Shown here one piece after another: positions 1 to 58,596 of a DNA stretch of 58,596 nt. Both the position numbers and the translations under genes were made by a program. Each line of letters starts with the position of its first letter. Position 1 is the stretch's first letter. The stretch is from a virus. Its lineage: Duplodnaviria > Caudoviricetes. The stretch is taken from IMG/VR virus record IMGVR_UViG_3300012942_000006, positions 1 through 58,596 of that record, one strand, 5' to 3'. The notes beneath the pieces are model-generated. The model saw only the letters and a program-made list of their open reading frames with translations. It was not told where the DNA came from and made no database searches.

Positions 1-123
1 ACGACAAGAGTTTCGGCTTCTTCAAGCGCCCCGCAAAGGCGGTGATCATCAAGTGATCGACTTCGAGATTAGATGTCCGGAATGCGGAGTAGACGCGTCT
101 CGCCTTCCACCATGCCTGGTGTG
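1..123. repeat. terminal direct repeat (identical to 58474..58596); probably an assembly circularisation overlap
   Basis: First 123 nt match the last 123 nt; the last ORF reads through the junction. Confidence 0.95.
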
Positions 124-178
124 TGGCTACATATATGGATGCTGCCCCTGCGTACATGAGGAGGGATGGACGAAGTGA
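53..178 (+). CDS. small Cys-rich (zinc-binding) protein, 41 aa
   Basis: Manual translation MIDFEIRCPECGVDASRLPPCLVCGYIYGCCPCVH...; GTGA overlap with the upstream stop. Confidence 0.55.
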   Translation: MIDFEIRCPECGVDASRLPPCLVCGYIYGCCPCVHEEGWTK

Positions 179-333
179 AGCGCGGACAAGTCGTCAAGGA
201 TATCTACGACAATCACTACATCATTCTCGCGATCCTCAACGATGATCGCGTTCGTGTCGAGGCGGTCGCAACACGCGAGGTCTTCATCGTTCCAGCATCT
301 GAACTAGCACCTAGCGACCGAGTGGCATTCTGA
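166..333 (+). CDS. hypothetical protein, 55 aa
   Basis: Manual ORF MDEVKRGQVVKDIYDNHYIIL... (alternative start GTG 175 after GAGGAGG); TGATG coupling to the next ORF. Confidence 0.55.
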   Translation: MDEVKRGQVVKDIYDNHYIILAILNDDRVRVEAVATREVFIVPASELAPSDRVAF

Positions 334-527
334 TGAGTCGAGGCTCATACATCGGCGACGCATACGTCTCTAAGCTGGGGCGGGTTCACATCTTCCACGA
401 CACCGACTCGACTCAGCACTTCCAATATCTCGCAATTAGCTCCGATCGCCAGGGTAGAATCAACCGATCCAATGTTGTGTTCGTGAAGCGAAAGAAGAAG
501 AATGCAGATCGTCCTGCACAAGACTGA
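333..527 (+). CDS. hypothetical protein
   Basis: ORF track; coupled to both neighbours. Confidence 0.45.
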   Translation: MSRGSYIGDAYVSKLGRVHIFHDTDSTQHFQYLAISSDRQGRINRSNVVFVKRKKKNADRPAQD

Positions 528-2385
528 CAGGCGAATCATCCTGTCGGCCCCATGGCGCGAGGACATGGCTGGGATGGCGAAGCAGACAGCTGGAGCTACC
601 TGGTCCAAGGTCAACAAGACATGGAGCTATCCCCTCACTATGGCTACTCTGCGGTCGCTCCGTGCAAGTTTCGGAGACGACCTGGCGCCAGACGCCGAGG
701 TTGTCGCCTGGGCATCAGCTCAGCGCTCACAGGAACGTGCGCTCAAGCGACTTTCTGTCCGAGATGATGCCCGGCTGAGGGTCGTTCCATTTCTCAGCCC
801 TACGCTGGCCGTAGCGATGGCGAACCGTACATACCAGCGGGTCGGTGCGCGCTTCGGCGCTGTGGCAGGATCGTTCCTGCTCGCAGACGAACCCGGTCTC
901 GGGAAGACCGCGACAGCGCTCGGTGCTATCATGGAGAGCGGTGACTGGGATCGGGACCATCTCGTCATTGCGCCGAAGGTCTCGCTTGATTCTGTCTGGC
1001 GCAGACAGATCGGCATGTGGATGCCGTTCGCTCAGGCTATCGCAGTCCCGGAGGGCAAGGCGCGTCGCGAGAAGGCTCTCAAGGAGTTCTGGGAACTGGA
1101 CACGCCACGCTTCCTCGTGATCAACCCTGCGATGATCAGACGGAAGTACGGCCACTACTGCAAGAAGTGCGATCACTGGCAGGAGGACAAGAAGCGCGCT
1201 CCGAAGAAGCACTGGATGGAAGACCATCGGTACAAGCGAGCGATCATGTCAGAGGACTGGCCAGACATCCTCAATCACGATTGGGGAACGGTCATCCTGG
1301 ACGAGAGCCACGATCTGTTAGCAGGATACAAGCCTGCGAACATCACGCAGCAGACGGCGGGTCTCCTCGATCTCCGCAGCGAGCATCGTTACGCACTCAC
1401 TGGCACTCCGCTGCGCGGGCACGAGACGAAGCTTTGGGGCACGCTCGACTGGCTCGGACACAAGACTGGAGGCTACTGGCAGTGGGCCGACCAGTATTTC
1501 GAGATCAGCTCGAACGGCTTCGGTAAGGAGATTCATGGCCTCGATCCGAATCGAGCAAAGTCGTTCTACATGACACTGGACCGGTTCGTTCTCCGCAGGA
1601 CGCGTAGCGAGGTTCGACCCGACCTCCCGTCTGGTCAGCGCCAGACCGTCGTGCTCGAGATGTCCGACTCGCATAAGAAGCAGTACGACGAGTTTGCTGC
1701 TATGGGCGAGACGGAACTTGAGTCGGGGATCATGGAGTCGCTCGGTACTCTGTCCGAGCTGACGCGCCTGAAGCAGATGGCCTACGGAACGTGGCGCTCA
1801 GTTGGAGGCCGACTTGTCCCGGCAGGAGAGTCGGAGAAGCGCGACTGGATCCTACAGTGGCTGCGCGAACGCGGCGTGACTGGCGACAGCAAGACATCCT
1901 GGCTGCCGGAAGCAGGCGAGGGGTACAAGTACGTCATCGCTAGCCAGTCGACGGCGATCATAGATGCCCTGGAGAAGGATCTCAACGACAAGCACATCGC
2001 TACGCTCAAGATCACCGGCGACGTCTCTGGTAAGCGACGCACAGGCGTCCAGAACCAGTTTCAGTCGACAGACACATCGGTACGCGTACTGCTGATCCAG
2101 ACGGTCACCGGAGGAGTCTCGATCGAGCTGGACGCCTGGTGCGACGAGATGGTCGTGCTGGACCAGACATGGATCGCCGACGACCAGACGCAGCTAGAGG
2201 GCAGGATCAACAACAGGTCTGGACGAGTAGCTCCGCGCACCTGGTGGTACTTGGTCATGGCCGATACGATCGAGGAGACCATCGCAGAGGGCAACTGGAT
2301 GCAGAACGACATCCAGCACAAGCTCCTAGACAAGCGACGCGGAGTAGAGTTTGCGTTGCATTTGATACGAGGGGATGCCCGATGA
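502..2385 (+). CDS. SNF2/SF2 DNA helicase
   Basis: LLADEPGLGKT (motif I), ILDESH (II), LTGTP (III), QLEGRINNR (VI). Confidence 0.92.
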   Translation: MQIVLHKTDRRIILSAPWREDMAGMAKQTAGATWSKVNKTWSYPLTMATLRSLRASFGDDLAPDAEVVAWASAQRSQERALKRLSVRDDARLRVVPFLSPTLAVAMANRTYQRVGARFGAVAGSFLLADEPGLGKTATALGAIMESGDWDRDHLVIAPKVSLDSVWRRQIGMWMPFAQAIAVPEGKARREKALKEFWELDTPRFLVINPAMIRRKYGHYCKKCDHWQEDKKRAPKKHWMEDHRYKRAIMSEDWPDILNHDWGTVILDESHDLLAGYKPANITQQTAGLLDLRSEHRYALTGTPLRGHETKLWGTLDWLGHKTGGYWQWADQYFEISSNGFGKEIHGLDPNRAKSFYMTLDRFVLRRTRSEVRPDLPSGQRQTVVLEMSDSHKKQYDEFAAMGETELESGIMESLGTLSELTRLKQMAYGTWRSVGGRLVPAGESEKRDWILQWLRERGVTGDSKTSWLPEAGEGYKYVIASQSTAIIDALEKDLNDKHIATLKITGDVSGKRRTGVQNQFQSTDTSVRVLLIQTVTGGVSIELDAWCDEMVVLDQTWIADDQTQLEGRINNRSGRVAPRTWWYLVMADTIEETIAEGNWMQNDIQHKLLDKRRGVEFALHLIRGDAR

Positions 2386-2621
2386 ACATTGCAGTTATGG
2401 CTGTGGTAACAGTCATGGTCGGATTCGCAGGAGCACTCTTCGGCCATTACCTGGCGATGCGCCTGGTACGCCGGAAGCAAGAGGAGGATCTCAGATTCCG
2501 TCGAGCTCGCTTAAGAGAGTCTGCGCACAACGTGTCCGCCCTGGCAGCGGAAGAGCAAGATCGTCCGAGGGCTCGCAACTCACGTGCGCACCTCACTCGA
2601 CCGAGAGTCCGCAAAAAGTAG
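2382..2621 (+). CDS. small membrane protein
   Basis: ATGA overlap; N-terminal hydrophobic helix followed by a basic tail. Confidence 0.6.
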   Translation: MNIAVMAVVTVMVGFAGALFGHYLAMRLVRRKQEEDLRFRRARLRESAHNVSALAAEEQDRPRARNSRAHLTRPRVRKK

Positions 2622-2641
2622 AAAGAAACTTGGAAGAAAGT

Positions 2642-2670
2642 TTGCTTTTGCCTCCGGCATAGAGTAGACT
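2642..2670 (+). promoter_or_regulatory. SigA-type promoter
   Basis: TTGCTT-17 bp-TAGACT with an A-rich upstream tract, ahead of ORF 2733. Confidence 0.7.
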
Positions 2671-2732
2671 CTCTTCTGCAATCCGAGGCGACTTGCCTCC
2701 AAATCAACAAACACCAAGGAAATGGAGTTATC

Positions 2733-3245
2733 ATGGCTGCCAAGACCGACCAGGCTGGACGTCGAGTCAAGAAGGCTGGCGAGCCGCCTCTGGCGCGCTA
2801 CGCGGAGAAGGACATCACGCCCGTGATGTCGGACTACGTCGAGTGGCTCAAGGAGCAGACGGGATACGAGGTGGACCCGCTGTCCGTCCAGCTGTCCGGC
2901 GTTCTGCGCGGAACCTTCCAGAAGTCCGACTTCAACCAGAAGCGCATCGCGGATCGGAAGGCTGCTGCCGAGGCCGAGGCCGAGGCCAAGGCTCAGCGCG
3001 CTGCTGAGCGGGCCGAGCGTCGTGCTGCTCGTGAGGCCGATGCGAGCGAGAAGGCTGCAGCTCCCAAGTCTGCGAAGTCGGCTCCGCAGAAGGCAGCTGC
3101 CAAGCCTGCTGCCGCAGCGAAGAAGGCTGCGCCGACCAAGCCGGCATCGAAGGCTCCTGCGAAGCGCTCTGCTCCTGCGAAGCCTGCCACGACTCGCCGT
3201 CGTCCGACGGCCGCATCGTCCAAGGAGACCGAAGCCGATTTCTGA
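2733..3245 (+). CDS. putative DNA-binding protein with Ala/Lys/Pro-rich histone-like tail
   Basis: Globular N-terminus, helical linker, tail such as KAAAKPAAAAKKAAPTK; own promoter and terminator. Confidence 0.7.
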   Translation: MAAKTDQAGRRVKKAGEPPLARYAEKDITPVMSDYVEWLKEQTGYEVDPLSVQLSGVLRGTFQKSDFNQKRIADRKAAAEAEAEAKAQRAAERAERRAAREADASEKAAAPKSAKSAPQKAAAKPAAAAKKAAPTKPASKAPAKRSAPAKPATTRRRPTAASSKETEADF

Positions 3246-3249
3246 CATG

Positions 3250-3283
3250 AGTGGGGAGGTTGCTTTCTGAGCGCCTCCCCACT
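3250..3283 (+). terminator. stem-loop terminator
   Basis: AGTGGGGAGG...CCTCCCCACT hairpin right after the stop codon. Confidence 0.6.
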
Positions 3284-3309
3284 TCTCATTCTCGAGAAGG
3301 AGAACACTC

Positions 3310-4437
3310 ATGTTGGAGATGAGGACGAGCGAACGAAAGTCGCTCAAGACCTGTCCGCAGCAGTGGTATTGGTCTACGGTCGAAGGACTCCGGACTCCGC
3401 GCTCTCGCACAGCGCTTTGGTTCGGCTCCGCCGTTCACGAGGCGCTAGCATCCTGGTACATCCCCGGTACGAAGCGCGGAGCGCATCCTGCGGAGACATT
3501 CGTCAGGGTGCTCGATGGCCAGCGTTCTGTCCTCGTTACCAACGACGAGGATGAGATCGAGTATGTCAACTCTCACGAGCTGGGGGTCGACATGCTCAAT
3601 CGGTACGTGGAACACTACGGAGCGGAAGAGTGGAAGGAGTACATCTCGGCTGAATACGTCGGCAACGTTACGTTCGCCCGGCACAAGCGCGAGATGTTCG
3701 GAACGACCCTCTCTCCGCGCAAGCAATGGCTGCGGTATCACTTCACCGCAGACGGGGTCTACAGAGATCTCAGAACAGACGAGCTATGGCTCGATGAACA
3801 CAAGACAGCTGCGTCGATCTGGAGTGACTTGCTTCCGCTCGACGACCAGGCTGGCTCCTACTGGGCGATCGTTCCGACGATTCTACGTCGCAAGGGTCTC
3901 CTGCGCGACGACGAAGAGATCGCTGGCATCACGTACAACTTCTTGCGTAAGGCGATGGGCGACACTCGTCCATTCATCTTGCATGAGAACGGCGCGAAGA
4001 TGTACACGAACAAGCCAAACAAGAAGGAGCACTATGTCAACGCCATATCGGCGGCTGACAGATCTGTGTTCACGACGTTGACCGGCAAAGAGACGCTCGC
4101 ACAGCTTCAAGGGATAGCTGAGCGCCTGGGGATCGAAGTTCACGGAGACATCAGCGCAAGCCAGCCTCCGCCCTACTTCGAACGCTTTCCGGTCTATCGT
4201 AGCGTTGGGGAACGCGCCAGGATGCTCGAGCGAATCCGCGACGAGGCTCTCTTCGCAGAGGCCTATCGCAACGGTGATCTTCCGATCGTCAAGTCGCCAG
4301 GCCTCAACTGTCGCGGATGTGACTTCCGTCGCATGTGCGAGATGGACGAGGGCGGAGATCAGCTGTCGGTGGAGGAGTTCAAGGAGACGCAGTACATCGT
4401 AGTCGACGCGTATGAGGCTTACAGGGAGCATGTGTAG
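3310..4437 (+). CDS. Cas4/RecB-like PD-(D/E)xK exonuclease
   Basis: N-terminal CPQQW, GSAVHEAL, D...DEHKT catalytic motif, C-terminal CxxCxxxxxC (Fe-S type). Confidence 0.85.
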   Translation: MLEMRTSERKSLKTCPQQWYWSTVEGLRTPRSRTALWFGSAVHEALASWYIPGTKRGAHPAETFVRVLDGQRSVLVTNDEDEIEYVNSHELGVDMLNRYVEHYGAEEWKEYISAEYVGNVTFARHKREMFGTTLSPRKQWLRYHFTADGVYRDLRTDELWLDEHKTAASIWSDLLPLDDQAGSYWAIVPTILRRKGLLRDDEEIAGITYNFLRKAMGDTRPFILHENGAKMYTNKPNKKEHYVNAISAADRSVFTTLTGKETLAQLQGIAERLGIEVHGDISASQPPPYFERFPVYRSVGERARMLERIRDEALFAEAYRNGDLPIVKSPGLNCRGCDFRRMCEMDEGGDQLSVEEFKETQYIVVDAYEAYREHV

Positions 4438-4604
4438 TGAAGAGCATTCTCGATGCCGCTCCTGATGAGCTGGCTGCAGTCAAGAAGCGAACAATTCGGT
4501 CTCTGGCCATGGGCCAGATCGCCGAGGAAGACTGTGACTACATCAACAGTCACATCGACGCCATTCTGAAGAGAGTGGCGGAGCTGAAGGAAGGAGACAA
4601 GTGA
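4437..4604 (+). CDS. hypothetical protein, 55 aa
   Basis: Manual ORF MKSILDAAPDELAAVKKR... filling the gap, overlapping both neighbours. Confidence 0.65.
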   Translation: MKSILDAAPDELAAVKKRTIRSLAMGQIAEEDCDYINSHIDAILKRVAELKEGDK

Positions 4605-5419
4605 CCAATCCCAATATCCGAGATGTTGGAGTCGAGACCAGCAAGCATCGGCATTTCCTGCTATGCGCAGGGCCAGGATTCGGCAAGACCGTGTTCTTCG
4701 GAACCGGCGGACCGAAGACCCTGTTCCTGACGACAGACAAGGAGGGCACGCTATCAGCCGCCATGATGGGCTCCAAGAGTAAGGAGTGGCCCATCAACAA
4801 GTGGGAGGATCTCGTAGATGCGTACAAGTATCTGCGCGATGGAGGTCTGAAGGCGGATGGCTGGGAGTGGGTCGTCATCGACAATGTCTCGGAAGCGGAG
4901 GAGCTTGCCAAGTGGGGCAACATCGCCCGAGAGCATTCCCTCAAGCCGACGACGGTCGATGAATTCGTCCCGACGCAGGGGAACTATCAGAGGACGCAGA
5001 ACATGCTTCTGATGATGGTGAAGCAGTTCCTCGACCTTCCTGTCAGTGTTGGATTCACGGCCTGGATCGAGACCAACGAGGACAACGAAGGCAATGAGTA
5101 CTACGCCCCGGCCATCCACGGTCAGAAGGGCGCCATCGCCCAGATGATCGCTGGATACATGAACATCGTCGGCTATGGAGAAGTTGTCCGAGGCGACGAC
5201 GACAAGGAGCACAGGCGAATCTGGTTCTCACAGCACGGTCCATTCAAGGGAAAGGATCGCTACATCGCGCTGGGGAACTTCAAGACAGACCTCACGCTCC
5301 CGAAGATGGACGAGATCATCGACGCGAAGCTCTCTCAGCGCGTCGGCAAGTCCGCCACAACCACCGCAAGAAAGCCTGGCGCCGTTCGGCGTCCAGCAAC
5401 AACAAGGAAGAAGGCATAA
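4601..5419 (+). CDS. AAA/RecA-like ATPase (Sak4-type recombinase)
   Basis: Walker A AGPGFGKT, Walker B VVIDN, C-terminal KDR; lies between the exonuclease and the SSB-like gene. Confidence 0.85.
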   Translation: MTNPNIRDVGVETSKHRHFLLCAGPGFGKTVFFGTGGPKTLFLTTDKEGTLSAAMMGSKSKEWPINKWEDLVDAYKYLRDGGLKADGWEWVVIDNVSEAEELAKWGNIAREHSLKPTTVDEFVPTQGNYQRTQNMLLMMVKQFLDLPVSVGFTAWIETNEDNEGNEYYAPAIHGQKGAIAQMIAGYMNIVGYGEVVRGDDDKEHRRIWFSQHGPFKGKDRYIALGNFKTDLTLPKMDEIIDAKLSQRVGKSATTTARKPGAVRRPATTRKKA

Positions 5420-6399
5420 TGCCCAGCATCAAGCGCTCTGGCGTCAAGTCCCGCGAGGTCAAGACCGGATTCGAGGCCTACGACGGTCCGGAACCGAACA
5501 AGCGCGGAGTCTACCGCTCTCGCATCGTGCAGTTCAACTACAAGCAGTTCCGTTCCGGGGCAACCGGATACGCGATCCTGCTTGAGCTGGAGGCTCAGAA
5601 GGGAGATCCGAAGGGACACGCGCAGTACGACGGCTATCCGATCTGGACCAACATCGTATTCGGCGACAAGGAGGCGATGATCACTCGCGAGGAGAACCTG
5701 AACGCGGCACTCGGAGTGAAGGACGAGCCGAACGTCGTGTTCGAGGACGGCAACATCGAGTCAGGTGTGAAGGTGAAGACGATCGGCGGGAAGAATCCGA
5801 TCGGAGCCATCGTCAATGCCGACATCAAGATGGGATCCTTCGAAGGGAATCCGCGTCCGGAGGTCGACAGCATCTTCAAGGTGCGCGAGATCGACTCCAA
5901 GGTTTCCAAGGCTGTCGTCTCCGAGGAAGAGCCGGAGGAAGAGGATGAGGAGGGTTCGGACGAGATGTCGTACGACGACCGCCTCACAGAGCTGAAGTCG
6001 TCTTCGATCGGAGATCTACGCCGGATCGCCGAGGAGGACTATGACCTCGAGATCAAGGGGCTGAAGAAGGTCGACCTGGTCCAGGCTATCCTCGATGAGG
6101 AGTTCCCGCCTGAGGACGAAGAAGACGACGAGGAGCCGGAGGACGAGGCCGAAGACGAAGAAGACGACGAGGCCGAGGACGACGAGGACGATGATGATGA
6201 GGAGGACGACGAGGAGGACGAGCGTGCAGAGCGCGAGGCCGAGCTGTCGGAGCTGACTCGCATCCAGCTCAAGTCTGCTCTCCGCAAGGTCGATCCGGAC
6301 TTCACAGTCAAGAAGTCGCACACAGAGCAGAATCTGGTCCAGGCGATTCTGGATGCAGAGTTCGGACCCGAGGACGAGGATGAAGAGACTCCGTTCTAG
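5419..6399 (+). CDS. ssDNA-binding-like protein with acidic tail and two HeH/Rho-N-like repeats
   Basis: Position after the Sak4-like ATPase; very acidic C-half ending in PF; repeated LVQAILD.EF. Confidence 0.6.
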   Translation: MPSIKRSGVKSREVKTGFEAYDGPEPNKRGVYRSRIVQFNYKQFRSGATGYAILLELEAQKGDPKGHAQYDGYPIWTNIVFGDKEAMITREENLNAALGVKDEPNVVFEDGNIESGVKVKTIGGKNPIGAIVNADIKMGSFEGNPRPEVDSIFKVREIDSKVSKAVVSEEEPEEEDEEGSDEMSYDDRLTELKSSSIGDLRRIAEEDYDLEIKGLKKVDLVQAILDEEFPPEDEEDDEEPEDEAEDEEDDEAEDDEDDDDEEDDEEDERAEREAELSELTRIQLKSALRKVDPDFTVKKSHTEQNLVQAILDAEFGPEDEDEETPF

Positions 6400-6452
6400 G
6401 CCCTCAGCCAGCAATCGGTCCTAGCGCTCAGCGAGCGCCTGCGTAACGAGAG

Positions 6453-6490
6453 AAGGGGCTGGGGTGGGTGAAATCCTACCCTGGCCCCTT
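6453..6490 (+). terminator. stem-loop terminator
   Basis: AAGGGGCTGGGGTGGG-loop-CCTACCCTGGCCCCTT; G-U pairs favour the + strand. Confidence 0.65.
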
Positions 6491-6564
6491 CCGACGCTTT
6501 ACACGGGCGCGTAGCGTCTTCGGACAGAACAGCCGACCGGCTGCGCCCGGACCACTAGCGGTAA

Positions 6565-6812
6565 AACGCACCACAATAAACACAATCGTCACACAATATG
6601 GGGCTCATCCTTCCTCATTCGCCCACAATAATGAGGGAACGACCTGAGAATGAGCCACAATAATGAGCAAATATTGTGGGGAATGAGGTGGCTGTCTGTC
6701 TGCGTGGCAGGCGGTAGACTTGTTCGGCTCGGCTGTCCCCAGGACCGAACCATCAGAGTAGGACAGTAACTGAGAAGAAGAAGAGAGATTCTCCTCTCTC
6801 CTCTCCTATATA
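6565..6812. repeat. iteron-like non-coding element, copy 1 (candidate replication origin)
   Basis: Multiple CACAAT(A), CCTCATTC/GAATGAG and AG-rich tracts; homologous to 29020..29265. Confidence 0.75.
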
Positions 6813-6856
6813 GCCCTCTGCAACAGAAAGGCGAACCATGAATCAGCAGGTGTGCA

Positions 6857-9739
6857 GTGCCCGATAGGAAGTACAAGCCAGAAACCGTCCGAGCAGCTTT
6901 CTCTCCATACTTCGTGGGTGAAGAGAGCGATGGCGAACAAAGGATGTTCTGCCCGGTCTGCGAGGACCCCGACACAAGTCACTCGCCTAGTGCATCTATC
7001 AATCCAGAAGAGGGTATATGGAACTGCCTGAAGGGGAATCACGGCGGATCGATCTATCGCCTGGCGCAAGACCTCAAGAAGGAGAACGGCTGGGACATCC
7101 GTTCTGAGTCGCTGAAGTACAAGCACAAAGACCCTGAATACCGTTCCGCAGTACAGTCGAGGCTTAGCTCTGGACGCCAGCCTTCCGCAGCGCCACTTCC
7201 GACAGATGAGAAGATAGCGTCCTGGACAGAGAAGCTCTTCGCTAATAAGCAAGCTCTCAAGGCTCTTCAGGAACAACGAGGCCTGGACCGCAAGACCATC
7301 GTCGACAATGAGCTGGGATGGGACGGAGACCGCTACACCATTCCGGTGCGCGACGAGGATGGCGAGCTGCTGAACGTCCGCCGGTATAAGATGGGCGCTG
7401 AGTCGTCCAACAAGATGCTGAACTGGACTGGACACGGTCAGGCTCAGCTGTACAAGGCAGACATCCTTCGCGATAACGAGGAGATTGTCATCACTGAGGG
7501 CGAGATGGACTGCATCCTGCTCAACCAGTATGGTATCCCCGCCGTAACGCACACTGCCGGCGCAGCCACATTCCGTCCCAATTGGGCGGGTAAGTTCGTC
7601 GACAAGGTCGTCTACATCTGCTACGACAATGACGACGCAGGACGCAAGGGCGCTGCGAAGGTCAATCAGATCCTCAACGCATTCGCTAAGCACGTATTCA
7701 TCATGGACATCGGAGCCATGATCCCGACCAAGGGCGCAGACGTCACAGACTATCTGCACAAGGAAGGGCATACTTCGTCAGAGTTCATGGGGTTGATGAA
7801 CGCTGCAGAGGAGGCGGCCAACTCAGGGCTGAAGACTCGCGCTCCTATCTCGCAGGCTGGCGAGCCGATGTCGCTCAATGACTCCATGGCGCAGTCAAAC
7901 CAGTCCAAAACTATGGAGCTGACTGTGAGCATTGCCGGTAGACAGCAGGAGCCGTACACAACTCCAAAGCTAATCACTGTCACTTGCGACCAGTCCAAGG
8001 GTGCTGCGTGCAACTCCTGCCCCATCGCAGCGAGGAACGGACAGGCTGAATTCGACATCCGCCCAGACGACGAGAATCTATTCAGATTCGTCGACGTTAC
8101 CGAGCAGCGTCGCAAGGCGCTTCTGAAGGAACTTACTGGTGCGCGATGCACCGACCGAGCAGACTTCGACGTGGATGAGAATTGGCACGTCGAGGAGTTG
8201 CTTGTGCAACCGTCCGTCGACGACCGAAAGGACGACCAGACACAGCAGCCAGTGCGGCGCACTGTGTTCGCAGTTGGAACGCACTCTTCCACCGTGAATC
8301 GGAAGGTGCGCCTGGTCGGGAAGAACGTCGGCGACCCCAAAACCGGCAAGTTGCGATTCATGTCGTGGGTGAACCAGTCTGTTGAGCTAGACATCGACAA
8401 GTTCGTTCTGACAGACGACATGCGCGAGCGCCTGAAGCAATTCCAGCCAGATGAGGACCAGTCTCCTCTCGACAAGATGTTCGAGATCGCGAACGACATG
8501 TCGTCAAACGTGACGCACATCTATGGTCGTGATCTTCTCCACGTTGCATACGATCTCGTGTGGCATTCTGTCATATCGTTCCGCATCGGCGACATGCTCG
8601 TCGAGAAGGGATGGCTCGAGATGGCAGTCGTTGGGGACACCCGTACTGGTAAATCCGAGATCGCTAACAAGCTGATCAAGCACTACAGGTCCGGAACATT
8701 GCAGTCTTGCGAGGGTATGTCATTCCCCGGCATCGTCGGAGGCGTCCAGCAGATCGACGGGCGCTGGCACATGACATGGGGCGTGGTACCGATGAACGAC
8801 CGTCGTATGGTCGTTCTGGATGAGGTGTCTGGGCTCAAGGAGAAGGACGTCATCGAGCAGATGTCATCGATCCGCTCCTCTGGCGTTGCCCAGGTGACGA
8901 AGATCGCAGCCGAGGAGACCAGCGCTCGCACTCGCCTAGCTTGGGTGATGAATCCTGCCGATGGGAGCATGATCAGAGACAATCCGCTTGCAGGAATCGG
9001 CGCTCTGCGGACTGTGGTCCCCAATGCAGAAGACATAGCCAGATTCGACTTCGTGATTGCTACAGCCAAGGGCGATGTCGACTCCAAAGTGATCAACTCA
9101 TCCTTCAGCGAGCTTCACACGCCGATGTACAATGCGGAGGACAGCGAGTCACTCGTCAAATGGGTATGGTCGCTCACTCGCAACGACGTTCATGTCTCAG
9201 ACGCAGCAGCCAAGGCTGCCATCAAGGCGTCGCTTGACCTGGGTGAACGGTATGTGTCAGATCCTCCGCTCATCCAGGCTGAGAATGTTAGATTCAAGGT
9301 GTTACGAATCGCTGCTGCGATTGCGGCGCGAACGTTCTCAGTGTCGAGCAGGGGCAAGCTCCTAGTTAATGCAGAGCACGTTCGGGACGCAGTTCGGTTC
9401 CTTGACATGGTCTACGCCGAAGACTCGCTCGGATACGCCAGGCTGTCTCGCAGGAAGATCGAGTCCGATGCCAAGGCACAGAAGAAGCGCAACATCTGCA
9501 AGGCATATCTGCAGGAGCATCCGGACTCGGTCCTGCTGACGCTGCGAATGGTTGGAGGGAACAACTTCCGTACGCGTGACTTCCAGGACTTCGGTGGCAT
9601 GTCTCCGGACGAAGCGAAGGCTGCCGTCAACCAACTCATCAAGTGGCAGCTGGTGTATACGAAGACGCGTGGTGACATCGGTATGTCAAAGATCCTCATG
9701 GACGTGATCCGTGAGCTTGATGACGAAGAAGTCGCATAA
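6857..9739 (+). CDS. DNA primase/helicase: Zn finger + TOPRIM + MCM-like AAA+ helicase
   Basis: CPVC...C..H zinc finger; ITEGEMD and CYDNDDAG TOPRIM motifs; GDTRTGKS, VLDE and ARFD (MCM arginine-finger-like). Confidence 0.9.
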   Translation: MPDRKYKPETVRAAFSPYFVGEESDGEQRMFCPVCEDPDTSHSPSASINPEEGIWNCLKGNHGGSIYRLAQDLKKENGWDIRSESLKYKHKDPEYRSAVQSRLSSGRQPSAAPLPTDEKIASWTEKLFANKQALKALQEQRGLDRKTIVDNELGWDGDRYTIPVRDEDGELLNVRRYKMGAESSNKMLNWTGHGQAQLYKADILRDNEEIVITEGEMDCILLNQYGIPAVTHTAGAATFRPNWAGKFVDKVVYICYDNDDAGRKGAAKVNQILNAFAKHVFIMDIGAMIPTKGADVTDYLHKEGHTSSEFMGLMNAAEEAANSGLKTRAPISQAGEPMSLNDSMAQSNQSKTMELTVSIAGRQQEPYTTPKLITVTCDQSKGAACNSCPIAARNGQAEFDIRPDDENLFRFVDVTEQRRKALLKELTGARCTDRADFDVDENWHVEELLVQPSVDDRKDDQTQQPVRRTVFAVGTHSSTVNRKVRLVGKNVGDPKTGKLRFMSWVNQSVELDIDKFVLTDDMRERLKQFQPDEDQSPLDKMFEIANDMSSNVTHIYGRDLLHVAYDLVWHSVISFRIGDMLVEKGWLEMAVVGDTRTGKSEIANKLIKHYRSGTLQSCEGMSFPGIVGGVQQIDGRWHMTWGVVPMNDRRMVVLDEVSGLKEKDVIEQMSSIRSSGVAQVTKIAAEETSARTRLAWVMNPADGSMIRDNPLAGIGALRTVVPNAEDIARFDFVIATAKGDVDSKVINSSFSELHTPMYNAEDSESLVKWVWSLTRNDVHVSDAAAKAAIKASLDLGERYVSDPPLIQAENVRFKVLRIAAAIAARTFSVSSRGKLLVNAEHVRDAVRFLDMVYAEDSLGYARLSRRKIESDAKAQKKRNICKAYLQEHPDSVLLTLRMVGGNNFRTRDFQDFGGMSPDEAKAAVNQLIKWQLVYTKTRGDIGMSKILMDVIRELDDEEVA

Positions 9740-9846
9740 ACATGAAGAGCCCCTGATCGGCCGAAGGACCATTTTCGACCAACCAGGGGCTCTTGTGCCC
9801 GAAACACCAGCAACAAGGAAGGAGCTGAAACCATGATTTCAGCAAC
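9740..9846 (-). ncRNA. candidate small antisense/regulatory RNA
   Basis: Minus-strand GGTAGAGT -10 element (9853-9860); three hairpins whose + strand A-C mismatches are G-U pairs on the minus strand; single-stranded CUCCUUCCUUGUUG. Confidence 0.6.
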
Positions 9847-9880
9847 GGGGCTACTCTACCGCGAAACGTTCGAAGCTGTA

Positions 9881-9938
9881 GTAGTGAAGTTCTGCAGGAT
9901 GGCGTAAGGTAATGTTCATTGAAGCCGGAAGGACCGGC
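9881..9938 (+). promoter_or_regulatory. conserved promoter plus AAGGA-loop hairpin
   Basis: GTAGTG-18-TAAGGT with CTGCAG in the spacer; GCCGG-AAGGA-CCGGC at 9924-9938. Confidence 0.75.
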
Positions 9939-10058
9939 GGAGAGGATCCTCGGCGGTCATCGACGAGATGGCACGTCGGTATCCCCGCGCAATCCCAATA
10001 ACCGGTAAGATAGCCTCAGGCGGAAGGACCGCCAGAGTAAGCAAGGGAAGGACCCATT

Positions 10059-10670
10059 GTGAAGTTCACAGTTTTGGTCGAGGTCGAGGTCGAACGAGAG
10101 GAAGGCAAGTTCGCTGGGCGTGACGAGGTCTTCGAGAGGCTCGAGGATGCAATCGTAGAGGCGGTCGATATTGCAGACCTCCACGGCCTCGGCGCTGACG
10201 GAAGCAGCACGTACGTAGTCGTCGGCACCGACATGCGCGAGTTGGACCGCAAAGAACTCAAGCATGTCTACGACGAGTACGACGAGCGCGTCGTCCAGGA
10301 TCTTCCCGGCGACGAGAATCTTCGCAAGGAGAATCGACATCTGCGATCTCAGCTGAAGGAGCTGAACGAGACCCTCAACTACGTCAAGGATCGCAACCTC
10401 AAGCTCCTTGAGGAGCAGGAGGCGAAGGCAACGCGCATCTATCAGCGCGATCCCGCAAGCTGGGGCAGAGACTCAAAGCGCACATACATCGACGATAGAC
10501 TTCCCGTCACATATCAGTGGGCTGACAACGACACCCAAGGAAGCTTCAATATCGAGTTTCAGCCCGGCCCCAAGGGCGGAGATCTCGAGATTCGATGCAA
10601 CGGATGGCACGATCTGTTCGTCAAGCCGTACTCCAGCAACGTCATCATCGTGAAGGCGGTGGAGCGCTGA
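10059..10670 (+). CDS. hypothetical protein with coiled coil
   Basis: ORF track; preceded by two AAGGA hairpins. Confidence 0.75.
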   Translation: MKFTVLVEVEVEREEGKFAGRDEVFERLEDAIVEAVDIADLHGLGADGSSTYVVVGTDMRELDRKELKHVYDEYDERVVQDLPGDENLRKENRHLRSQLKELNETLNYVKDRNLKLLEEQEAKATRIYQRDPASWGRDSKRTYIDDRLPVTYQWADNDTQGSFNIEFQPGPKGGDLEIRCNGWHDLFVKPYSSNVIIVKAVER

Positions 10671-10801
10671 TGTGGTATGAATGCGAGGATTGCACTTTCG
10701 CAACCAACAGCCGGAGAAACGCCGACAAGCACGAGCGGGATACCGGACACGACGTTGAGGAGACCGTCGACGAGATGGCATTCGGAGAGGACGACTTCTG
10801 A
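10670..10801 (+). CDS. small C2H2-type zinc-finger protein
   Basis: MWYECEDCTFATNSRRNADKHERDTGH = C-x2-C-x12-H-x5-H; TGATG coupling. Confidence 0.65.
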   Translation: MWYECEDCTFATNSRRNADKHERDTGHDVEETVDEMAFGEDDF

Positions 10802-11031
10802 TGGAGAAGCACAGGCGGAAACACCGCAAGACCTTCATCTCGGCAACTCGCAATCCTGTCGGCATCGCAACGATGTCAGAGGCGATCGAGCGTCAGAGCC
10901 ATCTCGCTGCCGCAGATAAGTACTGGCACGAGGGGCTCCAGATTGTTGAGTCTGAGCCGCTCTACGACGAAGACTCGACGGTAAGAATTCGCGAGGGGCA
11001 GAGCAGGAACGGTATAGGAGACATCCGATGA
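10801..11031 (+). CDS. hypothetical protein
   Basis: ORF track; translationally coupled. Confidence 0.55.
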   Translation: MEKHRRKHRKTFISATRNPVGIATMSEAIERQSHLAAADKYWHEGLQIVESEPLYDEDSTVRIREGQSRNGIGDIR

Positions 11032-11579
11032 TTACCTGGATGACGAGGATGTCAATACTCGATACGGCAGACGATCTTGAGCCGGACCTGGCGTTCCAGA
11101 CGATGTCGCAGGGCATCAAGCTCCTGCGGTCTCTGACCACCGAGGACGGCGTCTATGGAAACACGCGCCCCGAGTTCAGGATGTGGGAATACCACGAGAC
11201 TGCTCTGGCGGCATATCTGGTGGCGCTTGAGGCGTCTCTGTCCACTAGAGGTGTGTTCTCGTTTCACCACCATCGAGTCAGGAGTACGCTGTTCGACTTC
11301 CAGAGGGTGAATCCAGAAGTTCAGTTCGAGTCTCCTTCTTGGTGGGAAGACGTCGATGTCCTACGGTCCCACCGCAGCAATCTCATCCGCCGATGGCCAG
11401 ATCAGTATGGAGAGACATGGAGGCGCACTCCGAAGAACATGCCGTATCTATGGCCGTTTATCGACCGAGAACAGCCAAGCAAGTATCGTTTGTTCGTCTC
11501 GGCTCACGACAAGAGCCTACTTCAGACCGGAGAGCGTAAGCTCGACAGCTCCCTCAGAGAAAGAGTAGCCAACCTATGA
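11028..11579 (+). CDS. pyrimidine-dimer DNA glycosylase-like protein (MSMEG_6728-like)
   Basis: RMWEYHE..L..Y, PSWW...V.RSHRSNLIRR.PDQY and PYLWP motifs. Confidence 0.7.
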   Translation: MITWMTRMSILDTADDLEPDLAFQTMSQGIKLLRSLTTEDGVYGNTRPEFRMWEYHETALAAYLVALEASLSTRGVFSFHHHRVRSTLFDFQRVNPEVQFESPSWWEDVDVLRSHRSNLIRRWPDQYGETWRRTPKNMPYLWPFIDREQPSKYRLFVSAHDKSLLQTGERKLDSSLRERVANL

Positions 11580-12373
11580 AGATTGCAGTCCTGGGCTGTG
11601 GACCAGCTGGCATGTTTGCTGCGCATGCCGCAATTGGCCATGGTAACCAAGTAGACATCTTCTCCAAGCCTCGCAAGTCATTCATGCGTGGTGCGCAGTA
11701 CCTTCACAGGCCGATCCCTGGCCTATCGACTGATCCATTCAAGGTGGACTACCGCCTAGTCGGTTCTGTGGCCGGATATCGCGACAAGGTCTACGGCGAC
11801 GACCCCGATCTGCCCGTGTCCCCGCAGTCTCTCGTGGGAGTGCACGATGCATGGGACATTCGAGAGGCATACGACAACGCATGGTCCGAGTATAGCCCTC
11901 TGGTACGAGACTGGGATGCATCATCGCTGGCGGGATTCGAATTCCTGGACGAACGCGTCAACCAGTACGACCTCGTGATCTCTACCATCCCGGCGAAGAC
12001 ACTATGCTATCGCGTAGACCAGCACACCTTCAAATCTGAGAAGATATGGAGCACCGACTTCGTGAAGCATGTCGGTATATTCGAGGACAAGATCGGCGAG
12101 CCTATCGTCGACAATGTCGTCATCTGCTCCGGAGATCCAGACGACTGGTGGTATCGTCAGTCCAGAATCCAGGGATACGAGAACACGGAGTTTCCGTACG
12201 ACCGCAAGCCATCGACAGACGTTGTCTGGGAGGTTGAGAAGCCGGTCTCTAACAACTGCGACTGCTGGCCGGAGATTCGAAGGCTCGGCCGGTACGGAGC
12301 CTGGCGGAAGGGTATCCTCTCGCACGACGCATTCTACAACGTGGAGCGTTGGCTTGGGGTGGTGGCTGCGTGA
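11576..12373 (+). CDS. FAD-dependent oxidoreductase
   Basis: N-terminal Rossmann motif KIAVLGCGPAG, GAQYLH, YDLVISTIP, C-terminal LGRYGAW. Confidence 0.85.
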   Translation: MKIAVLGCGPAGMFAAHAAIGHGNQVDIFSKPRKSFMRGAQYLHRPIPGLSTDPFKVDYRLVGSVAGYRDKVYGDDPDLPVSPQSLVGVHDAWDIREAYDNAWSEYSPLVRDWDASSLAGFEFLDERVNQYDLVISTIPAKTLCYRVDQHTFKSEKIWSTDFVKHVGIFEDKIGEPIVDNVVICSGDPDDWWYRQSRIQGYENTEFPYDRKPSTDVVWEVEKPVSNNCDCWPEIRRLGRYGAWRKGILSHDAFYNVERWLGVVAA

Positions 12374-13005
12374 GGCTGCATCCGCTTGCGCCTGTGGTGG
12401 CGCTTGACATTGACGGCACCCTGGGCGACTACTACGGACACTTCAAGTGGTTTGCGGAACTGTACCTTCAGCAGGATCTTAGATGCGATTGGACCGGAAC
12501 CACCAACTTTGATGAGGCTCTCAACCTCGACAAAGAGACATATCGAGACATCAAGCTCGCCTATCGACAGGGTGGAATGAAACGCTCCATTCCTGTCCTA
12601 GACGGAGACGCAGGCCGAGCGCTGATCCAAAACATCCGGGAGCGACTCGGAGTTCAGGTCTGGATCTGTACGACGCGCCCATGGCAGCGTCTAGACAACA
12701 TTGACCCCGATACCCAATTCTGGATTCAGCGCAACTTCGGACGAGTCGACGGAGTGATCTACGGAGAGGACAAGTACGAGGACCTCATCGACATCGTGGG
12801 CCGAGACCGCATCCTCGGAGTCGTCGACGATCTGCCAGAGAACGTTCGTCGCGCTGGATCTCTCGGGCTTCGCGCAGCGATCCGCGCCGGGCAGCACAAC
12901 GCTGCGTGGAGGCTCGTATATCCTACCGTCCCGACCATTCACCACAACAGCAACATCTACAGCCTAGTTGAAACCTGGAAGGACCAGAAGAAAAATGAAC
13001 ATTGA
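12370..13005 (+). CDS. HAD-superfamily phosphatase (5'-nucleotidase-like)
   Basis: VVALDIDGTL motif I, CTTR motif II, K...VVDD motifs III/IV; GTGA overlap. Confidence 0.85.
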   Translation: MRLHPLAPVVALDIDGTLGDYYGHFKWFAELYLQQDLRCDWTGTTNFDEALNLDKETYRDIKLAYRQGGMKRSIPVLDGDAGRALIQNIRERLGVQVWICTTRPWQRLDNIDPDTQFWIQRNFGRVDGVIYGEDKYEDLIDIVGRDRILGVVDDLPENVRRAGSLGLRAAIRAGQHNAAWRLVYPTVPTIHHNSNIYSLVETWKDQKKNEH

Positions 13006-13789
13006 CGTACGCAAGGCGCTCACCCAGTCCGGATCGGACGACAATGTCCGCGTCACAGTCAACGTGTGGGCTAGCGACACGCCTGAGCTGAGAGCGATCC
13101 TCACCAAGCACTTTCCGGCATGGGCTGAGTTGTTCGCTCGTAAGAACAGCGAGTACGGCTCCGGCAGCGCATTCGATCTAGGGGAGCGCGGTCAGTTCTC
13201 AGACATCTACCGCAAGATCATCAAGCTGAAGCGCGCCATGTGGGACGAAGACGAATCGGTCCTCACGACCGAGGGCGTCGACGAGATCATCATGGACCTG
13301 ATCGGACACTGCTTCCTTACGCTCGAGATGCGGGCTCGCAAGGACGCCGAGAAGACCAACAGCTTCGCGGTCAACAGCGTATCTATCAGTCCCGCCATGA
13401 TGACGCAGGACGACTTCGAGGCGATGGTCCAGAAGGCGGGGATGTTCGTCATCCCCAATGAGGATCGGGGTCCTAAGAAGGTCGACAGCGAACCCAAGAC
13501 TCAGACCGCAGACTCCGACGCTCTCAACTGGACTGCCCCAGACGGGCGACGATTCAGCGTCGGCGATAACGTTCGACTCAAGCAGCACCTGGGCAAGGGA
13601 CCAGTCTATGTTCTGCGCTCAATCGATCCCTATGATGCACGCGGGATGATCTTTGAGCTGAACAATCCGATGTGGACTACTGAACAGAACATCTTCGTAC
13701 ATCCTACATGGGTATACAAGGACGGCGATAAGTCACCGGAGGAGCTGGCTCTCGACTCTCGACCGATCGCGGACAATCCGCAAGCCTGA
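12995..13789 (+). CDS. DUF1599/nucleotide-modification-associated domain 1 protein with C-terminal extension
   Basis: ELFARKNSEYG...IYRKIIKL...EIIMDLIGH signature. Confidence 0.65.
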   Translation: MNIDVRKALTQSGSDDNVRVTVNVWASDTPELRAILTKHFPAWAELFARKNSEYGSGSAFDLGERGQFSDIYRKIIKLKRAMWDEDESVLTTEGVDEIIMDLIGHCFLTLEMRARKDAEKTNSFAVNSVSISPAMMTQDDFEAMVQKAGMFVIPNEDRGPKKVDSEPKTQTADSDALNWTAPDGRRFSVGDNVRLKQHLGKGPVYVLRSIDPYDARGMIFELNNPMWTTEQNIFVHPTWVYKDGDKSPEELALDSRPIADNPQA

Positions 13790-14712
13790 TGCATTACGTC
13801 TCGTTGCACAGCCATTCCACGTACTCATACATGGACGGCTACGGTCTACCAGAGCAGCATGTTGAGCGAGTAGCTGAGCTGGGCATGAAGGCGCTCGCCC
13901 TCACTGAGCACGGCAATGTGTCATCGCACGTGAAGCTCGAGAAGGCTGCAGAGAAGCACGGTATCAAGCCGATCTACGGACTGGAGGCTTATACGGCTCC
14001 GGCTGACATGCGCGAGACTCGTAACATGCGCAAGTGGCATCAGACGATTCTGGCCATGAATCAGAATGGATATCAGAATCTCAATAAGATGGTTACGAGG
14101 AGCTGGAATGATAACTTCTACCGCTGGCCGACGGTTCTTGGCAAAGACGTCCAGGAGCTCAATAAGGATCTTATCTTCACGTCGGGCTGCGCCGATTCGC
14201 TCCTGGCGTGCACGCTCCTTGGCGGCAAGGGTATCGAAGTTGGAGACTACGACGCAGCCGTCAAGGTGCTCAAAAAGTTCAAACGTATGCTGGGCGATCG
14301 CTACTATCTAGAGGTCCAGCGCTTCCCAGGACTAGAGCGTACCCGCATTCTCAACAGGCAGTACGCTGCGTGGAGCAAGGAGTTCGGGATCCCTCTAGTT
14401 GCTACATCTGATGTGCACTATCCGAAGCCGGAGCACAATGAGATGCAGAAGATCCTTCATGCCGCTGGCCGAAACACTGGCACGGTCGCAGCAGCAGAGG
14501 CCGAGTGGGAATACAACATCCTCTTGACCTATCCGGAGTCAGACGACCAGGTTCTATTCGATCTTATGGAGACTGGGCTCACTCGTGGCGAGGCCCAGGC
14601 CGCAATCATCAACACAGAGGAGATTGCAGAGCGATGCACAGTGGTACTTCCAAAGATGGACCGCATCCGCTATCCGGGGACGAAGAGAGACCTACTCCCG
14701 TGGACAGACTGA
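13789..14712 (+). CDS. dnaE: DNA polymerase III alpha, PHP domain (N-terminal part of split DnaE)
   Basis: LHSHSTYSYMDG, ALTEHG, KPIYGLEAY, VATSDVHY. Confidence 0.92.
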   Translation: MHYVSLHSHSTYSYMDGYGLPEQHVERVAELGMKALALTEHGNVSSHVKLEKAAEKHGIKPIYGLEAYTAPADMRETRNMRKWHQTILAMNQNGYQNLNKMVTRSWNDNFYRWPTVLGKDVQELNKDLIFTSGCADSLLACTLLGGKGIEVGDYDAAVKVLKKFKRMLGDRYYLEVQRFPGLERTRILNRQYAAWSKEFGIPLVATSDVHYPKPEHNEMQKILHAAGRNTGTVAAAEAEWEYNILLTYPESDDQVLFDLMETGLTRGEAQAAIINTEEIAERCTVVLPKMDRIRYPGTKRDLLPWTD

Positions 14713-14825
14713 GAGACTGCTACTACTGCGACAGTGACACGCATGTCTGCGGCGGCTGCGGAAAGCCGGTTCCGCATGGTCCGAACGCATGCCTGCGGGC
14801 GCTCAATGGACTGGAGTGCAAATGA
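14700..14825 (+). CDS. 41-aa Cys-rich protein between the two dnaE parts
   Basis: MDRLRDCYYCDSDTHVCGGCGKPVPHGPNAC...; its stop overlaps the ATG at 14822. Confidence 0.55.
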   Translation: MDRLRDCYYCDSDTHVCGGCGKPVPHGPNACLRALNGLECK

Positions 14826-17149
14826 AAGAAGATCTAGACGAGTCGGTCGATACCGAGACAATTCTTCGGCACTGGCTGAACGAGGGCTGGAAGTTCCGCG
14901 GATTCGACAAGCTCTCGCGCGCGAAGCGCAAGGAGTACATCGCTCGGGTCAACTACGAGTTCGAGATGATGAAGATGAAGGACTTCCTCGACTACTTCGC
15001 AGTGCTGTCGGACGTTGTTCGAGAGGCGAAGCGCCGAGAGGTCGCCGTCGGTCCTGCTCGTGGATCCGCAGCCGCATCGCTGTGCTGCTACCTGTGGCGA
15101 ATCACAGAGGTCAATCCGATGGACTATCCGAACATGCTGTTCGAGCGGTTCATCGATCCGAATCGCATGGACGTACCAGACATCGACCTAGACTTTGAGG
15201 ACGATCGGCGCGACGTAGTCCGACAGATCATGATCGAGAAGTACGGAGCCGACCGCGTCGGCAACATCGGAACCTTCACTCGATATCGAGGCAAGAATGC
15301 GATCGACGACGTGGCAAGGGTGTACTCGTTGCCGAAGGGCGAGATCGATGCCGCGAAGGAGTTTCTGGTCGAGCGTTCCGGAGGCGACAGCCGATTCGAT
15401 GCATCGATCATGGATACTGTCGAAATGTTCCCGCAGGTCAAGGAGGTCTTCGATAAGTATCCACAGCTGTATAAGTCGATCGAGCTGGAGGGCAACTATA
15501 AAGCATTCGGAGTTCACGCCGCAGGCCTAGTCATAGGCAACGACGATCTCTCTCGTTACGTGGCCACCTACGGTCGCGAGATAGGGTCAGGAGCTAAGAA
15601 GAAGACCGTCCAGGTACTCTCGGTAGACAAGTACGATGGCGAGCATCTCGGTCTCATGAAGCTGGACGCTCTAGGGCTCCAGACGATGGGCATGATCCGC
15701 ATCGCCCTCGATATGCTAGGGATGACCCTGAAGGATCTCTATGCCATCCCGATGGACGACCCAGAGACCTTGAGGGCGTTCTACAACGCCGACGTGATCG
15801 GTATATTCCAGTTCGAAGGCCGGACGATGAAAATGGTGACTGAGGAGATGAAGCCCAAGACCTTCATGGATCTCGCCGCCATCAATGCCCTGTCGCGACC
15901 AGGACCGCTGCACTCTGGCAGCACTGGCGATTATCTGGCCATCCGGCACGGTCGACAGAAGCGAGTTGATCTGCATCCGATCGTAGCGAACATCTGCGCT
16001 AGTACCGAGGGCCAGATCATCTATCAGGAGCAGATCCTACAGATCACGCGAGATGTCGGAAAGTTCCCATGGACGCATGCCTCGAAGATTCGCTCAATTA
16101 TCTCGCATAAGGAGGGTGAGTCGGCGTTCAACGCGATGTATCCCGACTTTGTGAAAGGTGCAGCAGAGTCTGGCATCGAAGAGCCGTTGGCCAGAGAGAT
16201 ATGGAAGCGCATGGCAACTGCTGGAACATACGCGTTCAACATCGCCCACTGCATCTCCTACTCGATGCTTGGTTTCTGGGCTATGTGGCTCAAGGTGCAC
16301 CATCCCATTGAGTTCTACGCAGCGCAGCTTCAGAAGACGCCGCACGACGACAAGGAGAAGGACGTCCTGCTGATGCGCGACATGATGAATCCGAAGTTCG
16401 GTCGTAACCTTAAAGTACTTCCTCCGAAGGCGAGCAGATCTGGATCCACTTGGAAGCCTGTCAAGAAGAGAATAACAGTCCATAATCATGGACGAAAGAT
16501 CCGAAGGTCTGTAGACGTTGGTGTCCGCGCTGGATTTCTGCAGATCCCAGGGATCGGCGAGATTACCGCCCACAAGATCGAAGAGTTCATAGACGAGAAT
16601 GGGGGCATATCAGACTGGTCAGATCTTCAGTCGAACAAGGGCGGGATCAAGGGTCTCGGACCAAAGACGATTGAGAAGATTCGAGAGTTTGCTAAAGACC
16701 CAGATCCGTTCGGAATCTACAAGCTGGCCAACGAGATCAAGGCGATACGCGAGGCCATTCGGTCGGGTGATCTGCCGGCTCTGCCGATGCCAACAGCCGT
16801 CGCCGAGGATGTCCCATACGAGGCCGTGAAGTGGTCTGGAATCGTCCTCTGCCGGCTCCGCAGCCGCAACCTGAAGGATCTGTTCGAGGACTACAGATCA
16901 AGAACGGGCGAGGAGCTAGATCCAGAGTCTGTCAAGGATCCGCATCTGAAGGACTCGATGTCTCTGTACATGGAGGACGCATCAGGCCTCTTGACTGCGA
17001 AGATCAGTCGCCAGCTGTACCCCAAGGTCAAGGCCGACATCTGGGGAGCAAAGCTCGGCCACGACTATGTACTTGCTCGCGTCTTCACATATCCATTCTT
17101 GGGGAAGACGGTTCACATCGAGAAGATGTGGGTCGTAGATCCAGATTGA
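14822..17149 (+). CDS. dnaE: DNA polymerase III alpha, catalytic part
   Basis: GPARGSAAAS, PDIDLD, GVHAAG, KLDALGL, IFQFE, RPGP, YQEQI, YAFNIAH; GGAG SD before ATG 14822. Confidence 0.95.
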   Translation: MKEDLDESVDTETILRHWLNEGWKFRGFDKLSRAKRKEYIARVNYEFEMMKMKDFLDYFAVLSDVVREAKRREVAVGPARGSAAASLCCYLWRITEVNPMDYPNMLFERFIDPNRMDVPDIDLDFEDDRRDVVRQIMIEKYGADRVGNIGTFTRYRGKNAIDDVARVYSLPKGEIDAAKEFLVERSGGDSRFDASIMDTVEMFPQVKEVFDKYPQLYKSIELEGNYKAFGVHAAGLVIGNDDLSRYVATYGREIGSGAKKKTVQVLSVDKYDGEHLGLMKLDALGLQTMGMIRIALDMLGMTLKDLYAIPMDDPETLRAFYNADVIGIFQFEGRTMKMVTEEMKPKTFMDLAAINALSRPGPLHSGSTGDYLAIRHGRQKRVDLHPIVANICASTEGQIIYQEQILQITRDVGKFPWTHASKIRSIISHKEGESAFNAMYPDFVKGAAESGIEEPLAREIWKRMATAGTYAFNIAHCISYSMLGFWAMWLKVHHPIEFYAAQLQKTPHDDKEKDVLLMRDMMNPKFGRNLKVLPPKASRSGSTWKPVKKRITVHNHGRKIRRSVDVGVRAGFLQIPGIGEITAHKIEEFIDENGGISDWSDLQSNKGGIKGLGPKTIEKIREFAKDPDPFGIYKLANEIKAIREAIRSGDLPALPMPTAVAEDVPYEAVKWSGIVLCRLRSRNLKDLFEDYRSRTGEELDPESVKDPHLKDSMSLYMEDASGLLTAKISRQLYPKVKADIWGAKLGHDYVLARVFTYPFLGKTVHIEKMWVVDPD

Positions 17150-17151
17150 GA

Positions 17152-17212
17152 GTAGCGGAATTCGCATTACGTAGGGTAGACTGCCCTAGCAATGCTGGGA
17201 AGGACCCAAGCA
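17152..17212 (+). promoter_or_regulatory. conserved promoter plus AAGGA-loop hairpin
   Basis: GTAGCG-19-TAGACT; TGGG-AAGGA-CCCA at 17196-17208. Confidence 0.65.
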
Positions 17213-17252
17213 ATCCCGCTCGGGACCTCCGTCTAATAGAAGGAGCAACATA

Positions 17253-18422
17253 GTGAACATCAAGAGGACGGTCGCGCTGTTGGGCGTGACCGGAGTGGCA
17301 GTCGCAGGGGCGGTGATCGGACTCGCAGCACCAGCTTCGGCTCACACGCCGTCGGTGAGTGCGACATGTTCGACGCTTTCTGTCGATCTCGAGAGCTACG
17401 CCGATCAGATACCAGCTCAGGATGAGGTTTCGCACGTCGTGCACCATCACGACCTCGTGACGCCGGAAGTTCCCGCTGTGCCGGAGGTGTCTCATACTGA
17501 GTATCTCTACAAGCAGCTGATCACCGGCAAGGAGAAGTGGCTCGACTCGATCACCTGGAATCCTGGCCTCGGATGGTACTACTCAGGACAGTCGAAGGTC
17601 GTCGTCGACCAGGAGGCCGTCGATGCGGTCCCCGCAGCCTACAACGACTGGGATGAGACCATCGTCGACTCTCCTGCGCAGGATGCGAAGTCCAACCACA
17701 TCGTGGTGACTGTCGACGGCTCAACTGTCGAGGACTCGGACTTCGGGTCATCGTTCGCGAAGGACTACGATCTGGGCGACAAGTACGTCGAGCACTCCTG
17801 GTCGGTCGATGTGACTGCCTGGGACAGCAGCGACTACAACCTCAGCCAGTCCGGAACGACCACGGCCTGCGATCTGCCTGTGGTGGACGCTGTGCCGGGT
17901 GCGACTATCGCACATGAGTGCGGATCCGCCGACATCTCGCTGACCAATGTTCCGGCGTTCGAGACTGTCAACAAGACCGCGAGCTATGTGATCTACGTCG
18001 ACGGGAAGTTCGAGGACGCAGTCTCAGTGCAGTCGGGAGCGACTGAAACGCGGCATCTCGACTTCGCAGAGGACAGCGGAGACCATCACATCGTCGTCAG
18101 GACAGGACCTGCGTTCGGAGACCAGCTGGTATCCGAGGCGACAGTCGGAAGCGACTGCGATGAGAACACCACGCCTCCGACAGATGACGGCGGCGAGACG
18201 ACTCCTCCTGTCGTGACGCCTCCGGCAGACAACATCCCCGCCCCAGCGGAAGCTGCTCCTGTGGCGGTCCAGAGCGCCGATAGTGGAGAGGACGCGACGA
18301 CACTCGCGGACACCGGCTCCAACTACGGCGAATCCCTGATCTACGCAGTAGGAGGTATCCTTCTTGGCGGTATCGTTCTGACTGCGGTCGGACTCGGTAC
18401 CCGCAGGGCGCGCCGACAGTAG
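17253..18422 (+). CDS. secreted, sortase-anchored cell-surface protein
   Basis: Signal peptide ending APASA; Pro/Thr-rich stalk; LADTG + transmembrane helix + RRARRQ. Confidence 0.85.
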   Translation: MNIKRTVALLGVTGVAVAGAVIGLAAPASAHTPSVSATCSTLSVDLESYADQIPAQDEVSHVVHHHDLVTPEVPAVPEVSHTEYLYKQLITGKEKWLDSITWNPGLGWYYSGQSKVVVDQEAVDAVPAAYNDWDETIVDSPAQDAKSNHIVVTVDGSTVEDSDFGSSFAKDYDLGDKYVEHSWSVDVTAWDSSDYNLSQSGTTTACDLPVVDAVPGATIAHECGSADISLTNVPAFETVNKTASYVIYVDGKFEDAVSVQSGATETRHLDFAEDSGDHHIVVRTGPAFGDQLVSEATVGSDCDENTTPPTDDGGETTPPVVTPPADNIPAPAEAAPVAVQSADSGEDATTLADTGSNYGESLIYAVGGILLGGIVLTAVGLGTRRARRQ

Positions 18423-18430
18423 CAGGGATT

Positions 18431-18504
18431 GGGAGTGGCGCTGACATCCGACAGCGCAGGTGCAGAGAACCAAGGCTCTGCGAGGTTCGACTCCTCCGCT
18501 CCCA
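18431..18504 (+). ncRNA. tRNA-like RNA (non-canonical)
   Basis: Acceptor GGGAGTG(G)/(C)CGCTCCC-A; T arm GAGG-TTCGACT-CCTC; two further stems; 74 nt. Confidence 0.65.
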
Positions 18505-18620
18505 CGGACCGGCCAAGTATGAGCCGGACCTGTCCGACCGATAGACCGACTAGCGCATGACTCGACACTTGAGGCCAGATCGGACATCAAAACTGAATAA
18601 CAACAGAATAGATACCCCCA

Positions 18621-18655
18621 GCCCCGGTCCGACAAACCCCCAGTCGGGCCGGGGC
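18621..18655 (+). terminator. 13-bp stem-loop with C-rich loop
   Basis: GCCCCGGTCCGAC-AAACCCCCA-GTCGGGCCGGGGC. Confidence 0.5.
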
Positions 18656-18674
18656 AACCCTGGAAGGACCAGAG

Positions 18675-18860
18675 ATGCGTAAGCTTGTTCTTGTAGGCCG
18701 CAAGGCTCCAGACGAGGAGCTGTTCACCGAGGAGGTCGATGCCACGCATATCTGGCCCGAGCACGAGGGCTGGGCGGACACCGCCGAGATCAACTGGGAC
18801 ATCGTTCAGAAGATCACGCTCGTGCAGAGTAGTGAAACTGCAGACTCTGGCGTAGAGTAA
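18675..18860 (+). CDS. hypothetical protein
   Basis: ORF track; CTGG-AAGGA-CCAG hairpin at the RBS. Confidence 0.65.
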   Translation: MRKLVLVGRKAPDEELFTEEVDATHIWPEHEGWADTAEINWDIVQKITLVQSSETADSGVE

Positions 18861-18889
18861 TGTTCATTGAGGGTCGGAAGGACCGATCC
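18829..18889 (+). promoter_or_regulatory. conserved promoter plus AAGGA-loop hairpin
   Basis: GTAGTG-18-TAGAGT with CTGCAG; shares GTAATGTTCATTGA with the 9881 copy; GGGTCGG-AAGGA-CCGATCC. Confidence 0.8.
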
Positions 18890-18902
18890 GGAAGGGCCAG
18901 CC

Positions 18903-19667
18903 GTGGCTGACAAGTTCTCCATCGAAGAGCGTATCGCTCACTTCCTCCGTCTCGCCGAGGACCAGGGTGCAACCCAGGCCGAGCGTGACACTGCTGCGAC
19001 GCAGGCAGAGCGGCTCATGCTCAAGCACGCGATCGACCGAGCGATGCTGGATGGCGTCGGCGAGCAGCGAAAGGAGAAGATCATCGTCGGACGTGTCCGC
19101 GTCGACGGTGGTGGAGGAACGTACTCGTACCACGCGATGCGCGGCATGGTCGCCGTGGCCAACGCGATGGGCTTGACTGGCTACTACGAGGACTTTACGA
19201 AGGTTCGTTCGCATTATTTCAAGCCGCACATCAACATCTGCTTTGCTGGATACGAGTCCGACGTGAAGGACGCAGTAGGCATGATCAACTCGCTCCTGTT
19301 GCAGGCGATGGTCGCGATGAAGAGCTGGTGGCGCAACCAGAGCTCCTACACCAAGTACTATCTCGGACGCCAGGGCGGATACCACGCTCGTTGCGAGTTC
19401 ATCTCGCAGTTCGGAGCTGGCGCCGCTCGGCGTATTCAGGACGAGCGCGAGCAGGAGGTCGCATCGGTTGCCGGGAGTGAGGTCGTTCTGTTCGACCGCA
19501 GCCGAGAGGTCAGTGACTGGGCTGCTTCGAATCTGGGCTTGACGATCAAGAAGACATCGCGCACGTCCTCCGCGTTCGGTCGCAGCGAGGGCTACGCCGC
19601 AGGGCGCAACGCTAACACCGGGCGAGCCAGCCACGGCCTGTCGCAGGGACGCGGGATCACGTCGTGA
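18903..19667 (+). CDS. DUF2786-family protein
   Basis: ERIAHFLRLAED...ERDTA..QAERLMLKHAID; C-terminal GYAAGRNA; start placed at GTG after the hairpin. Confidence 0.75.
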   Translation: MADKFSIEERIAHFLRLAEDQGATQAERDTAATQAERLMLKHAIDRAMLDGVGEQRKEKIIVGRVRVDGGGGTYSYHAMRGMVAVANAMGLTGYYEDFTKVRSHYFKPHINICFAGYESDVKDAVGMINSLLLQAMVAMKSWWRNQSSYTKYYLGRQGGYHARCEFISQFGAGAARRIQDEREQEVASVAGSEVVLFDRSREVSDWAASNLGLTIKKTSRTSSAFGRSEGYAAGRNANTGRASHGLSQGRGITS

Positions 19668-19921
19668 TAGCTCCTCTTCAACGGGCGGAAGTTCGGATCG
19701 AGCGGCTGCTAGCAGTGGCTGCTCATCCGAGCACCCCGCGCGAGGAGGCTCGAACGGCTCTCGTCGGGGCCGAGAAGGCGATAGAGAACAGAGGTCTCCA
19801 GAGTCAGTTCGGGCCACGTATCGCCCTTCTTCGCTTCGTCCTCGCAGCACAAGAGGCCTCCGATGCTATAGCTTCTGTCAGCAGGGCGTCTCTCAATCTG
19901 CACGATGCCTGGCCAAAGTAG
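19664..19921 (+). CDS. short DUF2786-like protein
   Basis: RIERLLAVAAHPSTPREEARTA resembles the N-terminus of the upstream gene. Confidence 0.55.
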   Translation: MIAPLQRAEVRIERLLAVAAHPSTPREEARTALVGAEKAIENRGLQSQFGPRIALLRFVLAAQEASDAIASVSRASLNLHDAWPK

Positions 19922-19975
19922 CGAAAACTGCAGAGTTGGCGTAGGATAATACTCATAAGGCGGAAGGACCGCCTT
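19918..19975 (+). promoter_or_regulatory. conserved promoter plus AAGGA-loop hairpin
   Basis: GTAGCG-18-TAGGAT with CTGCAG; AAGGCGG-AAGGA-CCGCCTT. Confidence 0.8.
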
Positions 19976-19988
19976 GGGAAAGGAAAAG

Positions 19989-20309
19989 ATGTTCTCCAAG
20001 TCTGAGATTCGGGGTTACGCCCAGGATGCAGTCATCCGCCTCTTGGAAGACTCGCAAGACCCCGACGCCAACCTGGTCTACACTGGCCAGTTTGTCGTCG
20101 TCGGGTCCATCTCCTCCACATGGCCCTGGAACGTGGACAACGTCTACAAGCGCTCGTTCGCAGCCCAGGAGCCGATCCTGGCGGTCTACATCGACTGCTC
20201 GGTTCCGGGGGCCGGGTTCGGCCTCTGGGCCGCAAGGGATTCCGGAGGCTCCTGGCGCTACTCGGAAGACTTGTCGGGGCTCCTGGAGGAGCTTGGCCGG
20301 TCGCTCTAG
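19989..20309 (+). CDS. hypothetical protein
   Basis: ORF after promoter and AAGGA SD; followed by a cUUCGg hairpin. Confidence 0.65.
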   Translation: MFSKSEIRGYAQDAVIRLLEDSQDPDANLVYTGQFVVVGSISSTWPWNVDNVYKRSFAAQEPILAVYIDCSVPGAGFGLWAARDSGGSWRYSEDLSGLLEELGRSL

Positions 20310-20361
20310 TTGGGGTGCGGGGTCGGCCTTCGGGTCGGCCCCAAACAACTCCAAAAAACTT

Positions 20362-20418
20362 GTAGTGAAACTGCAGAGCATAGAGTAGAGTTCTAATATC
20401 AGCCGGAAGGACCGGCTG
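20362..20418 (+). promoter_or_regulatory. conserved promoter plus AAGGA-loop hairpin
   Basis: GTAGTG-18-TAGAGT with CTGCAG; CAGCCGG-AAGGA-CCGGCTG. Confidence 0.8.
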
Positions 20419-20431
20419 GGAATGGATAGCG

Positions 20432-20968
20432 ATGACCACCACGACCGACCAGATCGAGAGCTACGAGCGTTCGATCGCTGCGACCGAATCGAAAATCGCC
20501 GAACTGCGGTCCGAGATCGACAATCTCATCTTCACCAACCGAGTCAATGTACGCGATCTCGCAAGGCTCCGTCTTCAGCAGAAGCTCGAGAACAGCCCTA
20601 AGGCTCGTTGGGACCGGGCTGTGAAGTCGCTCCGCAAGGACGGCGTCCACTTTCGCACGAACATCATGCAGTGCTGCCGTGGCTGCGTCGACGCCGAGAA
20701 GCTCAATCTCAAGGACGAGAGTCAGCCCTACGGCTGGACGTTCGGTGGACAGGGCAACTGGATCAAGTTCAACGAGGACGGCCTTCCATACACTTCAGTT
20801 GAGCCGCACACTCGTCGTCGCTTCGGCTACGACTACGACTCTCCGAAGTCGGCCATGATCAACTGGGGCAACGGCTCCGCCGAGAAGATCGTGGCTGCAT
20901 TCCAAGCCGAGGGATTCCAGGTCAACTGGAACGGCTCCGAGTATCAGTGTGTCGAGGTCGTCTTCTAG
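20432..20968 (+). CDS. hypothetical protein (CCxxC motif, DUF6891-like)
   Basis: MQCCRGC...IVAAFQAEGFQVNWNGS. Confidence 0.65.
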   Translation: MTTTTDQIESYERSIAATESKIAELRSEIDNLIFTNRVNVRDLARLRLQQKLENSPKARWDRAVKSLRKDGVHFRTNIMQCCRGCVDAEKLNLKDESQPYGWTFGGQGNWIKFNEDGLPYTSVEPHTRRRFGYDYDSPKSAMINWGNGSAEKIVAAFQAEGFQVNWNGSEYQCVEVVF

Positions 20969-21030
20969 TTCATCTTGCGGGGCGGCTGGCAATGCTGGTC
21001 GCCCCGCCTAACAAGGGAAGGACCCTTGCA

Positions 21031-21498
21031 ATGCAGACCATCACTCTTACCATCACGATCTCAGTTCCAGAAGGGGCCGTTGTTGAAGTAGCTCCGCAGG
21101 TCGAAGAGACTCCTGTCGAAAAGCCGACTCCGGCTCCGATGATCATGTTCAGCCAGGATCCAGAATATCCCGAGTGGATGCGAGCACCAGGGTCTCGCTG
21201 GACCGACGAGGAGATCGACATCGCATCCGACCTGTCTCTGACCGACGCAGACGTTGCAGAGCTCCTGGGGCGCAGCACAGCATCTGTCGCCGCATATCGC
21301 CTCAACCACGGACTTCGCCAAAAGATGCACAATCGCGTCGTTGACAAGTCTGCGACGAGGGCCATGGCAAGGTGGACGAAGTCAGAGATCGAGTATCTCC
21401 AGAAGCGTTACAACGGCAGCAACGGTGACGAGATCGCTGAGTATCTCGGACGCTCGGCCGGGGCCATTCAGAGCAAGGCTCGCGGCCTCGCGAAGTAG
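21031..21498 (+). CDS. Myb/HTH-repeat DNA-binding protein
   Basis: Two repeats RWT.EE.....IAE.LGRS..(S/A)(V/I); hairpin at the RBS. Confidence 0.75.
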   Translation: MQTITLTITISVPEGAVVEVAPQVEETPVEKPTPAPMIMFSQDPEYPEWMRAPGSRWTDEEIDIASDLSLTDADVAELLGRSTASVAAYRLNHGLRQKMHNRVVDKSATRAMARWTKSEIEYLQKRYNGSNGDEIAEYLGRSAGAIQSKARGLAK

Positions 21499-21550
21499 CC
21501 AAATCCGCATTCGACACAGTAGGCTTAAGAGACAACCAGGGAAGGACCCT
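21495..21550 (+). promoter_or_regulatory. promoter plus AAGGA-loop hairpin
   Basis: GTAGCC-19-TAGGCT; AGGG-AAGGA-CCCT. Confidence 0.6.
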
Positions 21551-21555
21551 AACCG

Positions 21556-21837
21556 ATGTACCGTCAGCGCAAGAAGCCCCTGAACCAGGCGTCCAAGGAG
21601 GACACAAGCTGGATTCCCAGGGCTATCGAGACCATCCGTGACCTCATCTCTATGGATGTCACGCTCACTACCCGCAGCTTCAGCAGCGTGTTCCTCCTGA
21701 ACGATGGATCTCAGATGACCGAGGAGCACGCAGAGCGCCATCTTCGCAAGCTGACCAACATGGGCTGGCTACACATGTCAGCGAAGCGCGACGAGGAGAA
21801 CAACTTCGTTCAGTTCGAGTGGGAGATGCTGCGATGA
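21556..21837 (+). CDS. putative winged-helix protein
   Basis: AERHLRKLTNMGWL followed by a beta-hairpin pattern. Confidence 0.55.
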   Translation: MYRQRKKPLNQASKEDTSWIPRAIETIRDLISMDVTLTTRSFSSVFLLNDGSQMTEEHAERHLRKLTNMGWLHMSAKRDEENNFVQFEWEMLR

Positions 21838-22013
21838 ATCGCAGAGCCCGTCTCCGGAGGACAGGCGGAGCTCTTCTTCTCGGAGCCGTTCTGTTCTCTA
21901 CCGGAGGCACCTTCTGGAACATTACCGCAACCGCAACACTCACCGCCCTCGCAGCCACAACAGAGATCGTCGCCCGACGCCTCGCAAGGAAGGAATCCAA
22001 TGTCAAGCACTGA
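21834..22013 (+). CDS. small membrane protein
   Basis: ATGA overlap; hydrophobic segments. Confidence 0.5.
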   Translation: MNRRARLRRTGGALLLGAVLFSTGGTFWNITATATLTALAATTEIVARRLARKESNVKH

Positions 22014-23322
22014 AGTCCAGAAGTGGGCCGACAAGCACATGTTCGAAGCAGAGAGATCTGTCGCTGCGGAAGGACCGAAGGCGTATCTTCTTGGCGCTCC
22101 AGTCGACCCTCTCGGGCAGATCGCAGCATGCGCGAAGATGTACAAGGGCGAGGTCGTGCGAGATCTGGCCGATGTCACCAACGAGGAGCGACAGGAGTAC
22201 CTGGAACAGATCCAGAAGACCGTCCTGAAGATGCCTCTGGAGGCGGTCTCGCTGCACTTCATGCTTGAGGGCGTTCATCGCGGAATCACGCACCAGATGG
22301 TCCGTCAGCGCACGGCAGCCTACGCCCAGGAGAGCACGAGATTCGCAGTCAAGCGTGACATGAAGGAGGCCACGGCGCTCCCGCCGAGCCTCGAGAACAC
22401 ACTTTCGCTGGACGATCTGGTCGCCAACGACCTCCTCAAGCGAGAGCTGGCCGGTCTGCATATTCCGAGCTTCGAGACTGTCGAAGACGCCATGGAGTGG
22501 AGCGATCAACATCGCAGCCAGGTCCGTCGTGAGGCGCTCGAGAAGGGCGGAGACCAAGCTCGACGCATCCGCTGGGACGAGATGGTCAACGCGATCTCAG
22601 AGGGCTACAACTGGCTCATCGACGACGGCATGCCGGCAGAGGAGGCTCGCGGCATCATGCCGACGAACATCACCACACGCCTCAACTACATCACGAACCT
22701 CAGGTCGTTCTTCGACACCATCGCAGTCCGAGTCTCAGACCAGGCACAGTTCGAATGGCGCAAGGTCGCCATGGCCTACGCACTCGCGATGCGCGAGTAC
22801 GGCGCAAAGAACAGCTATTGGACGACGATGAAGTTCTGGGAGTATCAGTCCTATCGCGACGAGACAGGGCAGTACGGACCGATCCTGCAGAGGATCTTCA
22901 TCGACGCCAAACACACGAATGAGCCGGACGTCAGGGTCCGCTTCTCTTCCGAGTGGCAGTATCGAGCGCTCACTGCGGAGATGAAGCCGATCGAGTTCAA
23001 GATCGGCGGTCCGGCGTTCGGCGCGAACTTCGACCGACCGTCACGCATCGGCGAACGAGTCAGAGCGTTCCACAGCAAGGGCGTCCCGTCGTCGCAGTGG
23101 ACCCAGGGATCAGTCGAGTACGGTATCCCGCCGATCCATCCGGACGAGTGGCTGCTCGACCCGAACAGCGCCAGACTCGAATCTGGAATGGAGTTCGACA
23201 TCTTTGGCAATCGTGTTCCGGCCGGCACCGGATGGCATTGGCAGGACGGACAGCTTGTTCGTCCTGATGGCCATGGCATGATCTGGCCGGAAGACTTCAA
23301 CAACAATGCAGAGGAGGTGTAA
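22000..23322 (+). CDS. thyX: ThyX-like flavin-dependent thymidylate synthase (divergent, extended)
   Basis: PLE.VSLHF, THQMVRQRTAAYAQESTRF, EEARGIMP, NLRS...R....AQFEWR. Confidence 0.8.
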   Translation: MSSTEVQKWADKHMFEAERSVAAEGPKAYLLGAPVDPLGQIAACAKMYKGEVVRDLADVTNEERQEYLEQIQKTVLKMPLEAVSLHFMLEGVHRGITHQMVRQRTAAYAQESTRFAVKRDMKEATALPPSLENTLSLDDLVANDLLKRELAGLHIPSFETVEDAMEWSDQHRSQVRREALEKGGDQARRIRWDEMVNAISEGYNWLIDDGMPAEEARGIMPTNITTRLNYITNLRSFFDTIAVRVSDQAQFEWRKVAMAYALAMREYGAKNSYWTTMKFWEYQSYRDETGQYGPILQRIFIDAKHTNEPDVRVRFSSEWQYRALTAEMKPIEFKIGGPAFGANFDRPSRIGERVRAFHSKGVPSSQWTQGSVEYGIPPIHPDEWLLDPNSARLESGMEFDIFGNRVPAGTGWHWQDGQLVRPDGHGMIWPEDFNNNAEEV

Positions 23323-23324
23323 TT

Positions 23325-23702
23325 ATGAGCAACATCAACTACAACCAGCCCGTTGCGTCGTTGCCGCAGCAGGACTACAATGGGCACACGCCTCAGTTTC
23401 TACCGCAGATGCAGAATCCTGTAGCCCAGGTCGACCGTAACGCAGAAGACCTGCGTTGGTATCGCTGGCTGGAGACTGGAGTGAACGCGAAGCAACTGTC
23501 AACCGCGTACATCTTCCTGTTCTTCTTCGGCGTGCTGGGCGTTCACCGCTTCTATCTGCGGCAGACCGGGCTCGGGCTACTGTGGCTGTTCACTGGCGGA
23601 TGCCTAGGAGTCGGCGTGTTTGTAGACCTGTTCATCCTCAAGGGAATGGTCAGGACCGCGAACATCAAGGAGTGGCAGAAGCAATACGGAGGTCTCCGAT
23701 GA
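23325..23702 (+). CDS. TM2-domain membrane protein
   Basis: AYIFLFFFGVLGVHRFYL..TGLGLLWLFTGG. Confidence 0.9.
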   Translation: MSNINYNQPVASLPQQDYNGHTPQFLPQMQNPVAQVDRNAEDLRWYRWLETGVNAKQLSTAYIFLFFFGVLGVHRFYLRQTGLGLLWLFTGGCLGVGVFVDLFILKGMVRTANIKEWQKQYGGLR

Positions 23703-23796
23703 AGGTCGTAACCAACATCGTCGGGGCGACCATCGCCATCTGTCTGGCGGCGCTCATGGTCGCAGGAGTGGCTCGTCTGATCGTCTGGATGTTCTC

Positions 23797-24186
23797 ATGA
23801 GCACTCCGTCGCTGTCAGGTTGGTTCACGGGATGGGTTGTAGAGCTGACTGGAGACTTCTTTGTCTTCCCCGCTCTGCTTGTCGGAGAGATGGAGGACAT
23901 AGAGGATGACGAGCCCAGTTATGAGCTTCCCGGCCCAGACATCACGTGGAGAGACACGTCCATCGCCCGGTCCAAGCTTCCCGGCGCGGACGAAGAGGGT
24001 GCCTGGGCTGGTATCTCGCTCACTCTGTCGACTCTGTCAGAGATCATTGGTGGTCGACGTAAGGCCATTCAGTACAACAACTGGCATAAAGATGCCAAGG
24101 GTCGCGACAACGGGATTGCCTCTCGTGAGTACGACTTCGTATTCGTTCCCGGCAACACAGGATTCCAAGGAGGAGACAGGCTATGA
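23797..24186 (+). CDS. hypothetical protein
   Basis: ORF track; coupled to neighbours. Confidence 0.65.
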   Translation: MSTPSLSGWFTGWVVELTGDFFVFPALLVGEMEDIEDDEPSYELPGPDITWRDTSIARSKLPGADEEGAWAGISLTLSTLSEIIGGRRKAIQYNNWHKDAKGRDNGIASREYDFVFVPGNTGFQGGDRL

Positions 24187-24515
24187 GCAAGACGCTGGAG
24201 GACATACGTTCCTCTACAATCAGCATTGCTGACGAGGTCGTTGGCAAGCGGCATGCTGCGCATCAGAAGCACGGCGCCAATTCGATCGAGAGCATCGCCG
24301 GAACAGACCCCTTCTGGCTCGCAATCCTCGGCGAGGAGTTTGGCGATGTAGCCCACGAGCTGACCTACGACGCCAACGCGACCCTCGGAGAGCAGCTGAA
24401 CGGAGTACGTCGAGAACTTCTCGACACCGCAGCCGTGGCCATCGCGTGGATCGCTGCGATCGACGAGACGCTGGGGTCCGAACCCTTCCAGCCTGACTTC
24501 GGGAAGGAGATCTGA
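24183..24515 (+). CDS. MazG-like nucleotide pyrophosphohydrolase
   Basis: LAILGEEFGDVA...RRELLDTAAVAIAW. Confidence 0.75.
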   Translation: MSKTLEDIRSSTISIADEVVGKRHAAHQKHGANSIESIAGTDPFWLAILGEEFGDVAHELTYDANATLGEQLNGVRRELLDTAAVAIAWIAAIDETLGSEPFQPDFGKEI

Positions 24516-24895
24516 TGTCTGAGTTCAAGGCCGATCCGGACAAGACTCTTTCCGAGAATGTCTTCCTAGCGCTCGGAGCCGCCTCAGCGTGCTGGGAGAA
24601 TCTGCCTGGCGCGGGAGTGTTCGAGGACGATCGCACGAAGGCGATCGGCGATGAGTTGCTTGAGTATCTCCTCAGCGTCATCGAAGACAAGTACACCGCG
24701 ATTCAGGAGCTTGATGCTCGGAGGCAGGAGCAGATCCGGCTCCAGCGAGACATGCTCACTCTTTCGCAGCAGAAGCTGATGCGCGTTCTTGAGATCGTCC
24801 AGCATATCTACGAGTCGGGACAGCTTGATCGCTTCGGCGAGATCGGCAAGGTGGTCAACGCTACGGCAGAGGAGGTCGCGTCGTGGCCAAGATGA
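24515..24895 (+). CDS. hypothetical protein
   Basis: ORF track; LGAASACWE...GVF motif. Confidence 0.7.
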   Translation: MSEFKADPDKTLSENVFLALGAASACWENLPGAGVFEDDRTKAIGDELLEYLLSVIEDKYTAIQELDARRQEQIRLQRDMLTLSQQKLMRVLEIVQHIYESGQLDRFGEIGKVVNATAEEVASWPR

Positions 24896-25119
24896 ATCGC
24901 TGGATACGCGTTCACTCAAAGACCTCTGGTCGCAAGATACTTGTCCGAACCGACCAGATCGACTTGGTTGTCGAGAAGAATACAGCTGGGCATTACAACA
25001 CCAATGGTGTCTGGGTTGGAGAGTACAGGGGAAGCGAGATCGTCCTGCGCTCTGGCGAGCGTGGAGAGTGTCAAGAGAGTCCGAGCCTCGTTCTGCAACT
25101 GATCCAGGGCAGGGCATGA
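24883..25119 (+). CDS. hypothetical protein
   Basis: ORF track; SD GAGGAGG. Confidence 0.65.
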   Translation: MAKMNRWIRVHSKTSGRKILVRTDQIDLVVEKNTAGHYNTNGVWVGEYRGSEIVLRSGERGECQESPSLVLQLIQGRA

Positions 25120-25442
25120 TTGCCGCGCTCACAGGGATGGCGCTCTGCGTGATAGGGATCGCTTGCGCATCAGCTGGCCTGGCGATTGAGGTCCGAGGCC
25201 GCGTAACGGCGCGTAGGGCTCGCGCTGTGGCCGTTCATCGCGTGACACAGAAGGCAGCGCTCCGGTCTGAGATCGCGGCAGCCGTCCGCGCTCGGAACTT
25301 CCGTCACAACGCACATTGCCCAACGTGTGGCAGATTCGCTCGTCGTCTCGATGAGAACATCACGCACTGTGCCCGACACGGGATTGTCGTCCGAGCAGCC
25401 ACCGGACCGATCCCAATCATCTTGGTTGCGAGGGCTGCATAA
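25116..25442 (+). CDS. membrane-anchored protein with Zn-ribbon-like motif
   Basis: N-terminal transmembrane helix; CPTC...CARH. Confidence 0.6.
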   Translation: MIAALTGMALCVIGIACASAGLAIEVRGRVTARRARAVAVHRVTQKAALRSEIAAAVRARNFRHNAHCPTCGRFARRLDENITHCARHGIVVRAATGPIPIILVARAA

Positions 25443-26092
25443 TGGGAAATATCGGTCGCCTTGCGGCGCGGAAGGGGAAGGCAAGGTTGCCGAAGATAAC
25501 AGTCCTCGACTCAGAGGACCGCTGGAGCCACATGGCCGAGGACGAGTATCTCTGGTGGCCGAGGGTGCAGTGGATCGATCCTGGAGTTGTCTCGGGTGTG
25601 GCCGTGGTGTGGTTTGATCCCATCGCAGTCTTCTCGGGGCAGATCATGGCCAAATGCATTCTGGCGTACACAGAGCAGTTTCTGTCTGGCCCAGAGAACG
25701 GACCCAACGGACAGATCAACCGTTTCCTGCGGATGCGCAGAGCTCTGTCGGGGCATCCCGGTCTCGCTATCGGATGCGAGTCGTTCACAATTCGACAGTT
25801 CAATCAGGACTGGGAGTTTCTGGCTCCTGTCAGGATCAGGGCAGGACTGGAGGCGAGACTCTCAATGATGGACTCGCAACCGGAGCTTCATCTCCAGGCG
25901 CCAAACGACGCCATGTCCACCTACACCAACGACCGTTTGCAAGCTTTGCGAATGTACACTCCTGGCCCCGACCACGTCAACGATGCGAAGCGACACTGCC
26001 TGCTCTGGATCCGCCGTTTGCGTTCGGCCGGGAAGGAGTTCTTCATCAGGTCGCACGGTGAAGAGTCGGGATGGTGGGAGTCGGAGCAATGA
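25442..26092 (+). CDS. RuvC-like Holliday junction resolvase
   Basis: IDPGVVSG, IGCESF, HVNDAKRH. Confidence 0.8.
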   Translation: MGNIGRLAARKGKARLPKITVLDSEDRWSHMAEDEYLWWPRVQWIDPGVVSGVAVVWFDPIAVFSGQIMAKCILAYTEQFLSGPENGPNGQINRFLRMRRALSGHPGLAIGCESFTIRQFNQDWEFLAPVRIRAGLEARLSMMDSQPELHLQAPNDAMSTYTNDRLQALRMYTPGPDHVNDAKRHCLLWIRRLRSAGKEFFIRSHGEESGWWESEQ

Positions 26093-26445
26093 AACGCTTC
26101 TATAGGATCCAGATCACTGCGGAATCGACGACATCTCCAGCTCCGCTTGCAAAGGATGTCACGGCGATCATCGAGATGGCTCTGTCTGACTTCGGCATCC
26201 AGCTGCGCTCGCAGAACGCGGCGTCGATAGAGATGGACGATGACGAATGAGCCACAAGCGAAAGATCAAAGCTCGCGTCGCAGACAAGAATGCGCAATGC
26301 AAGGCTGCGCACTTCGGCACAGAGCGAGAGGCAAAGGCGATGCAGATTATGATCGCCGATCACGGCCAGCGCTCAACACGGCAATGGTCCAACAGGTGTC
26401 GTTCGTGGCACGTCTACAGATATAACTAACTCGGGAGGTTAAACA

Positions 26446-26844
26446 ATGGACACAGACGAGATGCTGCAGAGGCTGTTTATTCTGAACGACAAGGTCGTCG
26501 CTGAAGGGCCGGAGGCTTTAGACGAAGATGATAAAGCCTTCCTGGATGCGGTTCTGAAGACAATCCAGCCTATGCTCGAGAAGCTGGTTGAGGCCGTATC
26601 TGAACTGGCGAAGGAGTTCGTCGCTGCGCTGATGTCGGCGTACAACTCGCTGCCGCCGGAGACTCGTGCTGCGATCATCGCGATGCAGACAGAGTCTCCT
26701 GTCGAAGCGCAGTCGATCTCGAGCCCAATGGGCGGTCGGATCCTCGATGCCAACTCGTTCCACGACCACGTCAGCATCGAAGTCGCGAATCTGGTAGATA
26801 TGCCTAGCCAGGTCGAGAGGATGGAACAACGATGGAGGTCGTAG
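26446..26844 (+). CDS. hypothetical protein
   Basis: SD GGAGG; ORF track. Confidence 0.7.
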   Translation: MDTDEMLQRLFILNDKVVAEGPEALDEDDKAFLDAVLKTIQPMLEKLVEAVSELAKEFVAALMSAYNSLPPETRAAIIAMQTESPVEAQSISSPMGGRILDANSFHDHVSIEVANLVDMPSQVERMEQRWRS

Positions 26845-27066
26845 TCGTCGCTGGAGCAGTCATCATAGCCATGGCTATTGTAGCCGGCATCTTCCTTCTC
26901 ACGGATCGGGTCGAGAAGAAGTGATGGAGAACGGAACAGACTATGTCCGACAGCTTGAGAAGGAGAATGTGGAGCTCAAGGCAGCGCTCCGTCGTCTCCG
27001 CGCAGAAGACCGAGACCGCGCTCGACAGCTGGAAGAAGTAGCACGACAGCTTATGAGAAAGGGGCA

Positions 27067-27738
27067 ATGATGAGTGACCTAGACGAAGCCGCTGACCGGC
27101 TTGAGGCTGCGCTCGACCCGGATAAGCGGGGTGGGTGGACACGTCTCATGGATGCAGGGCATGGAGAGCCCAGCGAGGTCGAAGACTTGCGCACGGTGAT
27201 CGCCGGTGCACGCGAGACCGAGCGTCTGCGTACCGAACTGGCCGAAGCACAAGCAAATCACCGCTACGAGGTCGGGCAGAAGCTCAAGCTGGCGGATGAT
27301 CTGGTCGCAGCACGAGCCGAGATAGAACGTCGCCCCGAGCCCGCGTTCCGCGATGCACTGATTGCCGATCGCAACAAGGCCGAGGATGAGCGTAATGCCC
27401 TGGCCGCCGAACTGGCCGAAGCGCAACGTCAGCTTGACGGCGTACAGCGTGAATGGGCGCACCGAGGGACGAGGCTTCGAACAGTTGCGAATGAGCGTGA
27501 TGCTCTGGCCGCGAGTGTTCGAGAGCTTGACGAGTATGTCGCCGTGTTCCGTGCTGCATGGCGTGAGGGTCGGGAGGGTGACCGGGTGCGCTCCGGACTC
27601 AGAGCCGTCTCTCGCGCCATTCTGGATGCTGCACCCGAACCCGAAAGCGGCGGCTTCTGTTGCTCAGACTGTGAGTCCGGTGGCGGATGCTGCTACGCGG
27701 ACTGCCCTTGCCACAGCGAGCCCGAAAGCGGTGAATGA
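27067..27738 (+). CDS. coiled-coil mosaic protein with Cys-rich C-terminal tip
   Basis: Repeats ELAEAQ and ER(N/D)ALAA; tail CCSDC...CC...CPCH. Confidence 0.7.
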   Translation: MMSDLDEAADRLEAALDPDKRGGWTRLMDAGHGEPSEVEDLRTVIAGARETERLRTELAEAQANHRYEVGQKLKLADDLVAARAEIERRPEPAFRDALIADRNKAEDERNALAAELAEAQRQLDGVQREWAHRGTRLRTVANERDALAASVRELDEYVAVFRAAWREGREGDRVRSGLRAVSRAILDAAPEPESGGFCCSDCESGGGCCYADCPCHSEPESGE

Positions 27739-28166
27739 TGGCCGAGATGGCTGATGGGATGTATGGTCCGCTGACGGCTTACTCGATCGCGAAGTTCAGA
27801 TGGGCGCAAGCATTACGGTCGCAGCATCCAGCGTGGAGCGAGGCAGACTTCGCCTACGCCAAACTGAAGTGGGAGCGGGAGCATCCGTATGCCGACTTCG
27901 CCTATGCGATCGTATCTCTCGGCTACAGCATCGACTCGGCCACTGAGTATGCATCTCTGCGCTGGGAGAGTCGCATTCACATCTCTCAGGCTGACCTCCG
28001 CGCTCCAGCCTACGACGCCTACACGCATCTGCAGTCCGCCGCGGAGGACATAGCAGAGTGGTCGCGGCAGCATCCGTTCTCAGTGTTCTGCGTCGTCTAC
28101 AATCTCGGTCACTCCGCCGAGATCGCAGCGCGCGCCGCCGCTGACGTCCTGGGCATGGAGATGTAG
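27735..28166 (+). CDS. hypothetical protein with internal repeats
   Basis: (Q/E)HP three times; ADFAYA twice. Confidence 0.6.
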   Translation: MMAEMADGMYGPLTAYSIAKFRWAQALRSQHPAWSEADFAYAKLKWEREHPYADFAYAIVSLGYSIDSATEYASLRWESRIHISQADLRAPAYDAYTHLQSAAEDIAEWSRQHPFSVFCVVYNLGHSAEIAARAAADVLGMEM

Positions 28167-28168
28167 CG

Positions 28169-28309
28169 GTGCCCGAGTGCCCTTCCTGCGGCAGCGCCAG
28201 CGTCTTTCTGCAGGCCACGACAGTCAACAGCTTCGGTTTACTCATCTGGGACTTCTGGGTGTGTGATAACTGCGGCAAGCAATTCCGAAAGGTCCACAAA
28301 AACCAATGA
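28169..28309 (+). CDS. Zn-ribbon microprotein
   Basis: Manual ORF: CPSCG...CDNCG. Confidence 0.6.
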   Translation: MPECPSCGSASVFLQATTVNSFGLLIWDFWVCDNCGKQFRKVHKNQ

Positions 28310-28428
28310 GATGCCCCAACTGTGACAACCCCGTCATGGCCGAGATTCCTGTCGAAAACAGCGCAGGTGTGGAAGTCGGCGTGGAGTACTTCTGTGTGGA
28401 GTGCGAGTGGTCGGAGCCTGCCCGTTGA
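28306..28428 (+). CDS. Zn-ribbon microprotein
   Basis: Manual ORF: MRCPNCD...CVECEW; ATGA overlap. Confidence 0.6.
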   Translation: MRCPNCDNPVMAEIPVENSAGVEVGVEYFCVECEWSEPAR

Positions 28429-28805
28429 GCTCTCCTGATCCTTTCAGAGACCCTCTGGGCGAGTGCTCCTCTTGTGGACGTCCCACCTACCGCAACTGGG
28501 TCCGTAAGAGAGATTGGCTCGGAGATCCGAACGCCCGTGCTCGCAGCGCTGGAGGGATGTGCTCAGAGTGCTACAGAGCCTGGCGCAAAGACAATCCCTC
28601 CGCGAGCGTGCGTGATCTCCAGTTCAAGTCCTCCCCGTCCGGCGTGCGTCTTCAGCGTCGAAACTCCTTCATTTCTCCAGTGGAGAGTGTGTCTTTCGAG
28701 CCTCCAACGCCGGAGCAGATCTCCGTTCTCGTCGCAGCGCGTCGCCGATATCCAGTGCAGGAAACTCGTCTTCTGGGTCGAATTCTCGGCATCCCGGGCT
28801 GTTAG
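28425..28805 (+). CDS. Zn-binding hypothetical protein
   Basis: CSSCG...CSECY; TTGA overlap. Confidence 0.55.
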   Translation: MSSPDPFRDPLGECSSCGRPTYRNWVRKRDWLGDPNARARSAGGMCSECYRAWRKDNPSASVRDLQFKSSPSGVRLQRRNSFISPVESVSFEPPTPEQISVLVAARRRYPVQETRLLGRILGIPGC

Positions 28806-29019
28806 AGTGTGTGCAGAGTGTGTGCAGAGTCTGTGTTTATTGTGGGCCGTCTCCCTCGCACCCACTCATTCTGTCGGCGGGGCTGTCCCTCATTCGCGGG
28901 GCGCTCGCGCGGGTCACGTGCGGCAAAGTCGGTTGCTCGTGCTCGGCAAAAACCGCGTAATTACTGAGGAGTTGCGTCGAAAATAGCCGAACCGACGGTC
29001 GCCGGGGATCTCTCTTAGA

Positions 29020-29265
29020 GAAAACTCATCTCCCTCATTCGCACAATATTGAGGTCAGTTGGGGTCAATATTGTGTGCGAATGAGGGCGGCCCTCAGGGA
29101 ATATTGTGTGTAATGAGGCAAATATTGTGGGGATTGTGGCGTGTGTTGCGCATGGGCAGGTCGGCGGAGGTCGTTCGGCTCGGCGATCAGTCGGGAGGCC
29201 CGGAGTAGGGGATAGGACAGTAACTGAGAGAGATGAGATAGAGAGTTAGAGAGGAGAATGTATAG
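29020..29265. repeat. iteron-like non-coding element, copy 2, with a large inverted repeat
   Basis: CCCTCATTCGCACAATATTGA / TCAATATTGTGTGCGAATGAGGG; blocks shared with 6565..6812. Confidence 0.75.
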
Positions 29266-29337
29266 AAGGAGTTTTTGCGCGAAGGCGAGTCTGTGTTGTT
29301 TAATCCAAATTTCGCATGCAGACCGTAGAATTGGGGT

Positions 29338-29625
29338 ATGGCGAAAAACAACTTGAGTTCTGCATCCACCTACGAGCAAATGTTCCGTACGCGGCACCGG
29401 CGTAGCGGTCGGCCTGTCAGGTCGGATGACGAGCCGCTGTTCGGCGGAGTCGACGTGGAGCCGGTACTGCGGCGCGTGGCCGAGCGGAGGGCGTATGCCG
29501 TCGTACACGAGGAACAGCGGGCACGGCTGCGGGAGGTGTTCGAGGGAGAGTTGAAGGTGCTGCGACGGCGCGGCGTGGAAGAGGTGGCTCGTGACTCGGG
29601 CATCTCGCTCGAATCGAAGGAGTGA
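29338..29625 (+). CDS. hypothetical protein (probably leaderless)
   Basis: TAGAAT 6 nt before the ATG; no SD. Confidence 0.55.
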   Translation: MAKNNLSSASTYEQMFRTRHRRSGRPVRSDDEPLFGGVDVEPVLRRVAERRAYAVVHEEQRARLREVFEGELKVLRRRGVEEVARDSGISLESKE

Positions 29626-29628
29626 ACA

Positions 29629-29925
29629 ATGGTGCGGTCGAAGGCTCACAGCGAGTTCGGCGGAGGTCCCGGCTCTCCGCAACGTCGTCCGGACGGTAGC
29701 TCGATTCCACTCACTCCGGGGGATCGCCGTCGCATCACGGCCATGGCGATGAAGCGGGACATGCCTTCCATGACGACTCCGCGTGTCGTGCAGAAGACGG
29801 ACGGAGTCGGAACGCGGAGCGCCGGAGACTTTGAGCCGGACGTGCGGGCAATCGCAGAGATGAAAGACAAGACCAACGGATACTCTGCAGAGATGAGCGG
29901 TGACGACTTCGGAGAGACACAATGA
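29629..29925 (+). CDS. hypothetical protein
   Basis: SD AAGGAG; ORF track. Confidence 0.65.
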   Translation: MVRSKAHSEFGGGPGSPQRRPDGSSIPLTPGDRRRITAMAMKRDMPSMTTPRVVQKTDGVGTRSAGDFEPDVRAIAEMKDKTNGYSAEMSGDDFGETQ

Positions 29926-30353
29926 TCTTCGGTCGGCCGCGTGGCGCTGGACCTCAGACGGTTATGGAGCGTGCACTGGAGAATCTCGTTATCAAGTCGG
30001 CTGTGATCGGACGAGAGGTTGTTGCTCTGACCTGGGCCGATGGGCACGTGGAGGAGCTGTCGAACACGGCTGATATTGCTGTGGCTCGTGTCCGGTTCGA
30101 CATCGACGGAACAGAGGTGCACTTTGCCCTGTTACGGAACAAGGAGCGTGGTAGGCCGGTCATGCTCTGGCACACGCACTTCGGTGGTGTCGAGCCGAGC
30201 GAACTCGATATCGAGGCATTCCCGACATGGCTGGTCGAGACAGGGTGTATCCACCACGTCCCTACTGGCACTCTTACATACTACAACCACGATGGAGTTC
30301 GTTTGTCCACTTCAGGACTTATCGATACTCCCCTCGCGACACAGGAGATCTGA
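29922..30353 (+). CDS. JAB/MPN-like metalloprotease
   Basis: WHTHFGGVEPSELD (HxH...SxxD) with upstream REVVAL glutamate. Confidence 0.7.
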   Translation: MIFGRPRGAGPQTVMERALENLVIKSAVIGREVVALTWADGHVEELSNTADIAVARVRFDIDGTEVHFALLRNKERGRPVMLWHTHFGGVEPSELDIEAFPTWLVETGCIHHVPTGTLTYYNHDGVRLSTSGLIDTPLATQEI

Positions 30354-30847
30354 TGGGCAAGCTCGTCCCTCGTACTGACGCGCAGCGACGTGCTGCAGAG
30401 CGCAAGCACAAGCCTCAGCGCATCACAGTGAACAACCGATACCAGCAGTTCATGGACGGCACAATCACGATCGACGATCTCGACGAGGAAGAGATCATGC
30501 GCGGTCAACTGAGGAATGCCAAGGGTGACTTCTCTGGCAGACCGCCGATGTACGTTCCGCGCAAGTTCGCTACGGCTCTCGCCACCAAGCAGAAGGAGCT
30601 CATCCAGGCTGAGATGGCCTCGCTCGTGCTCCCGGCGCTCAGGACGCTCATCGAGGTCATGAACAAGCCGCATCCTCAGCCCGGTGACAACGCCAAGGTG
30701 CAAGCTGCAAAGCTTGTCCTGGAGCGCAACCTTGGCAAGGTGCCCGAGACGGTCGAGCTCAAGGCCGAGATCAAGAGCTGGGAACAGAAGTTCGAGACGC
30801 GAATCAAGAAGGTGTATCGTGAAACTCCAGGCGAGACTGAATCCTGA
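30353..30847 (+). CDS. putative terminase small subunit
   Basis: Helical 164-aa protein upstream of terL; AKVQAAKLVLER.LGK motif. Confidence 0.6.
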   Translation: MGKLVPRTDAQRRAAERKHKPQRITVNNRYQQFMDGTITIDDLDEEEIMRGQLRNAKGDFSGRPPMYVPRKFATALATKQKELIQAEMASLVLPALRTLIEVMNKPHPQPGDNAKVQAAKLVLERNLGKVPETVELKAEIKSWEQKFETRIKKVYRETPGETES

Positions 30848-31040
30848 CGGTGTGCCCGATGTGCACATCTTCTTCGAGGGCGACATGGAGTCGAGCGAGG
30901 CGATGCTGATCGTCGAGGCCCAAGGGCTCGATCAGCAGGAGCTGGCTGGTACTCTGCTCGACGTAGCTCGGACGCTCGGCGCTGCGTCGCCCCGCCCTGC
31001 GACGCCCCGCTTCAACCCGCAGCCGAGAGGACGCCGGTGA
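30819..31040 (+). CDS. hypothetical protein
   Basis: GTG start VKLQARLNPDG...; ORF track frame. Confidence 0.5.
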   Translation: MKLQARLNPDGVPDVHIFFEGDMESSEAMLIVEAQGLDQQELAGTLLDVARTLGAASPRPATPRFNPQPRGRR

Positions 31041-31140
31041 AGCGACTCCTCGTGCTCTGGCGGAACAGCCGTCGCCAGGCCAAGCACCTTGCACAGAGGC
31101 AGATACCCCAACCCATGCGGCACTGGAACGGACGGAAACG

Positions 31141-31437
31141 ATGACTCAGATACCCGAACATCTGCAGAAGATGCACGATGAGCTGTCTCAGAAGATCGAG
31201 GAGTACTTCCAGGCATGGTGGGCATACCGCAACGACGGAGACTCCGGAGACTACGTGTCGTGCTGGGCCCTGGTCGCCAACTTCGGCAATCTGTCCGAGG
31301 CCTCGGCCGCAGGGTACATCGTCGAGACAGAGCCGGTCAACATGCCCCCGCACGCCATGAAGGGGCTCCTGAGCGAGGGAGTCGACTGGGTGTGCGAGAT
31401 GCAGGAGCTGAATCTCGGAGAGGAGGACGACCTGTGA
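31141..31437 (+). CDS. hypothetical protein (possible paralog of the next gene)
   Basis: YVSCWALV...KGLL. Confidence 0.65.
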   Translation: MTQIPEHLQKMHDELSQKIEEYFQAWWAYRNDGDSGDYVSCWALVANFGNLSEASAAGYIVETEPVNMPPHAMKGLLSEGVDWVCEMQELNLGEEDDL

Positions 31438-31724
31438 CAGCCAGACCAGAGGACCTGGACGAAGACGGTAACTACAACGCCAAGTACATGGCGCGATACA
31501 ACGCGGCCAGGGAAGAGTTCGAACGTGCACTGAAGGCGTTCTCTGAGGTGGTCGATCCTGGTGAGTATGTGATGCACTGGGCCGTTGTCCTGCACAAGAC
31601 GTCCGTAGCCCTCGAGCAGAGCGACATGTCAGCAGTGGGGATCCACTTTGACGCAGACATCACGTTTGTCGAGAAGCGCGGCCTGATAGAGATCATGCGA
31701 GACAAGGTGCTGTTCCGTGACTGA
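31434..31724 (+). CDS. hypothetical protein (possible paralog of the previous gene)
   Basis: YVMHWAVV...RGLI; GTGA overlap. Confidence 0.65.
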   Translation: MTARPEDLDEDGNYNAKYMARYNAAREEFERALKAFSEVVDPGEYVMHWAVVLHKTSVALEQSDMSAVGIHFDADITFVEKRGLIEIMRDKVLFRD

Positions 31725-33171
31725 TGTAGCAGTTCAGGTCGAGACGCTCGACATCAACGGCATCTTCGAGGATGTCGAGTACAAGCCGCACGCCGGACAG
31801 ATCCCGATCCACATCGCCGGACTCAGCCACCGCTTCCGGCTGGCGAGCTGCGGACGACGCTTCGGCAAGTCACAGGTCGGCGGGCACGAGCTGACCGTCG
31901 CAGCGTTCGAGGCGTATGGGCAGCGTGGACAGCTGTCTCCCAAGGGCAAGCGCCACGAGTACTGGATCGTCGGACCGGAGTACTCCGACGCCGAGAAGGA
32001 GTTTCGTGTTGTCTACGACGACCTGACTCGGCTCGGTGTGGAGTTCGACAGGCCTGGCACCTACTACTCCGAGGGCGGCGGGGACATGGACATCTCGCTG
32101 TTCGGAGGGCGGTTCCTTGTCCATGCCAAGTCCGCGAAGTATCCACAGACGCTGGTCGGTGAAGGTCTGCGAGGCGTGATCCTGGCCGAGGCTGCCAAGC
32201 TCAAGCCGATCGTGTGGACTAAGTACATCCGCCCGACCCTGGCAGACTTCGCACGCGAGGGCAGCTGGGCTCTGCTCACGTCGACTCCAGAGGGCAAGAA
32301 CTGGTTCTACGATCTGTACCAGCGCGGACAGTCCACGCTCAAAGGCGACAGTGAGTGGTACTCGATTCGGAGACCGTCCTGGACGAACGACATCGTGTTC
32401 CCAGAAGGCGAGACAGACCCCGAGATCGAGGAGATGCGCGCCGACATGTCGGCCGAGAAGTTCAAGCAGGAGATCGAGGCGGACTTCACAGAGTTCGTCG
32501 GGCGAGTCTTCAAGGACTTCTCCATTGAGACGCACGTCGGCGACTTCCAGTACAATCCGCGCTGGCCGGTCTACATCGCAGAGGACGCCGGATTCACGAA
32601 CCCCAACGTTGCCCTGTTCCTGCAAGTGGACATGTGGGACAACGTCTGGGTGCTGGCCGAGTACTACGAGCGCCATCGCATCCCGGAGGAGTTTGCACAG
32701 GACGTTCTCGAGCACCACAAGCTCGGGTCGCTGGCACGTGTGGCGCGGAAGATCTATCCCGATCCAGCAGACCCCGGCACGGCTAACACTCTGGCCAAGC
32801 ACTGGCAGGTCGAGGTCATGGGTGGTACCGGAGGCGAGCGCAAGGATCGTATCGACCTGATCCGTCGCTGGCTCAAGTCGCAGCTGGTGACTGGTGATGC
32901 ATTCGTTCCAGACCTGCAGAACCAGCCGACGATGGCTCCGAAGCTAATGATAGATCGCTCGTGTGAGCATCTGATCCAGGAGATGCAGGACTACCGTTAT
33001 CCGGAGAACAAGCGCGAGGAGTCGCAGGCGGACTCTGAGGAGCCGCTCAAGGTCGACGACCACACCCCCGAGGCTCTGGGTCGATTCTTCATGGGACACT
33101 TCGGCCAGAAATACGGCCCCAAGGCGGCTGCGCGAGTAGCCAGAGCGCGTGTCAAGACTCGCTCACGGTAG
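31717..33171 (+). CDS. terL: terminase large subunit
   Basis: GRRFGKS Walker A, VILAEAA Walker B, STPEGKNWFY, EDAG nuclease motif, DDHTPEA. Confidence 0.93.
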   Translation: MTDVAVQVETLDINGIFEDVEYKPHAGQIPIHIAGLSHRFRLASCGRRFGKSQVGGHELTVAAFEAYGQRGQLSPKGKRHEYWIVGPEYSDAEKEFRVVYDDLTRLGVEFDRPGTYYSEGGGDMDISLFGGRFLVHAKSAKYPQTLVGEGLRGVILAEAAKLKPIVWTKYIRPTLADFAREGSWALLTSTPEGKNWFYDLYQRGQSTLKGDSEWYSIRRPSWTNDIVFPEGETDPEIEEMRADMSAEKFKQEIEADFTEFVGRVFKDFSIETHVGDFQYNPRWPVYIAEDAGFTNPNVALFLQVDMWDNVWVLAEYYERHRIPEEFAQDVLEHHKLGSLARVARKIYPDPADPGTANTLAKHWQVEVMGGTGGERKDRIDLIRRWLKSQLVTGDAFVPDLQNQPTMAPKLMIDRSCEHLIQEMQDYRYPENKREESQADSEEPLKVDDHTPEALGRFFMGHFGQKYGPKAAARVARARVKTRSR

Positions 33172-33213
33172 AGTTGCTCTCGGATATCCGTTCACTAACT
33201 CCAGGAGTGCATC

Positions 33214-33306
33214 ATGGGTGGTAAGCCTAGCAAGGGCACTCGCCGCGATCGGCGGCTCAAGGGCAATCGTCCCAAGCGCAAGCCGTTCTGGAAGCGAGGC
33301 AAGTAG
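33214..33306 (+). CDS. 30-aa highly basic peptide
   Basis: AGGAG SD; MGGKPSKGTRRDRRLKGNRPKRKPFWKRGK. Confidence 0.6.
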   Translation: MGGKPSKGTRRDRRLKGNRPKRKPFWKRGK

Positions 33307-33308
33307 GC

Positions 33309-33857
33309 ATGGCTGACGTACCACTGCCATTCGGGCTTGTCGTTGCACAGCTGAGCGCAGCCGTCGGAGACTCTGCGGACACCGGACTCAACCCGGACGC
33401 GGAGCCCCTCATCGGCCACGCAGTGTTCTCGGGCAACAGGGCTCGGTTCGTTGCGAACAACACGATCTACATCCCTCAGAAAATCACAGCCGACGTGACA
33501 GCTGGCGTCCTCCAGTACAGAGGAGACAACGGAGTTCCGCTGACTGCGAATCTGGACGAGGCCGGTGCATCGCTCGGATGGCAGTGGTCCGTCGCCTGGC
33601 AGCTGACGCTCACCGACGGCACTCCGGTCGTGCTGACCGGATGGAACTTCGACGTGCGTCCGTACGACGGAACTCCAGCTACAGAGACAGATCTCACAGC
33701 ATTCACTCCGTTGGTCCCGGTTTCGGGGAATCAGGTCTTTGTCAAGGGCGACAAAGGTGATCCCGGGACCAACGGCACACCAATCATCGTCCTCGGACCC
33801 AGCGACCCTGTTCCAGACGGAACTCCCGCAGGCGCACTCATCATCCGGACTGCATAA
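33309..33857 (+). CDS. virion structural (fibre-base-like) protein
   Basis: Beta-rich; short collagen-like KGDKGDPG; C-terminal VPDGTPAGALIIRT. Confidence 0.6.
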   Translation: MADVPLPFGLVVAQLSAAVGDSADTGLNPDAEPLIGHAVFSGNRARFVANNTIYIPQKITADVTAGVLQYRGDNGVPLTANLDEAGASLGWQWSVAWQLTLTDGTPVVLTGWNFDVRPYDGTPATETDLTAFTPLVPVSGNQVFVKGDKGDPGTNGTPIIVLGPSDPVPDGTPAGALIIRTA

Positions 33858-33867
33858 GGAGCAGACA

Positions 33868-34371
33868 GTGAAAACGCAAGAAGCACTCAGCATCAAGGGC
33901 ACCGTGCACATCGAGCTCTTCGACAAGGACGGCAAGCTCAAGGCCGAAGAAACCGTGCACAACCTCGTGACGGCGGTCGGAGACCAGATGTACGCGGCTC
34001 GTGGAGCGGGCGTTGGCTCTGCTCCGGCAGCGCCGACCGGCATGCGACTCGGCACCGGGTCCACTGCGGCAAGCAAGACCGGGGCGGGAGCAGCCCTCGT
34101 CACGAAGCTGACAGGTGGCAACCACGCCCTCGATTCCAGCTATCCGCAGGCGGCTGGAGGCGTTGTTCAGTACAAGTGCACCTATTCCCCGGGAGAGGGC
34201 ACGTCAGCTTCGGCGATCCAGGAGGTCGTGCTCGTCAACGACACCATCGCCACGGACACTGCGACCGCCGCCGCGAACACCATCGCCCGCGTCGTCGTGA
34301 CGACCATTCCGCAGAAGCTCGCCTCCGACACTCTGGTGGCCACCTGGACACACACGCTGGCCGGTTCCTGA
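33868..34371 (+). CDS. virion structural protein
   Basis: KGTVHIELFD...HNLVT..G, LGTG motif typical of phage fibre or baseplate proteins. Confidence 0.6.
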   Translation: MKTQEALSIKGTVHIELFDKDGKLKAEETVHNLVTAVGDQMYAARGAGVGSAPAAPTGMRLGTGSTAASKTGAGAALVTKLTGGNHALDSSYPQAAGGVVQYKCTYSPGEGTSASAIQEVVLVNDTIATDTATAAANTIARVVVTTIPQKLASDTLVATWTHTLAGS

Positions 34372-34396
34372 TCTCTGACGCCAGAGGGAGGCGACC

Positions 34397-36268
34397 GTGA
34401 GCGTCCTAGGAGCCTGGAACTTCAGTCCGGGCACGGGCACGACGACGCCCGACCTGAGCGGCAACGGCCGCACCATGACGGTGCACGGCTGGGGCGAGCC
34501 GCACAACACCGGCTTCAGTGCGAAGGGCGACGGCAGTACGTATGCCTGCGGGCTGTCGGGCGACTTGGGGCTGAATGCACCGAGCGCGCTCGGCATCATG
34601 ATGTGGGCGAACCTCTCGACCCCGAGCGGGAACCCCGACATCATCACGTTGAAGGAGTCCGACGAGAGCAGCTACGTCGGCATCTACTGGGGCGACAGCG
34701 GCCACCTGCGGCTCTACCTCCAGGACAGCGCGGGCTACCAGGAGTCGGCGCTCGTGCCGGTGCCGGTGGGGACGTGGGTGCATTACGCCATCGCGCTGTC
34801 GGCCACGAGCGTCGTCCTCTACATGAACGCACAGGTCGCGGCGACGCTGACCCGCAGCGCGGGCAGCACGATGGGGAACCTGACGAGTTTCAGCCTGGGC
34901 GGGAGCATCGGCAGCAGCGGAGGCTCGCCGGGGCTGTACTTCGACGCGCAGCTGCTCAACACCACGCCGAGCCAGTCCGACGTGAAGACGGCGATGCACA
35001 CGCCACTGGGCCACACGGCAACGGTGACGGAGCCGACGTGGGCTATCGAGTGGGCAGCGGACGAGGGCACCGGAACGACGGTCGCTGACTCGTCGGGCAA
35101 CGGCCACACCGGGACGGCCGCGAGCGACGGCTGGGTGACGGGACTTGCTCCGCACTCGAAGGCTGCCGCTGGCAACAGCACGAACCCGGCAGTGAAGCTG
35201 GAGGGCACCACGGTCATCAGCGGAAGCCAGACGCTGACGATGATGGCGAACGTGAACGCCGTGACGTATACGGGCAGCGGCGACCTGCTGGAGGTCAAGA
35301 GCGACCACAGCAGCACGACATACGCGACCATCTATCGACCTAGCGTGGCGAGCCTCCAGCTGGAGATCAAAGACACCGGTGGCACGACAACGGACACCAT
35401 CGAGTATCCGAAGGCCACGACAGGCGTGTGGACGCACATCGGCGCGGTGATCGATACGAGCAGCATCAGCCTGTACGTGGACGGTGAACTGGTCGTCAAG
35501 AAGACGCGAACCGGCAGCACGAATCTGGGCGCGGTGCAGCTGTTCTACGCAGGCGGCACGGACACGAAGAACAACCAGGCTGCGGTCAACGACGTGCGCT
35601 GGTCTTCCGGCGTGGCAGACAACGACACGATGCGCTACCTGGCGCAGACTCCAGTCGCGGGGAGCAAAACCTACTCCCCAGCGCCGTCTGACGCCGTGGG
35701 CATCACCGACGCGCTCACTACGTCGGTTTCTGCCAGCAGAACGATATCTGACCCAGTAGGAATCACCGACGCGCTGTCTTCGGCCGTTACGCAGCCGCGT
35801 AGCGTCGCTGATCCGGTTGGTATTACGGACAACTTCTCGTCCTCGACGTCGCTGCAGAGGTCGTTCTCAGACGCGATCGGTATCACAGACGACCTCGACC
35901 TCCAGGTATCCTCGGTCGGTACGGTCTCTTCGGAAGACGAAATCGGGATTACAGACGATGTCGGATTCGTTCAGGTCGCCGACAGGACGCTGTCAGATGA
36001 TATCGATATCGCTGACATCCTGTTGGTGGATGCGCAGATGCCACGTTCGCTGGACGACGATATCGGAATATCGGACGAGGTCGGATTCACAACGACGATG
36101 CCGAGATCGATTTCCGACGCGGTCAGCATCACTGACTCTCTTTCTGTCCACGTTATCAATGCTGGCCTTCACACCTATGTCTGGGACGGGACGAACGAGA
36201 TTGAAGGACAGCTGAGCTACTGGGATGGAGTCCAGGAGCTACCGGTAACAATTGAGATCCAAGGGTAG
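34397..36268 (+). CDS. fibre/adhesin with two LamG (concanavalin-like) domains and a C-terminal repeat stalk
   Basis: GTWVHYA..LYMNA and GVWTHIG..LYVDG; ~9 repeats of S(D/E).(V/I)(G/D/S)I(T/S/A)D. Confidence 0.75.
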   Translation: MSVLGAWNFSPGTGTTTPDLSGNGRTMTVHGWGEPHNTGFSAKGDGSTYACGLSGDLGLNAPSALGIMMWANLSTPSGNPDIITLKESDESSYVGIYWGDSGHLRLYLQDSAGYQESALVPVPVGTWVHYAIALSATSVVLYMNAQVAATLTRSAGSTMGNLTSFSLGGSIGSSGGSPGLYFDAQLLNTTPSQSDVKTAMHTPLGHTATVTEPTWAIEWAADEGTGTTVADSSGNGHTGTAASDGWVTGLAPHSKAAAGNSTNPAVKLEGTTVISGSQTLTMMANVNAVTYTGSGDLLEVKSDHSSTTYATIYRPSVASLQLEIKDTGGTTTDTIEYPKATTGVWTHIGAVIDTSSISLYVDGELVVKKTRTGSTNLGAVQLFYAGGTDTKNNQAAVNDVRWSSGVADNDTMRYLAQTPVAGSKTYSPAPSDAVGITDALTTSVSASRTISDPVGITDALSSAVTQPRSVADPVGITDNFSSSTSLQRSFSDAIGITDDLDLQVSSVGTVSSEDEIGITDDVGFVQVADRTLSDDIDIADILLVDAQMPRSLDDDIGISDEVGFTTTMPRSISDAVSITDSLSVHVINAGLHTYVWDGTNEIEGQLSYWDGVQELPVTIEIQG

Positions 36269-36277
36269 GATTGACAC

Positions 36278-37858
36278 ATGGCCGACACGACCGTTATCAC
36301 ACCGTATGCAACGGCTGTGCCCTTCTTCCTTGCAGCGATGCCATCCTGGGTCGATGAGTACAATGCACAGCGTCTTGCTTCCTACGATCTGTACGACGAT
36401 CTGTATGCGAACCGGCCGGACACGTCGCTGCTGCTGCGCGGCGCAGACGACAAGCCGATCTACGTCCCCACGGCCAAGCGCATCGTCAACACTCTGGCAC
36501 GCTACGTCGGCAAGGACTGGGGATACGAGGTTACTCCAGGTCCTTCCAAGGATCCCAACGAAGACACCGATGGAGACAACGACATTCTGAACGCCCGCAC
36601 AGCGTTCGGCAATCTCTACTCTCGAGAGAATCTCGGATCTCAGTTCTCGTCTGGCAAGAAGGAATGGCTACGCCGAGGAGACTGGCTGTGGTACATCTTC
36701 GCAGACGAGTCCAAGCCGGAGGGCCAGCGCATTTCTGTGAAGTGCATCGATCCGAGGACGTACTTCCCGATGAACAACGATGCCAACGACGTCGACAGGG
36801 TCACGGGACAGCAGATCGTGGAGGAGACGCTCGCCGACGACGGCAAGACTGTCATCCTGAAGATCCAGACATACGTCAAGTACACAGATCCTCTGCACCC
36901 GAACTACGGGTCGAAGACGATTCCGGACGAGGGCTTCCCGATCTACTACATGTCGGAGCTGTACGACCTGAAGGACTGGCAGGACCCAGCCAAGAAGAAG
37001 GTCCTCAGCACCATCACTCCGCTGACTGTCATCGAGGGCGTATCGGCTCTGCCGATCTACCACATCCGGAACAACGCAGAGACTGCGAACCCGTTCGGCG
37101 TGAGTGATCTGGCAGGCCTGGAGTCGATCCTCGCTGGCATCAATCAGACGATCTCGGACGAGGATCTGTCTCTGGCTATGGCCGGTCTGGGCATGTATGT
37201 CACGGACTCTGGCGCTCCTGTCGATGTGGACACCGGAGCTCCGACGACATGGGAGATCGGTCCGACGCAGGTCATCGAGGTCTCCCAGGGTCGCTCCTTC
37301 AAGCGGCTGGCGGGAATCACTTCGGTCGAGCCGTCCCAGACGCACGTGGACTATCTGGAGGAGCAGGCCTACGGAACCAACGGCATCAACGACATCGCTC
37401 TCGGCTCGCGCGGAGCAGTGACGGAGTCGGGTGTCGCCCTGGCGATCCGTATGCAGCCTCTGTTTGATGAGGCGGATCTCAAGGACCAGGAGATCAACGG
37501 CGTCCTCACGCAGATGTTCCATGATCTGCAGACGATGTGGTTCCCAGCGTTCGAGGGCCTGAACTTCGGTGATGTGATCGTCTCGTCTGGCACAAGTCGC
37601 GACCGACTTCCGTTCGACCGTGCAGAGTTCTGGACCGAGATGACGACCGGCCTAGAGTCGGGCATCCTCCCGCTGTCCGCAGTCCATCGCATGATCAACG
37701 AGAAGCTCGGCTACGACCTGACGGAGAAGGAGCTTGCGGATGCGATCGCGGCACAGAGCGCGAAGATGGCTGCTCTGGACCCGTTCACGAACCGAGCCAA
37801 TACCGAGCTGAACAACACGAGCGAGACCGGCGATGGCTCGGCTGCCACCGGAGCGTAG
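36278..37858 (+). CDS. portal protein
   Basis: Size and position; FGVSDL and SGVALAIRM motifs. Confidence 0.85.
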   Translation: MADTTVITPYATAVPFFLAAMPSWVDEYNAQRLASYDLYDDLYANRPDTSLLLRGADDKPIYVPTAKRIVNTLARYVGKDWGYEVTPGPSKDPNEDTDGDNDILNARTAFGNLYSRENLGSQFSSGKKEWLRRGDWLWYIFADESKPEGQRISVKCIDPRTYFPMNNDANDVDRVTGQQIVEETLADDGKTVILKIQTYVKYTDPLHPNYGSKTIPDEGFPIYYMSELYDLKDWQDPAKKKVLSTITPLTVIEGVSALPIYHIRNNAETANPFGVSDLAGLESILAGINQTISDEDLSLAMAGLGMYVTDSGAPVDVDTGAPTTWEIGPTQVIEVSQGRSFKRLAGITSVEPSQTHVDYLEEQAYGTNGINDIALGSRGAVTESGVALAIRMQPLFDEADLKDQEINGVLTQMFHDLQTMWFPAFEGLNFGDVIVSSGTSRDRLPFDRAEFWTEMTTGLESGILPLSAVHRMINEKLGYDLTEKELADAIAAQSAKMAALDPFTNRANTELNNTSETGDGSAATGA

Positions 37859-38705
37859 ATACACCCTCTACCAGTCTCTCAAGGCTGAGAACAAGTGGAT
37901 CTCCTACATCAACAGCATCCTGCTGGGTGCGGCACAGTCTCTTGAGTCTGACATACGCAAGCTCGGTCCGAGCGGAGAGCCGCTCAGTCGCGCTCAGCTG
38001 GAGGCGGCTCGCGTCTCGATCAAGGCGCATCTGAACCAGGACTGGTCGGACATCCAACAGGCCGTAGCTGCGGGCAGGCGAGACGGGGCTGCAGCTGCGA
38101 GCCAGGTTGTCTCGAAGTACGAGAATGTGCTGTTGTCGGTAGGCATGACGCCGAGCGAGATGCGCGAGTATGCCGACGGACTGGCGCAGGCCTCTGTCGC
38201 ACGAGTCGAGAATGTCCTCGCTCGTATATCAAGCTCGTACCGCCCGCTGTCGCAGCAGGTCTATTCGACCAAGTCACTGACGAATGGATGGGTAGACCAG
38301 CAGATAAATATTGGAATTGCTCGTGGATACACTGCTGCGCAACTCGCTAAGAGCGTGCGACAGTTTATATCTCCGAATACTCCCGGCGGAGCGAGCTACG
38401 CCGCCAAGCGGCTCGCCAGGACCGAGATCAACAATGCATTCCATGCCACAACCGTAGATCGCTATCAGCGCAGCGGAATTGTAGAGGAGGTGGACTGGAA
38501 CCTATCTAGTAGCCACCCCGAAGGCGACGAGTGCGATGATCTGAAGGACGAATCACCATACGACGTGAACTTCGTTCCAGAGAAGCCGCACCCGTTGTGC
38601 TTTTGCTTCATCACTCCGCATCTTCCGTCGAGGAGCGAATTCATCGACAATCTGCTATCTGGCAAGTACGACGACGAGGATTGGGAAGACTCCTTCCAGC
38701 GGTAA
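37833..38705 (+). CDS. MuF-like minor capsid/head morphogenesis protein
   Basis: RLARTEINNA...C...PHPLCFC. Confidence 0.8.
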   Translation: MARLPPERRYTLYQSLKAENKWISYINSILLGAAQSLESDIRKLGPSGEPLSRAQLEAARVSIKAHLNQDWSDIQQAVAAGRRDGAAAASQVVSKYENVLLSVGMTPSEMREYADGLAQASVARVENVLARISSSYRPLSQQVYSTKSLTNGWVDQQINIGIARGYTAAQLAKSVRQFISPNTPGGASYAAKRLARTEINNAFHATTVDRYQRSGIVEEVDWNLSSSHPEGDECDDLKDESPYDVNFVPEKPHPLCFCFITPHLPSRSEFIDNLLSGKYDDEDWEDSFQR

Positions 38706-38754
38706 AACTCCCAAACAAGGTAGAGTTTCCTCACCAAGGAAAGGATTCATCCAA

Positions 38755-39498
38755 ATGATGAACTGCACGTACAGGTTGAGCCTGAACGAGCTTCTGAATC
38801 GACCGGCAGCTGAGCTGCGACTGGTCGGCGCTGACGACGATGACGACGACAAGTCGAGCCAGCAGAGTCAGCAGAACGGCAGCGACGACGACGACAAGTC
38901 GGACGACGATGCTGGAGGCGGTGATGACGGCGACAAGAAGGGTTCGGGTGGCTCTGCGGGCACCCCGGATGCCAAGGATCGTCGGATCGCGGGCCTCGAG
39001 GAGGAGAGGCAGCGGCACTACGACCTCCGCAAGGAGGCCGAGACGAAGCTGGAGGCTGCAGAAGCAGAGATCGCTCGGCTCAAGAAGGATGGCACTACCG
39101 ATGACGAGACCAAGCAGAACTTGGTCAGACTCGAACGGGAGAACGCCGACCTCAAGGTCAAGAACAGCGATCTCGCGCTGGAGAACGCCTTCCTGAAGTC
39201 CAACTCTCACAAGTGGCGGGATAACGAGGCAGCCCTCAAGCTGGCCGACCTGTCGAAGGTGGAGCTGGACGACAAGACCGGGCAGGTCCACGGTCTTCAG
39301 GACGCGCTCGACAGGCTGGCAGCCAACTCGCCGTGGCTTCTCGCCGACGATTCGCAAGGGAAGTCTGAGAAGGACGAGAAGCCGAAGCGCAAGACCGGGG
39401 ATGCCCCCGGATCACAGCGCTCCGGCAGCCAGTCCGACAAGGAAGCCCAAGCACAGAAAGCAAGACTGCAGAGCAAGTACCCCGGTCTCCGCCGGTAA
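38755..39498 (+). CDS. scaffolding protein
   Basis: Acidic low-complexity N-terminus, coiled coil, position before the capsid genes. Confidence 0.75.
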   Translation: MMNCTYRLSLNELLNRPAAELRLVGADDDDDDKSSQQSQQNGSDDDDKSDDDAGGGDDGDKKGSGGSAGTPDAKDRRIAGLEEERQRHYDLRKEAETKLEAAEAEIARLKKDGTTDDETKQNLVRLERENADLKVKNSDLALENAFLKSNSHKWRDNEAALKLADLSKVELDDKTGQVHGLQDALDRLAANSPWLLADDSQGKSEKDEKPKRKTGDAPGSQRSGSQSDKEAQAQKARLQSKYPGLRR

Positions 39499-39523
39499 GT
39501 ACTCCTAACAAGAAAGGCACCCA

Positions 39524-39925
39524 ATGAGTGCAAGAGCCGATCACGTCGACTCCACCATCGGTGTCGTTCGCGCAGTCCTCAGCGCCGACATCCCGGACGA
39601 GCTCCTGGACACCGTCGTCGCCGTGGGCTTGAACGCGAGCGGCCAGGCGGTTGTCGGCTCCGGCGCTGCGGGCTCCCAGACGGGAACCATCGGCGTCACC
39701 ATCCCGAACCCGTACCTCAACAAGGCCGGTCAGCAGATCGACATCTTCAAGCTCGGCGACATCGTCGACATCGAAGGTCTCGCTGCTGGCAAGAAGACCT
39801 GGCTGGCGGCAGACGGGACCCTCACCCAGACCTCGGCTGCGGGGCTCGTGTATGCGGGCTACACCGTCGAGGCAGACCGACTCGTCCTCTCCGGTTTTGC
39901 CGGTCAGGTCGTTCCGGCGAGCTAA
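39524..39925 (+). CDS. capsid decoration/cement protein
   Basis: Small beta-rich protein between scaffold and major capsid protein. Confidence 0.6.
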   Translation: MSARADHVDSTIGVVRAVLSADIPDELLDTVVAVGLNASGQAVVGSGAAGSQTGTIGVTIPNPYLNKAGQQIDIFKLGDIVDIEGLAAGKKTWLAADGTLTQTSAAGLVYAGYTVEADRLVLSGFAGQVVPAS

Positions 39926-39936
39926 GGAAGAAGATC

Positions 39937-41154
39937 ATGGAAAACTTCAAGACCATCTCCCAGCTCGCTCGCGCCCAGCGCCCGATCCTCGGTTACAAGA
40001 TGCTCGACCTCGAGTCGTTCGGATTCGTGACCGATCTGCACGGTGCAGACTCCCACGGCTACAACCAGCAGTCCGACGTTCTGGTCACGCAGTCGATCGA
40101 CGGCGTGGACTACAACCGGATGTGGGCGGAGTTCCAGGCAACCCTCGCGCTGCAGAATGCCGAGCGCACCACCATCGTTCAGTTCCTGACCTTCCCGGTT
40201 CAGCAGCCGTTCGATCAGGTGACTCAGCTCAGCGGCTCGAAGTTCGAGCGCCAGACCGAGTACGGCGAGCCTCGCGGCATTCGGCAGCAGCCGACGTCGT
40301 TCTGGCTGGGTTACGACCTCGTCGACTACGACATCGCGGTTCGCTACACCTGGAAGTACCTCGCCAACGCGACGGCTGCTCAGGTGGAAGCGCTCCACAG
40401 CTCCGTGATCGAGGCCGACAACCAGAACCTGTTCGAGGCCGTGATGCGGGCTCTCTACGCCGGCAACACGAACCGTACCACGAACATCAACGAGCAGCCC
40501 TACACGGTCTACGGCCTGTACAATGGAGACGGCACCGTTCCTCCGACGTACAAGTCGAACACGTTCGACGGTTCGCACACGCACTACACGATCAGTGGCG
40601 CGGCGACCATCGACAGCGGAGACCTGGACGCCCTGATGCAGCAGCTCACTGAGCACGGCTACAGCCGTGTCAACGGCGTGCAGCAGGTCATCGCGGTCAA
40701 CAGTCGCGAGGGCAAGGTCATCCGGTCGTTCAGGATCGCCGACGGCGATACCTACGACTTCATCCCGAGTGCAGCTGAGGCAACGGCTCTCATCCTCGAT
40801 CCCGGTCAGACGGTGTCGGGCGGTCAGCCAGCCTCGTTCTACAAGGGGCTGAACGTCATCGGATCGTACGGCGAGGCGCTGATCATCGAAGATGACAACT
40901 TCCCGCCGTCGTACGTGACGATCATCGGCACCGGCGGGCGTGACGCCCTCCAGAACCCGGTGGGTCTCCGTGAGCCGCAGAACGCGTCTCTGCGCGGTCT
41001 GAAGCTCGTCAAGGGTCCGGACAACGACTATCCGCTGACCGACTCGTTCTACATCCACTCCTTCGGTACGGGCGTGCGTCAGCGCGGTGGCTCGGCCGTG
41101 ATGCAGATCAAGGCATCCGGCTCGTACACTCCGCCGACGCAGTACCTGTACTGA
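39937..41154 (+). CDS. major capsid protein
   Basis: 405 aa, strong codon bias, canonical position, followed by a terminator. Confidence 0.85.
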   Translation: MENFKTISQLARAQRPILGYKMLDLESFGFVTDLHGADSHGYNQQSDVLVTQSIDGVDYNRMWAEFQATLALQNAERTTIVQFLTFPVQQPFDQVTQLSGSKFERQTEYGEPRGIRQQPTSFWLGYDLVDYDIAVRYTWKYLANATAAQVEALHSSVIEADNQNLFEAVMRALYAGNTNRTTNINEQPYTVYGLYNGDGTVPPTYKSNTFDGSHTHYTISGAATIDSGDLDALMQQLTEHGYSRVNGVQQVIAVNSREGKVIRSFRIADGDTYDFIPSAAEATALILDPGQTVSGGQPASFYKGLNVIGSYGEALIIEDDNFPPSYVTIIGTGGRDALQNPVGLREPQNASLRGLKLVKGPDNDYPLTDSFYIHSFGTGVRQRGGSAVMQIKASGSYTPPTQYLY

Positions 41155-41162
41155 GTCAGCTG

Positions 41163-41196
41163 AGAGGGGCAGGGTTCCTTGGTGTCCTGCCCCTCT
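41163..41196 (+). terminator. stem-loop terminator
   Basis: AGAGGGGCAGG...CCTGCCCCTCT. Confidence 0.65.
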
Positions 41197-41220
41197 CTCA
41201 ACCCAAGGAAAGAAGGCATC

Positions 41221-41559
41221 ATGTCGAGGAATGTCGACCTGACCAAGCCCCTGGACGAGGACGAGGCGGCTTACCTTCGCAGCCGACCCTGGTTGATCCG
41301 CGACGCCGAGCTCCAGGGTCTCGAGATCCAGTGGCCGGGGTCGGAGGGAGAGTCAGACGCTTCGGAGGACCCAGAGGACGACGAAGACGACGAGATCGAC
41401 TACAACGATCTCACGATCCCCAAGCTCAAGGCTGAGATCGACGCACGCAACGAGGGTCGCGAGGAGGACGCCATGATCGTCCCCGAGTCGGACAAGAAGG
41501 CTGACCTGGTCGCCGCTCTCGAGGCAGACGACGAGGTCGAAGACGAGGACGCCGAGTAG
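41221..41559 (+). CDS. acidic protein with HeH/SAP-like motif
   Basis: YNDLTIPKLKAE...KKADLVAAL. Confidence 0.7.
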   Translation: MSRNVDLTKPLDEDEAAYLRSRPWLIRDAELQGLEIQWPGSEGESDASEDPEDDEDDEIDYNDLTIPKLKAEIDARNEGREEDAMIVPESDKKADLVAALEADDEVEDEDAE

Positions 41560-41627
41560 ACTTTCTCTCGGCAGAGACCCCGGTGGAAATGTCTGCCGGG
41601 GTCTCTTCACATCTAGGAGGAACTGCA

Positions 41628-41942
41628 GTGGCCACCCCTACCGAAATCGCACTCCTGCGTCAGAAGATCCAGGAGCCCCAGAATGTGGATCCGTACACAG
41701 ACGACTTCTTGTCCAATCTCATCGACCAGTACGGGATGGACTCGGCTGCGGGCCAGGTCTGGGAGGCGAAGGCAGCTTCAGTAGCGAAGCTCGTGGACAT
41801 CTCCGAGGGCGGATCGCAGAGGAAGATGTCACAGGTATTCACGCAGTATTCCACTCTCGCAGACAAGTTCAACAGCAAGAGCGAGGCGGAGAATCCTACG
41901 GAATACACCTCTCCTAGGTCAAGGAAGGCGACAAGGGTCTGA
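41628..41942 (+). CDS. head-to-tail adaptor
   Basis: LRQKIQE...YTDDFL; SAAGQVWEAKAA; position. Confidence 0.7.
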   Translation: MATPTEIALLRQKIQEPQNVDPYTDDFLSNLIDQYGMDSAAGQVWEAKAASVAKLVDISEGGSQRKMSQVFTQYSTLADKFNSKSEAENPTEYTSPRSRKATRV

Positions 41943-42316
41943 TGGACGATGTCGAGCTTGAGATCCAGACCTATCTCACCAACGAGTTCATCTCATGCAA
42001 GCCAACTGTAGTGACGCTTATACCGGTCGTTAAGGAGCGGACTCCGGCCGGAGGCTATCGCAAGGCTGACGGTGCGCCCCGTGTTCCTCAGACATTCCGG
42101 ATCATCGAGACCGGAACAGAGAAGACTCCTCCCCAGGTCAAGCTTCAGGATGGTACGCTGCGAGAGGTGGCGTTTTGGCTTCTGGGAGACCCCGGAGTCA
42201 TTGTGGCCAAGGACGACCACTGGGAGAGCGAGGACGGGCGCCAGTGGCGCGTTGCTGACATCGTTCGCAGCAACATCTACGAGGTCCGAGCTGTGGTCGT
42301 GGAGGATGGCGACTGA
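41942..42316 (+). CDS. head-to-tail stopper
   Basis: Position and size. Confidence 0.6.
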   Translation: MDDVELEIQTYLTNEFISCKPTVVTLIPVVKERTPAGGYRKADGAPRVPQTFRIIETGTEKTPPQVKLQDGTLREVAFWLLGDPGVIVAKDDHWESEDGRQWRVADIVRSNIYEVRAVVVEDGD

Positions 42317-42705
42317 TGCCGTCAACCAAATTCGGATTCCGGTGGAACTACGACCAGATCAGACCGAGCCTCAAGGATGGCCCCCAGAAGGGTAAGGCGT
42401 ATCTGGCACGCATTACCACCTACCATGCTCGACGGTCTGAAGAGCTGGCTCGTGTTCAGGCGCGCTGGCGAGACCGCACGGGCAACGCAAGGTCAGGGTT
42501 GGCTGCGCAGGCGAACAATCGATCCGCTAGCAACTGGCACTTCGAGTTCACGCTCTATCACCAAGTCACCTATGGCATCTGGCTCGAGATTCGATGGGGC
42601 GGTAAATGGGGAATCATTCGTCCCACGCTCAAGCAAATCGCTCCAGAATACTGGTCTGATGCAACCGAAGTTCTTGACCGGATGTTCAAAGGAGGAATGC
42701 TCTGA
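42316..42705 (+). CDS. HK97 gp10-like neck protein
   Basis: WRDRTGNARSGL...YGIWLE...IIRPT. Confidence 0.7.
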   Translation: MPSTKFGFRWNYDQIRPSLKDGPQKGKAYLARITTYHARRSEELARVQARWRDRTGNARSGLAAQANNRSASNWHFEFTLYHQVTYGIWLEIRWGGKWGIIRPTLKQIAPEYWSDATEVLDRMFKGGML

Positions 42706-43148
42706 TGGCTGACGACATCAACCCTAAAACTCTAACTACTCGAGAGCGGATCTCGTATTTCTTGAACAACCACGAGAATCTTCTGACTCTCGGTCTTCCG
42801 GAGGATGCTGTTCTGCAAGCTGATACAGCGTCATCTCCGACATTCCGACCATTCATCGTGATTCGCTGGCTCGATGTCGCAGGGAAAGTAGGACCCGTGA
42901 GCAAGCGCCCATTCGAATTGTGGGGCTATGATGACGACGGAGACTACACTCGCATTGAGGCGATCCTCAAGGAGGCTGCCAGTCTTCTAACAGACAGCAC
43001 GACAACTCCAATGTTGACGAAGAGTGGCTGCATTTCTCAGATAACCGATTCTGAGACAGGATATGGACAGGGCTCTGATCTATTCGACGAGGGCTACAAT
43101 GCCGTCGTGATCCCCTGGCGGTTTGCAGCCATCGCGACGGGCTTGTGA
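42705..43148 (+). CDS. tail terminator
   Basis: RPFIVIRW; position. Confidence 0.6.
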   Translation: MADDINPKTLTTRERISYFLNNHENLLTLGLPEDAVLQADTASSPTFRPFIVIRWLDVAGKVGPVSKRPFELWGYDDDGDYTRIEAILKEAASLLTDSTTTPMLTKSGCISQITDSETGYGQGSDLFDEGYNAVVIPWRFAAIATGL

Positions 43149-43197
43149 TCCGGTAGACTTCTCCTGCGTGAATACCAACACGAAAGGAGAGCCCATC

Positions 43198-43563
43198 GTG
43201 GCCAATACCAAGACCGACACGAGCACCCCTGGTGAGGCTGTCGGCACAGACGCTCCGGCGGCTGCGGGCAGCCCGGAGCCAGGGACGGGCACCGTCGTCC
43301 CGAACGACGCGGGAGACGTCAACGCTCCTGCGAAGACGGAGGAGTCGGTGGACTTCTCGAAGATCACCGGCATCAAGTATGTCGGCCCGTACGACGTGCG
43401 AGTTCTGACGGCTGAGGACCTGCGCACTCTCGGAGCCAACACTCTGCAGAGCGAGGATGACGTCGTCTGGGATCGCAGCAACGGCAAGACCGTCGCGAAG
43501 ACCGATCTGAGCGCCGAGACCGTCACGGCTCTGCTCAGGCTGCCGGAGTTCAAGGCCGTCTGA
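43198..43563 (+). CDS. hypothetical virion-region protein
   Basis: SD AAAGGAG; own -10 element at 43154. Confidence 0.65.
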   Translation: MANTKTDTSTPGEAVGTDAPAAAGSPEPGTGTVVPNDAGDVNAPAKTEESVDFSKITGIKYVGPYDVRVLTAEDLRTLGANTLQSEDDVVWDRSNGKTVAKTDLSAETVTALLRLPEFKAV

Positions 43564-43757
43564 TGCCCCACGATCTTCGCTGTGGCTCGAAGAAGCATGC
43601 AGTCCTCTCGCCTGGGGAATATCTCGAGGTCAAGTGCGACAGTAGGTTCTGCGGGGCTCGGCGAGGAACGGTCGTCTTGCACCGGTTCGACCTCGAAACG
43701 GGCGAGATGATCAAGACAATCCAGTTCAAGAATCCTGAAAGGAACATCAATGCCTGA
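43563..43757 (+). CDS. small Cys/His protein
   Basis: LRCGSKKH...VKCDSRFC. Confidence 0.6.
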   Translation: MPHDLRCGSKKHAVLSPGEYLEVKCDSRFCGARRGTVVLHRFDLETGEMIKTIQFKNPERNINA

Positions 43758-44304
43758 TGCAGATCTGCCGTATGGCATCCGCGACATCAAGCTGACTCCC
43801 TACACGGACGCGGCTGGGACGATCCTGGACACCGTTTCGGTCGACCTCCCCTACGCCAGGACGCTGTCCTGGACGGAGAAGGAAGACTTCAGCGAGCTTC
43901 GTGGTGACGACCGCACGGTCGCGCAGCACGGTTCGGGTCCGACCGTCGAGTTCGAGTTCGAGTCGGGTGGTATCCCGTTCGCAGCCTTCAAGGTGATGGC
44001 CGGTGGTACTGTGACGTCGACGGGAACCGAGGGTACTGGCAAGCGCGTCTACTCCAAGAAGTCGACCGACCAGCGCCCGTACTTCCGCGCAGAGGGGCAG
44101 GCGATCTCCGACTCCGGCGGAGACGTGCACTGCATCCTCTACAAGTGCAAGTGCACCGACGACCTGAGCGGTGAGTTCACCGATGGTGACTTCTTCCTCA
44201 CGTCTGCCAAGGGCGTCGGAATCGGCGACGCGAACGACAACCTCTACGACTTCGTCTCGAACGATGTCGCGACGGCGTTCGTCGAGCCGAACCCCGGCAC
44301 CTAG
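43750..44304 (+). CDS. major tail protein
   Basis: YGIRDIKL, ELRGDD, RPYF; directly before the chaperones and tape measure gene. Confidence 0.8.
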   Translation: MPDADLPYGIRDIKLTPYTDAAGTILDTVSVDLPYARTLSWTEKEDFSELRGDDRTVAQHGSGPTVEFEFESGGIPFAAFKVMAGGTVTSTGTEGTGKRVYSKKSTDQRPYFRAEGQAISDSGGDVHCILYKCKCTDDLSGEFTDGDFFLTSAKGVGIGDANDNLYDFVSNDVATAFVEPNPGT

Positions 44305-44341
44305 TAACATCCACAAGTAGCGATAGAAAAGGAGCACAAGG

Positions 44342-44932
44342 ATGCCCGCTACGACCTCAGGCAAGAAGAGCAAGGTCCCCCAGGACCACAAGAAGAAGCC
44401 CAACGGCTTCGGCAAGAAGCAGACCTTCACCGTGACCGTCCCCTCCGGCAACCAGGTCGAGCTCAAGCGCCCCGGTCTGCAGGGGCTAATCAAGGCTGGA
44501 ATTCTGGAGTCGTTCGATCAGCTGACGGCCATCGTGCAGGGTGAAGTCATCCCCAAGGCCGAAGGCAAGCCAGTCGTCAACTCCGACATGGTCAAGGAGA
44601 TCGCCCGCGACCCACAGAAGCTTCGCGACGTGACCGACATGATGGACCGTGTCGTCAAGTATGTCGTGTCTGACCCGAAGCTCTACGATCCGATCAAGCT
44701 CGACGACGACCTCAAGCCCATCCTCGACGACGACGGGAAGACCATCCCTGTCATCGACGACGAAGATCGCCGCGACGACGTGGCATACATCGACTGGGTC
44801 AGTGATGAGGACAAGGGCTTCATCATGAACTTCGCCATGGGAGGTTCAGAAGACCTCAATCGATTTCGTGAGGAATCCGAGGCAGCTCTGGCAAACGTAC
44901 CAGATGGCGAATCAGCTGCGGATCCGTCCTAG
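44342..44932 (+). CDS. tail assembly chaperone (gpG)
   Basis: Between major tail and tape measure genes. Confidence 0.8.
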   Translation: MPATTSGKKSKVPQDHKKKPNGFGKKQTFTVTVPSGNQVELKRPGLQGLIKAGILESFDQLTAIVQGEVIPKAEGKPVVNSDMVKEIARDPQKLRDVTDMMDRVVKYVVSDPKLYDPIKLDDDLKPILDDDGKTIPVIDDEDRRDDVAYIDWVSDEDKGFIMNFAMGGSEDLNRFREESEAALANVPDGESAADPS

Positions 44933-45173
44933 CGATCTGTATCAACTTGATGACGAGGTAGAGGCGTGGTGTTTCGACAGAGCCGTGTTGACCTTCGGGA
45001 ACGCTCTGTCGAACAAACTCCAATTAGTCTCAAGGGCTGCCAAAAAGCAGAAAGAAGCCGACCAGAAGATAGCTCGAGAGCTGAATCGGTGGCTCACCTG
45101 CATGGACGATCCGACGCAGATTCGCGGACGCTTTCGCGATCCGATGTCAGCAATCCGACAGCGCAAGGGATAG
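44865..45173 (+). CDS. tail assembly chaperone gpGT extension via putative +1 frameshift
   Basis: Overlapping +1 frame opening at CGA-TTT-CGT (44861-44869); AWCFDRAV motif. Confidence 0.7.
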   Translation, partial: FVRNPRQLWQTYQMANQLRIRPSDLYQLDDEVEAWCFDRAVLTFGNALSNKLQLVSRAAKKQKEADQKIARELNRWLTCMDDPTQIRGRFRDPMSAIRQRKG

Positions 45174-45182
45174 GAGCCCACG

Positions 45183-48100
45183 ATGGCGGGCGGTGACCTG
45201 GGTACCGCTCGCGGTACTGTTATCATCGATGGTGACACCAGCGGTCTAGATGGTACCAGTGAAGAAATCGATAAGTTCGGAAAGAAAGCTGCTAAGACCG
45301 GAGACGACACCTCTGCAGCTCTTCGCAAGGTAAGTAACACCTCTGCAGTCGCGGGTGGTGCGATAGTCGCCGGATTCGCGCTGGCTGTTAAGACGGCTTC
45401 TGACTTCCAGAAGGAGCTGTCTGGCATCCAGGCGGTATCTGGCGCTACCGCAGATCAGATGGATCTGATCAACAAGGCTGCACTTCGGATCGGCAAGGAC
45501 ACAGCATTCTCGGCTTCCGAGGCTGCGCAGGCGATGTCCGAGCTGGCCAAGGCTGGCGTATCGATCCCCGATATCCTCAACGGCGCGGCCGATGCCACCG
45601 TCGCCCTCGCAGCTGCAGGTGGAGTTGACCTGCCGGAGGCTGCGACCATCGCGTCCAACGCGATGAACCAGTTCAAGCTGTCGGCTAGCGATCTACCGCA
45701 CGTTGCGGATCTGATTGCGGGCGCTGCCAATGCATCGGCTATCGACGTTAGTCAGTTCGGCTACTCGTTGTCGCAGGTCGGGGCTGTGGCCAAACTCGCC
45801 GGTGCATCCTTCGGAGACACGGCTACGGCGATCGCCCTGATGGGCAACGCTGGCATCGTAGGCTCCGATGCCGGTACTTCCCTCAAGTCCATGCTCCAGC
45901 GTCTGAATCCTCAGACGAAGGAAGCTGCAGACCTGATGAAAAAGCTTGGTATCGTTACTGAGGACGGCACCAACAGGTTCTACGATCAGAACGGCTCTCT
46001 TAGGTCTCTGGCGGACGTTTCGCAGGTTCTGCAGGACTCTCTTGCTGGCATGACCGATCAGCAGAAGCAAGCGACACTGACTGTCCTGTTCGGACAGGAC
46101 GCAATTCGAGGCGCAGCAATCCTATCCGAGCAGGGCGCGGCGGGGTTCGACAAGATGGCTGCGTCCATGGGGAAGGTCTCGGCTGCTGACGTCGCCAAGA
46201 CTCGAATGGACAACCTTGCAGGTGCTACCGAGCAACTCAAGGGATCGATCGAGACTCTCCAAATCGGTATCGGAGAGGCATTCATTCCGGTTCTCCAGAA
46301 CATGGTCAACTGGATCAACGATGTTGTCGGAGCAATTCTCGAGCTCCCATCCTGGTTTGTTACCACTGCATCTGTCGTTGGCCTGGCAGGCGGAGCCCTC
46401 CTGCTCTTCCTCGGCATCGCAGGACGAGTCGTCGGTGGGATCGCAGAGCTGAACACAGCATTCATGATCCTTACCGGAACGACTCGCATCTTCTCCAAAG
46501 AGGGCGCGATCGCTACCAGCGTTACCAAGCTACTCACTGCGGCTCAGGCTGCTTTGAACTTCGTCCTGAAGGAGAACCCCTGGATCGCGATCGTATCGAT
46601 CATCCTCGGCGTCATCGCAGCCGTACTGTCGATGACGGATTCGTGGAAGGACCTCAAGAAGGTCTTCGCCCCGGTCGCTGACGCCTTCGGCAAGGCTCTG
46701 ACGCAGATTGCTAAGGCGCTGCAGCCTCTGATGACGATGTTCGCAAATCTGTACAAGTCTCTGGCGAAGCAGATTGCGCCGGTCTTCAAGGAGCTTGCGG
46801 ATGCGCTACTTCCGCCGATCATGGCTCTGTTCAAGGCGCTGTCTCCGATCCTGCAGATAATCGTAGAGCTTCTCGCCGATGTACTGGCTCCGGCTCTGGC
46901 TCTTCTGGCGCCCTTGTTCCAGGTCATCGGGGACATCATCGTCGTCTTGATGAAGATTCTCGAGCCATTCATCGACCTGCTCTCAGCCATACTGACTCCT
47001 ATTCTGAATGGGGTAGCCTGGGTCCTGCAGATTGTCGCAGATGCGATTGAATGGTTCGGAAACCAGGTCGGCAAGTGGTTCGGCTCCGAAATGCCAAAGG
47101 TGATGCAGGCCTTCGGCAAGGTCTGGGACAATCTCTACAACAACTACATCAAGCCGTTCTGGGACAACTTGATGAAGCTGATCCAGCCGATCGTGGACTG
47201 GTTTACTAACACTGTAGTTCCTGCCATGAAGAAGGGCATCGAGATCCTCAGAGATGCCTGGGACGCCGACACCAAGGCGATGGGCGTTGTCTGGCAGAAT
47301 CTTCAGAAGGCGCTTAAGCCAATTGTTGACTGGTATACAGACAACTTCATCACCCCGTTGAAAAACGGCGGGCAGGACATCAAGAATGGCATGGTCGACT
47401 ATGCCAAGGGCTCTGCGGACGCGTGGAACGGATTTGTAACAGCAATCAAGCCTGTAGTCGACTGGTATGTCAACTCATTCATCAACCCGATCATCAATGC
47501 CGGAAAGGCTGTTGAAGACTTCATCGGGACCTTCGTCAAGAAGTTCGATGATATCAAGACTGGCGTTGAGAACGCTCTGCAGCCTGCTGGTAAGGCATGG
47601 GACGATTTCAAGGGTAAGATTCAGGACGCTAAGGATCGCATCGAGCAGGCCATACAGCCTCTGGTCGATCGGTTCGACAATATGCGAGACCGAATCTCTG
47701 GTGCAATCCAGACCATGCAGGATCGCATCCAGCCAATCGTCGACAAGTTCCGCGGAATGTGGGAGGATCTTCAGGCGAAGCTCGGCCCTATTATCGACAA
47801 GCTCAAGGATCTGTTCGACAAGATCGGCGACGCGATCAGGAAGGCGCTGGGAGACGACGGAGATCCTGCCGCGGGTGCTGGCGGTGGAGGATCTGGTGGC
47901 GGTCCGAAGAAGTCTCGGTCCGAGATCATCCTCGATCTCCTGGGAAGGCTTCTAGACTTCTTCGTCAGTGGCGGCGGCAATCTGCTCATTGGAGCACTTG
48001 AGGTATTTGCCGGAGCCCTCGAGATTGCTGCGAACGCAATTATCGTAATGGCCAAGGCTTTGCAGTGGGCCTGGGACAACGTACTGAACCCGATCATCAC

Positions 48101-48800
48101 AGTGTTCGCTGCTGTCATCACTTGGCTATGGCAGAATATTGTTATTCCGGCCACGACCGGAATCGCTACGGCATTCAAGTGGATGTCGGACCAGATTCAG
48201 AAGGTCGTCGGACCGGTTGTCCAGTGGGTCAAAGATCAGATGGGCTCCTGGGCAGAGATCGAGAATACGGTCTCTACTATCTTCACAAACGTCGTCAACT
48301 TCATCAAAGATCCATTCGGAGGAATCAGGCAATTCTTCGAGCAGAAGAAGGATGAGATCAAGGGTGTCTTCAGCGACGCAAAGTCGTGGCTTGTGCAAGC
48401 TGGTAAAGACATCATCACTGGTCTGATCAATGGTCTCGACATGATGACCGGTGGTCTTGTGTCTAAGCTCGGGCACATCACCGGCCTGATCCCGAAGAAC
48501 AAGGGTCCGGAAGCAGTTGACAAGGTTCTACTGCAGCCCAATGGTGAGATGATCATGAAAGGCCTACTCAATGGCATGCAGTCGCAAGTGGGAAGCATGT
48601 TTGGCTTCCTGAATGGACTTACATCTTCTATTCCAGCAGCGCTCCAGGCCGACATCAACAGCCAAGTGTTCGGAGCGAACGCATCTGGCAACTCCAGAAC
48701 TATCATTTACAATGCTGCCCCTGGATCTGGCCAGATTGACGGGGAGCAAGATCTCTTCTCCAGCATGCGCAGAGCTAAGGTGGTGGTCCCCGGATGGTAA
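45183..48800 (+). CDS. tape measure protein
   Basis: 1205 aa; TP901-type core (AGTSLKSML); Trp-periodic amphipathic repeats. Confidence 0.93.
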   Translation: MAGGDLGTARGTVIIDGDTSGLDGTSEEIDKFGKKAAKTGDDTSAALRKVSNTSAVAGGAIVAGFALAVKTASDFQKELSGIQAVSGATADQMDLINKAALRIGKDTAFSASEAAQAMSELAKAGVSIPDILNGAADATVALAAAGGVDLPEAATIASNAMNQFKLSASDLPHVADLIAGAANASAIDVSQFGYSLSQVGAVAKLAGASFGDTATAIALMGNAGIVGSDAGTSLKSMLQRLNPQTKEAADLMKKLGIVTEDGTNRFYDQNGSLRSLADVSQVLQDSLAGMTDQQKQATLTVLFGQDAIRGAAILSEQGAAGFDKMAASMGKVSAADVAKTRMDNLAGATEQLKGSIETLQIGIGEAFIPVLQNMVNWINDVVGAILELPSWFVTTASVVGLAGGALLLFLGIAGRVVGGIAELNTAFMILTGTTRIFSKEGAIATSVTKLLTAAQAALNFVLKENPWIAIVSIILGVIAAVLSMTDSWKDLKKVFAPVADAFGKALTQIAKALQPLMTMFANLYKSLAKQIAPVFKELADALLPPIMALFKALSPILQIIVELLADVLAPALALLAPLFQVIGDIIVVLMKILEPFIDLLSAILTPILNGVAWVLQIVADAIEWFGNQVGKWFGSEMPKVMQAFGKVWDNLYNNYIKPFWDNLMKLIQPIVDWFTNTVVPAMKKGIEILRDAWDADTKAMGVVWQNLQKALKPIVDWYTDNFITPLKNGGQDIKNGMVDYAKGSADAWNGFVTAIKPVVDWYVNSFINPIINAGKAVEDFIGTFVKKFDDIKTGVENALQPAGKAWDDFKGKIQDAKDRIEQAIQPLVDRFDNMRDRISGAIQTMQDRIQPIVDKFRGMWEDLQAKLGPIIDKLKDLFDKIGDAIRKALGDDGDPAAGAGGGGSGGGPKKSRSEIILDLLGRLLDFFVSGGGNLLIGALEVFAGALEIAANAIIVMAKALQWAWDNVLNPIITVFAAVITWLWQNIVIPATTGIATAFKWMSDQIQKVVGPVVQWVKDQMGSWAEIENTVSTIFTNVVNFIKDPFGGIRQFFEQKKDEIKGVFSDAKSWLVQAGKDIITGLINGLDMMTGGLVSKLGHITGLIPKNKGPEAVDKVLLQPNGEMIMKGLLNGMQSQVGSMFGFLNGLTSSIPAALQADINSQVFGANASGNSRTIIYNAAPGSGQIDGEQDLFSSMRRAKVVVPGW

Positions 48801-49681
48801 CACTCGCAACGCAGAACGCTCTGCAGTGGACATTCGAGAACGGCGGAGATGTCATTCCGCTCCAGAACGTCGTCGCGAAGGATTTCTTCAAGGCCGAGGG
48901 TCGTTCTGGATTCGGTGTGTCCCCGACGAAGCTCATCACTCGCGACGGAGCTTCAGGAGGTACGCGCTGGCGTAGGACTCGGCGAGGCGCTCGCAGCATT
49001 GCGCTCCCGATTGACATCATCGGAGACAATCGACAGGACATCGAGGACAAGCAGCGTCAGCTGGTACGACTGCTGCAGGACGACGTGACGTCTCCTCGTC
49101 TCGTCGCGAGATATCCCAATGCAGAGCGATTCTATACGGAGATCCACTATTCCGGAGGTGCAGATCCGGTATACGGGCAGGATACTGACGGACGGACACA
49201 CAGCCTCTGGTCTCTGAGTCTTCTGGCTCCCGACCCATACTGGACGTCTGAAACGCAGATCACATACTCGATCGGTCCTGCTAACAGGGGGCACGGCCTG
49301 CTTCCGCATCTCGAGAAGCTTCAGCTGTCGGCCTCGCAGACTATCGGAACCGTTCTGTTTGAGAATCCGGGTGATGTGGCGAGCTATCCAGTATGGACTC
49401 TACGTGGCCCCGGCGACGCAGGATTCAGCGCAAAGCTGCCGGATGGGAGCGGATTCACATTCGAGAGTCCTCTTCTGGCCGACGACGTGATCACGATCAA
49501 CACTCGGGACAAGACAGTCGTCGACCAGGACGGTACAAACCGATACACTGAGTTGGGCACATCTCCGAAGCTGTTCTCGATCCCTAAGGGGAACACTCCA
49601 GTTCAGGTTGAGATGGAGGGAACGTCGCCAGACACCCTGATCTCGGTCTACTTCAATCAGCGCAGAGAGCTCATCTTCTAA
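48794..49681 (+). CDS. distal tail protein (Dit)
   Basis: After the tape measure gene; APDPYW and NPGDVASYP motifs. Confidence 0.8.
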   Translation: MVTLATQNALQWTFENGGDVIPLQNVVAKDFFKAEGRSGFGVSPTKLITRDGASGGTRWRRTRRGARSIALPIDIIGDNRQDIEDKQRQLVRLLQDDVTSPRLVARYPNAERFYTEIHYSGGADPVYGQDTDGRTHSLWSLSLLAPDPYWTSETQITYSIGPANRGHGLLPHLEKLQLSASQTIGTVLFENPGDVASYPVWTLRGPGDAGFSAKLPDGSGFTFESPLLADDVITINTRDKTVVDQDGTNRYTELGTSPKLFSIPKGNTPVQVEMEGTSPDTLISVYFNQRRELIF

Positions 49682-52155
49682 TGGATCCCGAAGACATCGT
49701 AATTGAGATTAGATCTGGTCTCGGTAAGATCGGGCAGATCTCGATGGACGACGTGAACGACCTGAAGCTGAACAAGCGCTTCAACAATGTAGGATCTTGG
49801 TCGCTCACGCTGCCTGCTGAGATCGACGCTGCGCAGAAGCTAGCTCAGCCGGGACGGGGGATCATCGTTACTGGACCGTACAGCGATACGCCTCTGCTGA
49901 CGGGCTCGGTCGTCAACTACACCAAGGATCAGGACACAGACGATCCGATCGGAACGATCACGATCACAGGGTCTGACGACAACAAGCATCTAGCAGATGC
50001 CCTGGCATGGCCAGATCCGACGAATGACGACGTCACGACGCAGGAGTTCTCCAACGACATCCGTACTGGTGTCGCAGAGGACATCATGCGCCAATACGTG
50101 GCATACAACATCGCTGATCCGTATGCAGACGATCCTGACAACCCACACCCTACATGGGGATACAACAGTAGACGCATCGAAGGTCTAACCCTGCAGATTG
50201 TGAATGCGCACCAAGGGGCTGTTGTCACGGGCAATGCTAGGTTCGACCAGCTTGGTAAGCTTCTCAGCGACATCGCGACTCAAGGTGGAGTCGGGTTCGA
50301 CATCGTCCAGGTGTCAGCTCGTCGCAAGGAGCTTCAGATCTACACCCCTGCAGACAAGTCTGGCTTGATCCGTATGGACATCGACAACGACCTGCTTGAG
50401 AAGACTTCCTACGGCTTCGGAGCGCCCACAGCTACGCGCGTTGTAATGGCGGGTCAGGGCGACGGTACTGACAGACAACTTTTGCTCGTTACAAGCCCAT
50501 CTGCTGAGGATGCGGAGGATGCCTGGGGATTCAAGGTAGAGACCTTCAAAGACCGTCGTGACACAAACGATCCCGCCGAGCTAACGCAGGACGGCGAGTC
50601 AGTAGTCGCCGAAAACGGCAAGACGATCACATCGCTGTCTGTCACCCCGTCTGACAACGTCAGCATGGTCTATGGCAGAGACTGGTTCCTGGGTGACATC
50701 GTCAGCGTCGACGTGGATGGTACCCCAATCAAGGCCGTTGTGACAGAGGCGACTATCTCTATCTCCGACGACGGCCTCCTAGTCGCAGCGACTGTCGGAG
50801 ATCCGACTGGATTCGACTACGACTCTCGGATCATTGCTGCGCAGCAGAACCAGGAAACTCGTCTCGCGTTCCTCGAGAAGAACGCTGAAGTCGGACAGAC
50901 CCTCCAGACCGGCATCGTCGACCCTCTTTGGACCGCAGGTCTGCCGCAGGTCACATTCGACGGAGCGAACGGCCCAGTCACGATCTCCGGATGGACCGGC
51001 GAGGGCGGATATCAGCCGAAGCCCGGAGACCACGTCCTAGTAGCGCGCTCTGGGCAGGACTGGTATATCGCCGGTCCAGTCAAGACGTCCATCCCCCTTA
51101 TGAACACTATCCCGCTCACATTCCAGAACGGATGGCAGAACTACGACACTAACTGGCAGCCTGGTGGATTCTCCAAGACGCTAGACGGCATCGTCGCCTT
51201 GTCGGGACTCATCAAGCCGTCGTCTCCATCGTCAGCCCCCGTGTTGACGACGATCTTCAATCTGCCAATCGGTTTCCGCCCGGACTACGATCTAATCTTC
51301 GACACCAACGCTTCCGATACCTGGCGATCTCTGGTTGTGAAGGCCAACGGAGATGTGCAGCTGATCACGAACAACGGCTCGACTACGAACTTCATCAATC
51401 TGGACGGAATCGTGTTCCCTGCCGCAGGGGTGGCTGCGTGGAGCAGCACGGGGATTGCATTCAAGAACAGCTTTACACAACTGACTTCAGGGACGGGCGG
51501 TCTCGCTGGCCTCAACTTTGGACCTGTGCGATACTGGAAAGATGACGCGAACGGCCTCGTGTGGTGGCAGGGGATGCTGATGCATCCTACGTCTGTGACT
51601 GCAGACAACACACAGATGCTCACATTCCCGTCGTCCATTGCAGCAGAGGCGAGAGAGCACCACTTTGCGTCTGAGTCCGACAACGCTTGGGGCGCTGTGG
51701 GTATCAACTCGCAGAATTCGTATGCGTCGCTGAACTGGAAGATCGGGAACCAGACATCGAACACTCAGCTGTCGCTGAACCGAGTCATCTATCCGCAGGC
51801 TGCAAAGATGGATGGATTCGTATATCCCTCGCTTGGATCGGGATGGGTCCAAGGCGCTGGAACGCAGTTTACCGTTCCTGGATATAAGGTCCTCCCCAAT
51901 GGGATGATCTACGTCCAGGGGTTCATCAATAGCGGAACTGTAGCCACATCGTCTAAGATATGGACGCAGCCTGCTGGAACACGCCCGTCGTGGAACACCA
52001 ACGGAAATCCAAATGTTGGAGCCATGTTCAATCGTCCCTCGAACGCAACGACACGAGCGCGCATTCTCGGGGACGGAAACGGCGCATGGTCTGTCGAACA
52101 AGGCAACAACGGCTGGGTGTCGTTCGATGGCATCCTTTACATTCCGAGGTCATGA
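49681..52155 (+). CDS. baseplate hub/minor tail protein (Gp37-like) fused to C-terminal receptor-binding-type repeats
   Basis: RFNNVGSW, YGRDWFLGDIV; three C-terminal beta repeats. Confidence 0.8.
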   Translation: MDPEDIVIEIRSGLGKIGQISMDDVNDLKLNKRFNNVGSWSLTLPAEIDAAQKLAQPGRGIIVTGPYSDTPLLTGSVVNYTKDQDTDDPIGTITITGSDDNKHLADALAWPDPTNDDVTTQEFSNDIRTGVAEDIMRQYVAYNIADPYADDPDNPHPTWGYNSRRIEGLTLQIVNAHQGAVVTGNARFDQLGKLLSDIATQGGVGFDIVQVSARRKELQIYTPADKSGLIRMDIDNDLLEKTSYGFGAPTATRVVMAGQGDGTDRQLLLVTSPSAEDAEDAWGFKVETFKDRRDTNDPAELTQDGESVVAENGKTITSLSVTPSDNVSMVYGRDWFLGDIVSVDVDGTPIKAVVTEATISISDDGLLVAATVGDPTGFDYDSRIIAAQQNQETRLAFLEKNAEVGQTLQTGIVDPLWTAGLPQVTFDGANGPVTISGWTGEGGYQPKPGDHVLVARSGQDWYIAGPVKTSIPLMNTIPLTFQNGWQNYDTNWQPGGFSKTLDGIVALSGLIKPSSPSSAPVLTTIFNLPIGFRPDYDLIFDTNASDTWRSLVVKANGDVQLITNNGSTTNFINLDGIVFPAAGVAAWSSTGIAFKNSFTQLTSGTGGLAGLNFGPVRYWKDDANGLVWWQGMLMHPTSVTADNTQMLTFPSSIAAEAREHHFASESDNAWGAVGINSQNSYASLNWKIGNQTSNTQLSLNRVIYPQAAKMDGFVYPSLGSGWVQGAGTQFTVPGYKVLPNGMIYVQGFINSGTVATSSKIWTQPAGTRPSWNTNGNPNVGAMFNRPSNATTRARILGDGNGAWSVEQGNNGWVSFDGILYIPRS

Positions 52156-52370
52156 TGGATGTTTACAGAAGCACTCAGGAATACAACGCTCTGGAAATGA
52201 CGCCAGAGAATGCTGAAGAGTTGTCATCCTGGGGAATCGACACAACAAACGAGATGAACTACCATCCAGGACTGTGGGTTGTGAAGCAGGACAATACAGG
52301 ACTGATCGTCGCAATACTTGACGAATCGTCATTTACACAGCAGTTCGAGCTGGTCCCCGAGCCAGCGTAA
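52152..52370 (+). CDS. hypothetical protein
   Basis: ATGA overlap; GLWVVKQ...FTQQFE. Confidence 0.55.
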   Translation: MMDVYRSTQEYNALEMTPENAEELSSWGIDTTNEMNYHPGLWVVKQDNTGLIVAILDESSFTQQFELVPEPA

Positions 52371-52402
52371 TCCCGTAGAATTGGTCAGACAAGGAGACAA
52401 CA

Positions 52403-53119
52403 ATGGCAGAGAGCTACTGGCCGTTCGACGGCGAAGACACCTCGGAGACGCAGTACTCCCAGCTGTTTCGCCGTATGCAGGCGACTGGTGTATGGGGCGA
52501 CGACACAGACCAGTCGTGCAAGCTCGTCGCTGGAGCTGGCCTGGTGCCAGTCTTGAAGGCAGGCTACGCCCTGGTTCGGGGCCACATGTACTACAACGAC
52601 GACGACCTGCCACTCACATTCGCAGCGGGATCTGCGCAGGACCGAATCGACCGGGCAATCCTCAGGCTAGACCCTACTGCGAACTCGATTCGGGCAGTTG
52701 TGCTGGCGGGAACCCCTGGGTCCGGGTCTCCGACCGCCCTTACGCAGACTGACGCTGGAATCTTCGAGATCTCCCTCGCACGAGTTATGGTCACTGCTGG
52801 ATCGTCGTCCATCTCTACTTCGAACATCAACGATGAGCGACCCTTCATGGGGCATGTGTTCGGAGAGTGGACGACACCCAATCGCCCATCAAATCCGCGG
52901 AAGGGTCAGCCCGGATTCAATCTCACCGACGGACGTCCGGAGTACTGGACCGGAGCAGCATGGAAGGCTTTCGTACCAGACATCACTGCTTCGATGATCA
53001 CAGACCCCGAGAATCTCGTAGTCGGCAACTCTTCCAAGGTCGGTGGACGTCGTATCTACGTTCAGTCGACAACCCCGACTTCTCCGGCTCCGGCAGCCAA
53101 CGACATCTGGCTCTGGTAG
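52403..53119 (+). CDS. minor tail protein
   Basis: MAESYWPFD, RIDRAILRLDP, IWLW C-terminus. Confidence 0.75.
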   Translation: MAESYWPFDGEDTSETQYSQLFRRMQATGVWGDDTDQSCKLVAGAGLVPVLKAGYALVRGHMYYNDDDLPLTFAAGSAQDRIDRAILRLDPTANSIRAVVLAGTPGSGSPTALTQTDAGIFEISLARVMVTAGSSSISTSNINDERPFMGHVFGEWTTPNRPSNPRKGQPGFNLTDGRPEYWTGAAWKAFVPDITASMITDPENLVVGNSSKVGGRRIYVQSTTPTSPAPAANDIWLW

Positions 53120-53129
53120 GGGCTAACTC

Positions 53130-53924
53130 ATGACCGACTTTACTGCAGGCATGGGGGCTGGTGCATATATCCAGCTATCCATGCAAGAGGTTGGTACGAG
53201 CCAGGCCGGAAACTACTCTCTCGTCAATTGGCAGTTCTATCTCGTTCAGACGAGTGGATTCGGATCGTGGAACGCCGACAGCACCGGATGGTCTACGAAC
53301 ATTGGAGGCCAGGGGTTCGGTGGAGGATACACATACGACTTCCGGGGCGGCAACCAGGTCAAGCTCATTGCGAGCGGACAGGTTGCCATTGGCCACGACG
53401 GCAATGGATACGGCTCTGTGTACGGATCTGGCCATACAAACTACACCGGATCATCCATCGGAGGTCCTGCAGATGTTGGAGGGTCTATGGGGCTCTCGCG
53501 CATCCCGAAGCCTCCGAGCGCTCCAGGAATCTCGATCAGCTCTGTAGTTGGTCGAACAGTCTCGATTACCGTTACTGCTCCTGCTGACAATGGCGGGGCT
53601 GGAATCACTAAGTACACGGTGCAGTATTCTCGTAATGGCGGTCCATGGACAGGAGATCAATTCGGAGGAAGTACTGTCTACACAGGCCTCGCCCCTGGCA
53701 GCTATGTGTTTAGGACATTCGCGACTAACGTTGCGGGCGATGGCGCTTCGGCGCAGACAGCGCCGGTGACAGTTGTCGCAGGAGGAAAGCGCGCTGTCGA
53801 TGAAACCACATTCACCGATCTGTCTATCATGCGACGATACGACGGATCGAAGTGGGTCGACATGCAGATTACGAAGAGATATGTCGATGCCGGCACAGGC
53901 TTCGTGAATCTCGGACCGTCGTAA
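53130..53924 (+). CDS. minor tail protein with fibronectin type III domain
   Basis: APADNGGAGITKY...GLAPGSYVFR..ATN..G. Confidence 0.75.
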   Translation: MTDFTAGMGAGAYIQLSMQEVGTSQAGNYSLVNWQFYLVQTSGFGSWNADSTGWSTNIGGQGFGGGYTYDFRGGNQVKLIASGQVAIGHDGNGYGSVYGSGHTNYTGSSIGGPADVGGSMGLSRIPKPPSAPGISISSVVGRTVSITVTAPADNGGAGITKYTVQYSRNGGPWTGDQFGGSTVYTGLAPGSYVFRTFATNVAGDGASAQTAPVTVVAGGKRAVDETTFTDLSIMRRYDGSKWVDMQITKRYVDAGTGFVNLGPS

Positions 53925-53931
53925 GGGGCAC

Positions 53932-54309
53932 ATGGTGGCTGATGATGATGTCACAGTTGGGGAAGTGTACAGAGCCGTCCTGGAGATCAGAAAAGATCTT
54001 CGGGAGAACAACAAAAACTACGTTCCTCTCACTCTGTACAACTCAGAGCGAGACGCGTTTCGGGACGACCTCAAGAGTCTCGGCCAGGAGGTTGCCAATC
54101 TCCGTACCTCTCTCGAGCTTGAACGCGATGCTCGTATCAAGGCAGAGCAGACTCGTGAGAAGGCAGACCTTCAGCAGGAACAGCAGCGAAACAAAGCAGC
54201 TTCGGAAAGAAGGCTACAGTGGACTCTCGTAATAGTGGGGCCCATCGTTTCAGCGATGATCTCGATAGTGGCGGCAGCGACAAGCATGGGTCTCCACATC
54301 GGCCCGTAG
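53932..54309 (+). CDS. coiled-coil membrane protein
   Basis: Coiled coil plus C-terminal transmembrane helix. Confidence 0.65.
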   Translation: MVADDDVTVGEVYRAVLEIRKDLRENNKNYVPLTLYNSERDAFRDDLKSLGQEVANLRTSLELERDARIKAEQTREKADLQQEQQRNKAASERRLQWTLVIVGPIVSAMISIVAAATSMGLHIGP

Positions 54310-54977
54310 TCGAGTCTGTTCGTCGCCTGACATGGAGAGACGCTGTTGCGGCAGCCATCATCATAGGCGCTCTGATCCTGGCTCTGGTCCTTGGCATCTC
54401 CGCAGTCACGCAACTGCAGGAATACGCAGCTGCAGACCGGATTCAGAATGCCCTGATCTCGAAGCAGTCCGACACAATCAACAAGCTCCGCAACCAGGTG
54501 TTCGATCTGGGGAAGACTCCGGTCGCCGAGGCACCGAGCAAGTCAGAGGTCGAGAAGGCTCAGAAGGGACTACAGGGCGCGCAGGGGCCAAAGGGCGATC
54601 CGGGCGAGAACGCTACCGATCAGCAAGTGTCAGACGCGGTGAGAGACTACTGCCTGGCGCACGGGGGATGCATGGGAGTGGCCGGTCAGAACGGCTCTGC
54701 TGGACCGGGACCGACCGACGACCAGATCTCTGCGGCCGTCGCCTCGTTCTGCGCGGCTAACGGAGGATGCGTAGGACCGGCCGGAGCGCCAGGAGCTCCG
54801 GGATCGCAAGGAGAGCCGGGGCCGGCAGGATCTCCGGGAGCGGACGGAGCTACGTATGTGCCCGTCTCGCAGACGTGTATTCTCGACGGATCAAGCACAG
54901 TTGTACAGACAGTTTGGCAGAACTCTGTAACGGGATCGCAGACGACTACAAGCTATCGGACTGTCTGTCTCCCGTAG
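54219..54977 (+). CDS. membrane-anchored collagen-like protein (start uncertain)
   Basis: Transmembrane helix, coiled coil, Gly-X-Y repeats, two C-x4/5-GC motifs. Confidence 0.7.
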   Translation: MDSRNSGAHRFSDDLDSGGSDKHGSPHRPVVESVRRLTWRDAVAAAIIIGALILALVLGISAVTQLQEYAAADRIQNALISKQSDTINKLRNQVFDLGKTPVAEAPSKSEVEKAQKGLQGAQGPKGDPGENATDQQVSDAVRDYCLAHGGCMGVAGQNGSAGPGPTDDQISAAVASFCAANGGCVGPAGAPGAPGSQGEPGPAGSPGADGATYVPVSQTCILDGSSTVVQTVWQNSVTGSQTTTSYRTVCLP

Positions 54978-55019
54978 AATAGAAATGAGCAATTGGCTCA
55001 TCAAACCAAGGAGGAAACA

Positions 55020-55841
55020 ATGGCCGAAAACGGTCGGCTCGACACGAGCCAGCTGATCCAAGCAGCCAACGGAGCGCCGGGTCAGATTCTCGAGGCGGCT
55101 TCGGCTGCCAGCTGGAAGGCAATGGTGCAGTATGCCGCATCCCAGGGTATCCATCTCGCTCCGGAGCCGGACGACGGGATCCCCAGTTGCTACCGCAGCT
55201 ATGCGGCGCAGCAGTCGGCTTACAACCAGCTGGGCTATCCGCGTGCGGCGTATCCCGGTCAGTCCAACCATGGCTGGGGTACGGCTGTCGACGTCAACAT
55301 GACGTCTGGAGTGAGCTACTGGCTCCAGGACAATGGTGGCTACTTCGGTTGGGTGAATGATGTCAGTTACGAGAACTGGCACTATCACCACACCGGAAAC
55401 ACCGGAGGGATCACGGTCGATCGGTCGGTGGCAGACATCCAGCGTCTCGTCGGTGTTGAAGCAGACGGCATCTTCGGCGTCGGCACGACTGCGGCTGTGA
55501 AGTCGTACCAGAGTGCGCACGGCCTCGCAGCAGACGGCATCTGGGGCCCGGCGAGCGACTCGGTCGGCTTCGGAGGATCCGCTGCTCCCGCTCCTGCACC
55601 CGCACCGGCTCCGACCAGCGGCAATCTGCAGCGCGGAAGCACCGGAGGGCGCGTGTCGTCTCTTCAGGCAGGGCTCAATCGTGTGTTCCCGGCCTACAGC
55701 AAGCTCGCTGTCGACGGAGACTTCGGTCCGGCGACGGAGAGCGTCATCAAGGAGTTTCAGCAGCGCGTCGGCATCACCGCGGATGGAATCGTCGGTCCTG
55801 TCACGACTCAGAAGCTCGCTGGGTACGGGGTGACGTTCTGA
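55020..55841 (+). CDS. endolysin: M15 peptidase with peptidoglycan-binding domains
   Basis: YRSYAAQ, PGQSNHGWGTAVD, ENWH; DGIFG/DGIWG/DGIVG repeats. Confidence 0.88.
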   Translation: MAENGRLDTSQLIQAANGAPGQILEAASAASWKAMVQYAASQGIHLAPEPDDGIPSCYRSYAAQQSAYNQLGYPRAAYPGQSNHGWGTAVDVNMTSGVSYWLQDNGGYFGWVNDVSYENWHYHHTGNTGGITVDRSVADIQRLVGVEADGIFGVGTTAAVKSYQSAHGLAADGIWGPASDSVGFGGSAAPAPAPAPAPTSGNLQRGSTGGRVSSLQAGLNRVFPAYSKLAVDGDFGPATESVIKEFQQRVGITADGIVGPVTTQKLAGYGVTF

Positions 55842-56983
55842 TGGCGGACCTCTGCGACTACTCATCGGCTCGCCCCGGCGGAGCCGTGCTGGTCCAATTC
55901 GGCATGAGGGGTGTTATCCGATATCTCTGGTCGAACGTGAACAGCAAGGGTCTCGGCCAGGTCGAACTCGATGACCTGGTGGCGAACGGCCTCAAGGTCG
56001 CCCTCGTCTACGAGGAAGACGGCAGAGAGCTCGTCGAGGACGGGGGTGGTCTGCGCGTAGCGAAGATCGCTGACGGACTTCGACAAGCTCTTGGCATCTC
56101 GCACGCTCCGGTTCATTTCGCAGTCGACTTCGAGCCGAATGCAGACGAACTGAAGAAGATCGTCGATGAGATCATCTCGATCGACGAGATCTTCCCATTC
56201 GAGGAGCGCGGCGTCTACGGGAACTTCGATGTAATCGAGGCCGTCGTCGGCGGAGGGCATGCGAAGTACGGCTGGCAGACCTACGCATGGTCGAATGGGA
56301 GAGTCAGCGAGCACGCCACGCTGTACCAGTATCGCAACGGTCAGTCCATCAACGGAAGTGCTGTCGACTTCGACAAGAATCTCTCCGAGGACTTCGGAGC
56401 GATCGACGGATCAACGCTGCCGGCCTCTACCGCAGACGATCCGATGATCGGCGAGGTTATGGGAGTCAAGGACTATCAGAAGGCGCTGAAGCAGCTGCGG
56501 TATAACGTCGGAGATGTCGATGGGATCAAGGGTCCTCAGACGACTGCCGCCATCAAGGCGTTCCAGACCGACCAGGGACTGGCTGCGGACGGAATCGTCG
56601 GCCCTCTCACGGCGCAGGCGCTCAGCGCGTCGCTCGCCGCTGCGAATGGCCAGAATCCTTCCGACGCCATGCCGGGGAGGAACACTGGCGGGGACAAGCC
56701 AGTGCAGACTCTGGCTCCGAAGTTCCCTCTCCCAGAGGGAAGCTACTTCGGGCCGAAGTCTGGCCCGGTCGAATCGGTGTCCGGTTACTTCTCGCACCGG
56801 GACGACCTGATCGTCTGGCAGCAGCGCATGCGAGACCGCGGATGGCAGATCACTGTGGACGGGCTGTATGGTCCGAACACGTCTTCGGTCGCCCGTGCAT
56901 TCCAGTCCGAGAAGGGTCTGACCGTTGACGGCCTGATCGGTCCGCAGACGTGGGCGGCAGCTTGGACCGCCCCGATCACATAA
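55841..56983 (+). CDS. second endolysin: DUF1906/GH25-like glycoside hydrolase with peptidoglycan-binding domains
   Basis: DYSSARP, VIRYL, FAVDF, WQTYAWSNG; two PG_binding_1 domains. Confidence 0.85.
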   Translation: MADLCDYSSARPGGAVLVQFGMRGVIRYLWSNVNSKGLGQVELDDLVANGLKVALVYEEDGRELVEDGGGLRVAKIADGLRQALGISHAPVHFAVDFEPNADELKKIVDEIISIDEIFPFEERGVYGNFDVIEAVVGGGHAKYGWQTYAWSNGRVSEHATLYQYRNGQSINGSAVDFDKNLSEDFGAIDGSTLPASTADDPMIGEVMGVKDYQKALKQLRYNVGDVDGIKGPQTTAAIKAFQTDQGLAADGIVGPLTAQALSASLAAANGQNPSDAMPGRNTGGDKPVQTLAPKFPLPEGSYFGPKSGPVESVSGYFSHRDDLIVWQQRMRDRGWQITVDGLYGPNTSSVARAFQSEKGLTVDGLIGPQTWAAAWTAPIT

Positions 56984-56992
56984 GGAGAACAC

Positions 56993-57424
56993 ATGACACT
57001 CGTCAAGTCGACTGCCGGCCAGGCAGTCACAGCCGACCAGCCCTCTCAGTACGTCAAGGAGATCATCGCCGTCATCGGCTCCGGCGTCTTCGTCGTGCTT
57101 ACGGCGCTCTCCGCCGGTCAGCACGTCACTCTGTACACGATCGTCTCGGCGATCCTGGCCGGACTCACCGTGGTGCCGGTGGCGTGGACCAGTCAGAAGT
57201 GGTGGGGCAAGGCCATCGCCGCTGGCGTGGTCGCCGCGCTCCAGGTTCTGCTCGGCCTGCTATCGCCGACGCTCGGCTGGGGTGCGGTCGGCGGCGTGAA
57301 CTGGGCGTCCGTGATCTTGGCGTTCGTCACCGCGGCGGGCGTCGGCATCATTCCGAACAAACAGACAATCGATGCCGGAACCGCCGTCACAGGTCAGGCA
57401 TCGGTCATCACGGAGGTCAAGTAG
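56993..57424 (+). CDS. holin
   Basis: Four transmembrane helices; follows the lysins; IPN motif. Confidence 0.75.
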   Translation: MTLVKSTAGQAVTADQPSQYVKEIIAVIGSGVFVVLTALSAGQHVTLYTIVSAILAGLTVVPVAWTSQKWWGKAIAAGVVAALQVLLGLLSPTLGWGAVGGVNWASVILAFVTAAGVGIIPNKQTIDAGTAVTGQASVITEVK

Positions 57425-57428
57425 AGAC

Positions 57429-57515
57429 ATGGACAACACCGAAACCGACAACGTTGGAGGGTACGCCTGCCCTGTGGATCCGATGGATCTTCTGCAGTGC
57501 GAAAGCTGTCAGTAG
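57429..57515 (+). CDS. 28-aa microprotein ending in CESCQ
   Basis: Manual ORF MDNTETDNVGGYACPVDPMDLLQCESCQ. Confidence 0.6.
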   Translation: MDNTETDNVGGYACPVDPMDLLQCESCQ

Positions 57516-57539
57516 GAGGTGATCCTGCTCTAGCGTGGG

Positions 57540-57574
57540 GACCCCAGCATCAGATGAAGGGTGCTGGGGTCTTC
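57540..57574 (+). terminator. stem-loop terminator ending the late region
   Basis: GACCCCAGCAT...GTGCTGGGGTC-TTCT. Confidence 0.6.
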
Positions 57575-57602
57575 TCGCGCCTCAAGAAAACTCCAGGATG
57601 GA

Positions 57603-57658
57603 GTAGCGAAAATCTGGATTACGAGGGAGACTTGTTCTATCAACGAGGGGAAGGACCC
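57603..57658 (+). promoter_or_regulatory. degenerate conserved promoter plus AAGGA-loop hairpin
   Basis: GTAGCGAAAA-...-GAGACT; GGG-AAGGA-CCC just before ATG 57663. Confidence 0.55.
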
Positions 57659-57662
57659 AGCG

Positions 57663-58529
57663 ATGAACATCTCAATCTCCACTGTCACCCAGCACGAGTA
57701 CGAGGGCTTCTGGTACATCGAGTACCATGGCGAGTTCTACAAGGGCTGCAAGCGCTGCGCGGGTACCGGACACTACTCCTTCAACGGATACGACAGCATC
57801 TGCTATCTCTGCAACAACGTCCTCAGCGCTCGTCTCGGAGACCACTTCGACACCCAGGCTGCCGCGCAGAAGTGGTGCCACGGTCGCGCTCTGGCGAAGG
57901 CGAATCGCGAGCGCAAGGCCGAGGAGAAGCGCCAGGCCAAGCTCGCCAAGCGCACGGCAGCCTGGGATGCGCTGGAGGCTGAACACCCTGCTGTGTGGGC
58001 GCTGCTCACGAGCGTTCTGAACGTGCGCGACTGGGACAAGCCCGAGGGCGATGTCTACCCCAGCACCAACGAGCGCAACTCGTTCGTCCTCAAGATGGCT
58101 GACCAGCTCTGGCACCTGGACGAGTGGGGATACAGCGAGAAGATGATCGCAGCCCTCGAGAAGATCGCAGAGAAGCGCGCTGGCGCAGCGTTCGAGGCTG
58201 AGAGCGCAGATCCGGTCGTCGCCGGTCGTGTCGAGATCAAGGGCACGGTCATCTCGACCAAGTCGTACGAGACGGATTACGGCACCGCATACAAGATGCT
58301 GGTCAAGGACGAGCGCGGATTCAAGGTCTTCGGATCCATTCCAACGAACCTCTGGAGCGAAGTCGAGTTCCTCGGAGCCTATCGCAAGTCGGCCTGGAAC
58401 GAGACCGACGGCGTCATGACCAAGCTCGTCGGCATGGAGTTGCAGTTTACTGCGACGGTCGAGGCAAGCCGCAACGACAAGAGTTTCGGCTTCTTCAAGC
58501 GCCCCGCAAAGGCGGTGATCATCAAGTGA
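57663..58529 (+). CDS. hypothetical protein (Zn finger plus OB-fold-like C-terminus)
   Basis: CKRCAGTG...CYLC; GRVEIKGTVISTK...FGFFKRP. Confidence 0.75.
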   Translation: MNISISTVTQHEYEGFWYIEYHGEFYKGCKRCAGTGHYSFNGYDSICYLCNNVLSARLGDHFDTQAAAQKWCHGRALAKANRERKAEEKRQAKLAKRTAAWDALEAEHPAVWALLTSVLNVRDWDKPEGDVYPSTNERNSFVLKMADQLWHLDEWGYSEKMIAALEKIAEKRAGAAFEAESADPVVAGRVEIKGTVISTKSYETDYGTAYKMLVKDERGFKVFGSIPTNLWSEVEFLGAYRKSAWNETDGVMTKLVGMELQFTATVEASRNDKSFGFFKRPAKAVIIK

Positions 58530-58596
58530 TCGACTTCGAGATTAGATGTCCGGAATGCGGAGTAGACGCGTCTCGCCTTCCACCATGCCTGGTGTG
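58474..58596. repeat. terminal direct repeat (identical to 1..123)
   Basis: Exact match to the window start. Confidence 0.95.

Follow-up and report, generated by a model that had tools for sequence, protein, structure and literature searches.

A hairpin of reversed G-U polarity suggests a candidate antisense RNA gene downstream of primase in a soil phage

Between the primase gene and the next plus-strand promoter of the phage genome analysed here, a -10-like box, a 5' hairpin, an open run of pyrimidines and a long GC-rich hairpin with a T-rich tail are arranged in the layout that a small minus-strand RNA gene would have. We regard this layout as supported by the sequence features, and the existence of the RNA itself as somewhat more probable than its non-existence. 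The strongest new argument for a minus-strand design is the polarity contrast between the large hairpin and the other hairpins of the genome. By analogy with the OOP RNA of phage lambda, we favour the reading that the RNA exists and acts in cis, to which we would give slightly less than an even chance. Should the RNA be produced, it would represent a clear example of an antisense regulator, recognisable from sequence alone, inside an actinobacteriophage genome that runs all in one direction, and it would offer a testable handle on how read-through of the primase operon is kept apart from the promoter-driven module that follows. If it is not made, the locus would be an ordinary terminator-like hairpin followed by a tiny ORF.

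Results

The genome and its primase gene

The window, that is, the whole stretch of 58,596 nucleotides (58.6 kb) that was analysed, is a complete phage genome from soil. The phage is sourced from metagenomes only. Its relatives include the Microbacterium Cluster EF phages, at about 70%. The gene for a DNA primase/helicase of 960 amino acids lies on the plus strand at 6857-9739 with its stop codon TAA at 9737-9739, and the product matches Pfam Toprim_2 (2.8e-08) and, weakly, an MCM P-loop. The gene shares about 70% nucleotide identity with genes annotated as 'DNA primase/helicase' in Cluster EF Microbacterium phages (blastn). When positions 9400-10400 were compared with phages by blastn, 36 records matched, each at 80% or less, with the alignments confined to the primase. 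The sequence-only reading had taken the genome to be coded entirely on the plus strand, which agrees with the ORF map and with the annotation of the relative Krampus but falls short of proof. Two minus-strand ORFs overlap the locus, 9412-9834 (140 aa) and 9696-9845 (49 aa); both were rejected as protein genes, having no Pfam or PHROGs match. Rfam gave no match at gathering score over the whole window and only four noise matches (E of at least 1) in a permissive scan of 9650-10100, and the window holds no tRNA or tmRNA genes.

A long hairpin that pairs fully on the minus strand

The large hairpin at 9745-9794 has arms at 9745-9765 and 9774-9794 and a loop at 9766-9773. Its 21 positions form 18 Watson-Crick pairs and three A-C mismatches on the plus strand (9756/9783, 9758/9781 and 9761/9778), and the same three positions are G-U pairs on the minus strand, which bears out the earlier claim that the 21-bp stem is fully paired on the minus strand only. 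The stem, of 20-21 bp, contains 11 G-C pairs. What the plus strand retains is a perfect 11-bp outer stem (AAGAGCCCCTG/CAGGGGCTCTT) under a weakened top, the apical region of which includes a copy of GAAGGACC at 9763-9770. Folding of 9735-9865 as RNA on both strands, which had been proposed as a check, gave the more stable structure on the minus strand, at -56.3 kcal/mol (z -4.71, matched by 0 of 200 shuffles) against -43.2 kcal/mol on the plus strand (z -3.49, matched by 1 of 200). In a 64-nt sliding fold of the whole window, no other structure on the minus strand was as strong as this hairpin (E- -41.2 versus E+ -27.6 kcal/mol).

The foremost alternative is that only the plus strand has a function here. 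The 11-bp outer stem would then be a terminator, a pause site or a 3'-end protection of the primase message, comparable to the other GC-rich hairpins found ahead of promoters in this phage group. The upper stem would be decaying neutrally, the -10 box and T-tail seen on the minus strand would have arisen by coincidence, and AAGGAAGGAG with its ATG would be a genuine ribosome-binding site, belonging to a peptide of 24 residues or to a decayed gene start. We consider this explanation unlikely, yet serious enough to be weighed against each line of evidence. The inner positions of the hairpin speak against it: they are paired at 10 of 10 on the minus strand, an extension that chance would produce with a probability of about 3e-5 by our arithmetic, which implies that a stem of this length arose or was retained for minus-strand use.

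Polarity of the non-Watson-Crick pairs

We ran a hairpin finder that admits G-U and A-C pairs alike on the window and on Krampus. The ten other non-coding hairpins of the window have 19 G-U and 5 A-C pairs on the plus strand, and the seven GC-rich ones among them (6452, 18621, 20977, 29040, 41162, 41573 and 57537) have 15 G-U and no A-C. The seven GC-rich non-coding hairpins of Krampus have 18 G-U and 1 A-C. With 0 G-U and 3 A-C on the plus strand, the 9745-9794 hairpin alone is reversed among the GC-rich non-coding hairpins, in opposition to what a plus-strand function would predict; Fisher's exact test against 0:3, by our arithmetic, gives p = 1/816 for the seven GC-rich hairpins and 10/2925 for all ten.

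As a neutral control, five coding hairpins (window 3555, 15117 and 55494; Krampus 4064 and 20136) together with the window hairpin 57564 yielded 11 G-U and 16 A-C. Hairpin 57564 is classed as non-coding in the ten-hairpin tally yet was included in this control; without it, the five coding hairpins have 10 G-U and 14 A-C. A further coding hairpin of Krampus at 13950 (1 G-U, 2 A-C) stands outside both control tallies. The sample is small, as the test hairpin contributes three pairs, and a neutral upper stem would show A-C at all three roughly once in every 5 to 8 cases. Moreover, a non-coding palindrome in the iteron region of Krampus has 0 G-U and 5 A-C, so that reversed polarity can also occur in DNA-level elements. 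Pair counts were used because whole-gap folds are a poor measure of polarity: over 16 gaps of Krampus, E+ minus E- spread widely, from -46 to +10.7. The counts suggest a simple rule, that the G-U polarity of a hairpin reports the working strand, which held in the two sets of seven GC-rich hairpins and could be used to look for unnoticed antisense RNAs across the thousands of actinobacteriophages that have been sequenced.

A candidate minus-direction terminator

From its sequence, we modestly favour the view that the 21-bp hairpin terminates a short RNA of the minus strand. In the minus orientation, the locus offers the stable GC-rich stem-loop of an intrinsic terminator, followed 3' of the stem by a T-rich tail, CATGTTTATGCG (9733-9744), which overlaps the primase stop codon. 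With exact bounds, the minus tail has 5 T in 12 and the plus tail, GTGCCCGAAACA, only 1 in 12, which tells against a plus-strand terminator; shifting the bounds by 1-2 nt changes these counts to 6/12 and 0/12. The minus tail passes the loose rule of the terminator scan (5 T in 8), where it is given as TCATGTTTAT, as an interrupted tract (CAUGUUUAUG) partly dictated by the primase stop codon. In favour of a plus-strand role, the other plus-strand hairpins also have no good T-tails (1-5 T in 12). Over the whole window, the scan returned this hairpin, on the minus strand and with 20 pairs, as its sole long hit, the remaining 44 hits having 5-11 pairs each; the totals are near shuffle level (15 vs 11.8, 12 vs 11.1 and 18 vs 10.5). 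Intrinsic terminators of actinobacteria often have poor U-tracts. The hairpin resembles them in its GC-rich stem followed by an imperfect U-tract, and differs in being opposed to all neighbouring genes and in the unusual length of its 21-bp stem.

The candidate promoter and the predicted RNA

The -10-like box GGTAGAGT is present on the minus strand at 9860-9853, as had been claimed, and makes a candidate promoter. Exact copies of the same 8-mer occur on the plus strand at 33167 and 38719, both in non-coding gaps upstream of ORFs, and all six plus-strand matches to the pattern GGTAGAVT likewise lie in such gaps. The pattern occurs twice on the minus strand, where 2.73 occurrences are expected on both strands together; the minus-strand count alone is at chance, a point for the plus-strand alternative. 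We recognised no -35-like element for the minus box, and the upstream element GTAGYGAAA of the plus-strand promoter family is absent there. A sigma-70 consensus scan of 9300-10300 gave no hit on either strand; this null result says little, because the scan also misses the phage's own plus-strand promoters. The box stands back to back with the plus-strand promoter at 9878-9910 and lies, on the minus strand, at an upstream distance that would give an RNA of roughly 105 nt. GGTAGAGT and the ESAS motif of Cluster EF have a common GTAGAG core (PMC7302621).

From this box, a minus-strand RNA of about 105-110 nt is predicted (9737-9846), starting at G9846, 7 nt past the box, and ending in the T-run. 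The model folds at -52.8 kcal/mol into a 5' hairpin, an open linker and a 20-bp terminal hairpin. The 5' hairpin, GCUGAAAU-CAUG-GUUUCAGC (9824-9843), has 8 bp on the minus strand against 7 bp on the plus strand, the additional pair being U-G on the former and A-C on the latter, and the loop of the plus-strand palindrome holds the ATG of the 24-codon ORF. The sequence-only reading had described three hairpins, two of which are robust (9843-9824 and the 20-21-bp hairpin), while the middle one is weak and only partly kept in the centroid. Its linker CUCCUUCCUUGUUG (9811-9824), an anti-Shine-Dalgarno stretch and the complement of plus-strand CAACAAGGAAGGAG, the ribosome site of the 24-codon ORF, is mostly unpaired as described, with a mean unpaired probability of 0.76 over CUCCUUCCUU. 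The proposal that the loop and its adjacent bases form an anti-GAAGGACC element fared less evenly: the loop AAUGGUCC is unpaired (0.999) and provides 5 of the 8 bases, whereas the other three, UUC, are buried inside the 20-bp stem (0.017). The three G-U pairs, the minus-only T-rich tail and the -10-like box about 105 nt upstream support the earlier view of a hairpin designed for minus-strand use.

Plus-strand signals at the same locus

The 24-codon ORF exists on the plus strand at 9833-9907 as described, with a Shine-Dalgarno sequence 8 nt upstream of its ATG. That sequence is the same 10-mer as the ribosome-binding site (RBS) of ORF 4601, which favours an ordinary plus-strand gene start, as does the presence of annotated 29-codon genes in Krampus (gp78). 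Against a real gene, the 24-residue peptide has no match in Pfam or PHROGs, and its stop codon TAA, made of the first three bases of the next -10 box, would be an accident of the promoter. By inspection, the peptide has five charged residues, spread along it, and no long hydrophobic stretch.

The plus-strand promoter (9878-9910) belongs to a repeated family, GTAGTGAAACTGCAG...GCGTAGAGT, with its -10 box here reading TAAGGT (9905-9910); four copies align in the window, and the family is also found in intergenic gaps of Krampus. A leader hairpin of the SAS type, GCCGGAAGGACCGGC, comes first at 9924-9938, and copies follow at about 10019-10033 and at 10044-10056, the latter at the RBS of ORF 10059. 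GC hairpin, promoter and SAS in this order are the standard intergenic module of Krampus and recur in the window, for example at 20281 and 20977, so the plus-strand alternative can account for such an arrangement.

GAAGGACC occurs 15 times on the plus strand and once on the minus strand, with 2.09 expected on both together, and this bias implies a plus-strand role for the copy in the hairpin apex. All plus-strand copies except that one read GGAAGGACC (14 of 15); the copy at 9763 is preceded by C rather than G. Six of the fourteen are just upstream of start codons, four follow the repeated promoter, one is in the second leader hairpin before ORF 10059, one comes after GGTAGACT at 17175, and two lie inside ORFs. 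The copies at 10046, 12977, 18662, 21016, 21540 and 57649 are 6-11 nt before an ATG or GTG, as in SAS; the one at 9763-9770 has neither a flanking GG/CC repeat nor a downstream start codon. The Shine-Dalgarno sequence, the ATG and GAAGGACC are explained equally well by ordinary plus-strand function.

The sequence-only reading had suggested that the RNA and the hairpin family together could be an undescribed regulatory circuit; the hairpin family and the GGTAGANT boxes themselves have already been published, the GAAGGACC hairpins as SAS and the boxes as ESAS motifs of Cluster EF (PMC7302621). SAS have the 13-nt consensus GGGAAAGGACCCC, a short inverted repeat and a position at the ribosome site, and are unusually conserved (PMC7302621). 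The GAAGGACC hairpins here match them, and GGTAGANT has the GTAGAG core of ESAS (PMC7302621), whereas the 9763 copy within the hairpin differs by its preceding C and by having no inverted repeat or start codon. In Cluster K mycobacteriophages, ESAS are reported to hold SigA-like promoters (PMC11373665). Also unlike the published accounts, an antisense RNA is proposed here; in PMC7302621 the word 'antisense' occurs 0 times.

An addition absent from relatives

The segment at 9740-9877, about 135 nt, is absent in all five primase relatives that have sequence past the stop codon (L005, L006/L021, L020, L022 and L023), and in L022 the primase stop codon directly abuts the plus-strand promoter module. 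The segment is thus a self-contained addition. No hairpin follows the primase in any of these five relatives, which counts against the plus-strand alternative. The search covered 12 primase loci in viral contigs, two of them about 70% identical, and 62 loci in metagenome contigs, four of them at 68-74%. As to conservation in related phages, named earlier as a check, none of the close (68-74%) primase loci inspected carries the segment. There was no match to 9735-9925 by blastn against phages, and a wobble-tolerant pattern for the hairpin and the small palindrome found nothing in viral or genome contigs. A stem-end pattern hit three perfect hairpins, which are unrelated. Among the contigs of three runs, the hairpin is covered by the probable source run only; a second soil run contains a 195-nt contig over 9813-10007, with the changes 9879 T>G and 9976 T>G, which ends short of the hairpin.

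Discussion

A cis-acting antisense RNA

In the reading we favour, positions 9737-9860 would form a short transcription unit opposed to the rest of the genome. The GGTAGAGT promoter (9860-9853) would start an RNA near 9846, and transcription would stop about 105-110 nt later, where the hairpin (9794-9745) gives way to its T-rich tail and the primase stop codon is reached, leaving an RNA composed of the 5' stem-loop, the open pyrimidine stretch CUCCUUCCUU and the terminator hairpin. Sense transcription of the primase operon probably reads through the hairpin, because on the plus strand the hairpin is weakened by its three A-C mismatches and has no T-tail. The antisense RNA would be fully complementary to this read-through RNA over a stretch that begins at the primase stop codon and reaches codon 5 of the 24-codon ORF. 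We propose action in cis, after the manner of lambda OOP on the cII-O mRNA. Pairing with the sense RNA would cover the ribosome site of the small ORF, and the long duplex could be cut by a double-strand RNase, which would uncouple the primase mRNA from the part downstream. The sequence-only reading had offered cis-antisense action as one of its two options, and it does follow from the geometry, the RNA being antisense to the Shine-Dalgarno sequence and the start of the 24-codon ORF.

OOP, a well-studied precedent, is a short antisense RNA between cII and O that ends in a hairpin terminator. In work of Krinke and Wulff (1987, 1990; cited in PMC5869508), it reportedly acts on the sense message through RNase III cleavage. 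The proposed RNA would resemble it as a short RNA set against a long unidirectional operon, with its own promoter in or near an intergenic gap that neighbours replication genes, a hairpin terminator where the upstream sense gene ends and, as we propose, action by pairing with the sense message and RNase III cleavage. However, its overlap with the upstream coding region comprises the stop codon and a few bases only, and it would lie mainly over intergenic sequence, along with the ribosome site of the 24-codon ORF. The setting also differs, with an actinobacterium-type host, an apparently lytic phage, no sequence similarity to OOP and a locus known from DNA alone.

The layout, in which a convergent small RNA would overlie the ribosome site and start codon of a very small ORF, is also reminiscent of type I toxin-antitoxin systems. 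We rejected this candidate, since the peptide, with its five charged residues, no long hydrophobic run and no family match, is unlike a hydrophobic membrane toxin. To our knowledge, type I systems have no precedent in this host group. One broad literature query on actinobacteriophage antisense RNAs returned unrelated papers only, and a query on a stem-loop with a promoter in Microbacterium phages found no paper.

A trans-acting small RNA

The same RNA of about 105 nt could instead act in trans, pairing through its open CUCCUUCC and its loop GGUCC with the GGAAGGACC (SAS) sites and shutting off a set of genes. We regard such action as improbable, although everything that argues for the existence of the RNA serves this explanation as well. 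In its bolder form, the RNA would be a phage-made mimic of the anti-Shine-Dalgarno end of 16S rRNA, with CUCCUUCC pairing to GGAAGGACC sites, and would switch the SAS-bearing gene set off, or hand it over, at a set time of infection; we assign this idea a slim chance. If true, this would give the SAS motifs, the role of which is stated as unknown in PMC7302621 and PMC11373665, their first function-linked partner and would show what SAS ribosome sites are for.

The accessibility of the pyrimidine stretch (0.76) and of the loop (0.999) would suit such a function, and every one of the 14 plus-strand GGAAGGACC sites could form seven Watson-Crick pairs through GGAAGGA. Some matches named by the sequence-only reading are real: AAGGAAGGAG occurs on the plus strand at 4587, before ORF 4601, as the 10-mer of its RBS, and CAAGGAAGGA at 21985 before ORF 22000, assigned to Thy1/ThyX by Pfam. 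At ORF 10059, the 8-mer matches, but the RBS reads GAAGGACCCATT, with one extra C. The best-pairing 15 of 69 RBS windows include the SAS genes 18675, 21556 and 10059 as well as 10-11-mer matches at ORFs 4601, 5419 and 22000. Nevertheless, the 69 RBS windows as a set showed only a slight excess over coding controls (-12.6 vs -10.2, sd 3.6, that is, 0.7 sd), so the pairing check did not bear out the circuit that had been envisaged. By our arithmetic, about 6 plus-strand matches of at least 10 nt are expected, against 8 found, 3 of them at RBSs and 5 inside genes; the complementarity is no more than any Shine-Dalgarno complement gives. The three stem-locked bases of the anti-GAAGGACC element count further against trans action, part of the target is hidden inside the SAS hairpins, and titration of at least 14 sites in addition to ordinary Shine-Dalgarno sequences would need a very abundant RNA. 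Finally, Krampus, L020 and L023 bear SAS and are without the segment, which implies that SAS function is independent of it.

A DNA-level element

The hairpin might also work as DNA, as a cruciform or as a hairpin in the single-stranded minus strand that serves replication or a DNA-binding protein without an RNA of its own, for example a priming or loading signal beside the primase gene or an operator-like palindrome. We consider this very improbable. It is consistent with the adjoining primase gene, with the likewise reversed palindrome of Krampus, with the small palindrome GCTGAAAC-CATG-ATTTCAGC, which resembles a dimer binding site, and with folding as DNA, which also favours the minus strand (-26.3, z -5.63, vs -22.1, z -3.96). 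On the other hand, arms of 21 bp greatly exceed the needs of a protein site, neither the -10 box nor the T-tail would be accounted for, and the segment is missing from relatives with the same primase. A replication origin at 9.8 kb was rejected, since there is no change of GC skew near this position and the origin-like, iteron-like repeats (CACAAT/ATTGTGGGG) are elsewhere, at about 6560-6690 upstream of the primase gene and near 29.1 kb. Clusters of these repeats are common to the window, Krampus and L006.

The hairpin downstream of the primase gene

The window, 58,596 bp long and 58.6% G+C, carries direct terminal repeats and represents a complete virus record; on the ORF map, all its large ORFs are on the plus strand. 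The named phages closest to it belong to the Krampus/AnnaSerena group of Microbacterium phages (Cluster EF), with about 70% nucleotide identity that is confined to the primase gene. Near the hairpin, the genes follow the Krampus order (helicase, exonuclease, RecA-like, a 326-aa ORF, a long gap, and primase). The primase/helicase gene (6857–9739, plus strand) encodes 960 aa with a Toprim and a weak MCM P-loop match. ORF 22000 (plus strand), which the sequence-only reading had called thyX, does encode ThyX by its Thy1 match (1.9e-27).

We confirmed what that reading had observed at 9740–9860: the features it listed, including the hairpin, the -10-like box, and the mini-ORF, were all found, although the middle of its three hairpins is weak. 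The main hairpin (arms 9745–9765 and 9774–9794, loop of 8 nt) forms 18 Watson-Crick pairs on the plus strand with three A-C mismatches (9756/9783, 9758/9781, 9761/9778), which become G-U pairs on the minus strand, where 21 of 21 positions are paired. The small hairpin (9824–9843) has 8 pairs on the minus and 7 on the plus strand, the extra pair being U-G. RNA folding of 9735–9865 gave -56.3 kcal/mol (z -4.71) for the minus versus -43.2 (z -3.49) for the plus strand, DNA folds likewise favoured the minus strand (-26.3 versus -22.1), and in a 64-nt sliding fold the main hairpin was the top minus-strand structure of the window (-41.2 versus -27.6 on the plus strand). The tail past the stem is CATGTTTATGCG on the minus strand (5/12 T) and GTGCCCGAAACA on the plus strand (1/12 T); shifting the bounds by 1–2 nt gave 6 T versus 0. 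The main hairpin on the minus strand was also the sole long match of a terminator scan across the window, the other 44 matches having 5–11 pairs and occurring at shuffle frequency. The minus-strand -10-like box, GGTAGAGT (9860–9853), is identical to two plus-strand boxes and similar to four more, all six of which lie upstream of ORFs. By one count, a ribosome-site-like AAGGAAGGAG lies 8 nt upstream of the 24-codon mini-ORF (9833–9907, plus strand).

Polarity of hairpins in all-plus genomes

A hairpin finder admitting Watson-Crick, G-U, and A-C positions alike (at least 13 positions, at least 11 Watson-Crick pairs) was applied to the window and Krampus genomes and returned 14 hairpins in the window. 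On the plus strand, the three within ORFs (3555, 15117, 55494) have 8 G-U and 6 A-C positions. Ten non-coding hairpins were found besides the one after the primase gene, comprising seven GC-rich ones (6452, 18621, 20977, 29040, 41162, 41573, 57537) and three others (2633, 6776, 57564; 4 G-U, 5 A-C). Krampus has seven GC-rich non-coding hairpins, a single iteron-region palindrome (0 G-U, 5 A-C), and three coding hairpins (3 G-U, 10 A-C). Given G-U to A-C ratios of 15:0 in the window and 18:1 in Krampus, the GC-rich non-coding hairpins of these genomes show selection as plus-strand RNA. The main hairpin is the one exception among them: over its 21-bp register it has 0 G-U and 3 A-C positions (Fisher's exact p = 1/816 against the seven, 10/2925 against all ten). 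Its ten inner positions are all paired on the minus strand, an extension with a chance of ~3e-5. The comparison yields, as a by-product, a simple and reusable polarity test for hairpins.

Two structures stood out besides. The hairpin at 6776, already counted above, is made by a purine and then pyrimidine run (6776–6807, AGAAGAAGAGAGATTCTCCTCTCTCCTCTCCT) some 50 nt ahead of the primase gene, and its non-Watson-Crick pairs on the plus strand are 0 G-U and 2 A-C. In the Krampus genome (L082 20692–20783), a perfect 13-bp GC hairpin has in its loop the -35-like portion of the promoter that lies downstream (GGAAATTCGCATTTGC), and the fold of the entire gap is 10.7 kcal/mol more favourable on the minus than on the plus strand.

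A candidate antisense RNA

The segment is laid out like a small RNA gene, with a promoter-like box 105 nt upstream, a 5' stem-loop, an open stretch, and a terminator-like hairpin; the modelled RNA has 110 nt and folds at -52.8 kcal/mol. The hairpin is strong and tailed on the minus strand and weak and without a tail on the plus strand, and we read the segment, as the most likely of the explanations, as a small RNA gene on the minus strand. The hairpin of such an antisense gene within a sense operon would stop the antisense RNA and let sense transcription pass. The RNA predicted here from a single genome would be a phage antisense small RNA, an already known kind. We consider its existence somewhat probable and hold our confidence there because the candidate promoter is a bare octamer no commoner on the minus strand than chance predicts, the T-tail is broken up and has some bases in common with the primase stop codon, three pairs are a small sample, conservation of the segment is absent, and the sequence-only reading had singled out the locus from the whole genome.

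Between the primase stop codon and codon 5 of the mini-ORF, a stretch that takes in the mini-ORF's ribosome site, the predicted RNA is perfectly complementary to any primase transcript that reads through. The nearest studied model for its action is lambda OOP RNA, which, according to work cited in PMC5869508, pairs with cII-O mRNA and leads to RNase III cleavage. On these two grounds, a role in cis appears more likely than one in trans. The RNA would mask the mini-ORF start, and the duplex would be cut, splitting the primase mRNA from the module behind it, which is served by a promoter of its own. The interpretation given in the sequence-only reading is partly supported: polarity, tail, and layout favour the proposed minus-strand RNA gene, and the trans-acting role and undescribed circuit attached to it found no such support.

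Start-associated motifs and function on the plus strand

The motif GAAGGACC occurs 15 times on the plus and once on the minus strand (2.09 expected for both together), and 14 of the 15 plus copies read GGAAGGACC. Six of these are found a few bases ahead of start codons, four come after a repeated promoter (GTAGTGAAACTGCAG...GCGTAGAGT), and two are ORF-internal; of the other two, one forms the second leader hairpin ahead of ORF 10059 and one comes after GGTAGACT at 17175. At the apex of the main hairpin, the copy at 9763 departs from the type: it is the only one with a preceding C, and it has neither the short flanking repeat nor a start codon downstream. By sequence, the motif is the start-associated sequence (SAS) of Cluster EF, for which a passage of PMC7302621 gives the consensus GGGAAAGGACCCC, together with an upstream partner, ESAS, "centred around GTAGAG"; the role is there stated as unclear. 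Since they match these published motifs, the hairpin family and GGTAGANT elements do not in themselves constitute a new circuit. In Cluster K mycobacteriophages, ESAS was later interpreted as SigA-like promoters, according to a passage of PMC11373665. A promoter-like module, GTAG(T/C)GAAA..GCA..(G)TAGAGT, recurs in the window (9878–9910, 17152–17182, 18830–18865, 19918–19955, 20365–20398, 21495–21530) and is followed within ~12–25 nt by a GGAAGGACC hairpin; with GTAGCGAAA, this module also occurs in Krampus intergenic gaps and 3' of the primase in L020, L022, and L023, three of the related loci. From this recurrence, the published Cluster EF ESAS is probably a promoter.

That the segment functions on the plus strand only is a less probable but serious alternative: "hairpin, promoter, SAS" is a common module, the mini-ORF has a good ribosome site, and GAAGGACC is biased to the plus strand, but polarity, tail, and -10 box would all be left as coincidences.

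A single Cluster K-type SAS, the only exact GGGATAGGAGCCC in the window, was found at 45167–45179 (13/13 match to the consensus quoted in PMC12699233), 3 nt ahead of the ATG of ORF 45183 (1205 aa), probably the tape measure gene; all other SAS-like sites are of the GGAAGGACC type.

A lineage-specific segment and the remaining alternatives

The sequence 3' of the primase stop codon was compared in the five closest relatives (L005, which is Krampus, L006/L021, L020, L022, and L023; 68–74% primase protein identity), and a hairpin was absent from all five. The stop codon of L022 directly abuts the conserved promoter, and in the window ~135 nt (9740–9877) separate the stop codon from the promoter at 9878–9910; by this comparison, the segment 9740–9877 is a lineage-specific insert. 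Pattern scans of viral and genome collections found no further copies of the main hairpin or small palindrome, and blastn against phages found no second copy of the hairpin segment. The probable source metagenome run, X1, also contained short contigs from a second relative, a diverged one, at window 9488–9717 (record 3) and 10011–10135 (record 4); one shows 32 differences over 230 nt at the primase 3' end and parts from the window at 9717, ahead of the primase stop codon and hairpin.

It is doubtful that the predicted RNA acts in trans on SAS ribosome sites, as had been proposed. At each SAS, 7 Watson-Crick pairs could form between its open CUCCUUCC stretch and GGAAGGA, but such pairing comes with complementarity to any Shine-Dalgarno sequence, and SAS-bearing relatives are without the segment. 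There were 8 matches of 10 nt or longer between 9740–9850 and the rest of the plus strand, where roughly 6 would be expected; ribosome sites (ORFs 4601, 5419, 22000) account for three of the 8 and gene interiors for five. The mean duplex energy was -12.6 for 69 RBS windows versus -10.2 (sd 3.6) for 2000 coding windows, and the 8 bases that complement GAAGGACC are divided between the loop, with five, and the stem, which locks up three (unpaired probability 0.017).

A DNA-level role of the hairpin is very unlikely. It agrees with the folds computed for DNA and with the iteron palindrome of Krampus, but origin-like repeats sit elsewhere, upstream of the primase and near 29.1 kb, and GC skew does not change at this locus.

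The ~450-nt gap upstream of the primase holds, at 6560–6690, several CACAAT repeats and then inverted ATTGTGGGG, and these words, direct and inverted, also fill the equivalent gaps of Krampus (at L082 7270–7400) and L006 (at 2725–2800); the arrangement looks like an iteron-type origin or a site array of a DNA-binding protein. With at most one mismatch, ATTGTGGGG is not enriched across the window (10 versus 7.0 expected), the signal being its clustering. A second cluster, the tandem ATTGTGGGG ATTGTGGCG at 29124–29141, follows a long near-perfect palindrome (~29030–29085; -31.2 on the plus and -30.0 on the minus strand) in a non-coding gap (feature at 29029–29141), and Krampus has its second ATTGTGGGG-type cluster at the right genome end (L082 31182–31709).

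Follow-up and report, generated by a model that had tools for sequence, protein, structure and literature searches.

What is the role of an RNA that has the shape of a tRNA but cannot decode? The question is raised by 74 nucleotides on the plus strand, positions 18431-18504, of the DNA analysed here (the window, 58,596 bp in its full length). The first-pass annotation described this segment as a non-canonical cloverleaf in which all stems are intact, and judged a tRNA mimic or decoy to fit it better than a decayed tRNA. The window represents the complete genome of a virus, with direct terminal repeats. It is a phage of the Krampusvirus kind (Microbacterium phages), and its polymerase is 67-69% identical to those of the Krampusvirus phages of Microbacterium (cluster EF; for example, Krampus and Sparcetus). 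The recognisable genes of this 58.6-kb phage are found on the plus strand throughout. Those of the replication side code for a helicase, an exonuclease, a Sak4-like annealing protein, a primase/helicase, a DnaE-like polymerase (two ORFs) and ThyX, and those of the structural side for the portal, protease, scaffold, major capsid, tape measure and minor tail proteins.

The gene upstream of the segment (17253-18422, plus strand) codes for a secreted surface protein, which ends in a sortase-type sorting signal consisting of LADTG, a hydrophobic stretch and RRARRQ at the C-terminus. It belongs to no PHROG family and no Pfam family; genes of the LAxTG type are located at the same place in the loci of relatives. 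The stop codon TAG occupies positions 18420-18422, and the cloverleaf begins 8 nt downstream of it. On the other side, a second strong hairpin of 13 bp (18621-18655, plus strand) precedes the ribosome-binding site and ATG (18675) of the next gene. The 3' flank of this hairpin, CAACCCUGG, is the same as the flank found directly after the plain hairpin of a related contig, L014, where it is likewise followed by a ribosome-binding site and ATG. The minus strand across the cloverleaf contains three ORFs, for which no PHROG or Pfam match was found. The cloverleaf stretch occurs in one DNA sequencing run, a soil metagenome that may be the sample of origin, and in zero RNA runs.

The minimum free energy structure and the centroid structure of the 74 nt on the plus strand are both a four-way junction, with an energy of -36.8 kcal/mol and a z-score of -3.48; one of 200 shuffled sequences folds as well. 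The same junction is kept when 280 nt of context are folded, with the addition of the pair U18430-A18504. On the minus strand the fold is poorer (z -1.32, with 21 of 200 shuffles equally good), since G.U is turned there into C.A. The cloverleaf of the first-pass annotation is therefore a real fold, but its arms had been miscounted. The outer, acceptor-like stem is formed by residues 18431-18437 paired with 18497-18503 and contains 7 bp, including one G.U; with A18504 its 3' side spans 18497-18504. The 8-bp acceptor proposed earlier, GGGAGUGG/CCGCUCCC, used one C twice. An eighth pair is provided only by U18430-A18504 in the context fold, in which case A18504 is no longer a free discriminator. 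Consequently, the claimed 8/4 geometry is 7/4 within residues 18431-18504 and becomes 8/4 only for residues 18430-18504. The absence of an encoded CCA after the outer stem was confirmed.

The D-like arm (18438-18457) has the long stem previously noted, with 6 bp (18438-18443 with 18452-18457) and not the 5 bp of CGCUG/CAGCG; it carries an 8-nt loop, ACAUCCGA, without GG. A linker of four nucleotides, AGGU, leads to the middle arm (18462-18481), which has a stem of 6 bp, or 7 bp with a U.G pair, and the 8-nt loop AACCAAGG at 18468-18475. This loop contains no U at all, in agreement with the earlier observation that U33 is missing. The T-like arm (18482-18496) follows with a variable region of 0 nt, also as reported. 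It reads GAGG-UUCGACU-CCUC, so that the T-loop consensus and the closing G-C pair are present on a stem of 4 bp, not 5, and this arm stands as first described. All 23-24 pairs of the cloverleaf are intact with the single G.U, and the acceptor and T stems form a coaxial stack of 8 + 4 bp (12 bp) in the context fold, capped by the canonical T loop. The residues G18 and G19 of the tRNA elbow are absent from the D-like loop, and with a D loop lacking GG and a 4-bp T stem the elbow may not form.

The detectors of tRNA genes are in accord with a tRNA-shaped but non-decoding element. ARAGORN predicts no tRNA in the window, Rfam reports no family at the gathering score, and the general tRNA model RF00005 gives no match in the genome at E <= 10. 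With these scores the cloverleaf is not an ordinary tRNA. Neither the 7-nt anticodon loop with its U33 nor the 5-bp stem below it is present. The selenocysteine tRNA model (RF01852) gives 25.9 bits, with a gathering score of 47, and its E-value is 0.0049 for a segment of 401 nt and 0.72 for the whole window; neither the variable arm nor the UCA anticodon of tRNA-Sec is found in the cloverleaf.

How much weight can be given to the shape itself was assessed against 11 dinucleotide shuffles of the genome. Gapless cloverleaves were counted with a closing stem of at least 7 bp, three hairpins of at least 4 bp and few junction bases. Of those with at least 24 bp and at most 4 junction nucleotides, the real genome contains 5 loci and each shuffle 0-8. 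A cloverleaf topology of this quality thus arises by chance in this genome, and the intactness of all stems, from which a mimic or decoy had been argued, is not evidence in this GC-rich genome. The T loop gives a different result. When TTCRANY is required as the loop of the third arm, one locus remains in the genome, the present cloverleaf (in two registers), and none in the 11 shuffles. The motif GGTTCRANTCC occurs once in the window, with 0.21 expected, and at least once in 20 of 100 shuffles. The canonical T loop is the sole mark of tRNA origin that rises above chance.

The middle arm had been regarded as a degenerate anticodon arm. This reading does not hold, because its loop is that of a family of hairpins found as plain hairpins in five related lineages. 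The family was defined by a hairpin of at least 6 bp on the coding strand, located after the stop codon of the last gene of the polymerase block and having ACCAAGG as the core of its loop. Such hairpins are found at 18462-18481 of the window, in L014, in the group of G001, Krampus and MortySmith, in G002, in L023 and in Sparcetus, in each case behind the block of genes that follows the DnaE-like polymerase. When LAxTG-type genes downstream of the polymerase were listed regardless of structure, seven distinct lineages were obtained, including the window; five of them (the window, L014, L002 of the Krampus type, L005 and L023) have a structure with an ACCAAGG-loop hairpin 6-21 nt after the stop codon of this gene, and the other two (L009 and L012) have different hairpins there. 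In Sparcetus, the same type of hairpin follows a small gene located after a glycosyltransferase gene.

The stems of these hairpins are 12-16 bp long in the relatives and 6-7 bp in the window. For the seven stem levels next to the loop in six lineages, all 42 of 42 cells are paired, with 2-4 types of pair at each level. The identity of the stem arms across the six lineages is only 0.32, while the loop core ACCAAGG is identical in 6/6. Each of the five relatives' hairpins folds better than all of its 200 shuffles, with z-scores from -4.2 to -6.0, and none of the five carries a D or T arm. The hairpin of L014 has 16 bp and a loop identical to AACCAAGG. Its outer 7 bp, GGGCUGG/CCAGCCC followed by AC, correspond to GGGAGUG/CGCUCCC followed by AC in the window, with changes on both sides at three pairs. 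In comparison with L014, the window has two additional side hairpins inserted between the outer stem and the conserved hairpin. The examination of relatives for covariation, which had been proposed earlier, therefore supports the middle hairpin and, through L014, the outer stem, but not the D-like and T-like arms, which are absent from every relative examined. The frame consequently rests on a single sequence with zero covariation. Since five related lineages carry plain hairpins without D and T arms, the comparison of sequences indicates that the conserved unit is the hairpin with its loop and not the tRNA shape, and with considerable confidence we regard hairpin and loop as the conserved functional unit.

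A U-rich tail, as in an intrinsic terminator, follows the hairpin in Krampus/MortySmith and in Sparcetus. In the window, no U-tract follows position 18504 or position 18655, and a terminator scan gave no plus-strand site. The description of cluster EF in PMC7302621 deals, in the part considered here, with SAS/ESAS motifs and leaves the present hairpins unmentioned; the literature search had not been aimed at the hairpin motif.

The whole cloverleaf appears in no relative that could be found. An exact 21-mer search of viral contigs gave 0 matches, blastn against phages and blastn-short on loci gave none, and a covariance model built on the single sequence matched only itself in 17 sources, its weak matches in L014 and L011 turning out to be plain hairpins. 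No relative with the whole cloverleaf was obtained among polymerase-based loci from viral and metagenome contigs, or with the downstream gene as the query. One relative with 84% identity, L020, is represented by a contig that ends inside the polymerase gene.

Where, then, does the frame come from? An alignment of the cloverleaf with four tRNA or tRNA-like genes of related phages has 19 invariant columns, which include A14, U17, A21, A23 and G24 of the D arm as well as the T loop; relative to these genes, one base is missing from the 3' strand of the T stem. Two of five related complete or near-complete genomes have two matches each to tRNA models, all located downstream of the polymerase, and no such match occurs in two further records. 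In two of the relatives' tRNA genes the anticodon loop is replaced by inserts of 25 and 45 nt. The T loop, the alignment and the tRNA genes of the relatives together make a tRNA origin of the frame likely, although not certain. Most likely, the frame goes back to a tRNA gene such as those still found in this region in relatives, with the conserved hairpin in the place of the anticodon arm.

A more specific source was also considered. The pattern ACCAAGG-N8-GGTTCGANTCC occurs at 14 viral loci, seven of which are inside tRNA genes predicted by ARAGORN (six tRNA-Arg and one tRNA-Pro); at the six tRNA-Arg loci, ACCAAGG is the 3' strand of the anticodon stem. One further locus with the pattern, in L060, is inside a 126-nt match to the Rfam tRNA model with 31.1 bits. 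Among the 80 records listed, the anticodon arm of the tRNA-Arg(ACG) type is found mostly in Betaproteobacteria; two of these records are actinobacterial and none is from Microbacterium. Descent from tRNA-Arg(ACG) was rejected, as similarity beyond the fixed pattern is near random.

The loop of the conserved hairpin has a counterpart elsewhere in the genome. A search of whole genomes for strong hairpins having CCAAGG or CCTTGG in their loops located a partner hairpin at 41162-41197 of the window (plus strand), which the stop codon of the major capsid gene (39937-41154, phrog_3990) precedes by 8 nt. The partner has a 14-bp stem, and its loop, UCCUUGGU, is the reverse complement of ACCAAGGA; it contains CCUUGGU, the reverse complement of the loop of the first hairpin. 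Hairpins with a loop of the CCUUGG type follow the capsid gene in 8 of 15 lineages examined, and their stems are unrelated. Loops of the form CCUUGG(UGG) are found there in G001/Krampus/MortySmith, G002, G003, G004, Sparcetus and the Arthrobacter phage Wollypog, and G005 has a UCUUGG loop. Konstantine has a different hairpin after the capsid gene, in five Gordonia, Mycobacterium and Curtobacterium relatives the gap, at most 25 nt, is too short for one, and in G006, where the capsid gene was not located, no capsid-side hairpin was found.

All hairpins with stems of at least 11 bp were ranked as duplex partners of the first loop in three genomes, and the capsid-side loop is the best partner in all three. 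The duplex energies are -9.7 kcal/mol in the window (rank 1 of 27), -13.1 in G001 (1 of 29) and -15.6 in G002 (1 of 21). Pairing of AACCAAGG with UCCUUGGU would involve 7 bp in the window, and the complementarity in the relatives extends over 7-10 nt. Both hairpins are present in all four genomes in which both sites can be inspected (the window, G001, G002 and Sparcetus); L014 and L023 are short contigs and are outside this count. With respect to the Shine-Dalgarno sequence and its complement, the loop has only the fit AAGG/CCUU.

The meaning of this complementarity should be judged with care. The flanks of the two hairpins are in common, UAACAAGCC before and CAACCC after, which suggests from sequence comparison that the two cassettes may be paralogues with an inverted loop; the loop complementarity may therefore be inherited. 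Because the 7-nt core is invariant, covariation from loop to loop cannot be shown. In G003, G004 and G005 the capsid-side loop is kept without any ACCAAGG hairpin, and it therefore has a role independent of that hairpin. On the other hand, the loops remain constant while the stems are fully replaced, which shows that the loops themselves are under selection. Taken as a whole, the 76-nt stretch around the capsid-side hairpin folds no better than its shuffles (z -1.25).

Two further relations were considered for this site and set aside. A copy of CCAAGGA just downstream of the capsid-side hairpin, complementary to the capsid-side loop over 8-9 nt, is present in four of the eight lineages. A pseudoknot between them was rejected, as 2-5 nt cannot span a stem of 12-14 bp and four lineages have no copy. 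Local alignment of the first site with the reverse complement of the second gives scores of 19, 26 and 20 within a genome and 12-20 between genomes, a contrast too weak to be used for co-evolution of whole hairpins within a genome.

These observations allow us to propose, tentatively and at somewhat less than an even chance, that a conserved hairpin, regulatory or of the terminator type, is enclosed here by a frame that derives from a tRNA and does not decode, and that the loop of this hairpin possibly pairs with the capsid-side hairpin. Of the parts of this proposal, a function of the frame itself is possible, although we lean against it, and pairing between the loops of the two hairpins is rather unlikely. 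The 12-bp stack of outer stem and T stem with its canonical T loop could serve as a tRNA-like scaffold. RNase P would then cut at 18430/18431, 8 nt after the stop codon, and the frame would be a handle for trimming of the 3' end and for resistance to nucleases. This would yield either an mRNA with a defined 3' end or a stable RNA, about 75 nt long, on which the loop is displayed. Whether released or terminal, the structure would expose ACCAAGG, and the most likely action of the loop would be pairing with the loop behind the major capsid gene, by which the early or replication transcript could be coupled to termination, read-through or stability of the capsid transcript. The fullest form of this scheme is distinctly unlikely: in it, the element would be a natural tRNA scaffold from which tRNA-processing enzymes release a stable RNA of about 75 nt, its loop would kiss the terminator hairpin of the capsid gene, and the relatives would use hairpins at mRNA 3' ends in a similar manner.

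The proposed frame competes with explanations in which it does nothing or is no tRNA relic at all. The hairpin alone may work while the frame is an inert remnant of a tRNA gene that lost its anticodon arm to the hairpin, or fused with it. We consider this unlikely, if worth serious attention. It would account for the presence of tRNA genes in this region of the relatives, two with long inserts in the anticodon loop, for the alignment of the cloverleaf with these genes in the D and T arms, for the T stem shortened by one base and the D loop without GG, and for the fact that five lineages manage without a frame. However, a decaying frame agrees poorly with the intactness of all 23-24 pairs with one G.U, a point weakened by the shuffle control, with several insertions or deletions relative to tRNA geometry after which every helix still closes, and with the preservation of the 12-bp stack in the 8/4 form. 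A relation to tRNA may also be absent altogether, the element being a terminator-type hairpin whose long stem holds two side hairpins and whose T-loop match is due to chance. The counts of cloverleaves and of GGTTCRANTCC in shuffled sequences and the Rfam E-value for the whole window would permit this, but the T-loop consensus is in the arm where a tRNA has it, directly next to the closing stem's 3' strand, which is the case in none of the 11 shuffles; the D arm shares A14, U17, A21, A23 and G24 with the tRNAs of relatives; and tRNA genes exist in this region in two of five related genomes. Coincidence is accordingly improbable here.

The conserved sequence could instead act in DNA. In this case CACCAAGG, at the tip of an inverted repeat, would be read by a protein on the duplex, or on a single-stranded or cruciform hairpin during replication, in a manner independent of orientation, so that one copy could follow the polymerase block and another, in inverted form, the capsid gene. 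Reverse-complementary loops in all four genomes with both sites visible, the recurrence of CCAAGGA or CACCAAGG in direct orientation 3-6 nt downstream of the capsid-side hairpin in four of eight lineages, and the neighbouring replication genes are compatible with such an element. Both hairpins, however, are located 6-21 nt after plus-strand stop codons, some with U-rich tails, in the manner of structures at RNA 3' ends; the G.U pairs favour the transcribed strand; and no protein that might bind the sequence specifically came to light, the gene that follows the capsid-side hairpin having no family match. A role at the level of DNA thus seems improbable as well. The tRNA-like shape with its canonical T loop and 12-bp stack could also soak up an anticodon nuclease or another tRNA-targeting defence, and phages do use tRNAs against such defences. 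To our knowledge, the known anticodon nucleases read the anticodon loop, and the present loop has neither U33 nor an anticodon. The link to anticodon nucleases drawn in the first-pass annotation found no support in the window: its only gene resembling tRNA repair has a weak PHROG match to polynucleotide kinase, without Pfam support, and the Sparcetus homologue is annotated as a phosphatase. The decoy reading is without specific support, because the loop lacks anticodon features, the same loop is found on non-tRNA hairpins in five lineages, the frame is missing from all relatives examined, and there is no clear context of tRNA repair or defence against nucleases; we consider it very improbable, and the tRNA look is more likely that of a frame for the conserved hairpin than that of a decoy. 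Decoding of quadruplets by the 8-nt loop was rejected, given the lack of U33 and the occurrence of the same loop on hairpins that are not tRNAs.

The preferred reading, a tRNA-derived frame around a conserved hairpin, can be compared with several known systems. In engineered tRNA scaffolds the anticodon stem-loop is replaced by a foreign hairpin, and the product is bound by factors of the bacterial cell, processed precisely and protected, according to the part of PMC3753655 that describes them. As in these constructs, an acceptor stem, a T arm and a D arm surround an inserted hairpin in the window. Unlike the man-made scaffolds, the frame is natural and degenerate, with a 4-bp T stem, a D loop without GG and a moved linker, and its processing is a prediction. 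The RNase P substrates of tRNA-like shape discussed in the relevant section of PMC4919922, namely mascRNA from the 3' end of MALAT1, the t-elements of plant mitochondria and the precursor of c4 RNA of phages P1 and P7, offer an analogy, as a tRNA-like fold beside or within a longer transcript would be a putative cutting signal here too; c4 is itself a phage antisense RNA by the same account. The cloverleaf differs from all three in having no sequence or Rfam match to them and in belonging to a phage of an actinobacterium.

Another comparison is with allo-tRNAs. As described in the portion of PMC5389517 considered here, these are active in translation; their acceptor branch is 8/4 or 9/3, their V-arm is long, the D loop is a tetraloop and the anticodon loop is normal. 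The cloverleaf resembles them in its long D and anticodon-like stems, and it would share a 12-bp acceptor/T branch of the 8/4 type only if U18430-A18504 is counted; it differs in that its D loop has 8 nt and that both a V-arm and an anticodon loop are missing. The window also shares with kissing RNA pairs that two hairpins, both stable, have loops of about 6-8 nt that are complementary. For the proposed action behind the capsid gene, the terminator T-phi of phage T7, located after capsid gene 10, may provide an analogy, since an RNA acting in trans pairs there with the terminator hairpin and alters downstream expression, as stated in the pertinent part of PMC2952870. In the window, a phage RNA would likewise pair with a hairpin behind the major capsid gene. 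In T7, by the same source, the effectors are very short abortive transcripts, and they base-pair to the 5' half of the stem, while in the window the contact would be between the loops of structured hairpins. The intrinsic terminators of actinobacteria and their phages are similar in that a GC-rich hairpin follows a stop codon by a few nucleotides, with a U-rich tail in Krampus/MortySmith and Sparcetus. They differ from the present hairpins, the loops of which are 8-12 nt long and conserved in sequence while the stems are turned over completely; moreover, the hairpin of the window is branched and lacks a U-tract.

Should the frame be functional, it would represent a natural equivalent of engineered tRNA scaffolds and a case from a bacterial virus of a tRNA-like fold used for RNA processing and not for decoding. 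If it were a natural scaffold acting on the capsid side, the transcript of the replication module would set the read-through or stability of the late capsid message. As a caution, intact stems are weak evidence for a tRNA-like element in a GC-rich genome. Aside from the frame, Krampusvirus-like phages have two hairpins with fixed, reverse-complementary loops on stems that turn over completely, and this pair offers a simple and testable way into the control of early versus late genes in Microbacterium foliorum phages that can be cultivated.

In four of the eight lineages, CCAAGGA or CACCAAGG occurs as a direct copy 3-6 nt beyond the capsid-side hairpin (window 41162-41197, plus strand), which is located 8 nt 3' of the major capsid gene. 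This copy is found within window 41162-41215 and at the corresponding place in the related genomes G001 (Krampus/MortySmith type), G003 and Sparcetus (L044). In these four lineages the hairpin's own loop is complementary over 8-9 nt to the downstream copy. Three other very strong intergenic hairpins of 15-17 bp are present at window 6452-6491, 41573-41606 and 57537-57574. Their loops are short and not conserved, and these hairpins are probably ordinary terminators.

The protein encoded directly 3' of the polymerase (window 17253-18422) combines a signal peptide with an LAxTG sorting signal of the sortase type. It has homologues in the related loci L002, L005, L009, L012, L014 and L023, and no family match for the window protein was found in PHROG or Pfam. 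This surface-type protein is present although the cluster is described as lytic and no integrase was recognised in this region of the window or of the relatives carrying homologues. The DnaE-like polymerase itself consists of two ORFs, window 13789-14712 and 14789-17149; a split polymerase of this type has already been noted for cluster EF phages (PMC7302621). The motif GGGAAGGACCC, which occurs on the plus strand at window 10044, 17196, 21014, 21538 and 57647, is similar to the start-associated sequence reported for cluster EF phages in the same source. At three mismatches, 19 occurrences were observed in the window versus 14.8 expected, which is not above shuffled sequences.

Long tRNA-like genes were found in three unrelated IMG/VR phages: L060 (424-549, minus strand, RF00005 31.1 bits), L059 (near 1984) and L064 (near 8234). 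The L060 gene is 126 nt long, with 57 nt replacing 18 positions of the RF00005 model. In all three, a GGUG...CACC stem and AAGG lie immediately 5' of the T arm, and none was called by ARAGORN.

The related loci L005 and L009 have tRNA genes with the anticodon UAA (10101-10174 and 12167-12239, respectively), which are only 73-74 nt long and therefore lack the long variable arm typical of bacterial tRNA-Leu. The codon UUA, read by this anticodon, is a rare leucine codon in high-GC hosts. Two further matches to the tRNA model, L005 8492-8576 (46.3 bits) and L009 10489-10598 (53.0 bits), retain acceptor, D and T arms of normal form. In one of them, 25 nt (for 13) stand in place of the anticodon region; in the other, this region contains an insert of 45 nt (for 7). 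A ribosome-binding site lies directly downstream of both. Non-decoding tRNA frames may be habitual in this group of phages.
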